Shown: positions 1 through 64,000 of the stretch, in pieces
How positions within the stretch are numbered: position 1 is the stretch's first letter
Layout of the letters: each line of letters opens with the position of its first letter
Source of the DNA: Trueperaceae bacterium
GTDB taxonomy: Bacteria; Deinococcota; Deinococci; Deinococcales; Trueperaceae
DNA: 64,000 nucleotides
Direction of reading: 5' to 3'
Assembly (NCBI GenBank): GCA_965213925.1
Contig: OZ243927.1
Coordinates: 2,752,001 to 2,816,000, forward strand
Made by a program: the position numbers and the translations under genes
Notes under the pieces: model-generated
Told to the model about the DNA's origin: nothing
Database searches by the model: none
Seen by the model: the letters and a program-made list of their open reading frames with translations, nothing else

Positions 1-2
1 AA

Positions 3-1844
3 CTCGTCGACGCAGTGGCAGAGGTCGGTGTTATCTTGCTGCTCTTCACCATCGGCATCGAGTTCAGTTTGGATAACCTCATGCGCATCCGGCGGCTTTT
101 GTTCGTCGGCGGCGGCGTGCAGGTGGGGCTCGTTACGCTTACCGTCACGGTGATCATGCTACTTGCCGGGGTGGACTGGCGGGCGTCGCTCTTTACGGGA
201 ATGCTGATCGCCCTTTCGTCCACCGCCATCGTCATGAAGCTCTTGGACAGCCGCGGCGAGACGAACGCGCCCTCAGGTCAGATTTCACTGGGCATCCTCA
301 TCTTTCAGGACTTGGCGGTGGTTGGCATGGTCATCCTCGTGCCGATTTTAGGGGGTGAAGGCGCGACGTTCGGGGGTGTCGCCCTCTCGCTCGGCAGCGC
401 GGCGGCGATCATCGCGGCGATTCTCCTCTTAGCGCGACGGGTCATGCCGACGATGTTAGAAGCCTTGGCGCGCACCTGCTCGCAGGAGATTTTTGTCCTG
501 GGGGTCATCGCGGTTTGCTTCGGAACGGCCTATTTAACGGGTTTAGCAGGCGTCAGTCTTTCATTGGGCGCGTTCTTGGCAGGCTTACTCGTAAGTGAGA
601 GCCGCTTCGGGTCGCAGGCGTTAGGGGAGATTCTGCCCCTACAAATCATCTTTAGCGCGGCGTTTTTCGTCTCGGTGGGCTTGCTTTTAGACGTGATGTT
701 CTTGCTGCAAAATTTACCCGTCATCCTCGCGGTGATCGTGAGCGTGTTGCTTATCAAAACGCTAGCGGCAACCGCCGGAGCTAAACTACTCGGCTATCCG
801 CTTGGCGTTTCACTCGCGGCGGGGCTCACCTTAGCGCAGGTCGGTGAATTTTCATTCGTGTTGCAGCGCTCAGGCAGCGATGTCGGACTCTTTCCCGCGG
901 GCTTAGAGGGTGCAGGCGAGCAGACGATTATCGCAGCGACGGTTCTGCTGATGGGCATCACGCCTAACTTGGCGACGCTGGGCAACGCCATCAACGCGCG
1001 CTTAGAGCGCCGCCGCAAAGCGCAGGAAAGAGCGGCGTTTGGCGCGGACGAGGGTGAAGCGGAAGGATTAGATGACCTTAACGACCACGTGCTGATCGCG
1101 GGCTACGGCGCGGGCGGCAAACTGCTCGCTTCGGTTTTGCAGCGCGAAGAGGTCCCCTTTGGCATCGTGACGCTGAGCCCGACCGGGGCGACCGAAGCGG
1201 AAGAGGCGGGGATGCGGGCGATGCGCGGGGACTACACGAAGAACTTTATTCTGAACCAAGCCGGGGTTTTGCGCTCGAGGATGCTCGCCATCCTCGACGA
1301 CGAGCCCGAGCACGCAGGAAGGGTCATCGAGGTGGTGAGGGGCTTTAACAAAGAACTCCCTATTCTTACTAGAGCCCAATTCTATAGCGGCGCACTCTCC
1401 TTGAAGCAAGCAGGCTCGACCACCTCTACCGCTGAAGAAATCGAGAGTTTAGTCCCCCTTCTCAGCGACGTTTTGACCTCTTACGGCTCGCGCCGCCGCG
1501 ACCCGAGCAGCGCCCGCTCGCTTCTCATTGAAAACGAGCCCAACGTGCGCGTGGAGACGGTGCAGCTTAGCGAAGCGCAGCGCACTTCAGAAGCGTGCAG
1601 CCACCAGGACGAGGCAAAAGTCGTCACACCTGACGCCGAGGTCTGCTTGGAATGCGTCGAACAGGGCGACACCTGGGTGCACCTGCGCGTCTGCATGACC
1701 TGCGGACATGTCGGCTGCTGCGACTCGTCGAAGAATAAGCACGCGAGCAACCACGCAGAGAAAAAAGCGCACCCCATCATCAAGTCGTTTGAAAAGGGGG
1801 AAAGCTGGGCGTACTGCTACACCGACGAGGTAACGCTGGCATAG
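3..1844 (+). CDS. CPA2-family cation:proton antiporter (KefB/KefC-like) with TrkA-N/RCK domain and C-terminal UBP-type zinc finger; 5' end lies outside the window
   Basis: Motifs AEVGVILLLFTIGIEFS, SSTAIV, ILIFQD, LGAFLAG, LAQVGEFSFV; Rossmann-like HVLIAGYG; C-terminal C-x-H...CLEC...WVHLRVCMTCGHVGCCDSS..KHA..H. The frame is open back to the window edge. Confidence 0.9.
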   Translation, partial: LVDAVAEVGVILLLFTIGIEFSLDNLMRIRRLLFVGGGVQVGLVTLTVTVIMLLAGVDWRASLFTGMLIALSSTAIVMKLLDSRGETNAPSGQISLGILIFQDLAVVGMVILVPILGGEGATFGGVALSLGSAAAIIAAILLLARRVMPTMLEALARTCSQEIFVLGVIAVCFGTAYLTGLAGVSLSLGAFLAGLLVSESRFGSQALGEILPLQIIFSAAFFVSVGLLLDVMFLLQNLPVILAVIVSVLLIKTLAATAGAKLLGYPLGVSLAAGLTLAQVGEFSFVLQRSGSDVGLFPAGLEGAGEQTIIAATVLLMGITPNLATLGNAINARLERRRKAQERAAFGADEGEAEGLDDLNDHVLIAGYGAGGKLLASVLQREEVPFGIVTLSPTGATEAEEAGMRAMRGDYTKNFILNQAGVLRSRMLAILDDEPEHAGRVIEVVRGFNKELPILTRAQFYSGALSLKQAGSTTSTAEEIESLVPLLSDVLTSYGSRRRDPSSARSLLIENEPNVRVETVQLSEAQRTSEACSHQDEAKVVTPDAEVCLECVEQGDTWVHLRVCMTCGHVGCCDSSKNKHASNHAEKKAHPIIKSFEKGESWAYCYTDEVTLA

Positions 1845-1848
1845 GTCG

Positions 1849-1874
1849 TGGGTGGACCCAGATGGGTCCACCCA
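1849..1874. terminator. Perfect inverted repeat, probable terminator between convergent genes
   Basis: TGGGTGGACCCA-GA-TGGGTCCACCCA directly after the antiporter stop codon. Confidence 0.65.
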
Positions 1875-2071
1875 GCTCTCTCCTAGTTCACGGATTCAAA
1901 CCTGCAATCATATCTGAATCATATCTGATAATTTATTTCACAATACTTCTGCTTGTGATTTAATTATTTCGCTTTTTTGTGTAGAGCGGAGGGCAAGGGA
2001 GGTGTTCAGGCGTCAGAAGCCGGTACACTGACGCCTGTTTCTATCCGCCTGCTATGGAGTTCGACGCTCAG

Positions 2072-2554
2072 CTATCCACCTAGCAAGAGCACGAAGGTCA
2101 AAATCACCGCGCCGAGGTTCGCTGCTAAACCGATGTGATGACGAACGATCAAGCGGCTCACCCCGCGCCGTACGTCCTCGATGTCACCGTTGCTATTCGT
2201 CTGCCGGAGGTCTTTAACCGCCGCCGCAATTTTGCCGAACGTCATGAGGTAGCCTGTGACGAGCCAGTAGAAGGCGAGTACAGCGATAGACGCCCCGTCC
2301 CACCCTCGCAGGACGCCCTGATAGACCATCGCCGCCGTCCCGAATAGGATGACGACGCCGTTAGCGGGCGGGAGTAGCAGGGTGAGGCGCTTGAGGGCGG
2401 CGTGGACGAAGCGGATATCGTTATCATCCACTGCGCGGCTATGCTGGTTGAGCCCGAGCCTCAACACGGACCATTCAACGCAGGAGAGCGCGTAGAAGAT
2501 GGCGGTTCCGAATGAGAATATGGCGATGATGAACGTAGGGGTCAACGTGTCCAT
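2072..2554 (-). CDS. Hypothetical 4-TM membrane protein (possibly DUF1772/anthrone-oxygenase-like)
   Basis: Four hydrophobic segments; AGGAG RBS; lies downstream of the monooxygenase on the same strand. Confidence 0.6.
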   Translation of the reverse strand: MDTLTPTFIIAIFSFGTAIFYALSCVEWSVLRLGLNQHSRAVDDNDIRFVHAALKRLTLLLPPANGVVILFGTAAMVYQGVLRGWDGASIAVLAFYWLVTGYLMTFGKIAAAVKDLRQTNSNGDIEDVRRGVSRLIVRHHIGLAANLGAVILTFVLLLGG

Positions 2555-2621
2555 AAAAGCTCCTAAATTAGGGTAAAGCGAGGTAGCTTTACCCCTCTGA
2601 ATTTCCTAAACTTTGCATCTC

Positions 2622-4298
<1,677 letters not shown>

Positions 4299-4311
4299 GT
4301 CTACCTCCTTT

Positions 4312-4339
4312 GACAGTTGTCTACTAAAAGACATATGTT
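4312..4339. promoter_or_regulatory. Candidate TetR operator pair (GACA-nn-TGTC/T)
   Basis: GACAGTTGTC (4312-4321) and GACATATGTT (4330-4339) lie between the divergent monooxygenase and TetR genes. Confidence 0.5.
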
Positions 4340-4413
4340 AAGTTAGAGCGGCGAGCGGGGCGGGGTCAAGCACAAAGATTGGGAAACGTCTAATTCTGGA
4401 CAGAAAGGTCGAT

Positions 4414-5013
4414 ATGTCTAACTTGGCGAGCACAGGTAAGAAACCAGACAGGCGGACGCGGCGTTCGCAGAAGCGGCTCTTCGAGGCGCTGATGGAGCTG
4501 ATTCTCGAGAAGCCTTATGAGAGCGTCACCGTCTCCGAAATCGCGGAACGCGCGGACGTGGCGCGGGCAACCTTCTATCTTCATTACGACGACAAGGACG
4601 CGCTCCTACTCAGCTCGCTCGACGCGCTCGTCGAAACTATCATCGAAGAGGTCAAGGGGTTCTCTCAGCGCGACCTCGTGAGCGGTGTGCCGCACCCTGC
4701 TCTCATCGTTTTCGAGGTGGTGCAGCGCGACCCGGCGCTCTTCCGCGTCATCTTGAAGGGACAGGGGAGCAACCTTTTGCTGAAGCGTCTCAGGCATTAC
4801 GCGGCGCAGACTGCACACCAAGCCACCCAGTCGATGGGCGTCGTGCCGTCTGTGCCGCCCACTTTCATTGCGGACTTCATGGCGGGCGCGATGCTCTCGG
4901 TTATCACGGGTTGGTTAGAGGACGACATGAAAACGCCACCCGGTGAGATGGCGCAGATGTTCTATAGTTTGGTTCGTCCGAGTATTTTAGGAGCGCTGTC
5001 GCTGAAAGGGTAG
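4414..5013 (+). CDS. TetR/AcrR-family transcriptional regulator
   Basis: DRRTRRS...VTVSEIAERADVARATFYLHY HTH; divergent from the monooxygenase. Confidence 0.92.
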   Translation: MSNLASTGKKPDRRTRRSQKRLFEALMELILEKPYESVTVSEIAERADVARATFYLHYDDKDALLLSSLDALVETIIEEVKGFSQRDLVSGVPHPALIVFEVVQRDPALFRVILKGQGSNLLLKRLRHYAAQTAHQATQSMGVVPSVPPTFIADFMAGAMLSVITGWLEDDMKTPPGEMAQMFYSLVRPSILGALSLKG

Positions 5014-5025
5014 AGCGAGGTTGAC

Positions 5026-5553
5026 CTAGCCCGCCCCCGCCAACGTCCAATCCTTAAACGTCGTTGTAATAAGTGCTGTAACAGGCAAGCCGCCGCCGCG
5101 CACCTCGGCTTTCCACTCCTCTAAGCGCGTGTTGTCCTCTTCGACTTTGAACGTCATCGTGACGCTCTGCGAGAGGTCGCCTTCGCGCAGGTCGGCAAGC
5201 TCGAGCTGATAGCGCTCGTCGCCTAAGATAGCCAACGCCCCGTCGCAGCTCAAGGTGGACACGTCGAAGTGACCGAGCCAGCCCTCGTTGCGGCGGAAGA
5301 AGTCGGGAGCGCTTGCGGGTATGCGGCTCTCCTCCTCGAGCACCTCAACATGTACCCCTTCACCCGCGTCACTGACGGCGCTCTGCCGGTACAGAGCGTC
5401 CCGAAAGCCCGCTTTCATGGTGGTCGTGCGCGTCAAACTTTGGGTCTGGTCTAGGGTTTGCGAGAGTCCAGCCAGCAGATTTTCACAGCGCTCCCTAGCG
5501 CTGACGAGCGCCGGCAACGAAAGGACAGCGGTGAGGATGAGGACCTTATGCAT
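5026..5553 (-). CDS. Hypothetical exported protein
   Basis: AGGAGG RBS; signal-peptide-like N-terminus MHKVLILTAVLSLPALVSA. Confidence 0.65.
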   Translation of the reverse strand: MHKVLILTAVLSLPALVSARERCENLLAGLSQTLDQTQSLTRTTTMKAGFRDALYRQSAVSDAGEGVHVEVLEEESRIPASAPDFFRRNEGWLGHFDVSTLSCDGALAILGDERYQLELADLREGDLSQSVTMTFKVEEDNTRLEEWKAEVRGGGLPVTALITTTFKDWTLAGAG

Positions 5554-5801
5554 GTCAACCTCCTGAACCCGAGCACGCGAAGATTTTTATGTGCGCGGGC
5601 TAAGCAAAGTATGGCGCGAGAACGTACAAGAGGGCGTCAAGATTGTTTGAAGGAGCGTTCAGGCGTTCTCTCCCCTTTCAGCCAATTCCACCCGACTTCA
5701 CCTTTCGTTACGTACAGCACGATGTTTTGCGGCGAGAGCGCCTATGGTGACACCATGTTTTCACCGTGTGAAGTAGACAACGTAAACGCGAAGGGGCAAT
5801 T

Positions 5802-7295
5802 ATGTGCGGCATAACGGGTTTGTGGGGCAAGACGGATATTGATGATGTGCGGGGGATGATGGCGCGGCTCGAGCACCGCGGACCCGACGGTTCAGGTACG
5901 TATAGGGGTGAGCGCGGCGTCTTGGGGCATCGGCGGCTCGCGATCATGGACCCGGAGATGGGGCAGCAGCCTTATGAAGAAGAGACGCTCAGCTTAGCGG
6001 CGAACGGCGAGATTTACAACTGGCAGAGCTTGCGTAAGAGCGTGGGCGAGGGGCACACGTTCAAGACCGACGCGGACACCGAGGTCGCCCTGCACCTTTT
6101 CGAGGAGGAAGGCGAACGGTCTTTAGGAGATTTGGACGGCATGTTCGCGCTCGCCTTCGCGAATGAGGAGGAGCTTCTCTTAGCGCGCGACCCTATCGGC
6201 ATCAAACCTCTTTATTACAGTCAGTTCGAAGAGGGCGGACCCCTTCGCTTCGCCTCCGAGATGAAGGCGCTTCTGGGCGACGGTGCGCCGATCTATGAAT
6301 TGCCACCCGGGAGCGCCTACAGCACGAAAACGGGCGTCAGACGTTTCTACGACCTGCCCAATCCCACTGACATGCTCAGCGATGTGGACGACATCGTCGC
6401 TAAAATCCGCCAGACCTTGACCGACGCCACGGAGAAGCGGCTCATGAGCGACGTGCCTTTAGGTGCCTTTTTGTCGGGCGGGCTGGACAGCTCGATCATC
6501 GTCGCGCTGATGATGCAGCAGCGCGAGACGATGCACACGTTTTCGGTAGGGTTAGAGGGCTCGCCCGACCTGGAGGCGGCGCGGTTCGTGTCGGATTATC
6601 TGGGCACGCAGCATCACGAGTACGTGTTTAAGGCGGATGAGGTCAAGAAGGAGCTGCCGAATATCATCTATCACTTGGAGTCCTTCGACCAAGACCTTGT
6701 GCGGAGCGTGATTCCGACGTACTTCACGGCGCGGTTAGCCGCGGAGCACGTCAAGGTCATCCTGACGGGCGAGGGCGCGGACGAACTCTTCGCGGGCTAC
6801 ACGTACTACCGCGACTACGAGGACTACGGCGATCTGCATAACGAACTGCGGCGTTCGGTTTCGGCGATGCACAATGTCAACTTGCAGCGCGTCGATAGGA
6901 TGACGATGGCGCACTCTATCGAGGGGCGCGTGCCCTTTTTGGACACGGCGCTCATCGACCTCGCGCTGCGTATTCCACCTGAGCTAAAGCTACTCCGAGA
7001 AGAAGGCAAAAGACCCGTCGAAAAGTGGGTTTTGCGCAAAGCCTTTGAAGACCTCTTGCCCGAGGAGATCGTCAGGCGCGACAAGGCGCAGTTCGATGAG
7101 GGCAGCGGCACAACGGAGATGCTCGTGAATTTCATCGAGGAGGAGACGCAGGGGATGGACGTGGAGGCGTTCCAAGCCGAGCACTCTAAAATCAACCTGC
7201 GCTCGGCGGAGGAGTGCTACTACTACAGCATCTTTGAAGAGGTCTTTGAAAACCCCGAGCTGATGGTGCCGAATATCGGGCGTTGGGCGAGCTGA
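5802..7295 (+). CDS. asnB: Asparagine synthase (glutamine-hydrolysing)
   Basis: MCGI N-terminus, HRGPD, ANGEIYN, ARDPIGIKPLYY, LSGGLDSS, GEGADELFAGY, EGRVPFLD. Confidence 0.92.
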   Translation: MCGITGLWGKTDIDDVRGMMARLEHRGPDGSGTYRGERGVLGHRRLAIMDPEMGQQPYEEETLSLAANGEIYNWQSLRKSVGEGHTFKTDADTEVALHLFEEEGERSLGDLDGMFALAFANEEELLLARDPIGIKPLYYSQFEEGGPLRFASEMKALLGDGAPIYELPPGSAYSTKTGVRRFYDLPNPTDMLSDVDDIVAKIRQTLTDATEKRLMSDVPLGAFLSGGLDSSIIVALMMQQRETMHTFSVGLEGSPDLEAARFVSDYLGTQHHEYVFKADEVKKELPNIIYHLESFDQDLVRSVIPTYFTARLAAEHVKVILTGEGADELFAGYTYYRDYEDYGDLHNELRRSVSAMHNVNLQRVDRMTMAHSIEGRVPFLDTALIDLALRIPPELKLLREEGKRPVEKWVLRKAFEDLLPEEIVRRDKAQFDEGSGTTEMLVNFIEEETQGMDVEAFQAEHSKINLRSAEECYYYSIFEEVFENPELMVPNIGRWAS

Positions 7296-7470
7296 GTTGC
7301 TGTAGTTTTGCACCACTCGAGACGCTGACTTATTGTCTGAAACGGCGCCACTTGCGGGCGTCAACGCTAAAAAATCGTCTGGTAAAATGGGAAATTTCAT
7401 ACATTTTATGCGTTAAATTCGGCATATCTTCGAAATGTGTTAAGGTAGCGTAAATTTTTAGGAGGCAACA

Positions 7471-7764
7471 ATGGCGCAGAACGAGACCCTTTCCAAAAGC
7501 GACATCATCGACCAGATCGCGGGCGAAGCGGACATGGCGAAAAAAGACGTCAAGACGGTGGTGGACCATTTTTTAGAGGCTATTTCCAACCAGCTTAATA
7601 GCGGCGGCAAAGTGCAGCTCACGGGCTTCGGTACCTTCGAGGTGCGCGAGCGCCAAGCGCGCGAAGGCGTCAAGCCCGGTACGAGCGAGAAGATTCAGAT
7701 TCCGGCGAGCAAAGCGCCTGCGTTCAAGGCGGGCAAGTCGCTTAAAGAGGTTGTGAATAGCTAA
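7471..7764 (+). CDS. hup: DNA-binding protein HU
   Basis: GFGTFEVRERQAREG..P.T...I.IPA...PAFKAGKSLK; AGGAGG RBS. Confidence 0.95.
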   Translation: MAQNETLSKSDIIDQIAGEADMAKKDVKTVVDHFLEAISNQLNSGGKVQLTGFGTFEVRERQAREGVKPGTSEKIQIPASKAPAFKAGKSLKEVVNS

Positions 7765-8075
7765 GCGGACGTTCGCCGCGGACGAAAGGAGGGCGCTCGG
7801 GCGTCCTTCTTTGACGACGCTATTCAAGAAGAGGCGCGGGTCCTACCTTGCGCTTGATTACCGCACAAATCCCCTTCCGAATTGCTTGCCCAGTTCGCCG
7901 TTTCTTGACAGAGGTGCTAACGCGAAGCTCGCCTAAATTTGCGCTTCTCCATCTCGCTGGAGCGTCCTCAACGCTCCCTACGGAAATTACCCGGAAACGG
8001 TACTGCTAAGCGGGTCTCAGACCAGATGAGATTTGCTGACAGTTCCAGACGTATATCTAGCGCTTACCCTCACCG

Positions 8076-8657
8076 TTACAAAAGCCCCAAGCTGCGCGCC
8101 CTATTGACCGCGCCTAAACGGTCTCTGACCTCGAGCTTGTTGTAGACGCTCGCCAAGTAGGTCTTGACCGTCTCCGGGCTGATGCCCATCGCCTTGGCGA
8201 TCGCCTTGTTGCTGCCGCCTGCGCCTAGGAGATGCAGCACTTGCGTCTCTCGAGGCGACAACTCGGGCAGGGTCACGTCGGGCAGCCAGTCGCGCCCCGG
8301 CTCGGACATCATCTTGGTCAGGCGCTCCGTGAGGTCGGCGGGGTCGGTCTCTTTGGAGAAGAACCCCTGCGCGCCCGCCTCGCGCGCCGCTTGGATGACG
8401 GCGTCTTCTTCGAAGGTGGTGAGCATGGCGACGAACACCTCGGGCACGCGCTCGCGAATAGCGCGGCAGGCGTCGATGCCGTTGCAGCGAGGCATTTTGA
8501 CGTCTAACAGGACGATGTCCGGCTGGTGAATTTCGCTCTCCCTGATAGCTCCAAGCCCGTCTTCGACTTGCCCCACCACTTCGAAACCCTGCGCGGCGAG
8601 CGCGTACGACAGCCCGATGCGAAAGAGCGGGTGATCGTCGGCTATGAGGATGCGCAT
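8076..8657 (-). CDS. NarL/LuxR-family response regulator
   Basis: ILIADDHP, LLDVKMP receiver; LSPRETQVL...SNKAIA...ISPETVKTY HTH. Confidence 0.93.
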   Translation of the reverse strand: MRILIADDHPLFRIGLSYALAAQGFEVVGQVEDGLGAIRESEIHQPDIVLLDVKMPRCNGIDACRAIRERVPEVFVAMLTTFEEDAVIQAAREAGAQGFFSKETDPADLTERLTKMMSEPGRDWLPDVTLPELSPRETQVLHLLGAGGSNKAIAKAMGISPETVKTYLASVYNKLEVRDRLGAVNRARSLGLL

Positions 8658-9727
8658 CCTGGTTCCCCTTCTTGTTGCAAGTAGGCTAAGAGCACCGTCC
8701 CGGACGGTCCCGAGGTTTCCGTGACCAAACGTCCGCCGTGCGCCTCGATGATGCGGCGGGCGATGAAGAGCCCCAAGCCGCCCGTGCCCGCAGCGTAGCG
8801 TTTGCCTGCAATGTCTATGGGCTGCGCGTTAAAGGGCTGCGCGAGTCTCTCTAAGGGTGCGGGCAGACCGGGACCGTCGTCGCTGATGCGAATAACGCCG
8901 GGGAACAGCTCGAGCTTAATCTCCCGGCTCGCGTAGCGCACCGCGTTCGAGACGAGGTTGTAGAGCGAACGCTCCAACTCCCGCGCGTCGACCTTTGCCC
9001 GCGCCTCGCCGCTGTAGGTGATGCGCACCGCGCGCTCCTTCGCGAGCGGCTCCGCGCGCCGGACGACCTCGGCGACGATCGGTTCTAACTTCTGCGTCTG
9101 ACATTTCAGCGGCACGTCGTCGCGTTCGAACTTGTGGGCGGCGACCATCTTTTGCACCAGGTCGACGAGGCGCGTGTTTTCGTGCAGGATTTGGTCCACC
9201 AGCGAGACGCGCTCCTCGCGCGAGAGCGCGTCGTTGTCGCGGATCACCGCGAGGAGGTGATTCGTCGCGACGAGGGGCGTTTTGAGGTCGTGCATCAAGG
9301 TCGCCAAAAAGGAGGAGCGGCGCGACTGCTCCAAGGTTACCTGCTGCAAAAGCGCGTCGAACGACTCACTGAGCGCTAGGACCTCTCGGGGCGCGTCCGC
9401 TTGGGCGGAGAGCTTAACGCCCAAGCGGTCCGGCTTGCGCTGCAACGCGCCGATCTGCGCGCTGAGGCGAAAGAGCGGCGCGAGCAGTTGGCGCGAGAGC
9501 ACGTAGCCGATGCCCGCCGAGAGGACGGCAACAGCCACGAGCCAGAAGACGAGCAGAAACCAGAGCCGCGCCGCCTCGTCCGAGGGGTCACCCCAGCGGG
9601 GCAAGAGCACCGCGAGTACGGTGACTAAGTTCGGCAAAAAGGAGAGCACGCCGACGACGAGCGCGACTTGTAGCCGCAGGCTCGGGGGCCACAGGCTGCG
9701 CCGTTTCGGTCTCGAGGGGGACGTCAC
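8642..9727 (-). CDS. Sensor histidine kinase (2 TM, HAMP, HisKA, HATPase)
   Basis: HDLKTPL, NLVSNAVRYA, DDGPGL, GLGLFIA; overlaps the regulator start. Confidence 0.9.
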   Translation of the reverse strand: MTSPSRPKRRSLWPPSLRLQVALVVGVLSFLPNLVTVLAVLLPRWGDPSDEAARLWFLLVFWLVAVAVLSAGIGYVLSRQLLAPLFRLSAQIGALQRKPDRLGVKLSAQADAPREVLALSESFDALLQQVTLEQSRRSSFLATLMHDLKTPLVATNHLLAVIRDNDALSREERVSLVDQILHENTRLVDLVQKMVAAHKFERDDVPLKCQTQKLEPIVAEVVRRAEPLAKERAVRITYSGEARAKVDARELERSLYNLVSNAVRYASREIKLELFPGVIRISDDGPGLPAPLERLAQPFNAQPIDIAGKRYAAGTGGLGLFIARRIIEAHGGRLVTETSGPSGTVLLAYLQQEGEPGCASS

Positions 9728-9739
9728 CCCCTCTCTATA

Positions 9740-11527
9740 TCATTCCCCCGAGGAGAGGACGGCCAAAAATGCCTCTTGCGGCACCTCCACGCTGCCGAGC
9801 TGCTTCATGCGCTCCTTGCCCTTTTTCTGCTTCTCTAAGAGCTTGCGCTTGCGCGTGATGTCGCCGCCGTAGCACTTCGCGGTGACGTCCTTGCGAAATG
9901 CGCGGACCGTCGCCCGCGCCAGAATTTTGCCGCCGATCGCCGCCTGGATCGGCACGGCGAACATCTGCCGGGGGATGACGTCGGCCATCTTGTCGACGAT
10001 CTTGCGCCCGATGCCGTACGCCTTGTTGCGGTGCGCGATGATGGCTAAAGCGTCCACCTTCTCCTCGTTGACCAGCACGTCCACCTTGACGAGCTGGCCG
10101 GGGCGGTACTCCAGAGGCTCGTAGTCCATCGAGGCGTAGCCGCGCGTCAAGCTCTTCAGGCGGTCGTGAAAGTCGTACAGGATTTCGCCGAAAGGGATTT
10201 CGTAGCGCAGTTCGACGCGCCGCCCGTGGTAGACCATGTTCTTCATGTCGCCGCGCCGGTCTTGCAAAAGTCCCATCACGTTGCCGACGTACTCCTCGGG
10301 CACGTAGACGTTGAGTTTAACGAAGGGCTCTAAAATCCGCGCGACTTCGGTGGGCTCGGGCAGTTCGGCGGGGTTCTGGATGCGCAGGGTGGAGCCGCCG
10401 GTGAGTTCGATCTCGTAGATGACCGCCGGAGCCGTCGCGATAAGCCCGAGGTCGAACTCACGCTCTAATCTAGCTTGCACGATGTCCGCGTGGAGGAGTC
10501 CTAGAAAGCCGCAGCGAAAGCCGAAGCCAAGCGCTTCGCTCGTTTCCGGCTCGAAGGTAAACGCCGCATCGTTCAAAGAGAGCTTTTCTAGCGCCTCGCG
10601 CAAGCGGGGGTAGTCCTCTGAGTCAGTCGGGTAGAGCCCTGAAAAGACGACGGGCTGCGCCGCCTTAAAGCCAGGAATCACGTTCTTCGTCGGTTTTTTG
10701 GCGTGCGTGATCGTGTCGCCGATCTGGGTGTCCTCGATGTTTTTAATGCTCGCGGTGAGCCAGCCCACTTCGCCCGGACCGAGTTCGTGCGCGACCGCTA
10801 AGCTCGGCTCGAAGAAGCCGACCTTGTCCACCTCGAAGGTCTTACCCGTCGAGACGATCTTGATTTCATCCCCTTTTTTGACCGTGCCGTCCAGGACACG
10901 GAGAAAGGGGATAACCCCTTGATAGGAGTCGTAGACGGCGTCGAAAATCAGGCAACTCAAGGGCGCGTCTCTGTCGCCTGCGGGCGGCGGCAAGTGCTCG
11001 ACGATCGCTTCTAAAATCGCCTCGACGTTCTCGCCTGTCTTAGCCGAGACCGCCACGGCGAAGTCGCCGGGAATGCCCACGACCTCCTCGAGTTCGGCGA
11101 TCGCGCCCTCCACGTCGGCGTTAGGCAGGTCGATCTTGTTGACGATGGGCAAAACGTCCAGACCGTTGTCAACCGCCAGATACGCATTCTGAATCGTTTG
11201 CGCCTCGACCCCTTGCGAGGCGTCGATGACGAGCAGCACGCCTTCGCACGCCCTTAGCGCGCGCGAGACCTCATAGTTGAAGTCTACGTGTCCCGGCGTG
11301 TCGATGAGGTTGAACATGTAGCGCTCGCCGTTTTTCGCCTGATAGTAGAGCCGCATCGGGCTCGCCTTGATGGTGATGCCGCGCTCGCGCTCCAACTCTA
11401 AGGTGTCCAACATCTGGTCACGGCGGTTGCGCTCGCTGACGCTCTGAGTCAGCTCCAAAATGCGGTCGGCGAGCGTTGACTTGCCGTGGTCTACGTGCGC
11501 GATGATTGAGAAGTTACGGATTTCCAT
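9740..11527 (-). CDS. lepA: Elongation factor 4 (LepA)
   Basis: [55 protein letters not shown]; start moved to MEIRNF. Confidence 0.98.
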
Positions 11528-11893
11528 TGCCAGTATTGTACCGGAGAAGCGCGCCGCGAACTGACGTATGCACACAGAGCGGAAGTTCACACCGCGTAAC
11601 TAGGGCGAATACCTGCATTATTTGTAGCATTTGTGAGGGCTTGTGGCGTGCGAGTAAAAGAGAAACTCATGCCTTGCAGAAATACACCACGCTGTCTCAA
11701 ACGCAATTTCTTACCAAAGGCTGTTAGCGTTTTAGGTATAAGCTCAAAAGCTTTTGCTAACGGCTAATAGCTTGGTACTGAAACTTTTTACAGCCAACGG
11801 ATAGAGGCAAGGCTTGAGACAAAGTAGGGTTGATGAAGGGACAATTTCTAATTTCTCACTGTTTCAAATCTCTGGTGAGGTTACGCTACGAGC

Positions 11894-12442
11894 ATGAACA
11901 TGCCTAGTTTTTCACGGTTTCGCTCCGGCACGGCCCTCTCCTATCCTTCGGGTCAGAGCGTGACGTATAGCGAGATGGAAAAGAGCGGGTTGCAAGAGCA
12001 CTATATCCGCATTCTGCATAAACTCATCTCTAAAGGAGAGGTTGACAAAGCGCAAGTAAACACGTGGCTGAGCCGCGCCGCCTCGAAAGACCGCGCGGAG
12101 GGTCGCAAGGTCAGAGACGAACTCGAGGCGACCCAGCCCGCGCCCGCGATTCCTACGCCAGCGGCGAAAGCGCCTGGCACGCTTCGTTCCGGTCAAAACC
12201 GCTCCGGGGCGCGTTCAACGGCTACCGGCACGAAGCGCGGACGCGCCGAAAAGCTCCTCACGCTCGTTTCGAAGGGCAACCATAAGGAAGCCGTCAAAGC
12301 GGCCAGGACGTATGACCTCTCCCCTACGCAGGTCGCAGAAGCTGCGCTCCGCCCCGGACAGTCGACCGAAGCGCACGTGGTGAAAGCGCCGACGAAAGTC
12401 GCGAGCAAGTTGATTACGACGGGGTACTGGGCGACGCAGTGA
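11894..12442 (+). CDS. Hypothetical basic protein
   Basis: 182-aa ORF with a TACGCT -10 box 6 nt before ATG; no family recognised. Confidence 0.55.
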   Translation: MNMPSFSRFRSGTALSYPSGQSVTYSEMEKSGLQEHYIRILHKLISKGEVDKAQVNTWLSRAASKDRAEGRKVRDELEATQPAPAIPTPAAKAPGTLRSGQNRSGARSTATGTKRGRAEKLLTLVSKGNHKEAVKAARTYDLSPTQVAEAALRPGQSTEAHVVKAPTKVASKLITTGYWATQ

Positions 12443-12572
12443 CGCTTACGCGAAGAGGGTCGTGAAGAGGATGGAGGCAGCGTTGCGAACGCAGAAGGAC
12501 TTGGTGCTGAGCCCGTCGCCTACAATCACGACCCCGCCGCTGCTCGCTGTTTTCTCTAGGCAGGCGTCTACA

Positions 12573-14507
12573 TCACTCGTTCAGCACCTCTTTGGCGCGT
12601 CTGGTTTCAACGATGAGTTGCACGTCGCCAGGGTTGTCTTGCCAGCGCGCGGGGTCCACATAGTAGGTCGCGTAGTAGAATCTGCCGCTGTCTGAAGGTT
12701 TGATATCGGTTTCTTGCTCGAGCAAAGACCATAGCGCCTCTACCCTGCTCTCCTGCTGAGCGTCCTGAACCGTAGCGGCTTTAAGAAGCGCCTGCAGCTT
12801 GCCGTAGCCAAATTTGTCGTTCACCGCTTGCAGGTCGACGACTACCTCTTCACCTTCGGGGCTGACTTTGGCGACCTGTATGTAGCTCGCGGTCGGTCCA
12901 GCGATGCCGCCAAAAACGGGATAGAGCGCGAAGGGCCAGCCGTCTTTGATGCGCACGAGACCGAACGCGAGGTTGACGCTAACGAGCAGCGTACCGACGA
13001 GGACGATAGGCGCGAGTTTTGCAGCGCGGGGCAGTGCTGACGCCTTGGTAGGAAGAGACCTACCTTGTTTTTGCCCCAGCAGCGTGTCGGGCAGGAGGAA
13101 TAAGAAAGGCAGGAGTGGCCATAGGACGAGCACTCGGGCGCAGAGTCCGCGGAGCGCCCCCATGCCCACGCGGCGCTCCGCGCCAACCTCGAAGTATGGT
13201 CCCGACGCGCCCTGCGCCGCTTCCTGCTCTTTCCTAGGGATATAGTTCACCCGGCCGAAGAGGTCGAGCACGCGAACCGCGCCGAGCGTGCGCCCCAAAA
13301 CTGTGCGCTCGTCGTAGACGAGGCGCGCCTCTTGCGGATAGATTTTCGCGCCGAGCCAGGTGAATACGCGGTGCCAATCGACGAAGGTCAGGTAGGCGAT
13401 CTGCAAACTGTAAAAGGGGATGCGCATGACCAGGTTCGTCACGCTGTGAAAACTAAAGCCGACGACCGCGACGACGGGGCGCAGGAGCGGGAAAAAGATG
13501 AGCAAGACGAACGCGAGCTCGAACGCGACCGCCGCCGCTGCGCCGCCTTGGTAAAGCAGCGGCGAGCTGTCGAGGCGCAGAAACGGAACCCACTCGCCGA
13601 GCGAGACCCAATTTCTAAACATGATGTTGCGAAAGTTGTCACCCAAAATCCAGGCAAAGCCGCCCGTCGCGAGCTTGTACAGTCCTGGAAAGAGGTAGGC
13701 GACCGCCATGAGGAGCCATATAAACCTGAGGGGCAGCGCGTACGCTCGGCTCGCCCGCGGCGTCCAGTCGCCGTGACGCCAGGCGCGGCGAAAGGCGTCG
13801 ACCGATAAGGTGTCGGCACAGGGGCTCACCGCCATGATCGCCATAAAGAAGATCAGGTGGTTATAGTGGTCAATCTTGCCGAAGAAGTTCGGGATGCCCA
13901 GGACGTAAACGCCTAGCACGAGCGCTAGGAGGGCCGAGACGCGCGTATACGCGCCGACAGCCGCCAGCAGGCTCGAGAGGACAAAGAGGTGATACGCCCA
14001 CGTGACGGTGGTCGGGTTTATAGGAAGTACGCTCAGAAGCCAATTCATGCCGACGGGCGGACTCAGAAAGACCTCGGGCAGCGTGCTGAAGAGCAGATAG
14101 TAGTCTTTGCTGTAAAGAAACGCCGCGAACGTAAAGAGGACGATGCGAAAAAGCGCCAGCGTGAGCGGGTGCGCCTCGGCGTTAAAAAAGCGCACGACGA
14201 GGTCCCGAACGTGCGCGCGGTAGATCGCGGCGACGCTGAGCAGCAGTCCGGAGGTGCAAGCGAGCGTCCAGAGCGCGAAGAGGGGGTCGTCGCGTAACCG
14301 GTGGGGGCTACCGCCCGTATCGCCTGGCGGCGCAGCGAGTTTGCTCAGCGCCGCGCCGGGTAGCACCTCACTCAAGGCGCGAAGCAGCGGCTCAGCGAAA
14401 AGCGCGTAAAGTAGCCCGCCGCCGAGCACGAGCGCTGCAAAAACGCCTAGCGCTAAGAGCGCCCGAGACGACTTCTTATCTGCAGACATGTCAACCCCTA
14501 TGTACAC
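12573..14507 (-). CDS. HTTM-domain membrane protein with a degenerate DCC1-like thiol-disulfide domain
   Basis: LALFRI, FGKIDH, YLFPGLYKL, FELAF...FH motifs; 'LVYDE...' segment lacking the CxxC; start uncertain. Confidence 0.7.
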   Translation of the reverse strand: MYIGVDMSADKKSSRALLALGVFAALVLGGGLLYALFAEPLLRALSEVLPGAALSKLAAPPGDTGGSPHRLRDDPLFALWTLACTSGLLLSVAAIYRAHVRDLVVRFFNAEAHPLTLALFRIVLFTFAAFLYSKDYYLLFSTLPEVFLSPPVGMNWLLSVLPINPTTVTWAYHLFVLSSLLAAVGAYTRVSALLALVLGVYVLGIPNFFGKIDHYNHLIFFMAIMAVSPCADTLSVDAFRRAWRHGDWTPRASRAYALPLRFIWLLMAVAYLFPGLYKLATGGFAWILGDNFRNIMFRNWVSLGEWVPFLRLDSSPLLYQGGAAAAVAFELAFVLLIFFPLLRPVVAVVGFSFHSVTNLVMRIPFYSLQIAYLTFVDWHRVFTWLGAKIYPQEARLVYDERTVLGRTLGAVRVLDLFGRVNYIPRKEQEAAQGASGPYFEVGAERRVGMGALRGLCARVLVLWPLLPFLFLLPDTLLGQKQGRSLPTKASALPRAAKLAPIVLVGTLLVSVNLAFGLVRIKDGWPFALYPVFGGIAGPTASYIQVAKVSPEGEEVVVDLQAVNDKFGYGKLQALLKAATVQDAQQESRVEALWSLLEQETDIKPSDSGRFYYATYYVDPARWQDNPGDVQLIVETRRAKEVLNE

Positions 14508-14809
14508 GATCTCGAGGCGCGCTGGCAGGGCACCTCAGAAGTAAGATAACGTTACGCAGCTCGCGGTGCGACACTGCTTCTGACCTGCTGAGTTTTTGAG
14601 ATCGCTTCTTGGTTTGTCCAGCAAGTTTGTTGCAGCTTACCAGATGTCACGTTTCACGTTCACGACATGAAAACTTGGCTTCGGAAACTGTGCGAGAGGT
14701 GCTAGATGCACCATCCTGTGGACATTTCACACGTTTACAATAATAGGCTCAGCTCGTTTGAGCCAACCTTACGTTTAGAAACGTCAGTCGGAACGTGGGC
14801 AGAACTGTG

Positions 14810-14849
14810 CCAAGTCGCGAGAGAACTTTGCAGTTCTCTCGCGACTTGG
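14810..14849 (-). terminator. 18-bp perfect inverted repeat, probable terminator
   Basis: CCAAGTCGCGAGAGAACT-TTGC-AGTTCTCTCGCGACTTGG just after the dehydrogenase stop codon. Confidence 0.7.
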
Positions 14850-14862
14850 TAAGTCATACCGT

Positions 14863-16194
14863 TTAGGCGACTAACTCGTTTTGCTTGTCGTCCTCCCAGC
14901 AGAGCGCCCGGTAGTCTAAGCCGGCCGGAACCTGGTCAAAAAGTCCCGCCAAATCCAGGACCTTCGTGCCGGCTGGCACCGCCAAGAGCGCCTCCCGAAA
15001 CTCATCGGTCGCGTGCGTGACGATGATGAGGTCGGCATAGTCAAGCGCACCTTGCAAGTCATCGGTCAAGAGCGCCTCGAAGTGAGGCAAGTTCTGCTGG
15101 ATGAAGCTGAGGTTCGCGCCCATGAGGTTCGCCTGATAGACCGCGCTGTCGTAGATCGCGATTTCGCGACCTTCGCCTAAGAGCTTCTTGACGAGCGGCA
15201 CCGCCGGGCTCTCGCGCAGGTCGTCCGTTTTCGGTTTGAAGGCGAGGCCTAAGACAGCGACGCGCTCGGCGTCCGCCTCCAACGCGACGTTGCCCGCGAG
15301 TTCGACCATCGTCTGGTTGCTCACCGGGATCGCTTCTAGCATGGGCACGCTCACGTGCTGCTCGCTCGCGTAGTGGATGAGCGCTCCTAAATCCTTAGGC
15401 AAGCAGGAGCCGCCGTAGGCGAAGCCCGGCTTCATGTACGCGGGGGATACATTGAGCTTCGTGTCCTGCGTGATGATATCCATGACCTCGCGTCCGTCGA
15501 CGCCGAATCCCTTTGCGACGCGGCCTACCTCGTTGGCGAAGGCGATTTTGGCAGCGTGCCAGGTGTTGGCGACGTACTTAACCATTTCGGCGACCGCGGG
15601 TTTCACGACGACAAAGGGCGCGTCGAGTCCGGCGTAGATGTCGCGCACCGCCGCCTCCGCGATGGGGTCTTCCGTGCCGATGACGGTGTAGGGGGGCGCG
15701 TCGTAGTCTTTGATGGCGGAGCCCTCGCGCAAGAACTCGGGGTTGAACGCGACGTGAACGGGCGTCTCGCCCGCCTCTTCGCGCAAAATGTCGCGGCAGC
15801 GCTCCAGGGTTCCTGGCGGCACCGTGCTGCGCAAGATCACCACGTGGGGCTCGCCCTTTTCGCGTACGGCTTTGCCGATTTCGCGGCACACCGTGTAGAC
15901 GTAGTGCAGGTTCGGTCCCCCTTGCGCGTCGGGGGGCGTGCCGACGCTGATTAAGGACAGCTCCGACGCGGCGGCAGCTTCAAACGCGTTGCCGGTCGTT
16001 TTGATACGACCTGCGCTGACATATTCGCCGAGCAGTTCCTCTAAGCCGGGCTCGACGACGGTCGATTTACCGCTCGCGAGCAGCTCGAGCTTCGCCGGGC
16101 TCACGTCCACGCCGATGACCGTATTACCGTCACGCGCTAAGCACGCCGCCGTCACCGTTCCGACATAGCCTAAACCGAATACACTGATGTTCAT
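14863..16194 (-). CDS. algD: GDP-mannose/UDP-glucose 6-dehydrogenase (AlgD-like)
   Basis: MNISVFGLGYVG, ISVGTP, RSTVPPG, NPEFLREG, PGFAYGGSCLPKD, GLAFKPKTDDLRESP; substrate not proven. Confidence 0.8.
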   Translation of the reverse strand: MNISVFGLGYVGTVTAACLARDGNTVIGVDVSPAKLELLASGKSTVVEPGLEELLGEYVSAGRIKTTGNAFEAAAASELSLISVGTPPDAQGGPNLHYVYTVCREIGKAVREKGEPHVVILRSTVPPGTLERCRDILREEAGETPVHVAFNPEFLREGSAIKDYDAPPYTVIGTEDPIAEAAVRDIYAGLDAPFVVVKPAVAEMVKYVANTWHAAKIAFANEVGRVAKGFGVDGREVMDIITQDTKLNVSPAYMKPGFAYGGSCLPKDLGALIHYASEQHVSVPMLEAIPVSNQTMVELAGNVALEADAERVAVLGLAFKPKTDDLRESPAVPLVKKLLGEGREIAIYDSAVYQANLMGANLSFIQQNLPHFEALLTDDLQGALDYADLIIVTHATDEFREALLAVPAGTKVLDLAGLFDQVPAGLDYRALCWEDDKQNELVA

Positions 16195-16508
16195 ACCTGA
16201 TCTCCTAATTGGGGGGTTGAGGTTTGGGTCTTACCCGCTGCCTATTGCGTTAGCCTAGCACGCCCTTCTCACTTTCACGCTGCACGATGACCATTTTTTA
16301 ACTTTTGATGAAATAAGTACTTCGGCTTGGATAAGCTAAACGATTTCGAGGAAGTTTTCGCCCTCAGAACGGACTTCGCTGATATCTTCAAATTTGGGTT
16401 ATTTTGGCGCACCTGACTTAGGGTGGAGAAACGCCTCTTGAAGAGGCTTGCCACCGTCCGAATCGTAACGCTCGAGTTAGAGAAATTTATGAGATACAGA
16501 TGGAAATA

Positions 16509-16543
16509 TAAAAAAGTAGAGGCTGCGAGACGCAGCCTCTACT
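16509..16543 (-). terminator. Intrinsic terminator of the iscA-like gene
   Basis: AGTAGAGGCTGCG-AGA-CGCAGCCTCTACT followed by a T-run on the minus strand. Confidence 0.8.
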
Positions 16544-16574
16544 CGTCAAGTTTCGATAAACTGATCTAGGTTTA

Positions 16575-16946
16575 TCAGTGGCAGCTCGGCGCGCCTTCAC
16601 CGTTGGGAGCTTGTCTGCCGTCCGTACGAAAGGAGCTGCCGCAGCCGCACGCGCTCGTCGCGTTGGGGTTACTCACGCTGAAGCCGCCGCCCATCATGTT
16701 CTCGACGTAGTCGACTTCGGAGCCGTCGAGTAGGGGTAAACTCATCTTGTCGACGACTAAGCGCACGCCTCTATCTTCAAAAACGGTGTCGCCCTCTAGG
16801 GAGCGCTCGTCTATCGCCATGCCGTAGGAGTAGCCGCTGCAGCCCCCCGACTTGACGAAGACGCGAATCGCCGCGTTCTCTTTCTGGTTAGCCTTGAGCA
16901 GCTCGCTCGCTTTGCTAGCAGCCACGTCGGTAAAATTCATAGACAT
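16575..16946 (-). CDS. iscA: A-type Fe-S cluster carrier (IscA/SufA/HesB)
   Basis: GGCSGYSY and [14 protein letters not shown]. Confidence 0.9.
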
Positions 16947-17081
16947 CTTGTCCTCCTGAAGTGCGTGTAAGCAACTTACGCTATAGATTATAGCACGCGG
17001 TGTTTAGGGGTGTGGAGCGCTAACGTTACCTTGAAGGTCACGTCGCTTCGCTGCTCTGAACGTTCGGTTTCTCTCGTTATA

Positions 17082-18289
17082 AGTACCTCAACAGATTTAA
17101 TCTAAACCGAGTTTTGGTTTAGCGAAGTTGATGTTGAGCAGTGAGCCGACAGCGGCTAAGGCAAGCTGCGCGGCGTAACGAAGGTGTTCAAAGCGGAGGT
17201 AGTCCTGGGGTCTGAGCCAAAGGTTACCGCCAACGGCGGCTAGCGGGAGCGGGACCACGCGACTTCGCTTTACGCGATCACCTGTCTCGCACTTGAGCTT
17301 GCGCCGAACTAGCCCCAACGGGCCGCTAGCGGGAACGCGCCACGCGTGACGCTTTGCCCGTTCTAGAGAGGATTTCGGCTAGGTTGAGATGCGGTGAATA
17401 GGTGGGTAGAAGAGGGTGAGCCCACGCCGCTCCCAGCTAGGGCGACGTTCCTGTATAGCTTTAGCGGTATGTATCTTGGCGTTATCCAGGACGATCACAG
17501 TTCCTCTGCTGAGCTTCAGAGAAAGACGTTCAAGCCGCTCGGCTAGAAATTCGACCGTGTAGGGACGCTGACCTCGAAAAGCGAGGCGCTGTTCCGGCGA
17601 ATCAGTCCGAGACAGTTGAGTCCCGGACCTCGACTTGTAGGCGTCCACACGTCCTCACCCTTGAACTGCCGAGCATAGGGGACGACGGGGTCGAGCGAGA
17701 CGCGGCACTCGTCAGCGTAGTAGAGGTCGAGCAGGTTAGACGCACTCATCTGTTCGAGTAGCGCTAATCCTTCGACTTCGAGGCTGCAGAACTCCGGGCA
17801 CGGCTCTTCGAGGGGACGCTCTCGGATTCGTTTACCTGTGCCCCGAACAGGGTATATCGGCGGTTTTTTGACAAAGCGTTTCAAGGTCTCCTCGCTAAAG
17901 GACTTGCCTAGCATCTGCTCGGGCTCTTCTCTAGCAACCGAGAGTTCCTGACGGTGTTCAGCTACAACCTCTCTTACCTTAGCCAAGTCAGCCTCTTCGA
18001 GGATCGGCTCGCGCCCCCTACCCCAGAGGGTTCTTGGTCCCTCAATACCTCCTTGTCTAGAGCGCTCTAGCTAGATGTCGACTGTGACCTGGTCGCAACC
18101 CACCTGCTTCGCTACCTCTGCCGAGGTGCGCCGCTCGCGCTTGAGTAACACCCCTTTACACCGCTGACGATAACTGTGAGTTTTGCCTGTTCGGTACTCG
18201 CGCTCGAGTGCTCGGCGTTCGTCTTCACCTAACTCGACATATCTGATCTGCCCCATACCGACATTTTAGCTTATCTCTGTGTGGGTACT
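17082..18289 (-). mobile_element. Decayed IS630-family insertion sequence
   Basis: Imperfect terminal inverted repeats AGTACCTCAACAGATTTAATCTAAA (left) and AGTACCCACACAGAGATAAGCTAAA (right, reverse complement), with TA at both ends; they enclose transposase fragments. Confidence 0.85.
17097..18256 (-). pseudogene. IS630 transposase pseudogene
   Basis: HTH N-terminus with GRGREP; DDE motifs YADE, VLDNAKIH, PYSPHLNLAE; in-frame TAG at 18071-18073, frameshifts near 17560 and 17405, and hairpin insertions. Confidence 0.88.
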
Positions 18290-18493
18290 AAGCATTAGAG
18301 AAGGCAATCGAAACGCGCATTTAGCGCTTAGAGATGACTCAGAGCGAGTAGAAATGACGTATTCCGGCGAGTAACGCAGGGGTGCGAATGCATTTTGTAG
18401 TGGATTCACCCGGAATCCGTATCAGAACGGTCCGCGAGGCTCGAGTGACCAATTTCGGGTTTCTTTTCGGAGCACGTGCTAGATTAAGGCGTC

Positions 18494-19759
18494 ATGCGAA
18501 TTATCTACCTTCACCAATACTTTACGACACCCGAACGCGTCGGGGGAATACGCTCTTACGAGATGGCGCGGCGGCTCGTCGCGGCGGGTCACGAGGTGCA
18601 CATGATCACCTCGAGCAACGCGCCGACGACCGAGACCGACTGGTACCAAACCGAAGAGGCGGGCATCCACGTCCACTGGCTGCCGGTGCCTTACTCCAAC
18701 CGGCAGAGTACGTTAGAGCGCATCAAAGTCTTTCTCCGCTTCGCGTACGGCTCCCTGCGCAAAGCCGCCTCTTTAGAGGGCGACGTGATTTTTGCGACCA
18801 GCACGCCCCTAACCATCGCCATTCCCGGACTCTACGCTTCCTGGCGTAAAAAGGTGCCTTTAGTCTTCGAGGTCCGTGACCTGTGGCCCGAAGCGCCGGT
18901 CCAGATGGGCGTGCTGACGGCGGGTCCACTGGTTGCTGCCGCCAAGCGTTTGGAGCGCGCCGCGTACCGGCGCTCGAGCCACGTCGTCGCGCTCTCGCCG
19001 GGCATGAAAGCGGGTGTTGTCGCCGAGGGTGTGCCCGAGGAGCAAGTGACCGTCATCCCGAACGCTTCGGATTTAGACCTCTTCCGCCCCGACCTAGACG
19101 GCAGCAGCTTCCGCAAGGAATTCGGTCTCGAGGGCAAAACGGTCTTCATCTACTTCGGCACGATGGGGCCCGCCAACGGGCTTGGCTTCGTGCTGGACGG
19201 CGCAGCCGAACTTAAAAAGCGCGGCAGGGACGACGTCGCGATCATCTTACACGGCGACGGCAAGGAGCGCGACATGTTAGAGGCGCGCAAAAAGACCGAA
19301 GGCTTAGACAACGTCGTCTTCTCGAGCTGGGACAAGCACCGCGACGACATCGCCCGCTTGGTCGCCTCCGCCGACGTCGCCATGACCATCTACAAAAACG
19401 TGCCGGTTCTCTACACCTGTTCACCGAACAAGATGTTCGACTCCTTTTCAGCCGGTAAGCCCGTCCTGACCAACATGCCGGGCTGGTTGGGCGGGCTCGT
19501 CGAGCAAAACCGCGCAGGCGTCTTCGTCGAGCCCGACAACGCCGCAGCCTTCGCGGACAAGGCTGAATACCTAGCGGACCACCCCGAGGTGCGCCGCGAG
19601 TTCGGTAAAAACGCACGCAAGCTCGCCGAGGCGGACTTTTCGCGGGACAAGCTCGCGCAGAAGTTAGAGCGCATCCTCGCCCAAGCAGCGCGAACGAAAG
19701 CGGGCCAACCCGCCTCCGTAGGCGAGATTTCCGACAGCCTAGGCGGAGTCAGCAGTTAG
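18494..19759 (+). CDS. Glycosyltransferase family 4 (WbuB-like)
   Basis: YLHQYF, VFEVRDLWPE, VIPNASD, SPNKMFD..AGKPV. Confidence 0.9.
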   Translation: MRIIYLHQYFTTPERVGGIRSYEMARRLVAAGHEVHMITSSNAPTTETDWYQTEEAGIHVHWLPVPYSNRQSTLERIKVFLRFAYGSLRKAASLEGDVIFATSTPLTIAIPGLYASWRKKVPLVFEVRDLWPEAPVQMGVLTAGPLVAAAKRLERAAYRRSSHVVALSPGMKAGVVAEGVPEEQVTVIPNASDLDLFRPDLDGSSFRKEFGLEGKTVFIYFGTMGPANGLGFVLDGAAELKKRGRDDVAIILHGDGKERDMLEARKKTEGLDNVVFSSWDKHRDDIARLVASADVAMTIYKNVPVLYTCSPNKMFDSFSAGKPVLTNMPGWLGGLVEQNRAGVFVEPDNAAAFADKAEYLADHPEVRREFGKNARKLAEADFSRDKLAQKLERILAQAARTKAGQPASVGEISDSLGGVSS

Positions 19760-19816
19760 AGGTCTGGTTGGGGGTTGGCCAAGCTCGTCAGGACTTGCTA
19801 TACTAGCGAGTCTTAG

Positions 19817-19892
<76 letters not shown>

Positions 19893-19931
19893 CAAAAGTC
19901 GCTAGAAAAATGGTGCTAAAAGTAGTGAGAT

Positions 19932-19975
19932 GTGAAGAGGACACCTCGAGCGCTCGAGGTGTCCTCTTCACTTTT
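19932..19975 (+). terminator. Intrinsic terminator after tRNA-Trp
   Basis: GTGAAGAGGACACCTCGAGC/GCTCGAGGTGTCCTCTTCAC palindrome followed by TTTT. Confidence 0.8.
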
Positions 19976-20277
19976 CTACTTCTAAGCGGATGTGCCTATA
20001 TCAAAAACGTGCACGACTCGGCTAAACGTATCTCTAAAAAGATTTATTTCACAACATTTTGGAACGTGAAATGAATCTTGCGTAAATTTATCGAGGAGCT
20101 TGATTTCGGTGTGGCGTTTCATTATAGGAACACTCGCGACGTTCGCTTGGTCCTAGCCGCTTAATTTAGACTTTTTAGCTTATCGCTGCGCTGAAGCGAG
20201 GGCTGCTCCACCCTCTTTAGAAGAGCGTCAGGAGCCAGCTTCTACACGAGAAGTGAAGCGGGTTAGGCGCTACCCCT

Positions 20278-20307
20278 TTGACAAGGAGCGTTGGGAAAAC
20301 TTACACT
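20278..20307 (+). promoter_or_regulatory. Sigma70-type promoter upstream of the NhaC gene
   Basis: TTGACA-18 nt-TACACT. Confidence 0.55.
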
Positions 20308-20507
20308 TGAGAATGTAGTTTGACATTCTATGGTCGATAGCCTCCCAATCATCGTACTTGACTATGGAACTTATTACAGAGACACGTATCTTTTACCGCT
20401 CGAGACTGAGGTTTGAGCGACGTAGAGTTGCGAATCTCAGTGAGGAGGTCGCTCCGCAAGTCGCAAAAGGTGTTAAATCTAGTTAGAGATACTTTAAGGA
20501 GGACTCA

Positions 20508-22559
20508 ATGGTGAACGGACTTAACAGAACGCGCTTTTCGGATGCTATCGCCTCTTTCGCACTGTGCCTCATTATGGTCACAGCGCTACTCAGCCTCCTT
20601 CCCTATCTCGGCGTAGCTCAAGCCCAGGCGCAGCCTCCGAATTATTCTTTTGAAGCCCCTAAAGTCGCCCTAGCGGGCGTTCCCTTCGAGCAGACCATTC
20701 GGGCGAGCGTGCCCCCTTCGGACCCCTTAGAACTGCGCGTCGGCGACCAAACCTTCACGGTCCAGCCCCAAGCGTTCTCGAACGTCGAGGACGGCATCGT
20801 CTCAGAAGCGACCGTCGAGGAGATCGTCGTTCCTTCGAGAGGTGCGTTCGATATGAGCCTCTCGCTGGGGGGTGAGACGATCTCCGAAGCCTCCTTTCAG
20901 GCGATCTTCGGCTGGTTGTCCATCTTGCCTGCCCTCTTAGCGATTACCATTGCGCTCGTTTCGCGGCAGGTCATCCCTTCGCTCTTCTTCGGCATCGCGC
21001 TCGGCGCTTGGATGACCTACGGGCTCTCCATTCCAGGGCTTTGGTTCGGCCTACTTGACACGATGCAGGTGTACGTCTTGGAAGCGCTCGTGCCGCCTAG
21101 CGGCGATAAGGGGCACATCTCCATCGTCATCTTCACGCTGATGATGGGCGGTCTTATCGGCATCATCTACCGCAACGGCGGCGCGCACGCCATCGCGGAC
21201 CGGATCAGCTCGCTGGCGAGCAACCGCAAGCGCGGTCAGCTCTCGACGAGCGGTTTGGGCTTCGCGATCTTTTTTAGCACCTACGCAAACTCGCTCATCG
21301 TCGGCAACACCATGCGCCCCGTGACCGACAGGCTCAAAATCTCGCGCGAGAAGCTCGCCTACATCGTCGACTGCACCGCCGCGCCGCTCGCAGCGATCGC
21401 GGTGATCTCCACGTGGATAGGCTTCGAACTCGGGTTGATCGAGTCGGCAGTCTCCAACATCGGCTTTAGCGAGAACGCCTACTCGATCTTCTTAAAGACC
21501 ATCCCTTACAACTTCTACCCCATCTTGGCCCTCTTCTTCGTGCTGGCGGTCGGCTTTACCGGGCGGGACTTCGGACCGATGGCGAAGGCCGAGCGGCGCG
21601 CCTTTCACGAGGGCAAGGTCGTGCGCGACGGCGCGAAGGTGGACGACAACGCGAGCGGCGAAGAGGGCGAAGGCGACGGCGGCAACGAATTGCAGATGAA
21701 AGAGGGCGTCAGCAAACGCTCGATCAACGCCCTGCTGCCTATCGGAACCCTGATCGCCACCGTCGCGGTAGGCCTCTACGTTACGGGTGAAGGGGATACG
21801 CTGCGCGACATTATTGGGAGCGCGCAGTCGAGCCGCGTGCTCGTGTGGGCGGGGCTGCTCGGCGTCCTCGTCGCGGCTGTGCTCTCCGTGGGGCAGCGCA
21901 TCCTCACCATCGGCGAGACCGTAGACGCCTGGTACGCAGGGCTCAAGTCGGTGCTCTTCGTCATGATCATCCTGACGCTCGCCTGGTCGCTCGCCGCCAT
22001 CGCAGTTGACCTCAACACGGCGGGCTACCTCGTCTCCGTGCTCGGCGACGCGCTGCGCCCCGAATTCCTGCCCGCCATCCTCTTCGTCCTCTCCGCCGCC
22101 GTCTCGTTTGCGGTCGGCACGAGTTGGGGCACGATGGGCATCTTGATGCCTTTAGCCGTGCCGCTCGTCTGGACGATTATGCAGAACTTCGGAATGGCAA
22201 CGCCCGAGTATAGCTACATCATGTACGCGACCATCGGCACCATCTTGGCGGGTAGCGTCTGGGGTGACCACTGCTCGCCGATTTCAGACACCACCATCAT
22301 CTCCTCGGTTGCCGCTGGCTCCGACCACATCGACCACGTCCGCACGCAGATACCCTACGCTCTCGCTGTCGGCGTCGTTTCGCTCGTCGTCGGGCTTATT
22401 CCTTCGGGCTTCGGCGTGCCGTGGTGGTTGACGCTGCCCGCTGGCGCTGCCGTTTTGGTAGGGATACTCTATATCTTCGGCGATGACATCGAGTCGGAGG
22501 CGCAAGCCGAAGCGGACGCGCCGCAAGATACAGGTGCAGAAGCCGCCTCGACCGACTAG
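20508..22559 (+). CDS. NhaC-family Na+/H+ antiporter or amino-acid transporter with an extra N-terminal exported domain
   Basis: SREKLAYIVD.TAAP, GTSWGTMGI, GDHCSPISDTTI.S....G.DHIDHVRTQ.PYA; AAGGAGG RBS. Confidence 0.9.
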   Translation: MVNGLNRTRFSDAIASFALCLIMVTALLSLLPYLGVAQAQAQPPNYSFEAPKVALAGVPFEQTIRASVPPSDPLELRVGDQTFTVQPQAFSNVEDGIVSEATVEEIVVPSRGAFDMSLSLGGETISEASFQAIFGWLSILPALLAITIALVSRQVIPSLFFGIALGAWMTYGLSIPGLWFGLLDTMQVYVLEALVPPSGDKGHISIVIFTLMMGGLIGIIYRNGGAHAIADRISSLASNRKRGQLSTSGLGFAIFFSTYANSLIVGNTMRPVTDRLKISREKLAYIVDCTAAPLAAIAVISTWIGFELGLIESAVSNIGFSENAYSIFLKTIPYNFYPILALFFVLAVGFTGRDFGPMAKAERRAFHEGKVVRDGAKVDDNASGEEGEGDGGNELQMKEGVSKRSINALLPIGTLIATVAVGLYVTGEGDTLRDIIGSAQSSRVLVWAGLLGVLVAAVLSVGQRILTIGETVDAWYAGLKSVLFVMIILTLAWSLAAIAVDLNTAGYLVSVLGDALRPEFLPAILFVLSAAVSFAVGTSWGTMGILMPLAVPLVWTIMQNFGMATPEYSYIMYATIGTILAGSVWGDHCSPISDTTIISSVAAGSDHIDHVRTQIPYALAVGVVSLVVGLIPSGFGVPWWLTLPAGAAVLVGILYIFGDDIESEAQAEADAPQDTGAEAASTD

Positions 22560-22593
22560 TTAGGGCTGCGCCCCTAAGCGCGCAGATAGCGCC

Positions 22594-22629
22594 GCGACCG
22601 GGTCATCCGCGTGAGGATGACCCGGTCGC
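22594..22629 (+). terminator. Hairpin terminator
   Basis: GCGACCGGGTCATCC-GCGTGA-GGATGACCCGGTCGC followed by TTT. Confidence 0.7.
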
Positions 22630-22892
22630 TTTGAGCAGCTAGAACGAGGCGTCTAATACCAAAGTGATTTGAGGATGGCACAATGTACCATTCTCAAACG
22701 CGCGTCACCCCCTGTGGGGTGCTCACACTTGACGCGCGTAACTTCTAACGCCCTCAGGTTTTGCCATCCTTTTTCCCAATCTGGTATAAGGCGCGCGAAG
22801 GGCGAGGTAGGGGTTGCGCGGTTATTATGCATCGTGTGGGTCGGACGCGGCAGTGCGTCTCAGCGTTATACGGAATCTGCCATAGTAGACCT

Positions 22893-24284
22893 TCAGGGCG
22901 CTCTCCCCTCTTCGATCAGCGCGTTGACCTTCTCCACGTACTGCTCCGGCTTCGCCTTGCGCTCCAAGCCGCCCGCCGACATATAGCGCACCTTGCCGAA
23001 GACCTCGCGCTCCGTCCAGCCCCGGTCATGCTGCCCGAACACCCAAGCGACGTTCGCGAACGAGTTCGGGTCGCGCCCATCTAAAAAGTACTTGTTGTTG
23101 AGATATAAGGTTGTCTCGTAAGCGTAGCGGGGCGTATTGCTCCACTGTAAAATTTTCTTGCCCCAGTACATCCGCATGTAGTTGTGCATATATCCTGTAT
23201 GGCGCATCTCCCGCATGGCGGCGTTCCAGTAGTCGTCGTGAGTTTGGGCGTCCTCGAGTTCTTGCCGCGTATACACGTACTCGCGCTCGTCGTCCTTATG
23301 CTCCTCTAAGGTTTCTTGCGCCCAGTCGGGCAAGCTCTTGAAGGAGTCGTACGTGTCGGGCATGTAGTACACGAAGTTCATCGGCAGCTCGCGGCGGATG
23401 ATGACCTCTTCTAAGTACGAGTCGATGTTGTTTTGCGAGGTGTGCGCCTCTTGGATTTGCAGCGCGATGTAAACAGGTGAAATCTGCCCGAAGTGGAGGT
23501 ACTTGCTCATGTGCGACACGTCGCTGGTTTGCGGCTGGTTGCGATTCGAGTCGTACGAGCTGAATTTGTTTTCGATGAAGTTGTCCAAAATCGCTCTGCC
23601 TTGCGAGGTGCCCCCCTTAAAGAGGTGGCTGACGGGCTCGACACTCTTGTCGAGTTTGAGTTCATCCACCAACGCCTCGACGTCGCTCAGGTCGAGCCCG
23701 TCCACGCTCATGTTCTTGGAATACTTGTCTAAAGGCGTCGTGCGCAGTTCGACCAAGAAGTCGTCTAAGTGCTTTTGGATTTTCGGGCGAATCGTGCGGG
23801 CGGCGTACTCCTTTTTGTCCGAGACGAGTTCGACCGGCACGACCACGTCCGACTCGACTTGCGTGACGAGACACGGCGCTTCATCCGCCACGCGCCCCCG
23901 CCACTGACGCTGGTTGCGCATGTACCCTCTATCGCAAACGATCAGGGAGGCGTCCTGTCCGAGTCGCAACGCCACCTCATCGGGTGAACCTCGCTGCACC
24001 ACGAACTTGATGTCACGCTCTTTTAGCGAGGTCTCGACCTCTTGTAGCCCCTCCAGCATAAAGGTGTAGTGCCGCGCGTTCGCCTCGGGGTAGTCGTCCA
24101 TCAGCCCGAAGCAGACCAAGAGGCGCTGCTCTAAATCGTTAGCTCTCTGGATAGCGTACTCGAGCGCGTGGTTATATTCCGTGCGCTGCGAACTCTGCAT
24201 CCAGTAGAGGACGTAGGACCCGTCACGTACCTCTTTACCATTAAGCTGTTGAATTCGCGCGTCTTGGATGAATTTGGTTGCCAT
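22893..24284 (-). CDS. phrB: Class II CPD (deoxyribodipyrimidine) photolyase
   Basis: VLYWM, SKYLHFGQIS, GYMHNYMRMYWGKKIL.W, DGRDPN, FGKVRYM; start moved to MATKFIQ. Confidence 0.93.
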   Translation of the reverse strand: MATKFIQDARIQQLNGKEVRDGSYVLYWMQSSQRTEYNHALEYAIQRANDLEQRLLVCFGLMDDYPEANARHYTFMLEGLQEVETSLKERDIKFVVQRGSPDEVALRLGQDASLIVCDRGYMRNQRQWRGRVADEAPCLVTQVESDVVVPVELVSDKKEYAARTIRPKIQKHLDDFLVELRTTPLDKYSKNMSVDGLDLSDVEALVDELKLDKSVEPVSHLFKGGTSQGRAILDNFIENKFSSYDSNRNQPQTSDVSHMSKYLHFGQISPVYIALQIQEAHTSQNNIDSYLEEVIIRRELPMNFVYYMPDTYDSFKSLPDWAQETLEEHKDDEREYVYTRQELEDAQTHDDYWNAAMREMRHTGYMHNYMRMYWGKKILQWSNTPRYAYETTLYLNNKYFLDGRDPNSFANVAWVFGQHDRGWTEREVFGKVRYMSAGGLERKAKPEQYVEKVNALIEEGRAP

Positions 24285-24655
24285 GAAGTTACTGTGCCGT
24301 GAGTCAATAGTTTTTTCAGTTGGGCAGAGCGCTTTCTCGAGGCGTTGAATTTGTCCGCAGACTCTAAAGTTAAAAATTTTTAATGCAGCACAACTTGTAA
24401 CTCTCGCTGTGATTCCTACACGCCTCTTTCGACCTCTTATCCCTAATATAGACAATACCTCGCAATGGGATGACCGAGGAAAACCCTACAAGCTGTAGAG
24501 CAAGCCAGTGGTGAAGCGGTTTAATACCGCTTTCGCCCGTGACCTTGCTGCTTTGCAGCATCTTAGAGGAGAACAAAGCGAACGAGAGAGATTACAAAGT
24601 CGATCCACACAACACGAGCCCAAAAACAGATTCTATTTATTCCGAGGAGCAAAAC

Positions 24656-24790
24656 ATGTCCGCAATCCTGATAAGCGCGTTGTCCATTTCCATTTCACTA
24701 ATGGCACTTGCGGCTTACAATTCGCACAAGCAAAAAGTTCTAGCAAACCCCGCAACGGTTGGTACATCGGATGAGCGAGGTATGGCCTAA
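24656..24790 (+). CDS. Small 44-aa membrane/secreted peptide
   Basis: GAGGAG RBS, hydrophobic N-half, TAATG overlap with the next gene. Confidence 0.45.
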   Translation: MSAILISALSISISLMALAAYNSHKQKVLANPATVGTSDERGMA

Positions 24791-26337
24791 TGAACGCTTC
24801 CGCACGCCGAATTGCACTTCTCGCTCTCCTTGTCGCCGTCGCAGGGTGTAGCCAACAACCAGTAGACAAACAGAGCGACGTTATCACCTACCTCAAGGAA
24901 GCTAAACCCGTACCCGTTCAAACAGCGCAGATAAGCGCCGTAAGCGCACTTCTTGAAGAGGAATTCACCAGCGGTGAACTCAGCGCTCTAGGTCAGAACA
25001 AAGTCTACACGAAGACCTTCACAGCGGTAGATATTTACGACGCCCCCTTCGTTCACATTAACATCACCTCGCCTAAAAAGATCGGTAACATTTGGCAGTT
25101 TGCCAAAAAGTTAAAGGGCGACGAGTGGCCTAAAGGCGAACCCTCAGCTTGGGGCGTGACCATCACAGGTGCAACCGAAGCGCGTGCCCCTGTCTCGCAG
25201 ATAGAGTACGGTCTGGACACCCTCCAAGACATCTATAAAACCGTCAAGGCGATGGGCGGACCCGGTAAGTTTGAAAAAATTGTCGCGCCCCTTTCAGCCG
25301 TGTTTTGGTTGGAGCATAAAGACGGCAGCTTGTGGAGTATTTACACACACGAGAAAGTTTCTGATGAAGAATACGAGCGTGGCAAAGCGATGTATGACGA
25401 GATTTTGGCAGGTCTCGACATCAGCGAATCGGACGAGATTATGGAAGCAGCTTGGACAACGGAGCCCGCTTTGAGCACTGCCTCAAGCTCATCCGATGGG
25501 TCTTTTGACCTTACGACGCTAGCTTCAACAGAGGAGATTGCTGATATTGCTGATACCTTCAGAGATGAACTCATATATAAGCACAGAGGTTCCTGGACAA
25601 ATCCTGAGGCAACGCAAAGAACCTTAATTGGTAAGGGCGGCTTTGCTCAAGGAGTTGAATACTATGACCGACCTGGTGAAAGGTGGCGCGTTGGTAGCTG
25701 TCTAGGCTTCGGTAGACCGACTGATTCAGAGGTTATCGGCTGCGGTCCTGCAGCGTTCTCCGCTATGCTCACCTATCACTTCAAGTATCGTGGTGCGAAA
25801 GTTAATGGGTCTAAACTAGGCGACCCCGTCGAGTACATGACCTTTCCAGCTATACCCTCTTTAGGCATTCCGTCAAGAACAGTAAAGATTAGTGACGGAA
25901 CATACAAATCTTTCAAACGATTTGTGAGCGCACCTGTGGGTTCGCGGGACTATCCGCGTATAATTGACTATATGGGGTCCTGCTTCGTCAGTGGGGAAGT
26001 AGCGACTTCGGGCGGCGCTTTCTCGAATGGTGGCACAGCGTTCTTAGCAAAGCATGTACCAGACCTCAAGCTAGCTTACAACTGGTCACGCGGGTTCTCT
26101 AATCCAGGAAGCGTGCGAGGCAAAGTCGATAGACTACGCTACGCGCGAGACGCTAATCGACCAGCCGTAGTATTGTATCCGACAGGCACGCTCGCTTTTC
26201 ACTTCTCTTTTGTGAAGGCGTGGAAGGCAAAGCGATTAGACTATGGGCTCTTTATACAACCGGAGAACGATACGCACCAGTGGGTCAATATGGGCGACAC
26301 ATTCAGAGGAGAAGTCGGTGTTTGGTCAATTTACTAA
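24790..26337 (+). CDS. Lipoprotein with a putative C-terminal papain-fold (C39/C10-like) cysteine peptidase domain
   Basis: Lipobox VAVAGC; GCGPAAFSAMLTYH (candidate catalytic Cys helix); PAVVLY...FHFSFVKAW (candidate His strand). Confidence 0.7.
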   Translation: MNASARRIALLALLVAVAGCSQQPVDKQSDVITYLKEAKPVPVQTAQISAVSALLEEEFTSGELSALGQNKVYTKTFTAVDIYDAPFVHINITSPKKIGNIWQFAKKLKGDEWPKGEPSAWGVTITGATEARAPVSQIEYGLDTLQDIYKTVKAMGGPGKFEKIVAPLSAVFWLEHKDGSLWSIYTHEKVSDEEYERGKAMYDEILAGLDISESDEIMEAAWTTEPALSTASSSSDGSFDLTTLASTEEIADIADTFRDELIYKHRGSWTNPEATQRTLIGKGGFAQGVEYYDRPGERWRVGSCLGFGRPTDSEVIGCGPAAFSAMLTYHFKYRGAKVNGSKLGDPVEYMTFPAIPSLGIPSRTVKISDGTYKSFKRFVSAPVGSRDYPRIIDYMGSCFVSGEVATSGGAFSNGGTAFLAKHVPDLKLAYNWSRGFSNPGSVRGKVDRLRYARDANRPAVVLYPTGTLAFHFSFVKAWKAKRLDYGLFIQPENDTHQWVNMGDTFRGEVGVWSIY

Positions 26338-26779
26338 AGTCGCAGGGCTACTCTTAGCTCTTTCGCTACTCGGAGGGTGTGCTCGCACACCCTACCTCAT
26401 TTTCCTGGGTGTGGTCAACGACTATCCAGGAATAGAAGATATGGACACTTATTGTACAGGTGGATTAGAGGCAAGCCTTGCACTGCAAGACATGAAAATT
26501 GAAAGTGGTTTAGTTGCTTCAGGTAAGACTAGGAGTGTTGATCTTATTGTGCCAGAGAATGCAAGACCAGGTACGATTCTTACGACTGAAGCACGATGCT
26601 ACAAAGATGGAGAAGAAGTAGGATACGCTTTCGTAGAAAAACCCTACAAATCTCCTAGCATTCCAGGTGTAAGCGTTTTTGCTCCACCTACTGAAGGACT
26701 ATCAAAAATCACCGATTGCGTAGACTTGACAGAAGCAAGAGGCGTCCCAATCTGTATTAAAGGCGACCCCTACGATTAG
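26318..26779 (+). CDS. Cys-rich hypothetical lipoprotein
   Basis: GTG 26318 after GAGGAG; LLLALSLLGGC lipobox; four further Cys; overlaps the upstream stop codon. Confidence 0.7.
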   Translation: MFGQFTKVAGLLLALSLLGGCARTPYLIFLGVVNDYPGIEDMDTYCTGGLEASLALQDMKIESGLVASGKTRSVDLIVPENARPGTILTTEARCYKDGEEVGYAFVEKPYKSPSIPGVSVFAPPTEGLSKITDCVDLTEARGVPICIKGDPYD

Positions 26780-26871
26780 AAATGCCACGCCTCCTCAACA
26801 GAAACTCGCTCAAACTGCAAGGACAGTTTGAGCGAGTTTCTCGAAGAAGAGGTCGACACTTTGAAAGCCCG

Positions 26872-27159
26872 CTAAACATCATCGTAGTGCTCAACTACCG
26901 GAAAAGGATCATAAAAGTGATGCAAAAGCGCCTTCCACGTCTCATACTCCGCCGACTGCCGAAAGCCTACCGTATGGTCTTCTAGCGTCTCCCACTGCAC
27001 CAACAAGAGGTAACGGTTCTCCTGCTCTAAACAGCGTTTAAGCTCGTGCGAGAGGTAGCCTTTCATGGAAGCGATAATCGGCGCAACTTGGGCGAAAGCA
27101 CCTTCGAACACGCCTATCTCGTTAGGTTTTATATCTAAAATCGCGACTTCTAAGACCAT
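26872..27159 (-). CDS. Antibiotic biosynthesis monooxygenase (ABM) domain protein
   Basis: GYLSHEL.R.LE...RYLLLVQWETLEDH..GFR.S..Y..W..LLHHFY. Confidence 0.88.
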   Translation of the reverse strand: MVLEVAILDIKPNEIGVFEGAFAQVAPIIASMKGYLSHELKRCLEQENRYLLLVQWETLEDHTVGFRQSAEYETWKALLHHFYDPFPVVEHYDDV

Positions 27160-27222
27160 GCTGTTCTCCTCAACTGCGACACCTTACCAAGTTGTAAGGG
27201 CGTGAACCCTTGACGCTTAACT

Positions 27223-27714
27223 ATGGCTAAACGCATCCAACCCAAAGAGGGTCAAGAGTCCGTTTGGGACTATCCGCGCCCGCCCGCTGTCGAAGACGTG
27301 AGCAGGCACGTCCGCGTGGTCTTTAACGGCGAGGTCATCGCCGACACAAACCGCGCTAAGCGCGTTCTGGAGACCTCCCATCCGCCCAGCTACTACATTC
27401 CTCCTGAAGACGTAAAGATGGACTATCTGCACCAAACAGAGCGCATGACGATGTGCGAATTCAAGGGACGAGCGGCGTACTGGACGGTGTGCGTCGGGGA
27501 TGAAGAGGTCGAAAACGCGGGCTGGAGCTATCCGAATCCGGTGCGCGGCTACGAAGGTCTCGAGGACTACATCACCTTCTATCCGAGCAGGATGGAGGCG
27601 TGCTATATCGGAGACGAAAGGGTGCAGGCGCAAGAGGGGGACTTTTACGGCGGCTGGATCACCTCGGACATCGTCGGACCGTTTAAGGGTGGGGCAGGGA
27701 CCTGGGGTTGGTAG
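27223..27714 (+). CDS. DUF427 domain protein
   Basis: ESVWDYPRPP, VLETSHPP.YY.P, CEFKG.A.Y, FYGGWIT..IVGPFKG. Confidence 0.88.
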   Translation: MAKRIQPKEGQESVWDYPRPPAVEDVSRHVRVVFNGEVIADTNRAKRVLETSHPPSYYIPPEDVKMDYLHQTERMTMCEFKGRAAYWTVCVGDEEVENAGWSYPNPVRGYEGLEDYITFYPSRMEACYIGDERVQAQEGDFYGGWITSDIVGPFKGGAGTWGW

Positions 27715-27793
27715 AAAGGCAGCCGGTAGTAGGGGCGCGTAGAGCGGCGTAACCGCTACAGCTCGGCAGGACGCTCACAGGTACACTCGTGAA

Positions 27794-30007
27794 GTGGAGT
27801 TGCTGCGCGCCGATATCACGTTTCGCCGAGACGGTCGCGAGCTTTTAAGGGACGTCTCACTCACCCTGCGACCCGCCCAGCGGCTTGGCTTAGTAGGGCG
27901 CAACGGCGCGGGCAAGTCCACCTTGCTCAGCCTCTTGGCGGGCGACCTCTCCCCTAGCGAAGGTCGCGTGCGCAAATCGCCAGGCGTGCGTCTATTTTTA
28001 GGACGAAAGTCTGAGGAGTACGCCCCTCGAGGCGCACCGAAGACAAACATGACGGTATGGGAAGCAGGGCTGCGCGCGCTGGCGCACGTGCGCGACCTCG
28101 AGGCTGCCCTGCGCGGCGCGGAGAAACGTTTAAGCACCTCGAAAGATATAGAACACGACTTGGCACGTTACGCTGAGCTGACCGAACGCTTCGAAGCGGC
28201 GGGTGGCTACGCGGCGGAAGGGATGCTAGAGCGCACCCTCGCCACCTTCGGCTTCGGACCCTTAGACTACGCTACCCCAGCCGCTGCCCTCTCGGGGGGC
28301 GAACGCGCGCGCTTAGAGCTGGCGCTCGCTTTTACTGCTCAGCCCGACGTGCTCCTCTTAGACGAGCCGAGCAGCCACCTCGACCTCGTGACGCGCCCTA
28401 AACTCGCGGAGCAGATGAAGCGCTATCCCGGCGCACTGCTCTTTGCGTCGCACGACCGCGCGCTTTTGAACGCGGTGTGCACCCACGTACTGCACCTCGA
28501 GGCGGGCACCCTCACGCGCTATAAGGGGAACTACTCGAGCTTTCGGCAAACGCAGGGCTTCGCGCTGCGCACCGCCCAGAAACGCGCTAAGGAGCGTGGC
28601 AAAGAGGTTGCTGCTTTAAGTACATCGGCAGAGCGCCTCAAGGGTTGGGGCACGCCCACCGCGGCGCGGCAGAGGCGGAGCGCTCTGAAGCGTTTAGAGC
28701 GTCTGCAAGATCGGGCAGTTGCGCCGCGCCCGTCGACCCCAAAAGAGCTTCCTACCGCGTCGCAAAAAGCAAAAGGGACGCTCCTGAGCGCCCTGCACCT
28801 CAGCAAACGCTACGGGGAACGCACGCTCATCGGCGACGTCTCCTTGCGCGTCGAAGCGGGCGACAAGGTCGCGCTGGTAGGGGCGAACGGCGCAGGTAAG
28901 TCGACCCTACTGGAGCTGCTGACGGGCGAATTAGAGTCCGACCACGCAGAAGCGGCCCTGCACTTCGGTCGCCACACGAAAGTCGCCGTGTTCGACCAGG
29001 AGACGCGGGGCTTAGCGGCGGACGCGCCGCTTCTGGCGCAGCTTACGCGCTACGTCTCCGAACCCAGGGCGCGGATGCTGCTCGCCTTGGTCGCCCTAGC
29101 GGATGCGGCGGATAAAATGACGAGCGAACTTTCCGAAGGACAAAAAGCGCGTGCGGGCATCGCGCTCATCCTCGCGAGCGAGGCGAATTTGCTCATTCTA
29201 GACGAGCCGACGGAGCATCTGGACATCGAGATGATAGGGCGCTTGCAAGGTGCGCTTCAGGGGACCGACGCGGCGTTTGTTCTCGTCTCGCACGACGCGG
29301 CGCTCGTCGAAGTGGCGACGAGGGTCCTCAGTTTGGAAGCGGGTGAACTGAAAGAGTATCGCGGCGGCTTAAAGGGCTATTTTCGCGGCACATTGCGCTT
29401 GGAGCCCGACCTGCCGGCACTCGACGATGCGCCGGTCGGGAAGGAGAGCTTGGAGGACGAACTCGAGCGCCTAGAACTCTCGCGGCTCGAGCTAGAGGAG
29501 GCGCGGCTCACCTCTTACCACTTGAGCGAGCGCGAGCGCGTTCGGCTAGAGCGGCGCTACGCGGACCTCTTGGACGACCTCTTCGCGCTGTACGAAACGC
29601 GGCACTTCGTCCCCGCGCCGCTCTACAGAAAGCGTGAGGGCGTGGTCTACGTCGAGGTCGAGGCGGGCGAAACCGGTTACCTCTTTTCGTCGAACGTGGG
29701 GCTCGGCGTGCGCCTGTTGGTGGACGGTTCACTCGGACACCTCAGCCTCATCCACCCGGACGGACGGTGCGTTTTGCCTTGGGCGAGGGACGCCGCGCTG
29801 CGCACCGTCGTAAGGATTGCGCTCGAGCACCTCGCCCTGCACGCGCTCCAAATCCAGTCGGAGGACGACCTGAGCGCGGCAGGCTTGGCGGAGGCGGGCG
29901 GCGACTGGTGGGTCTTGAGCCGAAGGCGGTATGAGGTCGCGCAAGGCTACGTCAGAGAGGATAGGGACTCGCACGCTGCATCTGGTAGGTTTCTATCACC
30001 AAGGTGA
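27794..30007 (+). CDS. ABC-F family ATPase with a long C-terminal extension
   Basis: Two NBDs (GRNGAGKST/LSGGE/LLLDEP; GANGAGKST/LSEGQ/LILDEPT), YKGNYS linker, no TM segments. Confidence 0.88.
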   Translation: MELLRADITFRRDGRELLRDVSLTLRPAQRLGLVGRNGAGKSTLLSLLAGDLSPSEGRVRKSPGVRLFLGRKSEEYAPRGAPKTNMTVWEAGLRALAHVRDLEAALRGAEKRLSTSKDIEHDLARYAELTERFEAAGGYAAEGMLERTLATFGFGPLDYATPAAALSGGERARLELALAFTAQPDVLLLDEPSSHLDLVTRPKLAEQMKRYPGALLFASHDRALLNAVCTHVLHLEAGTLTRYKGNYSSFRQTQGFALRTAQKRAKERGKEVAALSTSAERLKGWGTPTAARQRRSALKRLERLQDRAVAPRPSTPKELPTASQKAKGTLLSALHLSKRYGERTLIGDVSLRVEAGDKVALVGANGAGKSTLLELLTGELESDHAEAALHFGRHTKVAVFDQETRGLAADAPLLAQLTRYVSEPRARMLLALVALADAADKMTSELSEGQKARAGIALILASEANLLILDEPTEHLDIEMIGRLQGALQGTDAAFVLVSHDAALVEVATRVLSLEAGELKEYRGGLKGYFRGTLRLEPDLPALDDAPVGKESLEDELERLELSRLELEEARLTSYHLSERERVRLERRYADLLDDLFALYETRHFVPAPLYRKREGVVYVEVEAGETGYLFSSNVGLGVRLLVDGSLGHLSLIHPDGRCVLPWARDAALRTVVRIALEHLALHALQIQSEDDLSAAGLAEAGGDWWVLSRRRYEVAQGYVREDRDSHAASGRFLSPR

Positions 30008-30550
30008 AAAAGGAGCATGTCAGGCTATGTCAAGGAGCAAGACAGCACCCTACGCGCCGTATCCAGCGCTTCTCATCCGGGCAAAATGAGTTTTATGCTA
30101 CACTCCTGATCGTGTCGAACGTTCAACCTTAACGTCGTACGCGCCGCGCGCGAGCGCCGCCGTCTCTACGGTTAAGCTATAGCTAGCTCGTCGACGAGGT
30201 TGATTTGAGAGGAGGCAGGTGATGGTTCTAAATTTAGTCACAATGATGACCACCTAGAAGCGTGCGTGTCGCCTTTGCCCCTGCCATTCGGCCCCGAGTA
30301 AAGCTGCGCCACCCACCCTTCACAATTTAGGTCGTTTAAGAGAGCCCGTTAAAGAGGTCGTTCTCGAGTCACGTTTGTAGGAATAACCTCGAGAGGAGCA
30401 CCCTGTACGTTTCGCATCGTCTTGCATTGTCACCTTCCGCAAAAGCGCCGTCATAACTGCAGTCGACGCGCCCTTTCGGAACATTCGTCACGTGCTTAGT
30501 AACCTCTTACTTTTCGTAACACCCGTTGCGCCCATCCTTCGGAGGATGTC

Positions 30551-31519
30551 ATGACCCTTATTACCAGCCCAGACCTCACCGTGCGCCCCTACACCGAGGA
30601 CGATTTCGAACGCATCGCGGCGTTTCACAACCTCGTCGAACCTGACTATCCGACGACAGCCAGCGAGTTGCGCCGCAACAACAGCCTCCGCGACCCTAAG
30701 CTCGACTACAATCTCTTTCTCGCGGAGCGCGGCGGCGACCTCATCGGGACGGCGCGGCACACGCAAGCGTCCGGCTTGTACCATCCGCAGAAGTTCTACG
30801 TGAACATTCACGTTCACCCGGCGCACCGCCGTCAGGGGCTCGGCAGCCGTCTATACGAGCGTCTTATGGACGCGCTGGAGCCCTTCGACCCGGTTCTTCT
30901 GCGCGGAGACGCCAAGGAGGACCGCCCCGACGCCGTGCGCTTCTGGCAGAAGCGAAGCTTTCTCGAGGAGGACCGCTACTGGGAGTCGCGCCTCGACCCG
31001 CAGACCTTCGACTCCGCGCCGTACGCGCACCTAGGCGAAAGGATGCGCAAGCTCGGCGTGAGCATCCAGCCGCTCAGCACGCTCATGGACAAGCATCCCG
31101 ACTACCGGCGCATCCTCTACGACCTCGACTGGGAGGTTACGCAAGACGAACCCCTGCCCGAAACGCCTACGCGAAAAGATTTCGAGGTCTACAAAAAGTA
31201 CTTCGACACGCCCGAATTCATACCGGACGCGCTCCAAGTTGCGCGCTATGGGGGCGCGTGGCGCGGCTTCAGCGAACTCGGCGGCTCGGAAGGGGACGCG
31301 CGACACCTCTACAACGGCTTCACGGCGGTCGGGCGCGAACTGCGCGGGGCGGGCGTCGCGACGGCGCTCAAGGTCAAGAACCTCATCTGGGCGAAGGAGG
31401 GCGGCTACACGGAGATCAAAACCTGGAACAACGCGCGCAACGCGCCTATGCTCGCCGTGAATACGAAGCTCGGCTTCGCGCGCCAGCCCGCTGAGATCAA
31501 CTTCAAGAAGGTGCTCTAG
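30551..31519 (+). CDS. Tandem-domain GNAT acetyltransferase
   Basis: VHPAHRRQGLGSRL and TAV.RELRGAGVATALK...TWNNARNAPMLAVN.KLGF. Confidence 0.9.
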   Translation: MTLITSPDLTVRPYTEDDFERIAAFHNLVEPDYPTTASELRRNNSLRDPKLDYNLFLAERGGDLIGTARHTQASGLYHPQKFYVNIHVHPAHRRQGLGSRLYERLMDALEPFDPVLLRGDAKEDRPDAVRFWQKRSFLEEDRYWESRLDPQTFDSAPYAHLGERMRKLGVSIQPLSTLMDKHPDYRRILYDLDWEVTQDEPLPETPTRKDFEVYKKYFDTPEFIPDALQVARYGGAWRGFSELGGSEGDARHLYNGFTAVGRELRGAGVATALKVKNLIWAKEGGYTEIKTWNNARNAPMLAVNTKLGFARQPAEINFKKVL

Positions 31520-31604
31520 TGCTCTCTCGCTTTTCCGATGTCACATACAGGCATCGGGAGAGCCACCTTGCGAACGAAACCGAGCACCTGGAAAAGAGTC
31601 ACTA

Positions 31605-32924
31605 CTACCGCGAAAGGTTCAGCGTCTCGAGCCAGAGCCGCTCACCCTGCGGGCTGTACTTGGCGACGAAGCTGAGCTGACCCCTTGAACCAGTTCCATA
31701 GTCGTCTTCCCATATCTGGTTCAAGTAGCCCGTGACGTAGATGTTGCTCGCCTCATCGGTGATGACCGCTCGTGCTTCGTCGAAGTGCTCGGTGCCGAAG
31801 CTGTCCGCCCACTCGAACTGGCCCTCGGGGGTCACGCTCATGACAAAGGCATCTGAAGCGCCTAACTCTGGTCCGCCCAAAGCGCCGTTGCCACTACCGA
31901 CGACGACGCTTCGCTCGATGTCAACCGCTACCGATGAGCCACTATATCCTCGGTTATAGCCAAAGTGCCTAACCCACTGCTGCTCGCCCAAGGTGCTGTA
32001 GTGGGCTAGAATACCGTCGATACTTACCCTAGCTTTCGAATTGGTAGGGTATTCCAAAACTTCACCCAATGTGCCTGAACTGCTCGCCGTGTCGCCTGTT
32101 ACATATACGCTTTCACCGCTCACCGCTAAACCATGCACGCGCTCAATGACAACACTTCCAAAGATACGCTCCCAGAGCATCTCGCCTGAAGCGTTGAGCT
32201 TTACTAAAAGGACGTCGACGCCTGTGGGAACAGTGCCCGGACGAAGCTCGACCTCTTCTAGCGAGTAGTAGCCCGTGAAGTAGACGTTCCCTTCGGCATC
32301 GACGGTGAGCGCCCGTAGCGATTCCGAACCCCTGGTGCTAACGCTGAACTGACGTACCCAGAGCTGCTCACCTTGCGGGCTGTATTTGGCGACATAAGTA
32401 TCACGGTCTCCTTGTACGTCCTCGACTAATGCACCCCCTATACTGCCCAAGAGGTAAACGTTGTTTTCTTGATCGATGAAGAGGTCAGACACCGCGTCCC
32501 CTTTAGGTGAACCGAACTGCTGCCTCCACATCGGCTTACCCTCACGGTACTTTGCGAGATAGACATCCATCTCGCCCCGATGCTCCGCGTAGAGGCTCCT
32601 GCTCGTCCGACCTGCGACGATCAGGTCGCCTGCGCTGTCAAAGGCGACCTCGCTCACGGGTGTGTCACGCTCAAAAGTCAAAGTTTCCAGCCACTGCTGC
32701 TCCCCGTCCGGCGAATACTTGCTGTAAAACACGGTGTTGAGACCCGCTCGGCTCCAGGTATTAGGGTAGGAGGCGCGACCGGCGACGAGCACCTCGCCCG
32801 CTTCGTTGACAGCTAAGGCGTCGCCCGACGAGAGGGCATGTTGGGTTCCGTTCTGGGCAAAACTTAGGCTGAGCAAGCAGAGGATGAGCGTTACAACGGT
32901 GCGGAGCAGGCGGTTGACGAGCAT
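31605..32924 (-). CDS. Secreted SBBP-repeat beta-propeller protein
   Basis: Signal peptide; repeated 'VD..GNVY.TG' and 'AKYSPQGEQLW' blades. Confidence 0.82.
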   Translation of the reverse strand: MLVNRLLRTVVTLILCLLSLSFAQNGTQHALSSGDALAVNEAGEVLVAGRASYPNTWSRAGLNTVFYSKYSPDGEQQWLETLTFERDTPVSEVAFDSAGDLIVAGRTSRSLYAEHRGEMDVYLAKYREGKPMWRQQFGSPKGDAVSDLFIDQENNVYLLGSIGGALVEDVQGDRDTYVAKYSPQGEQLWVRQFSVSTRGSESLRALTVDAEGNVYFTGYYSLEEVELRPGTVPTGVDVLLVKLNASGEMLWERIFGSVVIERVHGLAVSGESVYVTGDTASSSGTLGEVLEYPTNSKARVSIDGILAHYSTLGEQQWVRHFGYNRGYSGSSVAVDIERSVVVGSGNGALGGPELGASDAFVMSVTPEGQFEWADSFGTEHFDEARAVITDEASNIYVTGYLNQIWEDDYGTGSRGQLSFVAKYSPQGERLWLETLNLSR

Positions 32925-33147
32925 GTGATACCCTCCGGGCAGCGTAGACGAAACTGAGTAGGCTCTCCATCCATCATGTCACAGAGGTCGCGTTCGGACG
33001 GTGCATTCGGCACGGAAGCCGTGCTTCGTTTAGTCTCGATGTTGTGCACGAAACCTCGAGGCTCAGCGACAATGTGACCGCGAGTCGCGCGCCGAGGTCG
33101 GGCTTCTCTGCACCAATGCCGGTATGTACGCTTGTTACACTGCCCTG

Positions 33148-33693
33148 ATGAGAGACAAAACCCACCAGACTGCGCTCGTTATCATTCCGCCTGAAGAGGT
33201 GTGGGAGCCTATCCAGGAGATTCGGCGCGTTCACGATAAGCAAGTGAAGCGCTGGATGCCCCACATCACGCTGCTCTACCCGTTTTTCCCCAAAGTCAAG
33301 TTCACCGAGGCGGCGGGGCAGCTCGCGCCCGTCGGGTGGGACATCACGCCCTTCGAGGTTACGTTAGCGACGTTCGACACGTTTCAGCATGGCAGGGGCA
33401 GCTACAGCGTCTGGTTGCGCCCCGAGCCAGCGGAAAAGGTCATCGACCTGCAGACGAAACTGTGGCGAGCCGCCCCCGCCTACAGCGAGACGCGCTCCTT
33501 TGCGGGCGGCTTTACGCCGCACCTGAGCGTCGGACAGGTGCAGGGGCGAGGCGCGAAGAACGACCTCTTGAAGCGGCTGCAAGCGGACTGGGAGCCGCTC
33601 TCGTTCAAGGTGGACGCGGTGAGTTTTATCTCGAGAAAGACCCCGCCCAACGACACTTTTCAGGTGGACAGGCGCATCGTTTTAGAGGGCTAA
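33148..33693 (+). CDS. 2H phosphoesterase (2'-5' RNA ligase family)
   Basis: PHITL and PHLSV motifs; start moved to ATG 33148 (TACACT 6 nt upstream). Confidence 0.88.
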   Translation: MRDKTHQTALVIIPPEEVWEPIQEIRRVHDKQVKRWMPHITLLYPFFPKVKFTEAAGQLAPVGWDITPFEVTLATFDTFQHGRGSYSVWLRPEPAEKVIDLQTKLWRAAPAYSETRSFAGGFTPHLSVGQVQGRGAKNDLLKRLQADWEPLSFKVDAVSFISRKTPPNDTFQVDRRIVLEG

Positions 33694-34522
33694 TTAGAGC
33701 GCTGAGTGCAGGAGATGCAAGAGCGTCTCGTGCCCTTTGCCGTGCGGCTTCGTGACCTCGTGGTCGGCGCTGAACTCGTGCAGCGTGACGGGGCCGGCGA
33801 GCCGGCGTCAGAAGCGTTGCGCGTGTCTTTGGGCGTCACCGTCGTGTCGTCGAATCCCTTGCAAGATGCGCGTGGGCGCGTTCACGCGCGTCAGCGACGT
33901 GGTAGGCAGCGAACGCCCGAGCTTGCGCAGTTCGTCCACCGAAGAGGTCGGCAAAACGACCTCTTCGCGCAGCCGCCGCTGCACCTCGGCGTCGTCCAGG
34001 TCAACGCCCGGCAGCCGCCGCTCGAACTGTTGACGCACGGCTGCGTCGGCAAAGTCAGCCTTTCCGAACGGTCTGAGGGTCGGCATCACATATTTGACGA
34101 GGGGCAAGAGGCGCGTGCGCGGGTCGTTCATGCGCCAGAACGGGGCGATGAGCACGAGCTGATCGGGCGGACAGGACAGCCGCGAGGTGGAGCGCGAGGG
34201 CTCCGCCCATCGAGAAACCTATGAGCAGCGTTCGCTGCGTTTCTACTCCCGCTTCGTCGTCAGTCTGGAGCGCTCGCCAGTGTTCCAAAGCGGCGCTGCG
34301 CCAATCTTCCCAGCGCTTCTCGCCGAGGCGGGGTATGTCCATACCGAAGCCCGGCAAGAGGGGCGCGGTCGCCCTGTAGCCGCTCGAGCCGAGCATCTGG
34401 GCGACCCCGCGCAGCTCCGCGGGCGTGCCGGGAAAGCCGTGTAGTAGGAGCGCCCTTCGGGAACCGTTGCCGAGCGTAAAGGTCTGGTGTTCGGGTGCGC
34501 CGTAAAAGGTAGCTGCGTCCAC
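33694..34522 (-). pseudogene. Alpha/beta hydrolase (carboxylesterase-like), frameshifted as assembled
   Basis: LLHGFPG and GFSMGG in the first frame; PPDQLVLIAPFW...ILQG in the next; DDTTV and ADH (Asp/His) appear after further shifts. Confidence 0.78.
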
Positions 34523-34625
34523 CCCGTCATGGTGTCATACCGAGTATTCAGTTCACAGCGGGCGTGAACGCGGTTTGGACGCTCAACCTTACGCGCGGTG
34601 ACTGTGACCACCTCGCCGAACGGCG

Positions 34626-35532
34626 CTAGAGCGTAAGCTGCTCGCCGAACCTTCTGTCCCATTCGGGCGGAGAGAAGGGACCTACGCCTGCTTCCGGATG
34701 AAAGGTCAGCTCGCCGAAATAGATGTCGCCCTCGATGTTATAAAAGTCAACCCTCACGAGGCGAAAGTCTTGGGCGACCGTCTCTGCGAGCGCCTTCATC
34801 TCGTCGAACTTGGGCGGCGCGGGGATGTCCGGACCGTTCTCGTACTTCCACGCGCAGTCGATGAAGGTCCAGTCCGGGTCATAGAGGTTGCGCTTGTGTC
34901 CGGTGAATCTATCTAAGTCGACCTGGATAAACGCCACTTTGCCGTTGAAGCAGTGGAATTTGTAGTCGTTGGGAACGTCAGAGCCCTCGAGCAGGAGCTT
35001 CTCTACGACGATGCGCGGCTCGATATTCTTGTACTGCCACTCCTTCCAGCGGTGGTAGTAGTTCCTTTTGAGCTGCGTGCGCAGTGACTTGCGGACGGCT
35101 TCAAAGTCGACGTGTGACTTGTCCCTGACGATAAAGGCTCCGCCGCCGCTATTGTGGTTCGTCTTGATGATGTGCGGCGTGTCGGGCAGATTTTCAGGTT
35201 TGATGTCAGCCGGGTCTTGCGTGTGAAAGAGTAGGGGGACGAGGTAGGCTTCGCCCAGCTTTTCCTTTATGTAGTCTCGCACGGCGTACTTGTCGGCGCA
35301 TACCGTATGGAGCGGTTTTCTTTCGTTCAGCTTGAGCCACGTGATCTTTTCGTTTAAGGTCTTAGGGATTGTCCAAGTCCGGCTCGTACCCTAGCCTATT
35401 TCGGAACGCCTGCTTGATAAACACTTTTTCGGGAATCAGCGGGACGATGCGAAAGAGGTACACGTCGCTGAGCACCTTAAAAAGGGGGGTCAACAAGGGT
35501 CCAACTCTCGAGTTTTTAAGGGACCTAACCAC
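34626..35532 (-). pseudogene. TupA-like ATP-grasp amidoligase with one frameshift near 35366
   Basis: LGYEPDLDNP|KTLNEKITWLKL...ADKYAVRDY, KTNHNSG, DYKFHCFNG, VRVDFY, YFGELTF.P; extra C in AATCCCTAAG. Confidence 0.8.
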
Positions 35533-35983
35533 GTTTCACGCTTCCTTTCTACCCATCTTGAAACTCGCTGGAAGGATGCTCACAGTCCCTTCAAGACGTT
35601 TTTGCAACCCTCTCATACGTAAAATACGCGACCTTACCACTCAACGTTGAGGGCGAACTCACACCGATAAGCGAGCACAGAACGCTAAGATCAGTTCTCA
35701 GAACAAATCGTTCTAATCAACCGTTGAAAAGCGTCGAGGTGAGGGTAGGTACTCAGGGCGGCTAGCCGCCCTAAATGCCTCATCTACTCGTCCAGTCAGC
35801 ATACAATAGGAAATTTTTGGGGCGCGTGGACCTGGTACATTTTTCTCGCCTCGCCGCAATGATGAGGTGTTGATGAAGCCGCCGCGTTACGTTAGTGATT
35901 GCCGCCGTGCGCCAATGCACGTTACACTGAAGATGCTATGCTCTCTCATCTGATTAAGCCAGCGGGCGCTTAGGATACTAGTA

Positions 35984-36685
35984 ATGGACCTTCTTCGCAG
36001 CGGCGGACCTGTACTCATCGCTATTTTGCTCATCTCTTTATACGCGCTCTACCTCTTTATCGAGCGCCTTCTCAAGCTCTCTAAAGAACGCATGGACGTC
36101 GACAAGCTGATGGCGCGCGTCAACGCCGCCGTGCGCGAGCGCAACCTCGAGATGGCGCTCGTCGCCTGTGAGAATCACGGCGGACCGATCGCGAGGGTCT
36201 TAAAGGCCGCTCTGACGCGCCTGCCTTATGGACGCGCCGCCGTCGAAGCCGCCTTTCAGGAGGCGACCTTGGGCGAAGAGCAGCGGCTCACGAAAGGCCT
36301 GCGTCCGCTCGGCACCATCGCGCAGATCGCGCCGCTCTTGGGGCTTTTAGGAACCGTTACGGGCATGATCATCGCGTTTTCAGAGATTTCGCAGCAGGGT
36401 ACGGGCAACCCCGCCGCCTTAGCCGACGGCATCGGGCAGGCGCTCGTGACCACCGCGGCGGGTCTTATCGTGGCGATCCCCTCCCTTATCGGGTATAACT
36501 ACCTCTCGAGCCGCGTGGACAATATCCTCCTAGAGATCGAGCGCCGCCGCGAAGAGCTGATGGGCAACGTGGTCGAGGTGGTTTCGGGGCGCAAGGAGCG
36601 GCGCGGCGAAGGAGCCGACGCCGAGATGAACCGAGACGATACAGTGAGAGACGAGGACGACTATGAACCGGTTCGGGCGTCTTAG
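35984..36685 (+). CDS. exbB: MotA/TolQ/ExbB proton channel protein
   Basis: TIAQIAPLLGLLGTVTGMIIAF, GIGQALVTTAAGLIVAIP. Confidence 0.92.
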   Translation: MDLLRSGGPVLIAILLISLYALYLFIERLLKLSKERMDVDKLMARVNAAVRERNLEMALVACENHGGPIARVLKAALTRLPYGRAAVEAAFQEATLGEEQRLTKGLRPLGTIAQIAPLLGLLGTVTGMIIAFSEISQQGTGNPAALADGIGQALVTTAAGLIVAIPSLIGYNYLSSRVDNILLEIERRREELMGNVVEVVSGRKERRGEGADAEMNRDDTVRDEDDYEPVRAS

Positions 36686-37076
36686 CCGCAGGAACCGCAC
36701 GGGCCTAGGGCTCGACCTCACGCCGATGGTGGACGTGGTGTTCTTGCTCGTCATCTTCTTCATGGTCTCGACGACGTTTATCACGCTCGAGTCGGGGCTG
36801 CCCGTCGACTTGCCCCAAGCGCAGAGCAGCCAGGCGCAGTCGTCGGAACTGCCGACGGTGACTATCAATCAAGACGACCAGATTTTCGTGGGCGGCTCGC
36901 AGGTCGCCGAGGGCGACCTCGTCGCGGTGCTCCGCGAGGTCTTGGCGTCGAGCGCCTCGGACACGGTGGTGCTCCGCGCCGACCAGTCCGTGCGCTACGG
37001 CTTGCCGGTGCGGGTGATGGACCTGATCAAACAAGCCGGGGCGCAGCGCGTCGCCATCGCGACGGGTGGCAACTAG
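36663..37076 (+). CDS. exbD: ExbD/TolR biopolymer transport protein
   Basis: LTPMVDVVFLLVIFFMV, VDLP, VVLRAD...YG....VMD. Confidence 0.92.
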   Translation: MNRFGRLSRRNRTGLGLDLTPMVDVVFLLVIFFMVSTTFITLESGLPVDLPQAQSSQAQSSELPTVTINQDDQIFVGGSQVAEGDLVAVLREVLASSASDTVVLRADQSVRYGLPVRVMDLIKQAGAQRVAIATGGN

Positions 37077-39009
37077 AAACGTGCGACGCAGGAACTATCG
37101 GGAGAACGAACGGAGCTTCTGGCGCGACAAGGAGAAGCGGCGAGCCTTCCTCCTGTCGCTTCTCCTACATCTGGGGGGAATCTTTCTAATCATCTACGCC
37201 TACGTCACGCCGACGCCCCTGGAGCCCGAAAACTTCATCGTGTTAGAACTTGGTCCGAGCGAACAAGCGGACACGAACGACGCGGCAGCCGCCGCCGACC
37301 CCGCCCCGCAAGCGGCAGAGCCGGAAGTGGCGAGCGAGGCGGCGGGTGCGCCGCGCACGCCGACCGCTGCGCCTACGCCGGAGGCGTCAGCCGCGCCCCA
37401 AGCACAAACGCAACCGGCGCAGGACCCGACCCCAGCCGCCCCGCCAGCGCCCCAAGCGAGCGTGCCCGCGCCGCGCGCCGAGCCGCTCGACTTGCCGCCA
37501 CAAGAGGCTGCGGCGACGCTACCCGAGGTCGAGGAGGTGGAACTCGAGCCCCAACCCCTCGCCGAAGCCATCCCCGTACCGCGGCCCAGCGCCGCCGCGA
37601 ACGTGCCCGAAGCGCGCTCGGTTGCCGCGACCCCCCGAGTTCAGGTCGCCGCCCGCGTCGCCGTGCCCGAGCCCAGCGCGCAGGTCGCTGTCGCCGCCGA
37701 GCAGAGCGTGCCGACGCCCCAGGCGCAGGCGTCCGTCGCCGCAGCGAGACCCGTGCCGACGCCCGACGTGAGCGCGAGCGTGCCCGAACGGGCCATCCCC
37801 CAGCCGCAAGCCCAGGCGTCCGTGCCGAGTGCGCAGAGTGTGCCAACACCCCAAGTTGCGGTCGCGGTGCCGACCCCGAGGGCGTTAGCAGTCACGCCAG
37901 GCGTGCAGGTGGCTGAAGCGGAAAGCATCCCGAGCCCGCAAGTCACTGTGGCGGCGGAAGTGCCCGAGACGCCCAGCCAAGCCGCTGAAACGGCCGAAGC
38001 GTCCCAGTCCGGCGACCAGGCCGCGCAGAGAGAGGTCGACGCCGTCGGCGGCAACGCGCCCGACACCGGGCAGACGCAAGTTCAGGACGCCGCGCAAGCG
38101 GACAACGCGGGCGCGGCGAGCGCGCCCGAAGCTTTGAGCGCGCCGCCAGCCGGAGCCCCGGCGAGCCGCACGCCCTACGAGGTGCGCCGCACCCAGCCCA
38201 TCGCGGTGGTCCTGGACAACGCGCTCGGCTACCCGCAGACGGGCTTACGCGAGGCCTCCGCCGTGTTCGAGATGCCCGTGGAGGGCGGGCTGACGCGGCT
38301 CATGAGCGTCTACAACAACCCCAACAGCACGCCCCGCGAGGTCGGTCCGATCCGCAGCGCGAGGGAGTACTTCGTCGCGGCGGCGAGCGCGATGGACGGC
38401 ACGCTCGTTCACGTCGGCGGCTCGCCGAGTGCCTTGAGCGACATCGCCAGAGGACGCACGACCTTGGACGCCTTGGAGCAAAGTGAGCCCTTCTTCGTCG
38501 CGAGCAGCCAGCGCGCACCTTACAGCACCTACGCCAGCGGCAGCGCACTCCGGCAGGCCATCGCCCGCCTCGAGCTAGACGCTTCGCGCGTCCTGCGCGG
38601 CTCCGCGTACCGCCCCGCCGATAACGCGCCCGGCGCGGCGAGCGTGTCGGTGAACTACTCGGCGGACTACTCGAGCGGCTTTCGCTACGTCTCGTCGCTC
38701 GGTCAGTACCGCTGGCTCAGAAACGGCGCGGACGCCTCCGACGCGGGCGGCGAGGACGTGCTCGTCGACGCGGTCGTCACCGCGCAGGTCACGGCGTTCC
38801 CCTACCCCGGCGACCCCGAAGGCCGCCTCTACTTGCCCTACAGCGGCGGCGACGCGACCCTCTTCTTGCGCGGCAAGGAGATTCCCGGCACCTGGAGCCC
38901 CAGGGACGGTTTCAGCTTCTTCGCCGAAGACGGCGAGGCTATCGACTTAGCGCCCTACAAGCACTGGATTCTCTTCGCGCCGGAGTACGCCGAAGTCACT
39001 ACGGGCTGA
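37066..39009 (+). CDS. TonB/TolA-like membrane-anchored Pro/Ala-rich protein with a C-terminal DUF3048 (YerB-like) domain
   Basis: TM helix with SLLLH motif; long Pro/Ala/Gln/Val-rich linker; PIAVVLDN..PQTGL..A..VFEMPVEGGLTRLM, GPIRSAR.YF, HVGGS. Confidence 0.8.
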   Translation: MATRNVRRRNYRENERSFWRDKEKRRAFLLSLLLHLGGIFLIIYAYVTPTPLEPENFIVLELGPSEQADTNDAAAAADPAPQAAEPEVASEAAGAPRTPTAAPTPEASAAPQAQTQPAQDPTPAAPPAPQASVPAPRAEPLDLPPQEAAATLPEVEEVELEPQPLAEAIPVPRPSAAANVPEARSVAATPRVQVAARVAVPEPSAQVAVAAEQSVPTPQAQASVAAARPVPTPDVSASVPERAIPQPQAQASVPSAQSVPTPQVAVAVPTPRALAVTPGVQVAEAESIPSPQVTVAAEVPETPSQAAETAEASQSGDQAAQREVDAVGGNAPDTGQTQVQDAAQADNAGAASAPEALSAPPAGAPASRTPYEVRRTQPIAVVLDNALGYPQTGLREASAVFEMPVEGGLTRLMSVYNNPNSTPREVGPIRSAREYFVAAASAMDGTLVHVGGSPSALSDIARGRTTLDALEQSEPFFVASSQRAPYSTYASGSALRQAIARLELDASRVLRGSAYRPADNAPGAASVSVNYSADYSSGFRYVSSLGQYRWLRNGADASDAGGEDVLVDAVVTAQVTAFPYPGDPEGRLYLPYSGGDATLFLRGKEIPGTWSPRDGFSFFAEDGEAIDLAPYKHWILFAPEYAEVTTG

Positions 39010-39013
39010 CCCC

Positions 39014-39826
39014 CTACGCGCGCCACCTCGCGAGGCAGCGCTCAGCCTCCCCCGCCAACCACGCACCAAACGCCTCGACGAAAAGCTCACTCTCCGGGTT
39101 TACTTCGGGCTTGATCGCTAGCTCGAGCGCTCTATACATCTCCCCTTTATGCGCGGGATAGTGTTTCGCGAAGCTCTCGTAACAGAGATAAAGGTCGCGG
39201 GTGTAGCGCCTCTCTTCTATCATCACCAGTTCCATCCCCAAGCGGAGAAAGCGCCGCATCAGCCAGACCAAAAAGTTAGCCTTTTCCGCCTCGGGTTCCT
39301 GCGGATACTCATCCAAGAAGAGGTCTAGGTGTTGCTGAAAGTGTTTAGTCTGAAAGGCGATACTATAGTCTAGCGCGTACGGCTCAATATCTCTCGCCAA
39401 ATCGTCGCCGTACACACAAGCGGCTTCCGTTTTGAGGATGAAGGTGTAGGGGTTGTCCCGCTCGAGGACGCCCGCGTACGCCTCGAGTCCTACTTCAACG
39501 CCAGCGACGAAAGGAAACGCGCTCTGAATAGCCTGCTCGACCTCTTCTGCCCAGACCTTCACCTCGTCATACGTCACCGTATTGTCCCAGCTAGGCTCCA
39601 TCACCGCGAAGCTGTCGATGTCAGACACATGCTCGACAGGCGTCCCCTTCGCCAAAGACCCTCGGACGTAGAGGCTGTGAAGGTTGGGCCACCGCTCGAG
39701 ATACGCCCGCTCTAACATCTGCACGGCTTCTAACCACGCGCCTTGAATATTGGCGGCGTCGCCGACGCTCTGTAAGTACCCCCGCGCGTCAACCTCTTGA
39801 TACTTGCCGATTCGCCTAATCTCCAC
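39014..39826 (-). CDS. Pol-beta superfamily nucleotidyltransferase domain protein
   Basis: YVRGSLAKG....SDIDSF motif plus helical C-terminus; start uncertain (GTG 39826 or TTG 39859). Confidence 0.75.
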   Translation of the reverse strand: MEIRRIGKYQEVDARGYLQSVGDAANIQGAWLEAVQMLERAYLERWPNLHSLYVRGSLAKGTPVEHVSDIDSFAVMEPSWDNTVTYDEVKVWAEEVEQAIQSAFPFVAGVEVGLEAYAGVLERDNPYTFILKTEAACVYGDDLARDIEPYALDYSIAFQTKHFQQHLDLFLDEYPQEPEAEKANFLVWLMRRFLRLGMELVMIEERRYTRDLYLCYESFAKHYPAHKGEMYRALELAIKPEVNPESELFVEAFGAWLAGEAERCLARWRA

Positions 39827-39921
39827 GCTACTTCCTAGCCGGTGTGCCGCGTTGCGCAAGGGGAACTGTGCGGTGCTCGCACGGAGGATAGTTGCACACC
39901 CGCATGACGAGATACCTTCGC

Positions 39922-40602
39922 CTAGAGCGAATACCCACCCACCTCATCGTCGCGCACGACCTGACCATTTCTCAGCACGATGGTGCGGCGGCGGAGCTGG
40001 TCGACGAGTTCTCTGGCGTGCGTCGCCACGACGACGGTCGTTCCCTTGATGTTGAAATCGTTGAGCAGCTCTAAAATCTCCCAGCTCGTGTCGGGGTCCA
40101 AGTTGCCGGTGGGCTCGTCGCAGAGGAGCAGCGGCGGGTTGGTGACCATCGCCCGCGCGATGGCGACGCGCTGCTGCTCGCCCAAGGAGAGTTCGACGGG
40201 GAACGCTTTGCGTTTATGCGCCAGCGCGACCTGGCGCAGCGCCGCCAACGCCCGCTGCTCGTAGTTGCCGCGCTCGCCCACCGCCCTGAGCGCGAAGGTG
40301 AGGTTGTCCGCCGCGCTCAGGTGCGGCAAGAGGCGGTGGCTCTGAAAGACCATGCCGATCCTGCGGCGCAAGAGCGGCAGCCTGCGCTCGCGCAATTTGC
40401 TGAGGTCTTGCCCTAGAATATAGACGCTGCCCTCGGTCGGGTTGATGCGCCGCAGTAGTAGCGACAGCAGCGTCGACTTGCCCGCGCCCGAATGCCCGGT
40501 GATATAGAGAAACTCACCCTTCTGAATGCGGAAGTTGACATCTCTCAGCGCGTGCGTGTGGGTGCGCGGGTAGGTTTTGGTGACGCGGTGAAACTCGATC
40601 AC
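39922..40602 (-). CDS. ftsE: Cell division ATP-binding protein FtsE
   Basis: MIEFHRVTKTY, GHSGAGKST, LRRRIGMVFQ.HRLL, GEQQRVAIARA, DEPTGNLDP, GTTVVVATH. Confidence 0.88.
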   Translation of the reverse strand: MIEFHRVTKTYPRTHTHALRDVNFRIQKGEFLYITGHSGAGKSTLLSLLLRRINPTEGSVYILGQDLSKLRERRLPLLRRRIGMVFQSHRLLPHLSAADNLTFALRAVGERGNYEQRALAALRQVALAHKRKAFPVELSLGEQQRVAIARAMVTNPPLLLCDEPTGNLDPDTSWEILELLNDFNIKGTTVVVATHARELVDQLRRRTIVLRNGQVVRDDEVGGYSL

Positions 40603-40665
40603 GTGCTTCTCCTTAGTCGTTGTCTATTACCATATCGTCTTGGCTGCGGTCGGAACACTTCGACT

Positions 40666-41595
40666 TTACGAATAGGCACGAATCGACGCTAAAAGCACCT
40701 CTAACGCCCTCTCCCGGTCGATGTCGTAAGCCACTTGGACGTTGCGAGTCGCCTCCTCTTTCACGCCGCGCTCGTCCACGACGGTCATGCCCCGCGTGTG
40801 CTGCCCCTGCGTCTCGACGCTGACGTGACGGGCTTCGAAGGTAAACAGCTCGGGATGGGTGAGCGCGAGCACCGCGCAGGGGTCGTGGAGCGGTCCCTCA
40901 GTGCGCCCGTAAAACTTCTCGGCGTAGGCGCGGCAGTAGAAATCCAGCATGTCCGCTGTAAAGGTCGCCGCCGCGTTTCCTAAAGCGCGAATCTCAGCGA
41001 TGTCTTCCTCGAGGATCATCCACCTATGCGTCACGTTGAGGCCCGACATGATGATCTTTGTACCACTGCCGAAGACCACTGCCGCCGCCTCCGGGTCTGC
41101 CCAGATATTGAATTCAGCCACGGGCGTGACGTTGCCGAAGCTCGCCGAGCCGCCCATGAGCGAAACACCCGCCAAGCGCTCCGCCAGGTCGGGCGCGCTG
41201 CGCAGCGCGAGCGCCACATTGGTCAGCGGACCCGTCGCGACGAGCCAGAGGTTTTCATGCGCCCGCGCGGTGTCGATGATGAAACGCACCGCGTCGCGGC
41301 TCTTGGCTTCGCGCTTTAAGTCTGGCAGGTCAGGACCACCTAAGCCCGTCTCGCCGTGGATAAACTCGGCGTGTTTGGGCTCCGCGACGAGCGGTCTCTT
41401 CGCGCCCGCATGAACGGGAACGTCTAACTCCAAAATCTGCGCGGTGATGAGCGCGTTTTGGGTGGTCAGCTCGAGCGGCACGTTGCCGCTGACCGCCGTG
41501 ACGCCTAAGACCTCGCAGTGCTGCGCGGCGACGAGCAGCGCGATGGCGTCGTCGTGACCGGGATCGCAATCTAAGATAATACGGGGTTTCGCCAT
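40666..41595 (-). CDS. Inosine/uridine-preferring nucleoside hydrolase
   Basis: DCDPGHDD, TGPLTN, GNVTPVAEFNIWADP, LHDP; start moved to MAKPRI. Confidence 0.93.
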   Translation of the reverse strand: MAKPRIILDCDPGHDDAIALLVAAQHCEVLGVTAVSGNVPLELTTQNALITAQILELDVPVHAGAKRPLVAEPKHAEFIHGETGLGGPDLPDLKREAKSRDAVRFIIDTARAHENLWLVATGPLTNVALALRSAPDLAERLAGVSLMGGSASFGNVTPVAEFNIWADPEAAAVVFGSGTKIIMSGLNVTHRWMILEEDIAEIRALGNAAATFTADMLDFYCRAYAEKFYGRTEGPLHDPCAVLALTHPELFTFEARHVSVETQGQHTRGMTVVDERGVKEEATRNVQVAYDIDRERALEVLLASIRAYS

Positions 41596-42023
41596 ACGTA
41601 CCTTTATACCTTGGACACGCTCAGCACGTCCGGTTTCTCGAACCTCCAGCACTCGAGTGAGGTTGCCGGTGAATAATAAGGATCATCCGGGGCACATAGT
41701 TTATCACTGTGCGAATCGCCCCTACGCCGCGCACTCCCTCGCTGAAAAAGATGATTGTGTGTTGAAGAGGTCGAGCACTATATTCTGATCGCGAAGTATA
41801 AAAATACTGCTGACACTCCCACTTGTACCCCTCACTTCGGTAAGCCCCACCCTAGTCAAGACCTACTTAACCGTACATAATGTTCCCTAACGAAGCGGGG
41901 GCGCTTTCATAGCTGAGCATCTTTTTTCACATTCAATGAGGCGAGGGGAAGAACTTCACACGCCGCCGCTGCTCTCTAGCGTTAAGGTGTGGAAAGTTTA
42001 TTCAGAAGAATGTTAGGGGAGCT

Positions 42024-42221
42024 ATGAAGGACACGCATAAAATCCTAGAGCAGTTGCAGATGGGCATCGTCTATGAGGCTGAGATCGGTAACGACCTAGA
42101 GGTGAGTGCTATCTGTCAACAGCTCGCCGACTTCAGCGACCAGGAACCGCACTTAGCGTCGCAGATCAGCGGTATTTTAACGTCGGTCAACGCTGACCGC
42201 AGCGGTGACCCTATTTGTTAG
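42024..42221 (+). CDS. Small acidic hypothetical protein
   Basis: GGGGAG RBS; followed by a hairpin at about 42251-42278. Confidence 0.5.
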   Translation: MKDTHKILEQLQMGIVYEAEIGNDLEVSAICQQLADFSDQEPHLASQISGILTSVNADRSGDPIC

Positions 42222-42560
42222 TTGAGACTCGACCACAAAGAAGTTGACAAAGCCCTTTTCGCACGCGAAGAGGGCTTAAACTATTGGCAAAGCGTGGGAA
42301 GATGATGCGTGGCGCGATTCGAGATGGTATATGGTGTCACCTTAACGGTGCTCTAGGGAACAGGTCGTTACGAGGTTTTTATGAGGGCGCTGTAGCAACT
42401 CGGACGGCGCAAGTACCTGCCCCTCCCCACACCGTCCTTGCTCAGTTGCGGCGAGGCTTTCCCTTTTGCGGAGTCAGTCCAGAAAAAAGGGATATCGTTT
42501 CCGGGTTAGTTGGGTCTACTGGGGAACGATCGTGCCCTAATGCCCGCCCGGACCCCTTGC

Positions 42561-42574
42561 CTAACGAGCGTTCG
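42561..42574. promoter_or_regulatory. PaaR operator
   Basis: CTAACGAGCGTTCG fits the Thermus PaaR consensus as recalled (CNAACGNNCGTTNG); lies just upstream of the -10 box TACACT (42580-42585). Confidence 0.75.
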
Positions 42575-42592
42575 TTTGGTACACTAAGGGTG

Positions 42593-43162
42593 ATGGATAG
42601 GCGGAGCGAAATCCTCACCACGGCGGGCAACTTGTTCCGCGAGCGCGGCTACCACGCCACCTCGATGCGTGACATCGCGGGCGCGCTGGAGCTGCGCGGC
42701 AGCAGCCTGTACGCCCACATCAGCTCGAAAGAGGAGTTGCTCCAAGAGGTCGTGAACCGCGCGGCGGATGCATTTTTAGAAACGGCGAACGGTGTGGACA
42801 ATTCGCTCGCGCCCGACGAGAGGTTGAGAGCGCTTATCCGCGGACATCTGCAGGTTATCGTGCAGGAGTTGCCGCGCGCCACCGTCTTCTTTCACGAGTG
42901 GAAGTTCTTATCCGACGAATACAAAGCGCAGATCACCGGGCGACGCGACGCCTACGAGTGTCACTTTCGCAAAGCGGTCGAAGAAGGCGTCCGCGAGGGC
43001 ATGTTCTGCGTCGAAGACCCCAAGCTCGCCACGCTCTTCGTGCTTTCGTCCTTAAACTGGACCTATCAGTGGTTCCGCGAGGGCGGCGCGCTCAGCTTAG
43101 ACGAACTCACCGAGAAGTATACGGCGCTCATTTTTGACGCGCTCAACGCAGAAAAGTCCTGA
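42593..43162 (+). CDS. paaR: TetR-family repressor of phenylacetate catabolism
   Basis: GYHATSMRDIA..L.L...SLYAHI.SKEELL; first gene of the paa operon; start moved to ATG 42593. Confidence 0.85.
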   Translation: MDRRSEILTTAGNLFRERGYHATSMRDIAGALELRGSSLYAHISSKEELLQEVVNRAADAFLETANGVDNSLAPDERLRALIRGHLQVIVQELPRATVFFHEWKFLSDEYKAQITGRRDAYECHFRKAVEEGVREGMFCVEDPKLATLFVLSSLNWTYQWFREGGALSLDELTEKYTALIFDALNAEKS

Positions 43163-43177
43163 CAGAGGAGGACGCAC

Positions 43178-44161
43178 ATGTCACCTGTAACAACGCAAGT
43201 CCCCGTACAGAACCGAGTTGACTTCTCGCCCGAGCAGATCGAAGCGGCGAAGTCAGGGGCGTTCGAAGCCCGCATCGCCAAGGGCGAAAAAATTGAACCC
43301 GGCGACTGGATGCCCGAGGCGTACCGCAAGCAGCTCATCCGCATGATCAGCCAGCACGCCCACAGCGAAATCGTCGGAATGCTGCCCGAGGGCGAGTGGA
43401 TCACCAAAGCGCCATCCTTGCAGCGCAAGATGATTCTTTTAGCCAAGGTACAAGACGAAGCGGGGCACGGGCAGTACCTCTACCACGCCGCTGAGACTCT
43501 GGGCGCGACCCGTGAAGAGATGGTGGACGCACTCCTCTGCGGCAAAGCCAAGTACTCCTCGATTTTTAACTATCCCTCCTTAACCTGGGCAGATGTCGGC
43601 ATGATCGGCTGGCTCGTGGACGGCGCGGCGATTAAAAACCAGACGATGCTAGCGCGGTGCTCGTACGGACCTTACTCCCGCGCGATGGTGCGCATCTGCA
43701 CCGAGGAGACCTTTCACCACAAGCAGGGCAAAGAGATGGTCATCAAGTACGCGCAAGGCACGCCCAAGCAGCGTGAGATGGCGCAGGACGCGCTGAACCG
43801 CTGGTGGTGGCCCTCCATGATGATGTTAGGACCGCACGACTCCGACTCGCCGAACACGCCGCAACTTAAAAAGTGGGGCGTGAAGACGAAGACGAACGAC
43901 GAGGTGCGCCAGGAGTTCTTAAATGAGCACGCACCGGAGCTTTTAGAAGCCGGTCTCACCATCCCCGACCCCGACCTCCGTTTTGATGAGGAGACGGGCA
44001 ACTGGCAGCACGGACCCATCGACTGGGACGAGTTCTGGCGCGTCGTCAAAGGTGGCGGTGAGTGCAACGAGCAGCGCTTAGGCGCACGCCAGAAAGCGCA
44101 TGACGAGGGCGCGTGGGTGCGCGAGGCGATGGAAGCGTATGCGGAGAAGCACATCAGCTAG
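43178..44161 (+). CDS. paaA: 1,2-phenylacetyl-CoA epoxidase subunit A
   Basis: [42 protein letters not shown]. Confidence 0.96.
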
Positions 44162-44228
44162 TCAGGTTCTCAGCACTTCAGGTTTTTAGGTTTTCCTGAC
44201 TCGCTGATGTGCTGACTCACTGACGCGC
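44154..44228. repeat. Octamer-periodic palindromic intergenic repeat, family A, copy 1
   Basis: TCAGCnnn units mirrored by nCTGAnnn units; closely matches the reverse complement of 61779-61860. Confidence 0.8.
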
Positions 44229-44249
44229 TTTTAAGTGAAACGTGTACCC

Positions 44250-44816
44250 ATGAATTCAAGTCAGCCCAAAGCAAACGACACGCAGTGGCCCCGCTGGGAA
44301 GTCTTCAAGCAAGACACGCCCAAAAAGCCGCATCAAGCCGTGGGTACGGTGCACGCCACCGACCCCGAGCACGCGCTCCTCACGGCGCGGAACGTCTTCG
44401 CGCGGCGTCCGCGGGCGGTCAGCATGTGGGTCGTCCCGGCGGAGGATATCTTTTCGGTAACGGCGGAGGAACTCGAGGTAAGTCCCGACATCCTCTCCTC
44501 GGGAGAGAGCGGTCCGTCACAAAGCTATCTCATCTGCCGCAAGACGAGCCACCGCCCCTCGCTGACCTTCGTGGATTATGTGGGTGACGTAGAGGCTGAA
44601 ACGCCTCGAGCCGCGCTTGAGAAGGCGATCGAGACGTTTACCGACGAAAACGCGCTGGTCTGGTGGGCTTTTCCCGAAGTGTCGGTGGTGAGAAGCCGCG
44701 ACGAGGACGCCGCAAGCTGGTTCGAGCCCGCGAAGGACAAGACGTATAAGCAGCAGTCCGAGTACGGGATGACGAGCGCGAAGAAGCGCAAGAAGGAGCG
44801 GGGAAAGACGTCATGA
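44250..44816 (+). CDS. paaB: Phenylacetyl-CoA epoxidase subunit B (long, apparently two-domain form)
   Basis: WPRWEVF...H..VG.VHA.DPE.AL..AR..F.RR...SMWVVP; second similar unit ending FEPAKDKTY. Confidence 0.85.
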
Positions 44817-45577
44817 ACGTGTTTGAAAAGCAAGAGGTTAAAACCGTACTCATCCGCAAACTCACCGCGCTCGCCGACGACGAACTCATCCTCGCGCATA
44901 GGGGCAGCGAGTGGACGGGGCACGCGCCCATCTTAGAGGAGGACATCGCGCTGGCGAACCTCGCGCAGGACGAGCTGGGGCACGCGACGCTCTGGTATGG
45001 GCTCCTAGAACCGCTTGACGGCAGTGACGCGGACACACTCGTCTATACAAGAGGTCTGGACGAGTGGCGCAACGTCCAATTCGTCGAGCTTCCTAAAGGC
45101 GACTGGGCCTTCACGATGCTGCGGCAATACCTCTTCGACATGTACGAGCAGCTTTATTTGAAGAGGTTGACCGGAAGTTCGTACAGACCTCTTGTCGAAG
45201 TTGCCCAGAAGATGCTCCGCGAAGAGCGCTTCCACGTGCAGCACACGCACGCTTGGGTGAAGCGGTTGGGGCTCGGGACGGAGGAGTCGAACGCGCGGAT
45301 GCAGCGGGCGCTAGACGAGCTTTGGGGTTATGCGCAGGGGCTTTTTGTACCGGTCCCTGATGAAGAGGTGTTGATCGAAGTGGGTATCTTTCCGAGTCTG
45401 CAAGAGGTCAAAGAGGTTTGGTTGGAGCACGTGACGCAACATCTGGAAGCGACAAACCTCTCTCTTCCCAGTGAGGGAACGCCGCCGCCATCTCGAGAGT
45501 CCCACACCCAACACCTATCTCAACTTTTGGACGACTTACAAGAGGTCGCGCGGCTCGAGCCGGAAGGGACCTGGTGA
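44813..45577 (+). CDS. paaC: Phenylacetyl-CoA epoxidase subunit C
   Basis: [46 protein letters not shown]. Confidence 0.95.
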
Positions 45578-45580
45578 CGG

Positions 45581-46087
45581 ATGTCGAGTAAGACGCTGAC
45601 CCTACCCTCAGAAAGGGAGATTTGGAACGCCTTAGAAGAGGTCAAAGACCCGGAAATCCCCGTCGTCTCCGTTGTAGAGATGGGCATCGTGCGCAGCGTC
45701 GAACTAGAGGGCGAAAGCGTGAAGGTCGCGATGACGCCGACCTTTTCCGGCTGCCCCGCGCTGCGCGTGATGCATGACGACATCGAGGCGAAGGTGCGCG
45801 AGCTTGGCTTCGAAGAGGTCGAGGTGAAGACCGTCCTCTCGCCCCCTTGGAGTACGGATTGGATAGGTCAAGAGGCGAAGGCGAAACTGCACGCATTCGG
45901 TATCGCGCCGCCCGCGCCCGCGAGTGAGGATGACGGGCTCATTCAGCTCGAGGCTTCCCCCGTTTCCTGCCCGCGCTGCGGCTCGTTCGACACCTCGACC
46001 AAGAACACCTTCGGTCCGACGCTCTGCAAGTCGATTCACGTCTGCAACGCTTGCAAAGAGCCCTTCGAGGCGTTTAAGTCGATTTGA
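45581..46087 (+). CDS. paaD: Phenylacetyl-CoA epoxidase subunit D (PaaD/PaaJ)
   Basis: DPEIPVVS, TPTFSGCPA, CPRCGS...FGPTLCK....C..C.EPF. Confidence 0.95.
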   Translation: MSSKTLTLPSEREIWNALEEVKDPEIPVVSVVEMGIVRSVELEGESVKVAMTPTFSGCPALRVMHDDIEAKVRELGFEEVEVKTVLSPPWSTDWIGQEAKAKLHAFGIAPPAPASEDDGLIQLEASPVSCPRCGSFDTSTKNTFGPTLCKSIHVCNACKEPFEAFKSI

Positions 46088-46161
46088 CAGCCGACCTCTT
46101 GGGCGTGACGCCGACCCGGTAAGGATTCTCGAGCCCGAAAGACCTGGTATCATAGCGGGTC

Positions 46162-47346
46162 ATGAAACCTCTCGAAAACCTGCGCGTTTTGGACCTCTCG
46201 CGCGTCCTGAGCGGTCCCTACTGCACGATGGTCTTGGCGGACCTAGGCGCGGACGTCATCAAGGTCGAGCGTCCCGGTCGTGGCGACGACACGCGGGGCT
46301 GGGTGCCGCCCTCCATCGGCGACGAGTCGGCGTACTTCTTGTCCGTCAACCGCAACAAGCGCAGCCTCACCTTGGACCTGAGCACCGACGAGGGTAGAGA
46401 GGTCTTGTACCGTTTGGCGAAATGGGCGGACGTGGTGGTCGAGAACTTCCGCCCCGGCACCGCCGACAAGTTGGGCGTCGGCTACAAAACTCTGAAGGGT
46501 CTCAACCCGCGCCTCATCTACTGCGCGATTTCGGGCTTCGGACAGACCGGACCCTACCGCGATAAACCGGGTTACGACATCATCGCGCTGGCGATGGGCG
46601 GCCTCATGAGCGTCACGGGCTACCCCGAACTGCCCCCGGTGCGCGTCGGCGTCGCGGTCGCCGACCTCGGCGCGGCGATGTGGAGCGTGATCGGGATTTT
46701 AGCGGCGCTGAGGGCGAGGGAGGAGACGCTCGAGGGTCAGTACATCGACACGTCGCTCTTCGACGGACAGCTCTCGTGGCTGACCTATCTAGCGAGCAAC
46801 TACTTCGCGACAGGCGAAAACCCCGAGCGCTACGGCTCGGCGCACCCTTCGATCGTGCCCTATCAAGCGTTCGAAACGCAAGACAGCAGCGTGGTCGTCG
46901 CCGCGGGCAACGACAGCTTGTGGGAGAAGCTCACCGGAGCCCTCGACCTCACCGAGCTAGGCGACAATCCCGACTACCGCACGAACGAAGGGCGCGTGGC
47001 GCACAGAGGCGCGCTCGTCGAGGCGCTGAGCGAGGCGTTCAAAACGCGAACGACGGATGCGTGGTTGGCGCGTCTGGACGAGGCGGGCGTGCCCGCGTCG
47101 CCGGTTCAGAGCATCGAAGCGGTCGTGAACGACCCTCACGCCGCCGCGAGGGACATGTTCGTCACACTCCAGCACCCGACTGTGGGCGAGCTGACCCTAG
47201 CCGGGATTCCCGTGAAGCTCTCCGAGACGCCGGGCGCAGTCGAAACGCCGCCGCCGACGCTCGGGCAGCATAGCGAAGAGGTGCTGCGTGAGCTTGGTTA
47301 CGCGAGTGAGGAGATTGCCGAGCTGAAGGAAAAGAATGTGGTGTGA
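46162..47346 (+). CDS. Family III CoA transferase (CaiB/BaiF)
   Basis: VLDLSRVLSGP, LADLGADVIKVE, NRNKRS, ENFRPG, SGFGQTGP, PGYD. Confidence 0.93.
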   Translation: MKPLENLRVLDLSRVLSGPYCTMVLADLGADVIKVERPGRGDDTRGWVPPSIGDESAYFLSVNRNKRSLTLDLSTDEGREVLYRLAKWADVVVENFRPGTADKLGVGYKTLKGLNPRLIYCAISGFGQTGPYRDKPGYDIIALAMGGLMSVTGYPELPPVRVGVAVADLGAAMWSVIGILAALRAREETLEGQYIDTSLFDGQLSWLTYLASNYFATGENPERYGSAHPSIVPYQAFETQDSSVVVAAGNDSLWEKLTGALDLTELGDNPDYRTNEGRVAHRGALVEALSEAFKTRTTDAWLARLDEAGVPASPVQSIEAVVNDPHAAARDMFVTLQHPTVGELTLAGIPVKLSETPGAVETPPPTLGQHSEEVLRELGYASEEIAELKEKNVV

Positions 47347-47502
47347 GGGCTGTAGAGACGACGCAACCCGCCAGCTAAAAGAACATGGCGTCGTTTGCTC
47401 GAAATGCTCTACCGTGCGAGACCTCTTCAGCGTGGTGGGGCAGCGGAACGCTTCGGAAAGGTTGTACGGCTCGAGACTATCCGTCTATAGAGCAGTAGAC
47501 GC

Positions 47503-48081
47503 ATGACCGATACCGTTCAAGAAGTCGCGCGCGTCGTCGAACGCGTCTGCGCCGCGCCCACCAACGTCTTCGGCTACGGTATTTGGACGCATCACATTCA
47601 AGAGGTCGTGCGCTTAGGCAAGGACCTCTCGGCGGAGTTCGGCGCGGACGAAGAGGTCGTCACACTCGCCGCACTTCTGCACGACTATGCGAGCGTCAAG
47701 GATGAAGCGCTTTACGCGGAACATCATATTCATGGACCGCTCGAGGCTCAAGACCTCTTGACCTCTTTAGGTTATCCGGCCGAGAAGATAGACGCCGTAA
47801 AGCGCTGCATCGCTGAGCACCGGGGCAGCGTTCAAGGTAAAAGAACCACGCCCGAAGCGCGGTGTTTAGCCTCAGCGGACGCTCTAGCGCACCTTCAAAA
47901 CGTACCGTCGCTGCTCTATTTCGCGTATGTTCATGAAAGGTTGGGAATTGCCGATGGCGCAACCTGGGTCAGGGAAAAGCTGATAAGGAGTTGGGGAAAG
48001 TTGGAGCCCTGGTTACAAGAGAGGTCGAAAGAGAAGTATGAAGCGGCGCTGCTCGCTCTCACGAAGGCTCGAGAACCTTAG
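47503..48081 (+). CDS. HD domain protein
   Basis: HH...V, AALLHD, EHH, EHR, SADA. Confidence 0.85.
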   Translation: MTDTVQEVARVVERVCAAPTNVFGYGIWTHHIQEVVRLGKDLSAEFGADEEVVTLAALLHDYASVKDEALYAEHHIHGPLEAQDLLTSLGYPAEKIDAVKRCIAEHRGSVQGKRTTPEARCLASADALAHLQNVPSLLYFAYVHERLGIADGATWVREKLIRSWGKLEPWLQERSKEKYEAALLALTKAREP

Positions 48082-49100
48082 ACCGAAACAGCGTCCTCTT
48101 GAAGAGGTCGCGCATCTAAAACGCTTTCAGGAACCTCTTCTAACGCACCCAACAAAACCTCAACGCTCGCACCCTTTTTATGCGCGTTCTCGCTGATAAA
48201 ACGCCGCCACGCCCGCGCGCCGGGCTGATGCGCGAAAAGCCCCAGCATATGCCGCGTGATGCGGTTCAAGTAGACGCCTTTATCTAGCTGCGCCTCTACG
48301 TAAGGCAGCATCCCCTCCACGACCTCACGGCGCGTCGGCGGCTCCACCTCTTCACCAAATACGTCACGGTCAACCGTCGCAAAGAGGTAGGGCGTTTCGT
48401 AAGCAGCGCGTCCGACCATCACAGCGTCTACCTTAGTGAGTTGCGATTGGATGGACCCTAACGTCTTGAACCCCCCATTGATCTCGATCAAGAGGTGCGG
48501 ATACTCCCGCTTCAAGCGGTGGACCTCTTCGTAGCGCAAGGGTGGCACGGTGCGGTTCTCTTTCGGGCTGAGCCCTTGTAACCAGGCTTTGCGGGCGTGG
48601 ACGGTAAAGCGGGCTGGCTTAGCTTCTGACACAACCCGCACGAAGTTCGCCATGTCTTCATAGCGGTCGAGTTCGTCTACACCGATGCGGTGTTTAACCG
48701 TCACAGGTAAAGAGGTCGCGCCGCGCATCGCCGCCACGCACTCGGCGACGAGTTCGGGCTGCGCCATGAGACACGCGCCGAAGTTGCCGCTCTGCACGCG
48801 CTCCGAAGGGCAACCGACATTGAGGTTGACCTCAGAATAGCCCCAGTCCTCAGCGATGCGGGCGCATTCGGCTAAAGCAACAGGGTCGTCGCCGCCGAGT
48901 TGCAGGGCGAGCGGTAACTCTTCAGGTGAAAAATCTAAGTGCCGCGCTTTGTCACCATAAAGAATCGCGCCCGTCGTGACCATTTCGGTGTAGAGAAGCG
49001 TCCGCTTCGTAAGCTGCCGCATGAAGTAGCGGTAGTGGCGATCGGTCCAGTCCATCATGGGGGCGACGCTTAGAAAGTAGGGGCTGGTGGGGTGGTGCAT
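48078..49100 (-). CDS. dusA: tRNA dihydrouridine(20/20a) synthase
   Basis: SVAPMMDWTDRH.RYF, LQLGG, NLNVGCPS, HARKAWLQGLSPKENR.VPPL.Y. Confidence 0.96.
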   Translation of the reverse strand: MHHPTSPYFLSVAPMMDWTDRHYRYFMRQLTKRTLLYTEMVTTGAILYGDKARHLDFSPEELPLALQLGGDDPVALAECARIAEDWGYSEVNLNVGCPSERVQSGNFGACLMAQPELVAECVAAMRGATSLPVTVKHRIGVDELDRYEDMANFVRVVSEAKPARFTVHARKAWLQGLSPKENRTVPPLRYEEVHRLKREYPHLLIEINGGFKTLGSIQSQLTKVDAVMVGRAAYETPYLFATVDRDVFGEEVEPPTRREVVEGMLPYVEAQLDKGVYLNRITRHMLGLFAHQPGARAWRRFISENAHKKGASVEVLLGALEEVPESVLDARPLQEDAVSV

Positions 49101-49165
49101 GTCTAAAGTTTAACCGTGAGAGATGCGTTTAGGCGTAAGGGATTGACAAAGCAGCAAGATGAGGT

Positions 49166-49283
49166 AGCAACGAGTTAAAAGCAACCCAGTCGAGCTGGTT
49201 ACGCAGTCTCCCGAAGGGAACGAACGGTGAGCAACGAGTGAAACCCTATAGACTCATTGCTCGTTGCTTTCTACTCATTGCTG
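49166..49283. repeat. Heptamer (GCAAYGA) palindromic intergenic repeat, family B, copy 1
   Basis: GAGCAACGAGTGAAA...ACTCATTGCTCGTTGC...ACTCATTGCTG; matches 56477-56544. Confidence 0.75.
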
Positions 49284-49571
49284 TTCTTTCCGCCACGCCA
49301 TCATCCCCCCCGCCACGTTATAGACCTCTTCAAACCCTGCTGCCTCGAGGTATAGCCCCGCCAACTCCGACACCTGACCTCTTTCACAAATGAGGTAGAT
49401 GGGCGCGTCTTTGGGCACATCAGGCAAGTCGCCCGCTTGAACCTCTTCTAAGCTCAAAACTTCAGTCCCCGGCAGCCCGTCGCGCTGATGCTGCGCATAA
49501 GTGCGCACATCAAAGGCTAGCGCACCTCTTTCAAGTTCGTCTAAAAACCGTTCGATGTCAACGGAGCGCAC
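49275..49571 (-). CDS. Rhodanese-like domain protein
   Basis: DVRT, YLICERGQVS, NVAGGMMAW. Confidence 0.88.
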   Translation of the reverse strand: MRSVDIERFLDELERGALAFDVRTYAQHQRDGLPGTEVLSLEEVQAGDLPDVPKDAPIYLICERGQVSELAGLYLEAAGFEEVYNVAGGMMAWRKEQQ

Positions 49572-49580
49572 CGCTAAGCG

Positions 49581-49853
49581 TCACTCACTATCTTCTTTCT
49601 CGAGCGGTATCAAAGGCCATAAAATGAGGTAGCCGAGCAGCGTGATAAAGCCACTTAGCGGTAAGCTGAGCGCGAAAAGTATTCTTACCGTGCGCGGGTT
49701 CGCGTCTACGTATTCGGCAATGCCGCCCATGATACCCGCGACGATGTTGTCTTCTCGAGAGCGCGTCAAGCGCCCTGGCTTATTGGGTCTTCTGGCGCGG
49801 CGTTGGTCATGTAAAAGGGTATCTCGCCTTGTTTCTGTATTGGGTTCATCCAT
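49581..49853 (-). CDS. PspC domain protein
   Basis: LTRSREDNIVAGIMGGIAEY...VRILF...YLILW.LIP. Confidence 0.88.
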   Translation of the reverse strand: MDEPNTETRRDTLLHDQRRARRPNKPGRLTRSREDNIVAGIMGGIAEYVDANPRTVRILFALSLPLSGFITLLGYLILWPLIPLEKEDSE

Positions 49854-49855
49854 CT

Positions 49856-50203
49856 CTACGTTATACCGTCTTTTAGCGGGATTTCAGGTTGCCGCAAGGG
49901 GTCGCGTAAGGCAGTGTGAACCCGCGCCTCCAACTCGCGCACATCCACACCAGCATACTCATCCGGGACAAGCGCTAGGTGCGCGAGCGCTTTGGCGTAG
50001 TTGCGCCGCCCGCCTCTCGGGCTCTTCATCTCCCTAGCTTTGTGCAGCGCCGCCGCCAGAAGTATGACGCCGCCGTAAAACTCGCGGTCTATCCCCTCGG
50101 CGCTCAACCAGACGGGCTCCAAAGCTTCGTGGCACTCCCAGTATTCACCCGCTTCAAAGAGGTCAACACCTCTTGTCCAGGCGGTGGGTGGTGGCTCATT
50201 CAC
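49856..50203 (-). CDS. DUF309 domain protein
   Basis: GVDLF..GEYWECHEALE..W. Confidence 0.85.
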   Translation of the reverse strand: MNEPPPTAWTRGVDLFEAGEYWECHEALEPVWLSAEGIDREFYGGVILLAAALHKAREMKSPRGGRRNYAKALAHLALVPDEYAGVDVRELEARVHTALRDPLRQPEIPLKDGIT

Positions 50204-50293
50204 CTCTTCAGTATATGAGGTCTGAGAGTAAAAACAGGTCTACAAGCTGCTCGAGACGCACGCCTGCAGCACCAAACGATGAAGATAGAATGC

Positions 50294-50322
50294 TTGACAA
50301 CGTTGTACCGTGCCGATACACT
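50294..50322 (+). promoter_or_regulatory. Sigma70 promoter with overlapping LacI-type palindrome
   Basis: TTGACA-17 nt-TACACT; ACAACGTTGT palindrome at 50297-50306. Confidence 0.7.
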
Positions 50323-50490
50323 TTTCTATACAACCCACTTGGACTTATCAGCTAGGGCGACTCTTGACAGGTCGCAACACGTCTATGGCTGCTAGCAGTA
50401 CTGCTACGGGTGTGGCTTGCGAAACCGTCTCAGCGGATAAGCCAGCGGGTCGAACAAATGGTTGGGATAAAAACGAAAAGGAGTGATTTA

Positions 50491-51774
50491 GTGAAATACG
50501 TGTATACCCTTCTACTCGCGCTTGTGGTCTCGGCGTGCTTCGCGCAGGACGACGGAGCCAACTTAGAGGGCGAGATCACCGTCATGGCGTGGGACGTCGC
50601 CGCGGAAGCCTTAAACGACCTCGTGCCCGGCTTCAACGAGCAGTACCCCAACGTCAACGTTACCGTTGAAAACTTGGGTAACGACCAGGTCTATGACCGA
50701 GGCTTAGCAAGCTGCGCGGCGGGTGGCGGCGACATGCCCGACGTTTACGCGATTGAAAACAACGAAGCTGAGGTCTTCTGGAACCGCTTCCCCGACTGCT
50801 TCACCGACCTCAGCACGATGGGCGCGTCGGAACTGCGCGACCAGTTCCCCGACTTCAAGTGGACCGAGCTGACCTTAAACGATCAGATTTTTGCGGTTCC
50901 CTGGGACTCCGGTCCCGTGGTGACCTTCTACCGCCGCGACCTCTACGAGCAGGCGGGCATCGACCCTAGCAGCATCGAAACCTGGGACGACTTTATCGCT
51001 GCCGGGCAGCAACTCGACGAAGCGACGGGCGCGAAGATGCTCTGGTTCGACTTTTCAGACGACGGCGTCTGGCGGCAGCTCGCCAACCAGAACGGCTGCT
51101 TCTACTTCGACAACGAAGCGACTCAGGTGACTGCGAACCAACCCGGCTGCGTGGACGCGATGGAGACGATGAAGCAGCTTTACGACGCAGAGGTCGTCTC
51201 TATCATAGACTGGAACGGCGCGATTCAAGCCATCAAAAATGACTCGCTAGCAGGCGCGGTCTTCGGCGCGTGGTACGTCGGCACGATTCAGACGAACGCG
51301 CCCGACCAGTCGGGCAGCTGGGGCGTTTATGAGATGCCCGCGAGTGAGCCAGGCGGCGTGCGGGCGGCGAACTTAGGCGGCTCTGCGCTGTCGATGCCTG
51401 CCTCGACGGAAAACCCTGAAGCGGCGATGGCCTTCATCGAGTACGCGCTCGCGACCACCAACGGTCAGGTGTCGATGCTGGAGGACTACGGCTTAGTCCC
51501 CTCCTACCTGCCTGCTTTGGACGCGCCCTACGTCGGTGAAGAGGTCGCGTACTGGGGCGGTCAGCCGATCTGGGAGGACATCTTGGCGACCTTAGGCGAG
51601 ATTCCGCAGGCACGCGGCACGCAGTACTTCCAGGAGGCGCGGCAGATCGTCACGAACGTCTTGTCGCAGTACCTAGCCGAAGACGGCTACGAAAACGCAC
51701 AAGCCGCGATGGACGACGCCGCGCAGCAGATTTCGGGCGCGGTTGGGTTGCCTGTTGCGGAGGGGTCGGAGTAA
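50491..51774 (+). CDS. Sugar ABC transporter substrate-binding protein
   Basis: GTG after AAGGAG; signal peptide; FNEQYPNV.V, PWD.GP...FYRRDL, TWDDF, GGS. Confidence 0.9.
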   Translation: MKYVYTLLLALVVSACFAQDDGANLEGEITVMAWDVAAEALNDLVPGFNEQYPNVNVTVENLGNDQVYDRGLASCAAGGGDMPDVYAIENNEAEVFWNRFPDCFTDLSTMGASELRDQFPDFKWTELTLNDQIFAVPWDSGPVVTFYRRDLYEQAGIDPSSIETWDDFIAAGQQLDEATGAKMLWFDFSDDGVWRQLANQNGCFYFDNEATQVTANQPGCVDAMETMKQLYDAEVVSIIDWNGAIQAIKNDSLAGAVFGAWYVGTIQTNAPDQSGSWGVYEMPASEPGGVRAANLGGSALSMPASTENPEAAMAFIEYALATTNGQVSMLEDYGLVPSYLPALDAPYVGEEVAYWGGQPIWEDILATLGEIPQARGTQYFQEARQIVTNVLSQYLAEDGYENAQAAMDDAAQQISGAVGLPVAEGSE

Positions 51775-51782
51775 CGACGTGA

Positions 51783-51814
51783 AGAGGGAAAGAGTGTGTC
51801 TCTTTCCCTCTTTT
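51783..51814 (+). terminator. Hairpin/terminator after the substrate-binding protein gene
   Basis: AAGAGGGAAAGAG-TGTGT-CTCTTTCCCTCTT followed by TT. Confidence 0.75.
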
Positions 51815-51955
51815 GGAGGCTCGAGTCTTAGAGGTGTTGAGGCTCGAGCTTTTCCTATTAAGCCGTTCACTTAGGTTGAACTGGAACTTCAAACGCACGC
51901 CTGAAAAATTGGTTTTTTCTAACCGCTAACTACGTTGTCAGTTGAAAGATGAGAC

Positions 51956-52087
51956 ATGTCATTCTGAACGGAACGAAGTGGAGCCCTTTACAGGATAGGC
52001 TTCGCCTGATGAAAGAATCTCGTCTTCCATTCCCGACTAGCCGAGATTGGGAGACGAGACCCTTACGCCTTCGGCTCAGGGTGACAT
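51956..52087. repeat. REP-like palindromic miniature element
   Basis: ATGTCATTCTGA...GAATCTCGTCTTCC...GGGAGACGAGAC...TCAGGGTGACAT nested inverted repeats. Confidence 0.65.
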
Positions 52088-52222
52088 CAGATATCAGTAA
52101 AAAGGTATCAATACTTAGTTTACGGTGTACCAATAGCCTGCGCCCTCCGAATTCGCACTCAACTCAAACCTCTCACTATCTTCTATACTTGCGCCAAATC
52201 CGCAGCGACCTCTGGAGTATCT

Positions 52223-53080
52223 ATGCAGCGAAGCAAACTCGTTCCCTATACCTTTTTGCTCCCCTATCTCCTCGTCTTTATCCTCTTCTGGGCCTGGCCG
52301 ATTCTCAACTCGTTCTACCTCTCCTTTTTAGATACGCGCAGCGTGCCGAGTACGTTGGAGCCCGGCGTCAACTGGGGACGGCTCCTCAGTGACCCCTTCT
52401 TCCATCAGGCGCTTTGGAACACGCTCATCATCTTGTTCGTTCAGGTTCCCGTCATGTTGGCGCTCGCCACCTCTCTCGCGGTGGCGCTCAACTCGCCCCT
52501 CTTAAAGCTGAGCGGCTTTTTCCGCTTCGCGTTCTTCGCGCCCGTTGTGGTCGGCGCGGTTGCGTATTCCGCCGTGTTTCGGCTCCTTTTCAACGACCAG
52601 AACGGCGCGGTCAACACGGCGCTCGGTGGGCTCGGGCTGCCGACTCCCGATTGGCTCAACACGCCCGGTCCCGCCTTTTTCCTCATCCTCTTGACGGTCA
52701 CGTGGCGCTGGACGGGTTACAACGCCATCATCATCTTGGCGGGCCTGCAAAACGTCCCGCTCGAGCTTTACGAAGCGGCGAAAATCGATGGCGCGAACGC
52801 CTGGCAGCAGTTCTGGGGCATCACCGTGCCGATTCTGCGCCCAATTCTACTCTTCGCCTTCGTCTTGTCGGTTATCGGCACGATGCAGCTTTTCACCGAG
52901 CCTTTCCTCATCACCGAGGGCGGGCCGGGCGACGCCACGCTGACGTTGGGCGTCTATCTCTACCAGCAGGGCTTTCGCTCCTTTAACTTCGGGTACGCCT
53001 CGGCTATCGGTTACACGATTGCGCTTTTAGCGGTGTTCTTCTCCGTCATTCAGCTCAGGCTGTTTGGGAGGGAATCGTGA
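52223..53080 (+). CDS. Sugar ABC transporter permease (MalF-like)
   Basis: WRWTGYN...LAGLQ.VP.ELYEAAKIDGA..WQQF..IT.P. Confidence 0.93.
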   Translation: MQRSKLVPYTFLLPYLLVFILFWAWPILNSFYLSFLDTRSVPSTLEPGVNWGRLLSDPFFHQALWNTLIILFVQVPVMLALATSLAVALNSPLLKLSGFFRFAFFAPVVVGAVAYSAVFRLLFNDQNGAVNTALGGLGLPTPDWLNTPGPAFFLILLTVTWRWTGYNAIIILAGLQNVPLELYEAAKIDGANAWQQFWGITVPILRPILLFAFVLSVIGTMQLFTEPFLITEGGPGDATLTLGVYLYQQGFRSFNFGYASAIGYTIALLAVFFSVIQLRLFGRES

Positions 53081-53907
53081 AGCGCACGCGCCTCATCAAC
53101 AGCATCTGGCTGCACCTCTTCATCGTGCCGTTAGCACTCCTCTGGCTGGCCCCGCTCTGGCTCATGTTCATCTTTTCGACTATCGAGGAGACGCGGATTT
53201 TCAGCACACCCGTGCCGCTCTTACCTGGCGGTAACTTTCTCGTCAACTTCCGAGACCTGCAAGCGGACACGAACTTCGTGCGGGCGCTCCTCAACAGCGT
53301 AGTGATTTCGGGGCTTTACACGCTCTTGTCGCTCCTTTTAACGAGCATGGGTGGTTACGCTTTCGCCCGCTTTCAATTCTTTGGACGTACCGCGATTTTC
53401 ACCATCGTCATCGCCACCTTGACGATTCCTTACTTCGTCGTGGTGATTCCGCAGTATATTTTGGTGGCTCGAGAATTCAGCCTCACCAACTCGTACGTCG
53501 GCGTCGTCTTGCCCCTTCTGGCAAACTCTTTAGGCATCTTTTTCATGCGGCAGAACTTCATGAGCCTGCCGCAAAGCCTTTTGGACGCGGCCAGGGTGGA
53601 CGGCGCGGGCGAATACCGCATCTTCTTTCAAATCGCGCTGCCCTTGGTACGTTCGGCGCTAGCAGCACTCGGCATCATCCTCTTTTTAACCGCCTGGAAC
53701 GATTATTTATGGCCGCTCCTTATCCTGACCGAGAAGGAGATGTACACCGCGCCCGTCGCGCTCGGCACGCTTTTAGGACTCACACGGGTCTCGTGGGGCG
53801 GCATCATGGTCGGGGCGGTCTTGATGACTGTGCCTTTTTTGATCCTCTTTCTCACCTTGCAGCGTTACTTCGTCGCGGGGATTACGGCGGGGGCGGTGAA
53901 GGATTAG
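53077..53907 (+). CDS. Sugar ABC transporter permease (MalG-like)
   Basis: GYAFARF.F, LLDAARVDGA, WNDYLWPL, LQRYFVAG. Confidence 0.93.
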   Translation: MKRTRLINSIWLHLFIVPLALLWLAPLWLMFIFSTIEETRIFSTPVPLLPGGNFLVNFRDLQADTNFVRALLNSVVISGLYTLLSLLLTSMGGYAFARFQFFGRTAIFTIVIATLTIPYFVVVIPQYILVAREFSLTNSYVGVVLPLLANSLGIFFMRQNFMSLPQSLLDAARVDGAGEYRIFFQIALPLVRSALAALGIILFLTAWNDYLWPLLILTEKEMYTAPVALGTLLGLTRVSWGGIMVGAVLMTVPFLILFLTLQRYFVAGITAGAVKD

Positions 53908-53923
53908 CAGTTAAACTGAAGGG

Positions 53924-54352
53924 ATGCAGTTACGCGAAGCGACAGCGGATGATTTAGACCTTCTGGCGAGGATGAACCACCAGCTCATTAAGGACGAAAA
54001 GAGCCCCAATCCGATGGGCGTAGAGCAGCTCCTTGAGCGGATGTGGGGGTGGCTCGAGATGGGCTATCACGCTGTCCTCTTCAAGCGCGCGGATGAGGTC
54101 ATCGGCTACGCGCTCTATAGGTTCGAAGATGAAACCCTTAGAGAACAGCGTGTCGTCTATCTGCGGCAATTTTTCATCGAACGAGCGTACAGAGGACAAG
54201 GTCTGGGGCGACAGGCTTTTCAGGAACTTCGGCGAGACTTTTTCGAAGAGGCGCAGGTGAGGCTCGAGGTCCTCACCGCCAACTCAAATGGCTCAGCCTT
54301 TTGGAAACGTTTAGGCTTCGAACCCTATGCGGTGACAATGGCGCTAAGGTAG
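53924..54352 (+). CDS. GNAT acetyltransferase
   Basis: FFIERAYRGQGLG, N......FWKRLGF. Confidence 0.88.
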   Translation: MQLREATADDLDLLARMNHQLIKDEKSPNPMGVEQLLERMWGWLEMGYHAVLFKRADEVIGYALYRFEDETLREQRVVYLRQFFIERAYRGQGLGRQAFQELRRDFFEEAQVRLEVLTANSNGSAFWKRLGFEPYAVTMALR

Positions 54353-54559
54353 CGTTGCTCCGCGCACTCGGTAAAGGCGGGGCGCAGCAACGCCGCCGCG
54401 TTGCTGGCAGCGACCTCACCTACCACGTCGGATAGGAGTGTCGATACGAAAAGGCCGTGCTAGACGTTATGTGTCCGAGATCAGCATGAGCGAACAGCAA
54501 AACAGGCATAGTAGAAACCAGATGACACTTTATACGAAACTCGAGGCTAGGGGGCTACA

Positions 54560-55405
54560 ATGTCTAGACGCTTAGGTCGAAAAGGGCGCGTACTCGCCGC
54601 GTTGTGGTTGGGCGTCGGGCTCTACGTTGTATTTGTCATGACAGGTGCGCGTATCAGCGAACAGAGCGATGTTGACGTTTTAGGCTTCTTGGCAGACGAT
54701 ACCTACCCAAGCGTGGAGGAGGTCGTCACCCAAAACCGGACGCAGCTCATGATGGTGAGCGCTACAACGCCCTCCAAACCTCTTTTACCCGACCTCGTCG
54801 CCCATCCGCCTAGCGACTTGGGTTTGGTTGGCTCGAGCGCAGAAGATACCTTGCGCCTCAAATTCACCACACGTTTTAGCAATCAGGGTGAGGGTCCTTT
54901 GGAGGTCCGCCCTGAAAGTGACGACAGCCCAACCCTTTTGCAAATCGTCTACAGCGCCGACCCCGACGCGCCCCTTGACAAACGCGCAGGCGTCGGACAC
55001 TACACCTTTGAGCAGCGGCACGGACACCTCCACATTGACAGCTTCGCTCACTACGAACTCTGGTCGGTAGATGAGCAGGGCGAGTTAGAAGAGGCGCTCG
55101 TTTCCAACCCCAAGGTGGGTTTTTGTCTCATCGACGCCGAAATCGCCGACCCTGAGATGACCTCCAAAGCGATGCAGGTCTACTGGGGCTGCCGCAGCGA
55201 GGTGCAGGGGCTTTCGCCCGGCTGGGGCGACGTGTACACCGCGCAACTCGCCATGCAGGATTTGAACGTCAGTGGGCTCCCCGACGGGCGCTACGCGCTG
55301 GTCAACGTCATCAACGTTCAAAAGAGCCTCTTAGAGAGCGACTACTCGAACAACCGGGCGTGGGTTTATCTGAGCATCGAGGACGGGAGGTTGCAGCTCG
55401 AGTAA
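54560..55405 (+). CDS. Lysyl oxidase-like copper protein, membrane anchored
   Basis: LLPDL, LKF.....N.G.GPL, HGHLH, FA.YEL, KVGFCLID, QGLSPGWGDVY, PDG.Y.L, ESDYSNN. Confidence 0.82.
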   Translation: MSRRLGRKGRVLAALWLGVGLYVVFVMTGARISEQSDVDVLGFLADDTYPSVEEVVTQNRTQLMMVSATTPSKPLLPDLVAHPPSDLGLVGSSAEDTLRLKFTTRFSNQGEGPLEVRPESDDSPTLLQIVYSADPDAPLDKRAGVGHYTFEQRHGHLHIDSFAHYELWSVDEQGELEEALVSNPKVGFCLIDAEIADPEMTSKAMQVYWGCRSEVQGLSPGWGDVYTAQLAMQDLNVSGLPDGRYALVNVINVQKSLLESDYSNNRAWVYLSIEDGRLQLE

Positions 55406-55407
55406 CC

Positions 55408-56433
55408 TCACCGCTTAGCGCCACAAGATTTGCGAATAACGAGTTCGGCGTTGCCGATATGAATATTTCGCTCGTCGGGCACGTCACCTCGGACGAGCTG
55501 AATCAAGACTTCACCCGCCCGCCGTCCTTGCTCTTTGGGATGGGTTCGTACGGTGGTGAGCGGCGGCGCGGCGTACGCCGCCGTCGGAATGTCGTCGTAG
55601 CCAACAATCGCGATGTCTTGAGGGATGTGCAAACCGCGCTCATGAATCGCCGCCATCGCCCCTAGCGCAACCGTGTCGTTACCGGCAAAAAGCGCCGTGA
55701 AAGGCGGCGCGTCATCTAGCAGCGACACCATCGCCTCATACCCGCTTTGAGCGCTCAGCCCGCCGTAGCGCACGAGCGCGTCGTCCACAGGCAAGTCAGC
55801 GTCTTCGAGCGTCTGCCGGTAAACATTCAACCTGTCGAGTGACCCGTGATACGAAGTAGGCGCGTAGGTGATGTGCGCGACGCGCTCATGACCCAAACCG
55901 ATGAGATGATCCACCGCATCTTTCATGCGCGAAGGCTGCGTAATTGTGTACGCCCCCGGATGCTCGACGTCGTCTACAAAAACCAGTGGAAAGCCAGAGC
56001 CGATGAGTTCGCTCTGCACGCTCACATCCTCTAAGCGCGGATTGAGTACGATCAAGCCGTCGATCTGTCTCGCAGCGATGAGCGAAAGATACGCATCACC
56101 ACTACTCGCCCGCATCCCTTCAACGATGACGCGAAACCCGCGCTCGTTGCACGCGGCAGTCAGCCCGTAAAGAAGCTGCGGGATAAAAGCGTCCACCTCT
56201 AAGTGATGAGGGTCGGGCAAAAGCAGCCCGAGCGTGCGCGTCAGCCCGCTTGCTAAGGTGCGGGCCGCCGAGTTGGGAACGTAGCCGAGTTCGCGGGCCG
56301 CCTTGATAACGCGCGCCCGCGTCTCCTTAGGAATCGTCTCGACCAAAGGCGCGTCGTTTAGGACAAATGAAACCGTCGTACGAGACACACCTGCGCGGGC
56401 GGCGACTTGTTGACTGGTGATGCGTTTTTTCAT
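55408..56433 (-). CDS. LacI-family transcriptional regulator
   Basis: T..QVA.RAGVS.TTVS.VLN, LGYVPN.AAR.L, NDTVALG, GYDD...PPLTTV. Confidence 0.95.
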   Translation of the reverse strand: MKKRITSQQVAARAGVSRTTVSFVLNDAPLVETIPKETRARVIKAARELGYVPNSAARTLASGLTRTLGLLLPDPHHLEVDAFIPQLLYGLTAACNERGFRVIVEGMRASSGDAYLSLIAARQIDGLIVLNPRLEDVSVQSELIGSGFPLVFVDDVEHPGAYTITQPSRMKDAVDHLIGLGHERVAHITYAPTSYHGSLDRLNVYRQTLEDADLPVDDALVRYGGLSAQSGYEAMVSLLDDAPPFTALFAGNDTVALGAMAAIHERGLHIPQDIAIVGYDDIPTAAYAAPPLTTVRTHPKEQGRRAGEVLIQLVRGDVPDERNIHIGNAELVIRKSCGAKR

Positions 56434-56476
56434 GGGGTGAGGTGAAGGTAATCAGTCATGAGGTAGGAAAGTCGAA

Positions 56477-56544
56477 AGCAATGAGCAACGAGCAATGAGT
56501 GAAAATCTTTAGGCTCATTGCTCGTTGCTCGTAACTCATTGCTG
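56477..56544. repeat. Heptamer palindromic intergenic repeat, family B, copy 2
   Basis: AGCAATGAGCAACGAGCAATGAGTGAAA...CTCATTGCTCGTTGCTC...ACTCATTGCTG. Confidence 0.78.
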
Positions 56545-56547
56545 CTC

Positions 56548-57912
56548 TTATGCTAACACACCCTCCTTCTCCCGCAGTCCCTCCGGTATATAGTCCCCGT
56601 GCGCTTCGATGAGGTCGTCCACCAAGTTCCAAATCTCATCCAAACTTAGTTCGGCGGAGGTGTGCGGGTCGAGCATCGCCGCGTGGTAGATGTGCTCGCG
56701 GTTGTTCGTCAAAACCGCTTCGACACTCAAGGCTTGCACGTTGATGTTAGTCTGCATCAGCGCGGCCAAGTGCGGTGGGAGTGCGCCGATTTTGGTCGGT
56801 TGGACGCCGTTTTTATCCACCACGCAAGGGACTTCGACAACGCAGCCATTCGGCAAGTTGTCGATGAGATTGTCGTTTTGCACGTTGCCGTAGACGACGC
56901 TGGGAGTGCCGGTTTCGAGCGAATGAATGATCGTCGAGCCGTACTCATGAGAGCGCTCGACTTTAAGCTCTGCATTCGGGTTCTCGAGCTTTTCTTTCAT
57001 CTCGTGCCAGCCCTCAATCTGCCGCTCACAGCGCGTGAGGTACTCGTCTAAAGGAATGTCATATTCCTCCAACAAATCCTCGCGCCCCTCCTTGATAAAC
57101 CAGGGCGTGTACTCGCTGAAGTGCTCGCTCGATTCGGTCACGAAGTAGCCTAAACGCTTGAACATCTCGTAACGCACCGCGTCGCTGAGCCCCCTCGTCC
57201 CGCCGTCCGTCCGGTCAGCGTGACCGCGCATCGGAACCTTGCCGCTTTGCGCGACCTCACGAATTTTCGGGTAGAGGTCTTCGCCGTTACGTTCAAACTT
57301 GAGGTAAAACGCCACGTGGTTGATGCCCGCGCAGAGGTAGTTGACCTCTCCAATCGGCACGCCGATGTCGCCCGCTAGCTGCTCCGCCGTCCCTTGCACG
57401 CTGTGACAGAGACCTATGGTGTTAATTGTCGAGGCGCGGTTCATCGCGAGGCAGTTCATGACCATCGGGTTGACGTAGTTGAGGTGCGTCACCTCGGGGC
57501 AGAGTTGTTCCATCTCTTGGGTCATCTCGAGAAACACCGGGATCGTGCGCACCGCCCGCATGATGCCGCCGATGCCCAATGTGTCCCCAATGGTTTGCCG
57601 CAGCCCGTACTTTTTGGGGATGTCGAAGTCAGTCACAGTCGCAGGTTTATAGCCGCCCACCTGAAACATACTGATGGCGTAGTCGGCGCTGTCTAACGCA
57701 CGCTGGCGGTCTAGCGTCGTCTCAATCTTAGGCTTGACGCCCAAAATATCCGCGATCTTGTGCGCGACGACTTCGGACGTTTTAAGCCTCTCTTCATTGA
57801 TGTCGAACAAAGTCAGGGTGGACTCGGCGAGTTCGGGGTAGGACAAGATATCGCCGATGAGGTTTTTGGCGAAGACGGTACTGCCTGCGCCGATCAGGGT
57901 AATTTTAGGCAT
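56548..57912 (-). CDS. melA: GH4 alpha-galactosidase (NAD+/Mn2+-dependent)
   Basis: KITLIGAGSTVF, QTIGDTLG.GGI.R..RTIP, LNYVNPM, GLCHSVQ, AGINH, VTESSEHF.EY.PWF. Confidence 0.93.
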   Translation of the reverse strand: MPKITLIGAGSTVFAKNLIGDILSYPELAESTLTLFDINEERLKTSEVVAHKIADILGVKPKIETTLDRQRALDSADYAISMFQVGGYKPATVTDFDIPKKYGLRQTIGDTLGIGGIMRAVRTIPVFLEMTQEMEQLCPEVTHLNYVNPMVMNCLAMNRASTINTIGLCHSVQGTAEQLAGDIGVPIGEVNYLCAGINHVAFYLKFERNGEDLYPKIREVAQSGKVPMRGHADRTDGGTRGLSDAVRYEMFKRLGYFVTESSEHFSEYTPWFIKEGREDLLEEYDIPLDEYLTRCERQIEGWHEMKEKLENPNAELKVERSHEYGSTIIHSLETGTPSVVYGNVQNDNLIDNLPNGCVVEVPCVVDKNGVQPTKIGALPPHLAALMQTNINVQALSVEAVLTNNREHIYHAAMLDPHTSAELSLDEIWNLVDDLIEAHGDYIPEGLREKEGVLA

Positions 57913-57933
57913 ATTGACTCCTTTGAAGAGTAG

Positions 57934-57947
57934 CTAACACGCGTTAT
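57934..57947. promoter_or_regulatory. Candidate LacI operator upstream of melA
   Basis: CTAACACGCGTTAT; 13 of 14 positions identical to the reverse complement of 63831-63844. Confidence 0.7.
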
Positions 57948-57963
57948 AAGCCGCGCTCGTCCA

Positions 57964-58752
57964 TTACTCAATCATATGAGGGGTGGAGGAGGGCGCTTCC
58001 GAACGACGTTGCGCTAAGAGCGTTGACAGTTGGGTGTTTGCCGCCAAGAGGAGCAGCGCAAATTCGCCCACGTTCCACCAGAAGTGAATAGCAACTCTGG
58101 ACGCCGTCGTCAGCCCCGCAATGCGTCCGCAAAGCGAACTATAGGCGAGCCAGCCGTTTTTGCCCAAAATACCGGGGAGCCCTTGCGCCGAATCGAACAG
58201 CGGCAGACCGAGCGCTCTTAGCTCTACAACGACTTGGATATAGCGAACGAGCAGATAGGTGTGCTCCAGGCTATGCGCCGTCGCCCAAACTATCAGCGCC
58301 CAGCCCCACACGCCGCGCATCCCGCGCATGAACAGAAATAAGCAGCAGCCCCACACGAGCCAGTTCCAAGTGAAGTGAATCCACTCGGCGTTCGCCGCGA
58401 CGATCAACCCGAGCGAGCGAGCCGAGGTCCAATCCAAGAGGTAGTACTGGACGACTTGGGCGGCGTGCTCGAGCATATGAAAGCTCTGCAAGAGGAGGAG
58501 TACGCTCAGCACTACCGCCGTAGGACCGAACGCCCTGGCGTCGTCGCGCCACTTGAGTACGGCGGGTACGGCGACGATGCCTAGTGCGATAAGCGTGGCG
58601 TTGGAAAGAGATACGTTCCAGCCGTTGACCAACACGCCCCACACTATCGTCGCCGCCGCGCCGCTTAGTACGCTCAGCATAAACCAGCGTCCGGGGTCGA
58701 GTAGCGTGAGGAGAGGAATGGACGGACGAGACCGCCTGACTTGCACGCTCAT
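57964..58752 (-). CDS. Hypothetical polytopic membrane protein with repeated HxxEH/HFxWN motifs
   Basis: About 6-7 TM segments; FHMLEH, EWIHFTWN, AHSLEH, IHFWWN; ATGA overlap with the upstream gene. Confidence 0.7.
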   Translation of the reverse strand: MSVQVRRSRPSIPLLTLLDPGRWFMLSVLSGAAATIVWGVLVNGWNVSLSNATLIALGIVAVPAVLKWRDDARAFGPTAVVLSVLLLLQSFHMLEHAAQVVQYYLLDWTSARSLGLIVAANAEWIHFTWNWLVWGCCLFLFMRGMRGVWGWALIVWATAHSLEHTYLLVRYIQVVVELRALGLPLFDSAQGLPGILGKNGWLAYSSLCGRIAGLTTASRVAIHFWWNVGEFALLLLAANTQLSTLLAQRRSEAPSSTPHMIE

Positions 58753-60368
58753 CTCGTGACCTCTTGTCTTGTGACGGTTAAGAGCGTATGTGCAGAGAGG
58801 TCAGTGAGCGTCGAGACCGCACCGTCAGTCCAGAGGATGTCCAGATGTGAAAGCGAGGCGTCTTCAGGGATGCCTAAGTGGATTCTAGGAGCGTCCCCGC
58901 TCAGATAGCCGCTGCCACTTTTGATCTCTCGAGTCAACGTCCCTTCACTCGTGTGGAGTTTAAGCGTTGCACCTAAGCCCCGAGTATTTTTATCCGATTG
59001 AAAGAGGTCAAGCTCGAGCCCCGCCCCACCGCACAGTTGATTTTCAAAGAGAACAGCAGGCGACTCCAAGTTATTCACAACGATGTCCAAATCCCCGTCG
59101 TTATCCATATCCGCCATCGTCATGCCGCGTCCCCCTTCCCGCGCATTCAAGTTCCATTCGGGCACCGGTTCGAAACCTTGCTTCGTGTTTCTAAAGACCT
59201 GATTCTCTTCGACGAGTTCATCATTTGGCAAGTGCGCAAAGACCTCGTTCGCCCGCATTCCGTTGACCACGTAGAGGTCCAGACGCCCGTCGTTGTCGAG
59301 GTCGCCAAACTTGCCCGCCCAACTCCAGCCCGTCGCGTCAAGTTTATAGGTATAAGCGAGGTTTTCGAAGCCGCCTTCCGTGCGGCTATAAAGCACGTTT
59401 TCTTCAGTTTGAACTTTTTTGCTAACGTTGCGCTGATAGCTCTTTTCCATCAAGGGCATCCAGGCGGCTAAGGCTTTAGGGTCAGAAAAGTCGGGCTTCA
59501 TGTCGGTAGCGAACAGCTCGAGCCGCCCGTCATTATCCACGTCGCCTGTGTCGAAGCTCATCGTATTGCGTGTCGTGGTTTCGAAGGGTGACACCTCTTG
59601 CCAGCCTTCCGGCGTATTCAGATAGGCATAGTCCGGCACTTCGAAGTCGTTCCCTACCAAAATATCGCGTTTGCCGTCTTCGTCAATATCGAAGAGCGTG
59701 ACAGCGAGCGCTTGCGAACGCTCAGCGAGCCTCGTTTCCAAGAATCCATCCGGCGTGTTCTCGTAGACAAAGACGCCCGCACCGCTCGAGAACAAAAAGC
59801 TATCTCTCAGGTCTTTCTCCAGAAGCGAATCATATGACGCCGTTGCAAGGTCCAAGTCGCCGTCCGCGTCAAGGTCATCCCAAAGCATCGTATACGCCTT
59901 TTGCGTGACGCCTTTTAGAACGCTTCGTTCGAACCTACCCTGAACGTTTTTCCAATAGCTGAGCGAGCCCAAACTCTGCGTGAAGACGAGGTCGAGCCAC
60001 CCATCGCCGTTCACATCCACGAGGGTGACGGCTCTCGAGTCGCCGTGCGTCAGCGCCTCCTCGCGAAACGACAAACCGCCCTCGTTCCAGAAAATCGCGT
60101 TGTCGCCGTCTAAGTTAGCGAGGACAAGCTCCAAGTCGCCGTCATTGTCCAGGTCGCCTACTGCTACCCCTGCGCCGTTGGAGTCGTAGTAGGTGACCTC
60201 TTCGCCGTGAGCGCGAGTGATGTGGTCCAAAGGGTGCTTAATAAAAGTATCAGCGCATGAACTTATGTTTAACGGCGTCACCTCAACACCGACAGGTACG
60301 GTTTGCGCGTAGGTAAGCGTCATTAGAGCGAGTCCTACAAAGAGTGAGAATAGCGTGCGCGTCATCAT
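58749..60368 (-). CDS. CRTAC1/ASPIC-UnbV family FG-GAP repeat protein, secreted
   Basis: Repeated D(L/V)DNDG.LD blades, WSW...FGDLDNDG.LDLYVVNG, C-terminal G.GYLS....RIHLG. Confidence 0.88.
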   Translation of the reverse strand: MMTRTLFSLFVGLALMTLTYAQTVPVGVEVTPLNISSCADTFIKHPLDHITRAHGEEVTYYDSNGAGVAVGDLDNDGDLELVLANLDGDNAIFWNEGGLSFREEALTHGDSRAVTLVDVNGDGWLDLVFTQSLGSLSYWKNVQGRFERSVLKGVTQKAYTMLWDDLDADGDLDLATASYDSLLEKDLRDSFLFSSGAGVFVYENTPDGFLETRLAERSQALAVTLFDIDEDGKRDILVGNDFEVPDYAYLNTPEGWQEVSPFETTTRNTMSFDTGDVDNDGRLELFATDMKPDFSDPKALAAWMPLMEKSYQRNVSKKVQTEENVLYSRTEGGFENLAYTYKLDATGWSWAGKFGDLDNDGRLDLYVVNGMRANEVFAHLPNDELVEENQVFRNTKQGFEPVPEWNLNAREGGRGMTMADMDNDGDLDIVVNNLESPAVLFENQLCGGAGLELDLFQSDKNTRGLGATLKLHTSEGTLTREIKSGSGYLSGDAPRIHLGIPEDASLSHLDILWTDGAVSTLTDLSAHTLLTVTRQEVTR

Positions 60369-60417
60369 AAGAGGAGATGGGGCGTGCTGAGAGCACGCCC
60401 TGTCAACGTGTCATCTA

Positions 60418-61707
60418 CTAGAAGAGACCGTTGATCTCTTCGTTGGCTGCGGGCAGCGCCGTCTCCGGCTCGACTTGACCGAGCAAGATGCTCTGCATGG
60501 TGCGCGTCATGATCTCGTCCACCTGCGCAGCGTAGTCGGTGACGGGGAAGAGGAACGTCGCCCCTTCGATTTCGGTGAGGTCGGAGAACGCGGTCACATC
60601 TACGCCCTTCTCCTCAAACGCCGCCACTGCGGTATCGACGGCCGACTCCACCGCCGGAAAGACCACCGCGTATGAAGCGACGACATCTTGACACTCGGGC
60701 GAAGCTAAGAACTTGACCCACGCCCACGCCGCCTCTTGGTTATCCGTGCCCGCCCAGATGGAGTCCGCAAGCCCGTTGAACATGCTCTTCTTACCTTCAG
60801 GACCAGCAGGAACGTAGGCGAAGCCAACCGGAAACTCGGCGCTGTTGATGTTCGTGCCGATGTTCCAGCTTCCGTCGGTGAGCGTGGCTCCTCTACCTGC
60901 GGCGAAGAGCGCATTTTTACCGAGCGCGTTGACCTCTTCAAAGGTGGGCGCGAAGCCCCGCTCGACGAGGCTCTGATACCCCGCGATGGTGGCGATAAAG
61001 CGCGGGTCGCTGTAGTTGTATTCCTCGGCGTAGAGGTCGTCGATGAAGTTCCAACCCGTCGAGGCGGCAAAGGACGCCCACTGCGTCTGCCCGTTGAAGT
61101 TCGCGCCGTCGGAGGCTAAGTAGCCGTACTGCTCGACGTTTCTGGGGTCAAAGTCGGGCGAGAGACCGTTGTTGCCGTTCGCGTCGATAGAGAGCCGCGC
61201 GACGATGTCGGTAAAGGTACCGCCGTCTTCGGGGTTCCAGGTGGCGTTGTTGAGTTCTTCCGCCGTGACGCCTGCCGCTTCCAACATCTGCTCGTTGTAG
61301 ACCACCGCGATGGTGTCCCAGTCTTTAGGAAGCCCGAAGCGCTCGCCGTCACGAGTCCAGAGTTCAGCTAAGTCGCCGACGTAGATGTCCGTCGGCACGC
61401 CGTCCGCCTCGACGAGCGGCTGAATATCCACGAGTTGACCGTTCGCCGCGAGTTCCGGGTAGCGGGCTAGATGGTTGGTGAAGACGTCAGGCGCAGTCCC
61501 CGAGACCATGCCCGTGGTGATGCCGCCCCAGTAGTCACCCCAGCCCTGCTGCGTAATCTGGACTTGAATGTCGGAATTTTGCTCCATGAAGATGTTCGCG
61601 CATTCCTGATACGCGGGCTGTTGGTTGGCGTCCCAGAGCCAATAGTCGATCTGTTGGGCGAAGGCTGCGCCTGTAGCGAGCGTAGCGGCGGTTAAAAACT
61701 TCTTCAT
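60418..61707 (-). CDS. Sugar ABC transporter substrate-binding protein
   Basis: Signal peptide; WLWDANQ.PAY, APDVFTNH, GLPKDWDT.A..YN. Confidence 0.92.
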   Translation of the reverse strand: MKKFLTAATLATGAAFAQQIDYWLWDANQQPAYQECANIFMEQNSDIQVQITQQGWGDYWGGITTGMVSGTAPDVFTNHLARYPELAANGQLVDIQPLVEADGVPTDIYVGDLAELWTRDGERFGLPKDWDTIAVVYNEQMLEAAGVTAEELNNATWNPEDGGTFTDIVARLSIDANGNNGLSPDFDPRNVEQYGYLASDGANFNGQTQWASFAASTGWNFIDDLYAEEYNYSDPRFIATIAGYQSLVERGFAPTFEEVNALGKNALFAAGRGATLTDGSWNIGTNINSAEFPVGFAYVPAGPEGKKSMFNGLADSIWAGTDNQEAAWAWVKFLASPECQDVVASYAVVFPAVESAVDTAVAAFEEKGVDVTAFSDLTEIEGATFLFPVTDYAAQVDEIMTRTMQSILLGQVEPETALPAANEEINGLF

Positions 61708-61778
61708 TACTTCCTCCTTAGAATTGCAAGCTCCCTACGTAAAAGGTGATGTGGGAGGGATTGCTAGAAATGAGCAAC

Positions 61779-61860
61779 TCAGCATTTCAGCGTGTCAGCA
61801 TTTCAGCTAGTCAGGAAAATCTAAAACCTGAAATGCTGACGTGCTGACTAGCTGACACGC
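61779..61860. repeat. Octamer-periodic palindromic intergenic repeat, family A, copy 2
   Basis: TCAGCATTTCAGCGTGTCAGCATTTCAGCTAGTCAGG...CCTGAAATGCTGACGTGCTGACTAGCTGAC. Confidence 0.8.
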
Positions 61861-62783
61861 TATTTCAGTCCACTAAACTGCAACGAATTCACCACTTGTC
61901 GCCCCAACACGATGAGCAGGATGAACACGGGGATGATGCTCAAAAACGTGCCCGCCATGAGCCCCGTCCAGTCGGGTGCGCCCTGCGGCGTCTGGGTGCG
62001 GAAAAATTGCAAGGCGACGGTTAAGACGCGCACGCTGTCGTCCTTGCCAACCAAGAAGGGCCAGAAGAACTCGTTCCACATCTGAATGCTCGTCAAGATA
62101 ATGAGCGTGATGATCGGTGTGCGGCTCATGGGTAAGATGATGCGCCAGAAGATACCGAAGGGTGACGCGCCGTCCAAGCGAGCTGCCTCCTCGAAGGCGG
62201 CGGGAATCCCTAAAAAGAACTGCCTGAGGAAGAAGACCGCGAAGGGCGACATCAGGAAGAAGGGCGCAACCATGCCCGCGTAGGTGTCGAGCCAGCCCAG
62301 GTTGCGAATCAGGATGAAGTTGGGGATGAAAAGCACGATGGCGGGCACCATCAGCGCGGAGAGGTACAATAAGAAAATCGCGTTGCGCCCCGGAAACTTG
62401 AGCCGCGCAAAGGCGTACGCTGCCATCGCGCTGAAAAAGGTCTGCCCGAGGACGATGAGCGTTGTAAACACCACCGAGTTACCCATCGCCCGCAAGAAAT
62501 TGATGTTGCCGCTGCTGCCCCCCGCCGCCACGCTCTCCTCCGCGCTGACGAAGCCCAGGACCCGGCGAAAGTTAAATAGGGTCGGGTCACCGGGAAACAG
62601 CTCGCCGACGCTCCCGAAAAGGGCGCGTTGCGGCGTCAAGGCGGTTTTGAAGACGATGAAAATCGGAAAGAGGGTGAGCGCAATCAAAAAGATGAGGAGC
62701 GCCCAGGTGAGAATGCGTCCGACACTCCACTTGCGGTCACTGACGGTATTTGAAGTGGCTGTTTTTGAGGTTGCTGTTGCCAT
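61860..62783 (-). CDS. Sugar ABC transporter permease (MalG-like)
   Basis: AAYAFARLKFPGR, FEEAARLDGA, WNEFFWP. Confidence 0.93.
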   Translation of the reverse strand: MATATSKTATSNTVSDRKWSVGRILTWALLIFLIALTLFPIFIVFKTALTPQRALFGSVGELFPGDPTLFNFRRVLGFVSAEESVAAGGSSGNINFLRAMGNSVVFTTLIVLGQTFFSAMAAYAFARLKFPGRNAIFLLYLSALMVPAIVLFIPNFILIRNLGWLDTYAGMVAPFFLMSPFAVFFLRQFFLGIPAAFEEAARLDGASPFGIFWRIILPMSRTPIITLIILTSIQMWNEFFWPFLVGKDDSVRVLTVALQFFRTQTPQGAPDWTGLMAGTFLSIIPVFILLIVLGRQVVNSLQFSGLK

Positions 62784-62807
62784 CTCTATCTCCTTACGCT
62801 CGAGTTG

Positions 62808-63737
62808 TTAAGCAAGGTCCGACGAGTCGCCGCGCAAAAAGCGCATCTGAAGAAGCGTCACCGCGATGAGCAGCAGGAATAGCACCACAGACATCGCCGT
62901 GGCGTAGCCCATCCTGAAGAACTCGAAGGCGTTTTGATAGATGTAGTAAACCAAGACCCGCGTCGCGTCGACCGGACCACCCTGCGTCGTGACGGCGACG
63001 GTGTCAAAAATCTGGAACGAGCCGACCAAGGCTGTGACCAGCACGAAGATCATGATGGGGCGTAAGAGGGGCAACGTGATGTTGCGAAACATGCGCCACT
63101 CGCCCGCGCCGTCGATGGTGGCGGCTTCGTAGAGCGATTTAGGGATGCTCTGAATCCCGGCGTAAAAGAGCAGCGCGTTAAAGCCCATGTGCCGCCAGAT
63201 ATTGATGCCTGCGATCGTAGGCAGCGCCTGCTCCACCGAGCCGAAGAAGGGCTGACGCCCGATGCCGATGTTGGTCAGGAGCGCGTTACCCCAACCCAAA
63301 AGCGGGTCCAACATCCAGAGCCAGATGAGCGCGACGATGACGTTGGAGAGAAGATAGGGAAGCACAAACACACCGCGCACGAAGATAGATTTGGCGACGC
63401 GGTCCATCACCACGGCGATAAAGAGTCCTAGTGCGGTCTGCAAAGGGATGTTGTAGAGCACGTAGAGCCAGGTGACGCCCATCGCGTTCCAGAAGTCACC
63501 GTCGCTAAAGAGTTCGCGGTAGTTCTCGAAGCCTACCGCTTCGGGTGGGCGCAAGAGGTTCCACTCGGTGAAGCTGATCTGCACCGCTCTGATGGAGGGG
63601 ATCGCGAAGAAGACCGCGAACCCGATGAGGCTCGGCAAAATAAAGAGGTACGCCGTGAGCGCTTCTTGACTGGTGAACTTGCTCATGAACGAAGGCTCGT
63701 CTCGTTTAGCGGGCGTAGGGGCGGCTCTGGTGCTCAC
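62808..63737 (-). CDS. Sugar ABC transporter permease (MalF-like)
   Basis: AYLFILPS, WRHMGF, SLYEAATIDGA, GSFQIFD; start moved to GTG 63737 after AGGAGG. Confidence 0.93.
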   Translation of the reverse strand: MSTRAAPTPAKRDEPSFMSKFTSQEALTAYLFILPSLIGFAVFFAIPSIRAVQISFTEWNLLRPPEAVGFENYRELFSDGDFWNAMGVTWLYVLYNIPLQTALGLFIAVVMDRVAKSIFVRGVFVLPYLLSNVIVALIWLWMLDPLLGWGNALLTNIGIGRQPFFGSVEQALPTIAGINIWRHMGFNALLFYAGIQSIPKSLYEAATIDGAGEWRMFRNITLPLLRPIMIFVLVTALVGSFQIFDTVAVTTQGGPVDATRVLVYYIYQNAFEFFRMGYATAMSVVLFLLLIAVTLLQMRFLRGDSSDLA

Positions 63738-63830
63738 ATCTCTCCTCCTAAGTGACCAGCATTTCTCGGGCAGTACGGTACCCAAGAATATCGACCTTCT
63801 CGCGAATACAAACTCGGCTGAAAGCTGTTA

Positions 63831-63876
63831 ATAAAGCGTGTTAGTAAATGTACGAGTCTCTACCGCATTTTGTCAA
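63831..63876 (-). promoter_or_regulatory. Promoter and LacI-type operator of the ABC-melA operon
   Basis: Minus strand TTGACA-18 nt-TACATT followed closely by CTAACACGCTTTAT. Confidence 0.7.
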
Positions 63877-63963
63877 CCCTCGAGCCTTCGTACAGGTCCT
63901 TATACGGAATTGCACAGTTTACTTACCCTAACTGAGAGCGCTAGAGCTTACTATCACAGATAG

Positions 63964-63994
63964 GCATGACTTTGTTTTGCAAACAAAGTCATGC
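63964..63994. terminator. Inverted repeat at the window end
   Basis: GCATGACTTTGTTT-TGC-AAACAAAGTCATGC. Confidence 0.55.
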
Positions 63995-64000
63995 AACCTC

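Follow-up and report, generated by a model that had tools for sequence, protein, structure and literature searches.

FtsEX with its PcsB/CwlO-type coiled-coil hydrolases is the paradigm of an extracytoplasmic effector that is driven, via an elongated connector, by a mechanotransducer in the membrane. For the Ton and Tol systems, cryo-EM structures have revealed that the Ser in TM1 of ExbB contacts the Ser-His pair of TonB/TolA, and the D-box of TonB (45-ISVTMVT-51) binds the ExbD dimer (PMC12215075); the SHLS motif is defined in the same study. In the parts of Williams-Jones et al. (2025; PMC12204202) on which we draw, most diderm phyla are inferred to have Ton systems, Tol-Pal is reported within Gracilicutes only, and vWA-headed 'motor-driven force transducers' of unknown function are described beside tolQR-like genes. 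The structure of YerB, the Bacillus subtilis type member of the DUF3048 family, was released in 2007 (2PSB). Its function was still unassigned in the portion of a 2026 lipoproteome survey that is cited here (PMC13068155), and our literature search on DUF3048 and on the B. subtilis YerB lipoprotein found no functional account of either.

In the window (the whole stretch of Trueperaceae DNA that was analysed, 64,000 nucleotides long) the ORF listing gives three ORFs in a row on the same strand: exbB, exbD and a gene for a transducer that carries a DUF3048 head. The first (35984..36685, + strand; 233 aa, ATG start, PF01618) encodes an exbB/tolQ-like proton-channel subunit, the second (36663..37076, +; 137 aa, ATG start, PF02472) an exbD/tolR-like subunit, and the third (37066..39009, +; 647 aa, GTG start) a protein of TonB/TolA topology. 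The three overlapping genes at 35984..39009 of the original prediction were therefore found at exactly these coordinates. The overlaps amount to 23 nt between exbB and exbD and 11 nt between exbD and the transducer gene, which suggests translational coupling. A 701-nt gap 5' of exbB (35283..35983, without strand) is presumed to be the promoter region of the operon; its GC content is 0.52-0.56 as against 0.64-0.72 within the operon, and it contains no ORF with a family match. A promoter and terminator scan of 35000-39500 gave no useful result; it revealed no sigma-70-like site in the gap and did not locate the operon promoter, and an Rfam search (E<=0.1) gave no match there. Our main reading, to which we assign a probability of about 0.6, is that the three genes form one operon encoding a PMF-driven, Ton/Tol-type envelope machine whose DUF3048 head is directed at the wall. 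The motor-transducer architecture of the trio, as predicted from sequence, is in itself highly probable.

The motor subunits were assigned by Pfam above the curated cut-offs (ExbB to MotA_ExbB, PF01618, E 6.1e-33; ExbD to PF02472, E 2.1e-32). Thr124, Thr157 and Pro166 of ExbB align to T148, T181 and P190 of Escherichia coli ExbB, and Ser18 aligns to the TM1 Ser of TolQ; this TM1 Ser is retained in every parsed ExbB sequence of two sets (25/25 and 11/11). Asp24 in the TM segment of ExbD is invariant (12/12 aligned homologues). The hallmarks of an ExbB/ExbD-type motor, i.e. the family domains, the ExbD TM Asp and the ExbB pore Thr residues, are consequently all present. At the ExbB position equivalent to the conserved Trp (ExbB W38/TolQ W32) Leu, Val, Ala or Ile is found. 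ExbB remained under every NCBIfam equivalog cut-off (92.6 with the tolQ model where 221 is needed); for ExbB as well as ExbD the tolQ/tolR models scored slightly above the exbB/exbD models, all of them below cut-off. The exbB of the window is the sole MotA_ExbB match in the genome, which is 96.9% complete.

The canonical partners of such a motor were looked for in the whole genome (96.9% complete). Neither the barrel (PF00593) nor the Plug (PF07715) of TonB-dependent transporters (TBDTs) was detected, TolB_N had no match, and the operon contains no tolB, pal or cpoB genes. The statement that no TonB-dependent receptor or tolB lies nearby could thus be extended to the genome as a whole. This bears on the possibility that the DUF3048 head energises an unrecognised, non-TBDT outer-membrane importer in a Ton-like nutrient role. 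Beside the trio there is likewise no conserved gene for a receptor, a binding protein or a transporter, and DUF3048 is common in monoderms; despite the TonB architecture and the wide distribution of Ton systems cited above, such an unconventional uptake system is very improbable. The genome does encode one orphan TonB_C protein, which is not located near exbBD, has a signal-peptide-like start and lacks an SHLS-type helix. It could be another client of the motor.

The transducer has a single TM helix at approximately residues 27-47 (37144..37206, +), preceded by RRRA, and this helix carries S31-x3-H35, both residues being nearly invariant in the transducer alignment. A single TM helix with S-x3-H had been predicted; the motif occurs in 56/56 Trueperaceae-type N-termini. 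The Atribacterota proteins have S-x3-N instead of S-x3-H (15/15), so that S-x3-H/N is retained in 71/71 N-termini of the two groups. In a sister family the synteny is kept, yet A-x3-(S/T/E) replaces S-x3-H, which implies that the family can do without the His. The second half of the SHLS motif (His-x6-Leu-x3-Ser) is absent from the transducer, where I42 and Y46 occupy these positions. About 9 residues past the helix the sequence pattern of a D-box-like hydrophobic strand is found, 56-FIVLELG-62 (37231..37251, +). A pattern search recovered the strand in 56/56 loci, and it is seen in every Atribacterota, sister-family and Deinococcaceae N-terminus of the N-module alignment.

Pfam and NCBIfam gave no TonB-type match for the transducer N-terminus, and NCBIfam assigns the whole protein to no family. 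A profile of the N-module detected 114 proteins at E<=1e-3 among 1.84 billion. Of the 34 non-DUF3048 matches that were scanned, 7 contained TonB_C/TonB_2, 3 of these above cut-off, with library E-values of 1e-5 to 1e-3. This points to a weak but specific kinship between the N-module and genuine TonB. In the ESM Atlas, residues 1-120 resembled TonB_N/1TM_TonB clusters at just 0.76-0.83, under the lead threshold of 0.9, and this resemblance is taken as a lead and not as evidence. DUF930- and terpene-cyclase-like heads were also noticed in passing.

Between the helix and the head lies an acidic linker rich in Pro, Ala, Val and Gln (residues 48-370; 37207..38175, +). It measures 323 residues, in agreement with the approximately 320 aa of Pro/Ala/Gln/Val linker predicted. 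It consists of 25% A, 18% P, 10% V, 9% Q and 9% E, has 39 acidic versus 11 basic residues, and contains about 8 repeats of the type 'hydrophobic-P-x-P-x-(A/V)'; its DNA includes a 45-nt tandem repeat (37672-37764). The homologues range from 536 to 979 aa, and linker length differs among them.

Within its family the fused protein occurs in 24/24 genomes, and in the sister family in 4/4. In two surveys, which counted loci with upstream sequence only, exbD directly preceded the fused gene in 11/11 and 56/56 loci. The exbB-exbD-DUF3048 trio recurs in a second phylum, the Atribacterota, where it was found in 11/11 loci with upstream sequence; fusion and synteny are therefore both shared with relatives. 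The genes flanking the trio are not conserved. Next to the Atribacterota module lies a giant TPR protein that is reminiscent of CpoB and has repeats of the TPR_6/YfiO type; the Trueperaceae module has no TPR gene. FtsE near the operon of the window was considered as a functional link and rejected, because the pairing is conserved only at one locus of the same genus (L020). In the unconstrained tree the heads of the two phyla did not group together. In an AU test a single clade of all 31 motor-linked heads, which was named only after the tree had been seen, was not rejected (p-AU 0.82, the constrained tree being 27.6 lnL better).

It could be argued that the transducer is a membrane-anchored wall protein, a diderm YerB whose co-transcription with exbBD is fortuitous and in which S-x3-H is incidental, while the motor serves another client such as the orphan TonB_C protein. 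The existence of this orphan, the sister family devoid of the Ser/His pair and the occurrence of DUF3048 elsewhere on unrelated TM anchors (P0178, P0225) or lipid anchors would fit such an arrangement, and the coupling of motor and stalk rests on architecture. Nevertheless, the trio is kept across two phyla while its flanks vary, its ORF overlaps suggest that translation is coupled, the Ser and His/Asn are retained in the N-termini of both groups and the D-box-like strand even in the sister family, and the N-module profile finds real TonB proteins. The start of the orphan, its lack of an SHLS-type helix and its distance from exbBD do not recommend it as the sole client. A mere anchor is accordingly considered improbable, and the reading of the transducer as a component of an Ton/Tol-type machine is retained.

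The C-terminus of the transducer contains the DUF3048 N-terminal domain (residues 372-502; 38179..38571, +; PF11258, E 1.5e-32) and the DUF3048 C-terminal domain, DUF3048_C (residues 527-635; 38644..38970, +; PF17479, E 3.8e-9), with bit scores of 113.3 and 37.3, respectively, against a Pfam cut-off of 25. No other Pfam family was assigned at E<=0.01, and TonB_C, TolA_C and vWA were absent. A search of PDB sequences with the transducer retrieved YerB alone (2psb, E 1.6e-23). The AF2 model of the head (residues 355-647) had a pLDDT of 93.7 and superposes on 2psb with Z 32.3 and an rmsd of 2.5 over 266 residues at 26% identity. The head is therefore not an ordinary TonB_C/TolA_C domain: it is DUF3048 alone by Pfam and YerB alone by fold. 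When relatives beyond YerB were sought with the head, Foldseek gave 1 match at E<=1e-3 and the next Z in VIA-align (48,161 chains) was 3.2. The IF2 domains at this Z were taken as noise. Judging by so low a second-best value, no fold of known function is structurally related to DUF3048.

DUF3048/YerB-type motifs had been noticed in the original prediction, and all of those quoted (VLDN, PQTGL, E.PVEGG.TR, GPIRSAR and HVGGS) are visible in the translation and coincide with columns of the DUF3048 alignment that are invariant or nearly so. The invariant or nearly invariant polar residues of the head are D384, N385, Q391, E406, R411, R430, S431 and R433; N385, G393, E406, G408, G427, P428, R433 and others are invariant over 46 long and stand-alone DUF3048 forms. 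The transducer gene of the window is the only DUF3048 gene of the genome.

In the Firmicutes, DUF3048 occurs as stand-alone lipoproteins without a motor (5/5 loci). These are surrounded by housekeeping genes (hisS-aspS...mgsA; phoH-pgpH-ybeY/dgkA...era-recO), and the five neighbourhoods yielded no functional clue to DUF3048. Elsewhere the domain occurs in fusions with a PcsB coiled coil, with a beta-lactamase/PBP fold and with PEGA domains. In the CC_PcsB::DUF3048 proteins it stands where a PcsB-like protein has its hydrolase head. At one locus (L133) the gene for such a protein directly follows ftsE-ftsX and lies beside SLT, SLH and glycosyl-hydrolase genes; adjacency to ftsEX was seen in only 1 of the 2 CC_PcsB::DUF3048 loci examined. 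The lipoprotein form in Firmicutes, the PcsB, beta-lactamase and PEGA fusions, the ftsE-ftsX context at L133 and the retention of the invariant polar residues together suggest that the DUF3048 head may be wall-directed, which is plausible but somewhat short of probable on these sequence-based grounds.

The same observations weigh on a reading modelled on Tol-Pal, in which a passive DUF3048 head, without enzymatic or activating role, captures an outer-membrane- or wall-anchored partner and tethers or invaginates the outer membrane at division. DUF3048 is, however, found widely among monoderm Firmicutes, i.e. in hosts without an outer membrane. In addition, the strictly conserved polar and charged residues and the PcsB-like catalytic slot resemble an active or ligand-binding site more than an adaptor, and a TPR gene is missing from the Trueperaceae module. 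On the other hand, the marginally higher, sub-cut-off scores of ExbB and ExbD with the tolQ/tolR models, the genome devoid of TBDTs and TolB, and the CpoB-reminiscent TPR protein of the Atribacterota would be in line with a Tol-Pal analogue. Furthermore, if Tol-Pal is confined to Gracilicutes, as reported in the parts of PMC12204202 referred to above, these diderms need another energised envelope system. On balance a passive tether is considered unlikely.

For the Ton/Tol-type machine with a wall-directed head the following mechanism is proposed. ExbB and ExbD would form the membrane motor, and the TM helix of the transducer would dock to the outside of ExbB via Ser31/His35, while the periplasmic ExbD dimer would grip the FIVLELG strand. 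The motor would then pull or reposition the 323-residue Pro/Ala-rich stalk and so bring the YerB/DUF3048 head into the wall zone. There the head, as a substitute for TonB_C/TolA_C, would most likely bind or process a cell-wall component. In this scheme the motor might actuate or position a wall-directed module by the logic of FtsEX-PcsB, with PMF as power. From the architecture, on which the 'PMF-driven force delivery' of the original prediction rests, we infer that the motor is physically coupled to the stalk and transmits force to it; delivery 'across a thick envelope' is speculation.

More broadly, DUF3048/YerB may be a mechanically actuated module for wall remodelling or hydrolase activation, served by a dedicated ExbBD motor and a TonB-like stalk in the diderm Terrabacteria (Deinococcota, Atribacterota), by FtsEX and the PcsB coiled coil in some Clostridia, and present as the lipoprotein YerB in monoderms. 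This generalisation is doubtful as yet. Within it, the DUF3048 family might originally have been motor-linked. If it were true, the ExbBD motor would rank as the first 5:2 proton motor to power a wall enzyme and not an outer-membrane receptor.

Compared with the TonB system of E. coli, the locus shares the gene order exbB-exbD-transducer, the Ser-x3-His, a strand resembling the D-box, a spacer rich in Pro and the TM1 Ser of ExbB. It differs in that the transducer has no TonB_C and the genome no TonB-dependent transporters; besides, the linker is acidic and about three times as long, the equivalent of ExbB Trp38 is aliphatic, and of SHLS neither the Leu nor the second Ser is present. With TolA the protein has the anchor logic in common, the motor subunits are marginally nearer to TolQ/TolR, and by analogy it may plausibly serve to maintain the envelope; in contrast to Tol-Pal, TolA_C is lacking in the protein, TolB_N in the genome and pal/cpoB in the operon. 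The head has the two-domain fold and the invariant residues of YerB, whereas YerB itself, with a chain of 320 aa, has no motor and is annotated as a stand-alone lipoprotein. FtsEX-PcsB is driven by ATP and has a coiled-coil connector, whereas the present system would, by analogy with Ton/Tol, be driven by PMF through a TonB-like connector. The Atribacterota block has the same motor, type of stalk and head, but with S-x3-N, a charged linker of shorter length (the proteins measure 479-508 aa) and the giant TPR gene; the version in the window is a bare three-gene operon.

The closest parallel is formed by the vWA transducers, as described in the parts of PMC12204202 cited above. They share the three-part topology, i.e. 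a TM helix with the SHLS His followed by a motor box (putative in the present protein), a disordered linker rich in Pro and a non-TonB globular head, and they also adjoin a motor of the TolQ/ExbB-TolR/ExbD type; the TPR gene that accompanies them matches the Atribacterota version and not that of the Trueperaceae. The head is vWA in the one and DUF3048/YerB in the other, and the hosts are Proteobacteria, PVC, Bacteroidota and Rhodothermota for the former as opposed to Deinococcota and Atribacterota for the latter. The main text and one supplement of Williams-Jones et al. (2025; PMC12204202) do not contain the terms 'DUF3048', 'Truepera', 'Deinococcus' or 'Caldatribacterium'. Our literature search retrieved no description of a DUF3048-headed transducer and nothing relevant on ExbB/ExbD/TolA in Deinococcus. 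The machine with the DUF3048-tipped TonB-like stalk appears to be a previously undescribed form of energised envelope machine. The double-membraned Deinococcota and Atribacterota lack Tol-Pal to the extent covered by our searches, and the present genome lacks TBDTs as well; being tied to the sole ExbBD-type motor of the genome, the stalk is a prime candidate for the energised envelope system of these bacteria. For DUF3048/YerB, a large extracytoplasmic family, the links to two different membrane energy transducers provide a first concrete functional handle. Taken together with the published vWA heads and the DUF930- and terpene-cyclase-like heads, the DUF3048 heads support the view of the TonB N-module as a coupler of general use, into which different periplasmic effectors can be plugged.

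A motor-coupled stalk encoded by three overlapping genes had been predicted, and the trio was found as described. The exbB-like ORF (35984-36685, +; 233 aa; Pfam MotA_ExbB, E 6.1e-33), the exbD-like ORF (36663-37076, +; 137 aa; Pfam ExbD, E 2.1e-32) and the ORF of the DUF3048-headed stalk (37066-39009, +; 647 aa, GTG start) lie on the same strand and overlap consecutively by 23 and 11 nt. The third protein contains a DUF3048 domain (residues 372-502; Pfam E 1.5e-32) and a DUF3048_C domain (residues 527-635; E 3.8e-9), and all four Pfam matches in the trio exceed the curated cut-offs. By NCBIfam the motor subunits were nearest to the tolQ/tolR and exbB/exbD models, yet they remained under every equivalog cut-off; the NCBIfam scan of the third protein returned no family. 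The predicted S-x3-H helix and the Pro/Ala/Gln/Val linker of about 320 aa were likewise recovered: a single TM helix carries S31 and H35, and the linker comprises 323 residues (A 25%, P 18%, V 10%, Q 9%, E 9%) with 39 acidic versus 11 basic residues and about eight 'hydrophobic-P-x-P-x-A/V' repeats.

According to cryo-EM work on the Ton and Tol systems (PMC12215075), the SHLS motif reads Ser-x3-His-x6-Leu-x3-Ser; S16/H20 of TonB contact S34/W38 of ExbB with P190, S18/H22 of TolA contact S28/W32 of TolQ with P187, and the TonB D-box (45-ISVTMVT-51) is the strand that binds the ExbD dimer. Compared with TonB and TolA, the third protein keeps the Ser-His pair, whereas the Leu and Ser positions are occupied by I42 and Y46. 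A D-box-like strand, 56-FIVLELG-62, follows nine residues past the TM helix. In the window ExbB, Ser18 aligned with the TolQ Ser, but the Trp position is Leu22. Of the ExbB sequences of relatives that could be parsed by pattern, all 25 of Trueperaceae type and all 11 from Atribacterota have this TM1 Ser, and the Trp position was aliphatic in every one of them. Thr124, Thr157 and Pro166 of ExbB correspond to T148, T181 and P190 of Escherichia coli ExbB in a gapless alignment, and the TM Asp24 of ExbD is shared by all 12 homologues compared.

The nature of the head was examined by sequence and by fold. The only solved relative found by sequence search was Bacillus subtilis YerB (2psb; E 1.6e-23, residues 357-641). 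For residues 355-647, AlphaFold2 gave a confident model from a 46-sequence alignment (pLDDT 93.7, pTM 0.91). With this model, Foldseek against the PDB gave one match at E<=1e-3, again YerB (E 5.6e-24, TM 0.78), and VIA-align against 48,161 representative chains superposed YerB on 266 residues with rmsd 2.5 (Z 32.3), the next chain reaching Z 3.2. As YerB was the only fold match in both searches, the modelled head is a bona fide DUF3048 domain and a hidden TonB_C or TolA_C domain is ruled out. Together with Pfam this bears out the original prediction of a DUF3048-type C-terminus, and all its quoted DUF3048/YerB motifs were present on conserved alignment columns. Neither fold search returned a relative of known function. 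Residues N385, G393, E406, G408, G427, P428, R433 and G451 are invariant across long and stand-alone DUF3048 forms, as are several Gly and Trp residues in the second head domain; D384, Q391, R411, R430 and S431 are nearly so. These residues were read as a putative ligand or active site.

Whole-genome searches of 40 relatives detected the fused protein in 24/24 Trueperaceae genomes and in 4/4 of one sister family. In three further families of the order, with four genomes each, it was not found. Directly upstream, exbD was found in all 11 related loci; exbB was present in 10, the remaining locus being cut off inside exbD. Among 60 Trueperaceae-type loci from species-representative genomes exbD directly preceded the gene in 56, and the other four are truncated at their 5' end. 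The fusion and its synteny are thus retained in related genomes. S-x3-H and the post-helix strand were present in 56/56 intact Trueperaceae-type N-termini. In the protein database 67 long forms (439-868 aa, E<=9e-60) were separated by a sharp break in ranking from stand-alone DUF3048 proteins (355-451 aa, E>=3e-21). The genes flanking the trio were not kept beyond the same genus, which indicates that the trio is a self-contained module.

Several neighbours were noted in the window. A TupA-like ATP-grasp gene (Pfam; 34626-35983 region) lies upstream of the trio; GC content is lower (0.52-0.56) there and in the 701-nt gap preceding exbB. Because it has no counterpart in 80 related loci, this gene may be a recent insertion. 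An ABC ATPase (39922-40602, -), whose Walker and signature motifs were read as FtsE-like, is encoded on the opposite strand at about 0.9 kb distance with no ftsX beside it, and its pairing with the trio was kept only in a same-genus locus (L020). A 155-aa ORF (34055-34522, -) matched only the first half of an alpha/beta-hydrolase profile and is overlapped in another frame by a 115-aa ORF just downstream (33808-34155, -); the region 33808-34522 (-) may represent a frameshifted gene.

The sister family retains the strand, as GYL[VL][LV]E[LF]G, and in 4/4 cases the exbB-exbD synteny, but Ala-x3-Ser/Thr/Glu replaces Ser-x3-His and a Thr occupies the ExbB Ser position. This substitution counts against the His being indispensable; the changes in helix and ExbB may reflect co-variation, seen in one lineage only. 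Atribacterota provided the best genomic matches to the head after those in Trueperaceae. All 11 of their loci that include upstream sequence have exbB-exbD ahead of the DUF3048 gene, and four more start at or inside the gene. These stalk proteins (479-508 aa) carry Ser-x3-Asn in the helix and then a [VI][VI][VI]EL-type strand (15/15), and a giant TPR protein of about 1,220 aa adjoins their genes. In Candidatus Caldatribacterium (L088:687-7876) two near-identical exbB-exbD pairs stand before and after the 1,220-aa TPR gene, and the DUF3048 stalk gene and lgt come after the second pair. Firmicutes DUF3048 proteins (5 loci; 338-368 aa) have lipoprotein-type N-termini and housekeeping surroundings, and none of these loci, whose upstream flanks measure 6.7 kb or more, has exbBD. 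In a quick ML tree of 101 heads, Trueperaceae and the sister family formed one clade (SH-aLRT 99) and Atribacterota with the database protein P0144 another (SH-aLRT 100), parted by weakly supported branches. A tree constrained to unite all 31 motor-linked heads had a lnL 27.6 above that of the free quick search (p-AU 0.82), a test that involves a quick tree search, compositional outliers and a group named once the tree was seen. A single origin of these heads is therefore not rejected.

A 100-position profile (A5) was made from the N-terminal modules (N-modules) of 38 sequences, which came from Trueperaceae, the sister family, Atribacterota and a single Deinococcaceae protein. Among 1.84 billion representatives it matched 114 proteins at E<=1e-3 and 44 at E<=1e-10. 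Forty-three of the 114, chosen as non-fragment lengths, were scanned with Pfam: nine were DUF3048 forms, and of the other 34 seven carried TonB_C/TonB_2 at E<=1e-3, three of them above cut-off (P0315, P0319, P0336). No Pfam family was found in 25 of the 34, three of which resemble Bacteroidota-type TonB (S-x3-H, GILVxxG strand). The N-module is thus profile-similar to genuine TonB N-termini, and it is joined in nature to several different heads. Two single matches, each with an S-x3-H helix and a D-box-like strand, are candidates for further alternative-head transducers: P0305 (515 aa) with a squalene-hopene-cyclase-like head and P0318 (346 aa) with a DUF930 head.

In Deinococcaceae (L018:2866-4647 (-), L100-L129) exbB-exbD is followed by a protein of 530-870 aa with a T-x3-H helix, a very long Pro/Ala/Thr linker and a distinct C-terminal two-Cys module (about 120 aa) that was found in each of the 41 genomes searched; a Pfam scan of this stalk gave no match. 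The AF2 model of its head (pLDDT 77.6) resembled Treponema pallidum Tp0624 (5jir_A) over residues 180-318: the superposition covered 105 residues at rmsd 3.4 (Z 10.5), and Foldseek gave a probability of 0.97 (E 0.044). With DUF3048 in Trueperaceae and the two-Cys module in Deinococcaceae, the exbBD-stalk slot seems to have changed heads within the order.

The window genome (4.75 Mb, 96.9% complete) contains one MotA_ExbB and one DUF3048 match, both in the trio operon. The predicted lack of a nearby TonB-dependent receptor or tolB extends to the genome, in which no receptor barrel, Plug or TolB_N was detected. Its only TonB_C protein (415 aa; L003:1495-2742 (-), about 1086074-1087321 of G000:C1) has a signal-peptide-like segment at its N-terminus in place of an SHLS helix; its gene is distant from exbBD and adjoins that of an M23 peptidase with ankyrin repeats.

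Pfam architectures join DUF3048 to a PcsB-type coiled coil (P0210, P0238, P0240), to a beta-lactamase/PBP-fold domain (P0158, P0163) and to PEGA domains (P0195, P0199). FtsEX activates wall hydrolases via coiled-coil partners such as the PcsB-type one. On a metagenome contig (L133:6409-9431) ftsE and ftsX are followed by a CC_PcsB::DUF3048 gene overlapping the ftsX end, with an SLT/TPR lytic transglycosylase, an SLH protein and a DUF4015 glycosyl hydrolase as neighbours. DUF3048 here takes the slot normally held by a CHAP, NlpC-P60 or LytM wall-hydrolase domain. A second such gene (L139), the only one among 210 genomes of that class, is not beside ftsX, so that ftsX adjacency amounts to 1/2 loci. 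We infer that DUF3048 is a candidate wall-directed effector, repeatedly wired by evolution to membrane energy transducers. The motor and its putatively coupled stalk may act in wall remodelling, cell division or tethering.

The trio is genuine, conserved and out of the ordinary. Full-text searching for DUF3048 yielded no functional study, and no description of a DUF3048-headed transducer was found in the literature searched. The closest published system appears to be the vWA-headed 'motor-driven force transducers', reported to combine an SHLS TM helix and a motor box with a disordered linker and a head other than TonB; their genes neighbour a TPR gene and tolQR-like genes, and they have no known function (PMC12204202). 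The main text of that paper does not mention 'Deinococc', 'DUF' or 'YerB', and one of its supplements is without DUF3048, Truepera, Deinococcus, Atribacter and Caldatribacterium. As a kind, the TonB-like stalk with an alternative head is thus already in print there. The present analysis adds the three-gene form in Deinococcota, which is the only ExbBD system of a genome in which no TonB-dependent receptor was found, the series S-x3-H, S-x3-N and degenerate in the helices of DUF3048-headed stalks, the profile link of their N-module to real TonB, the FtsEX-PcsB::DUF3048 parallel and the unrejected single clade of motor-linked DUF3048 heads.
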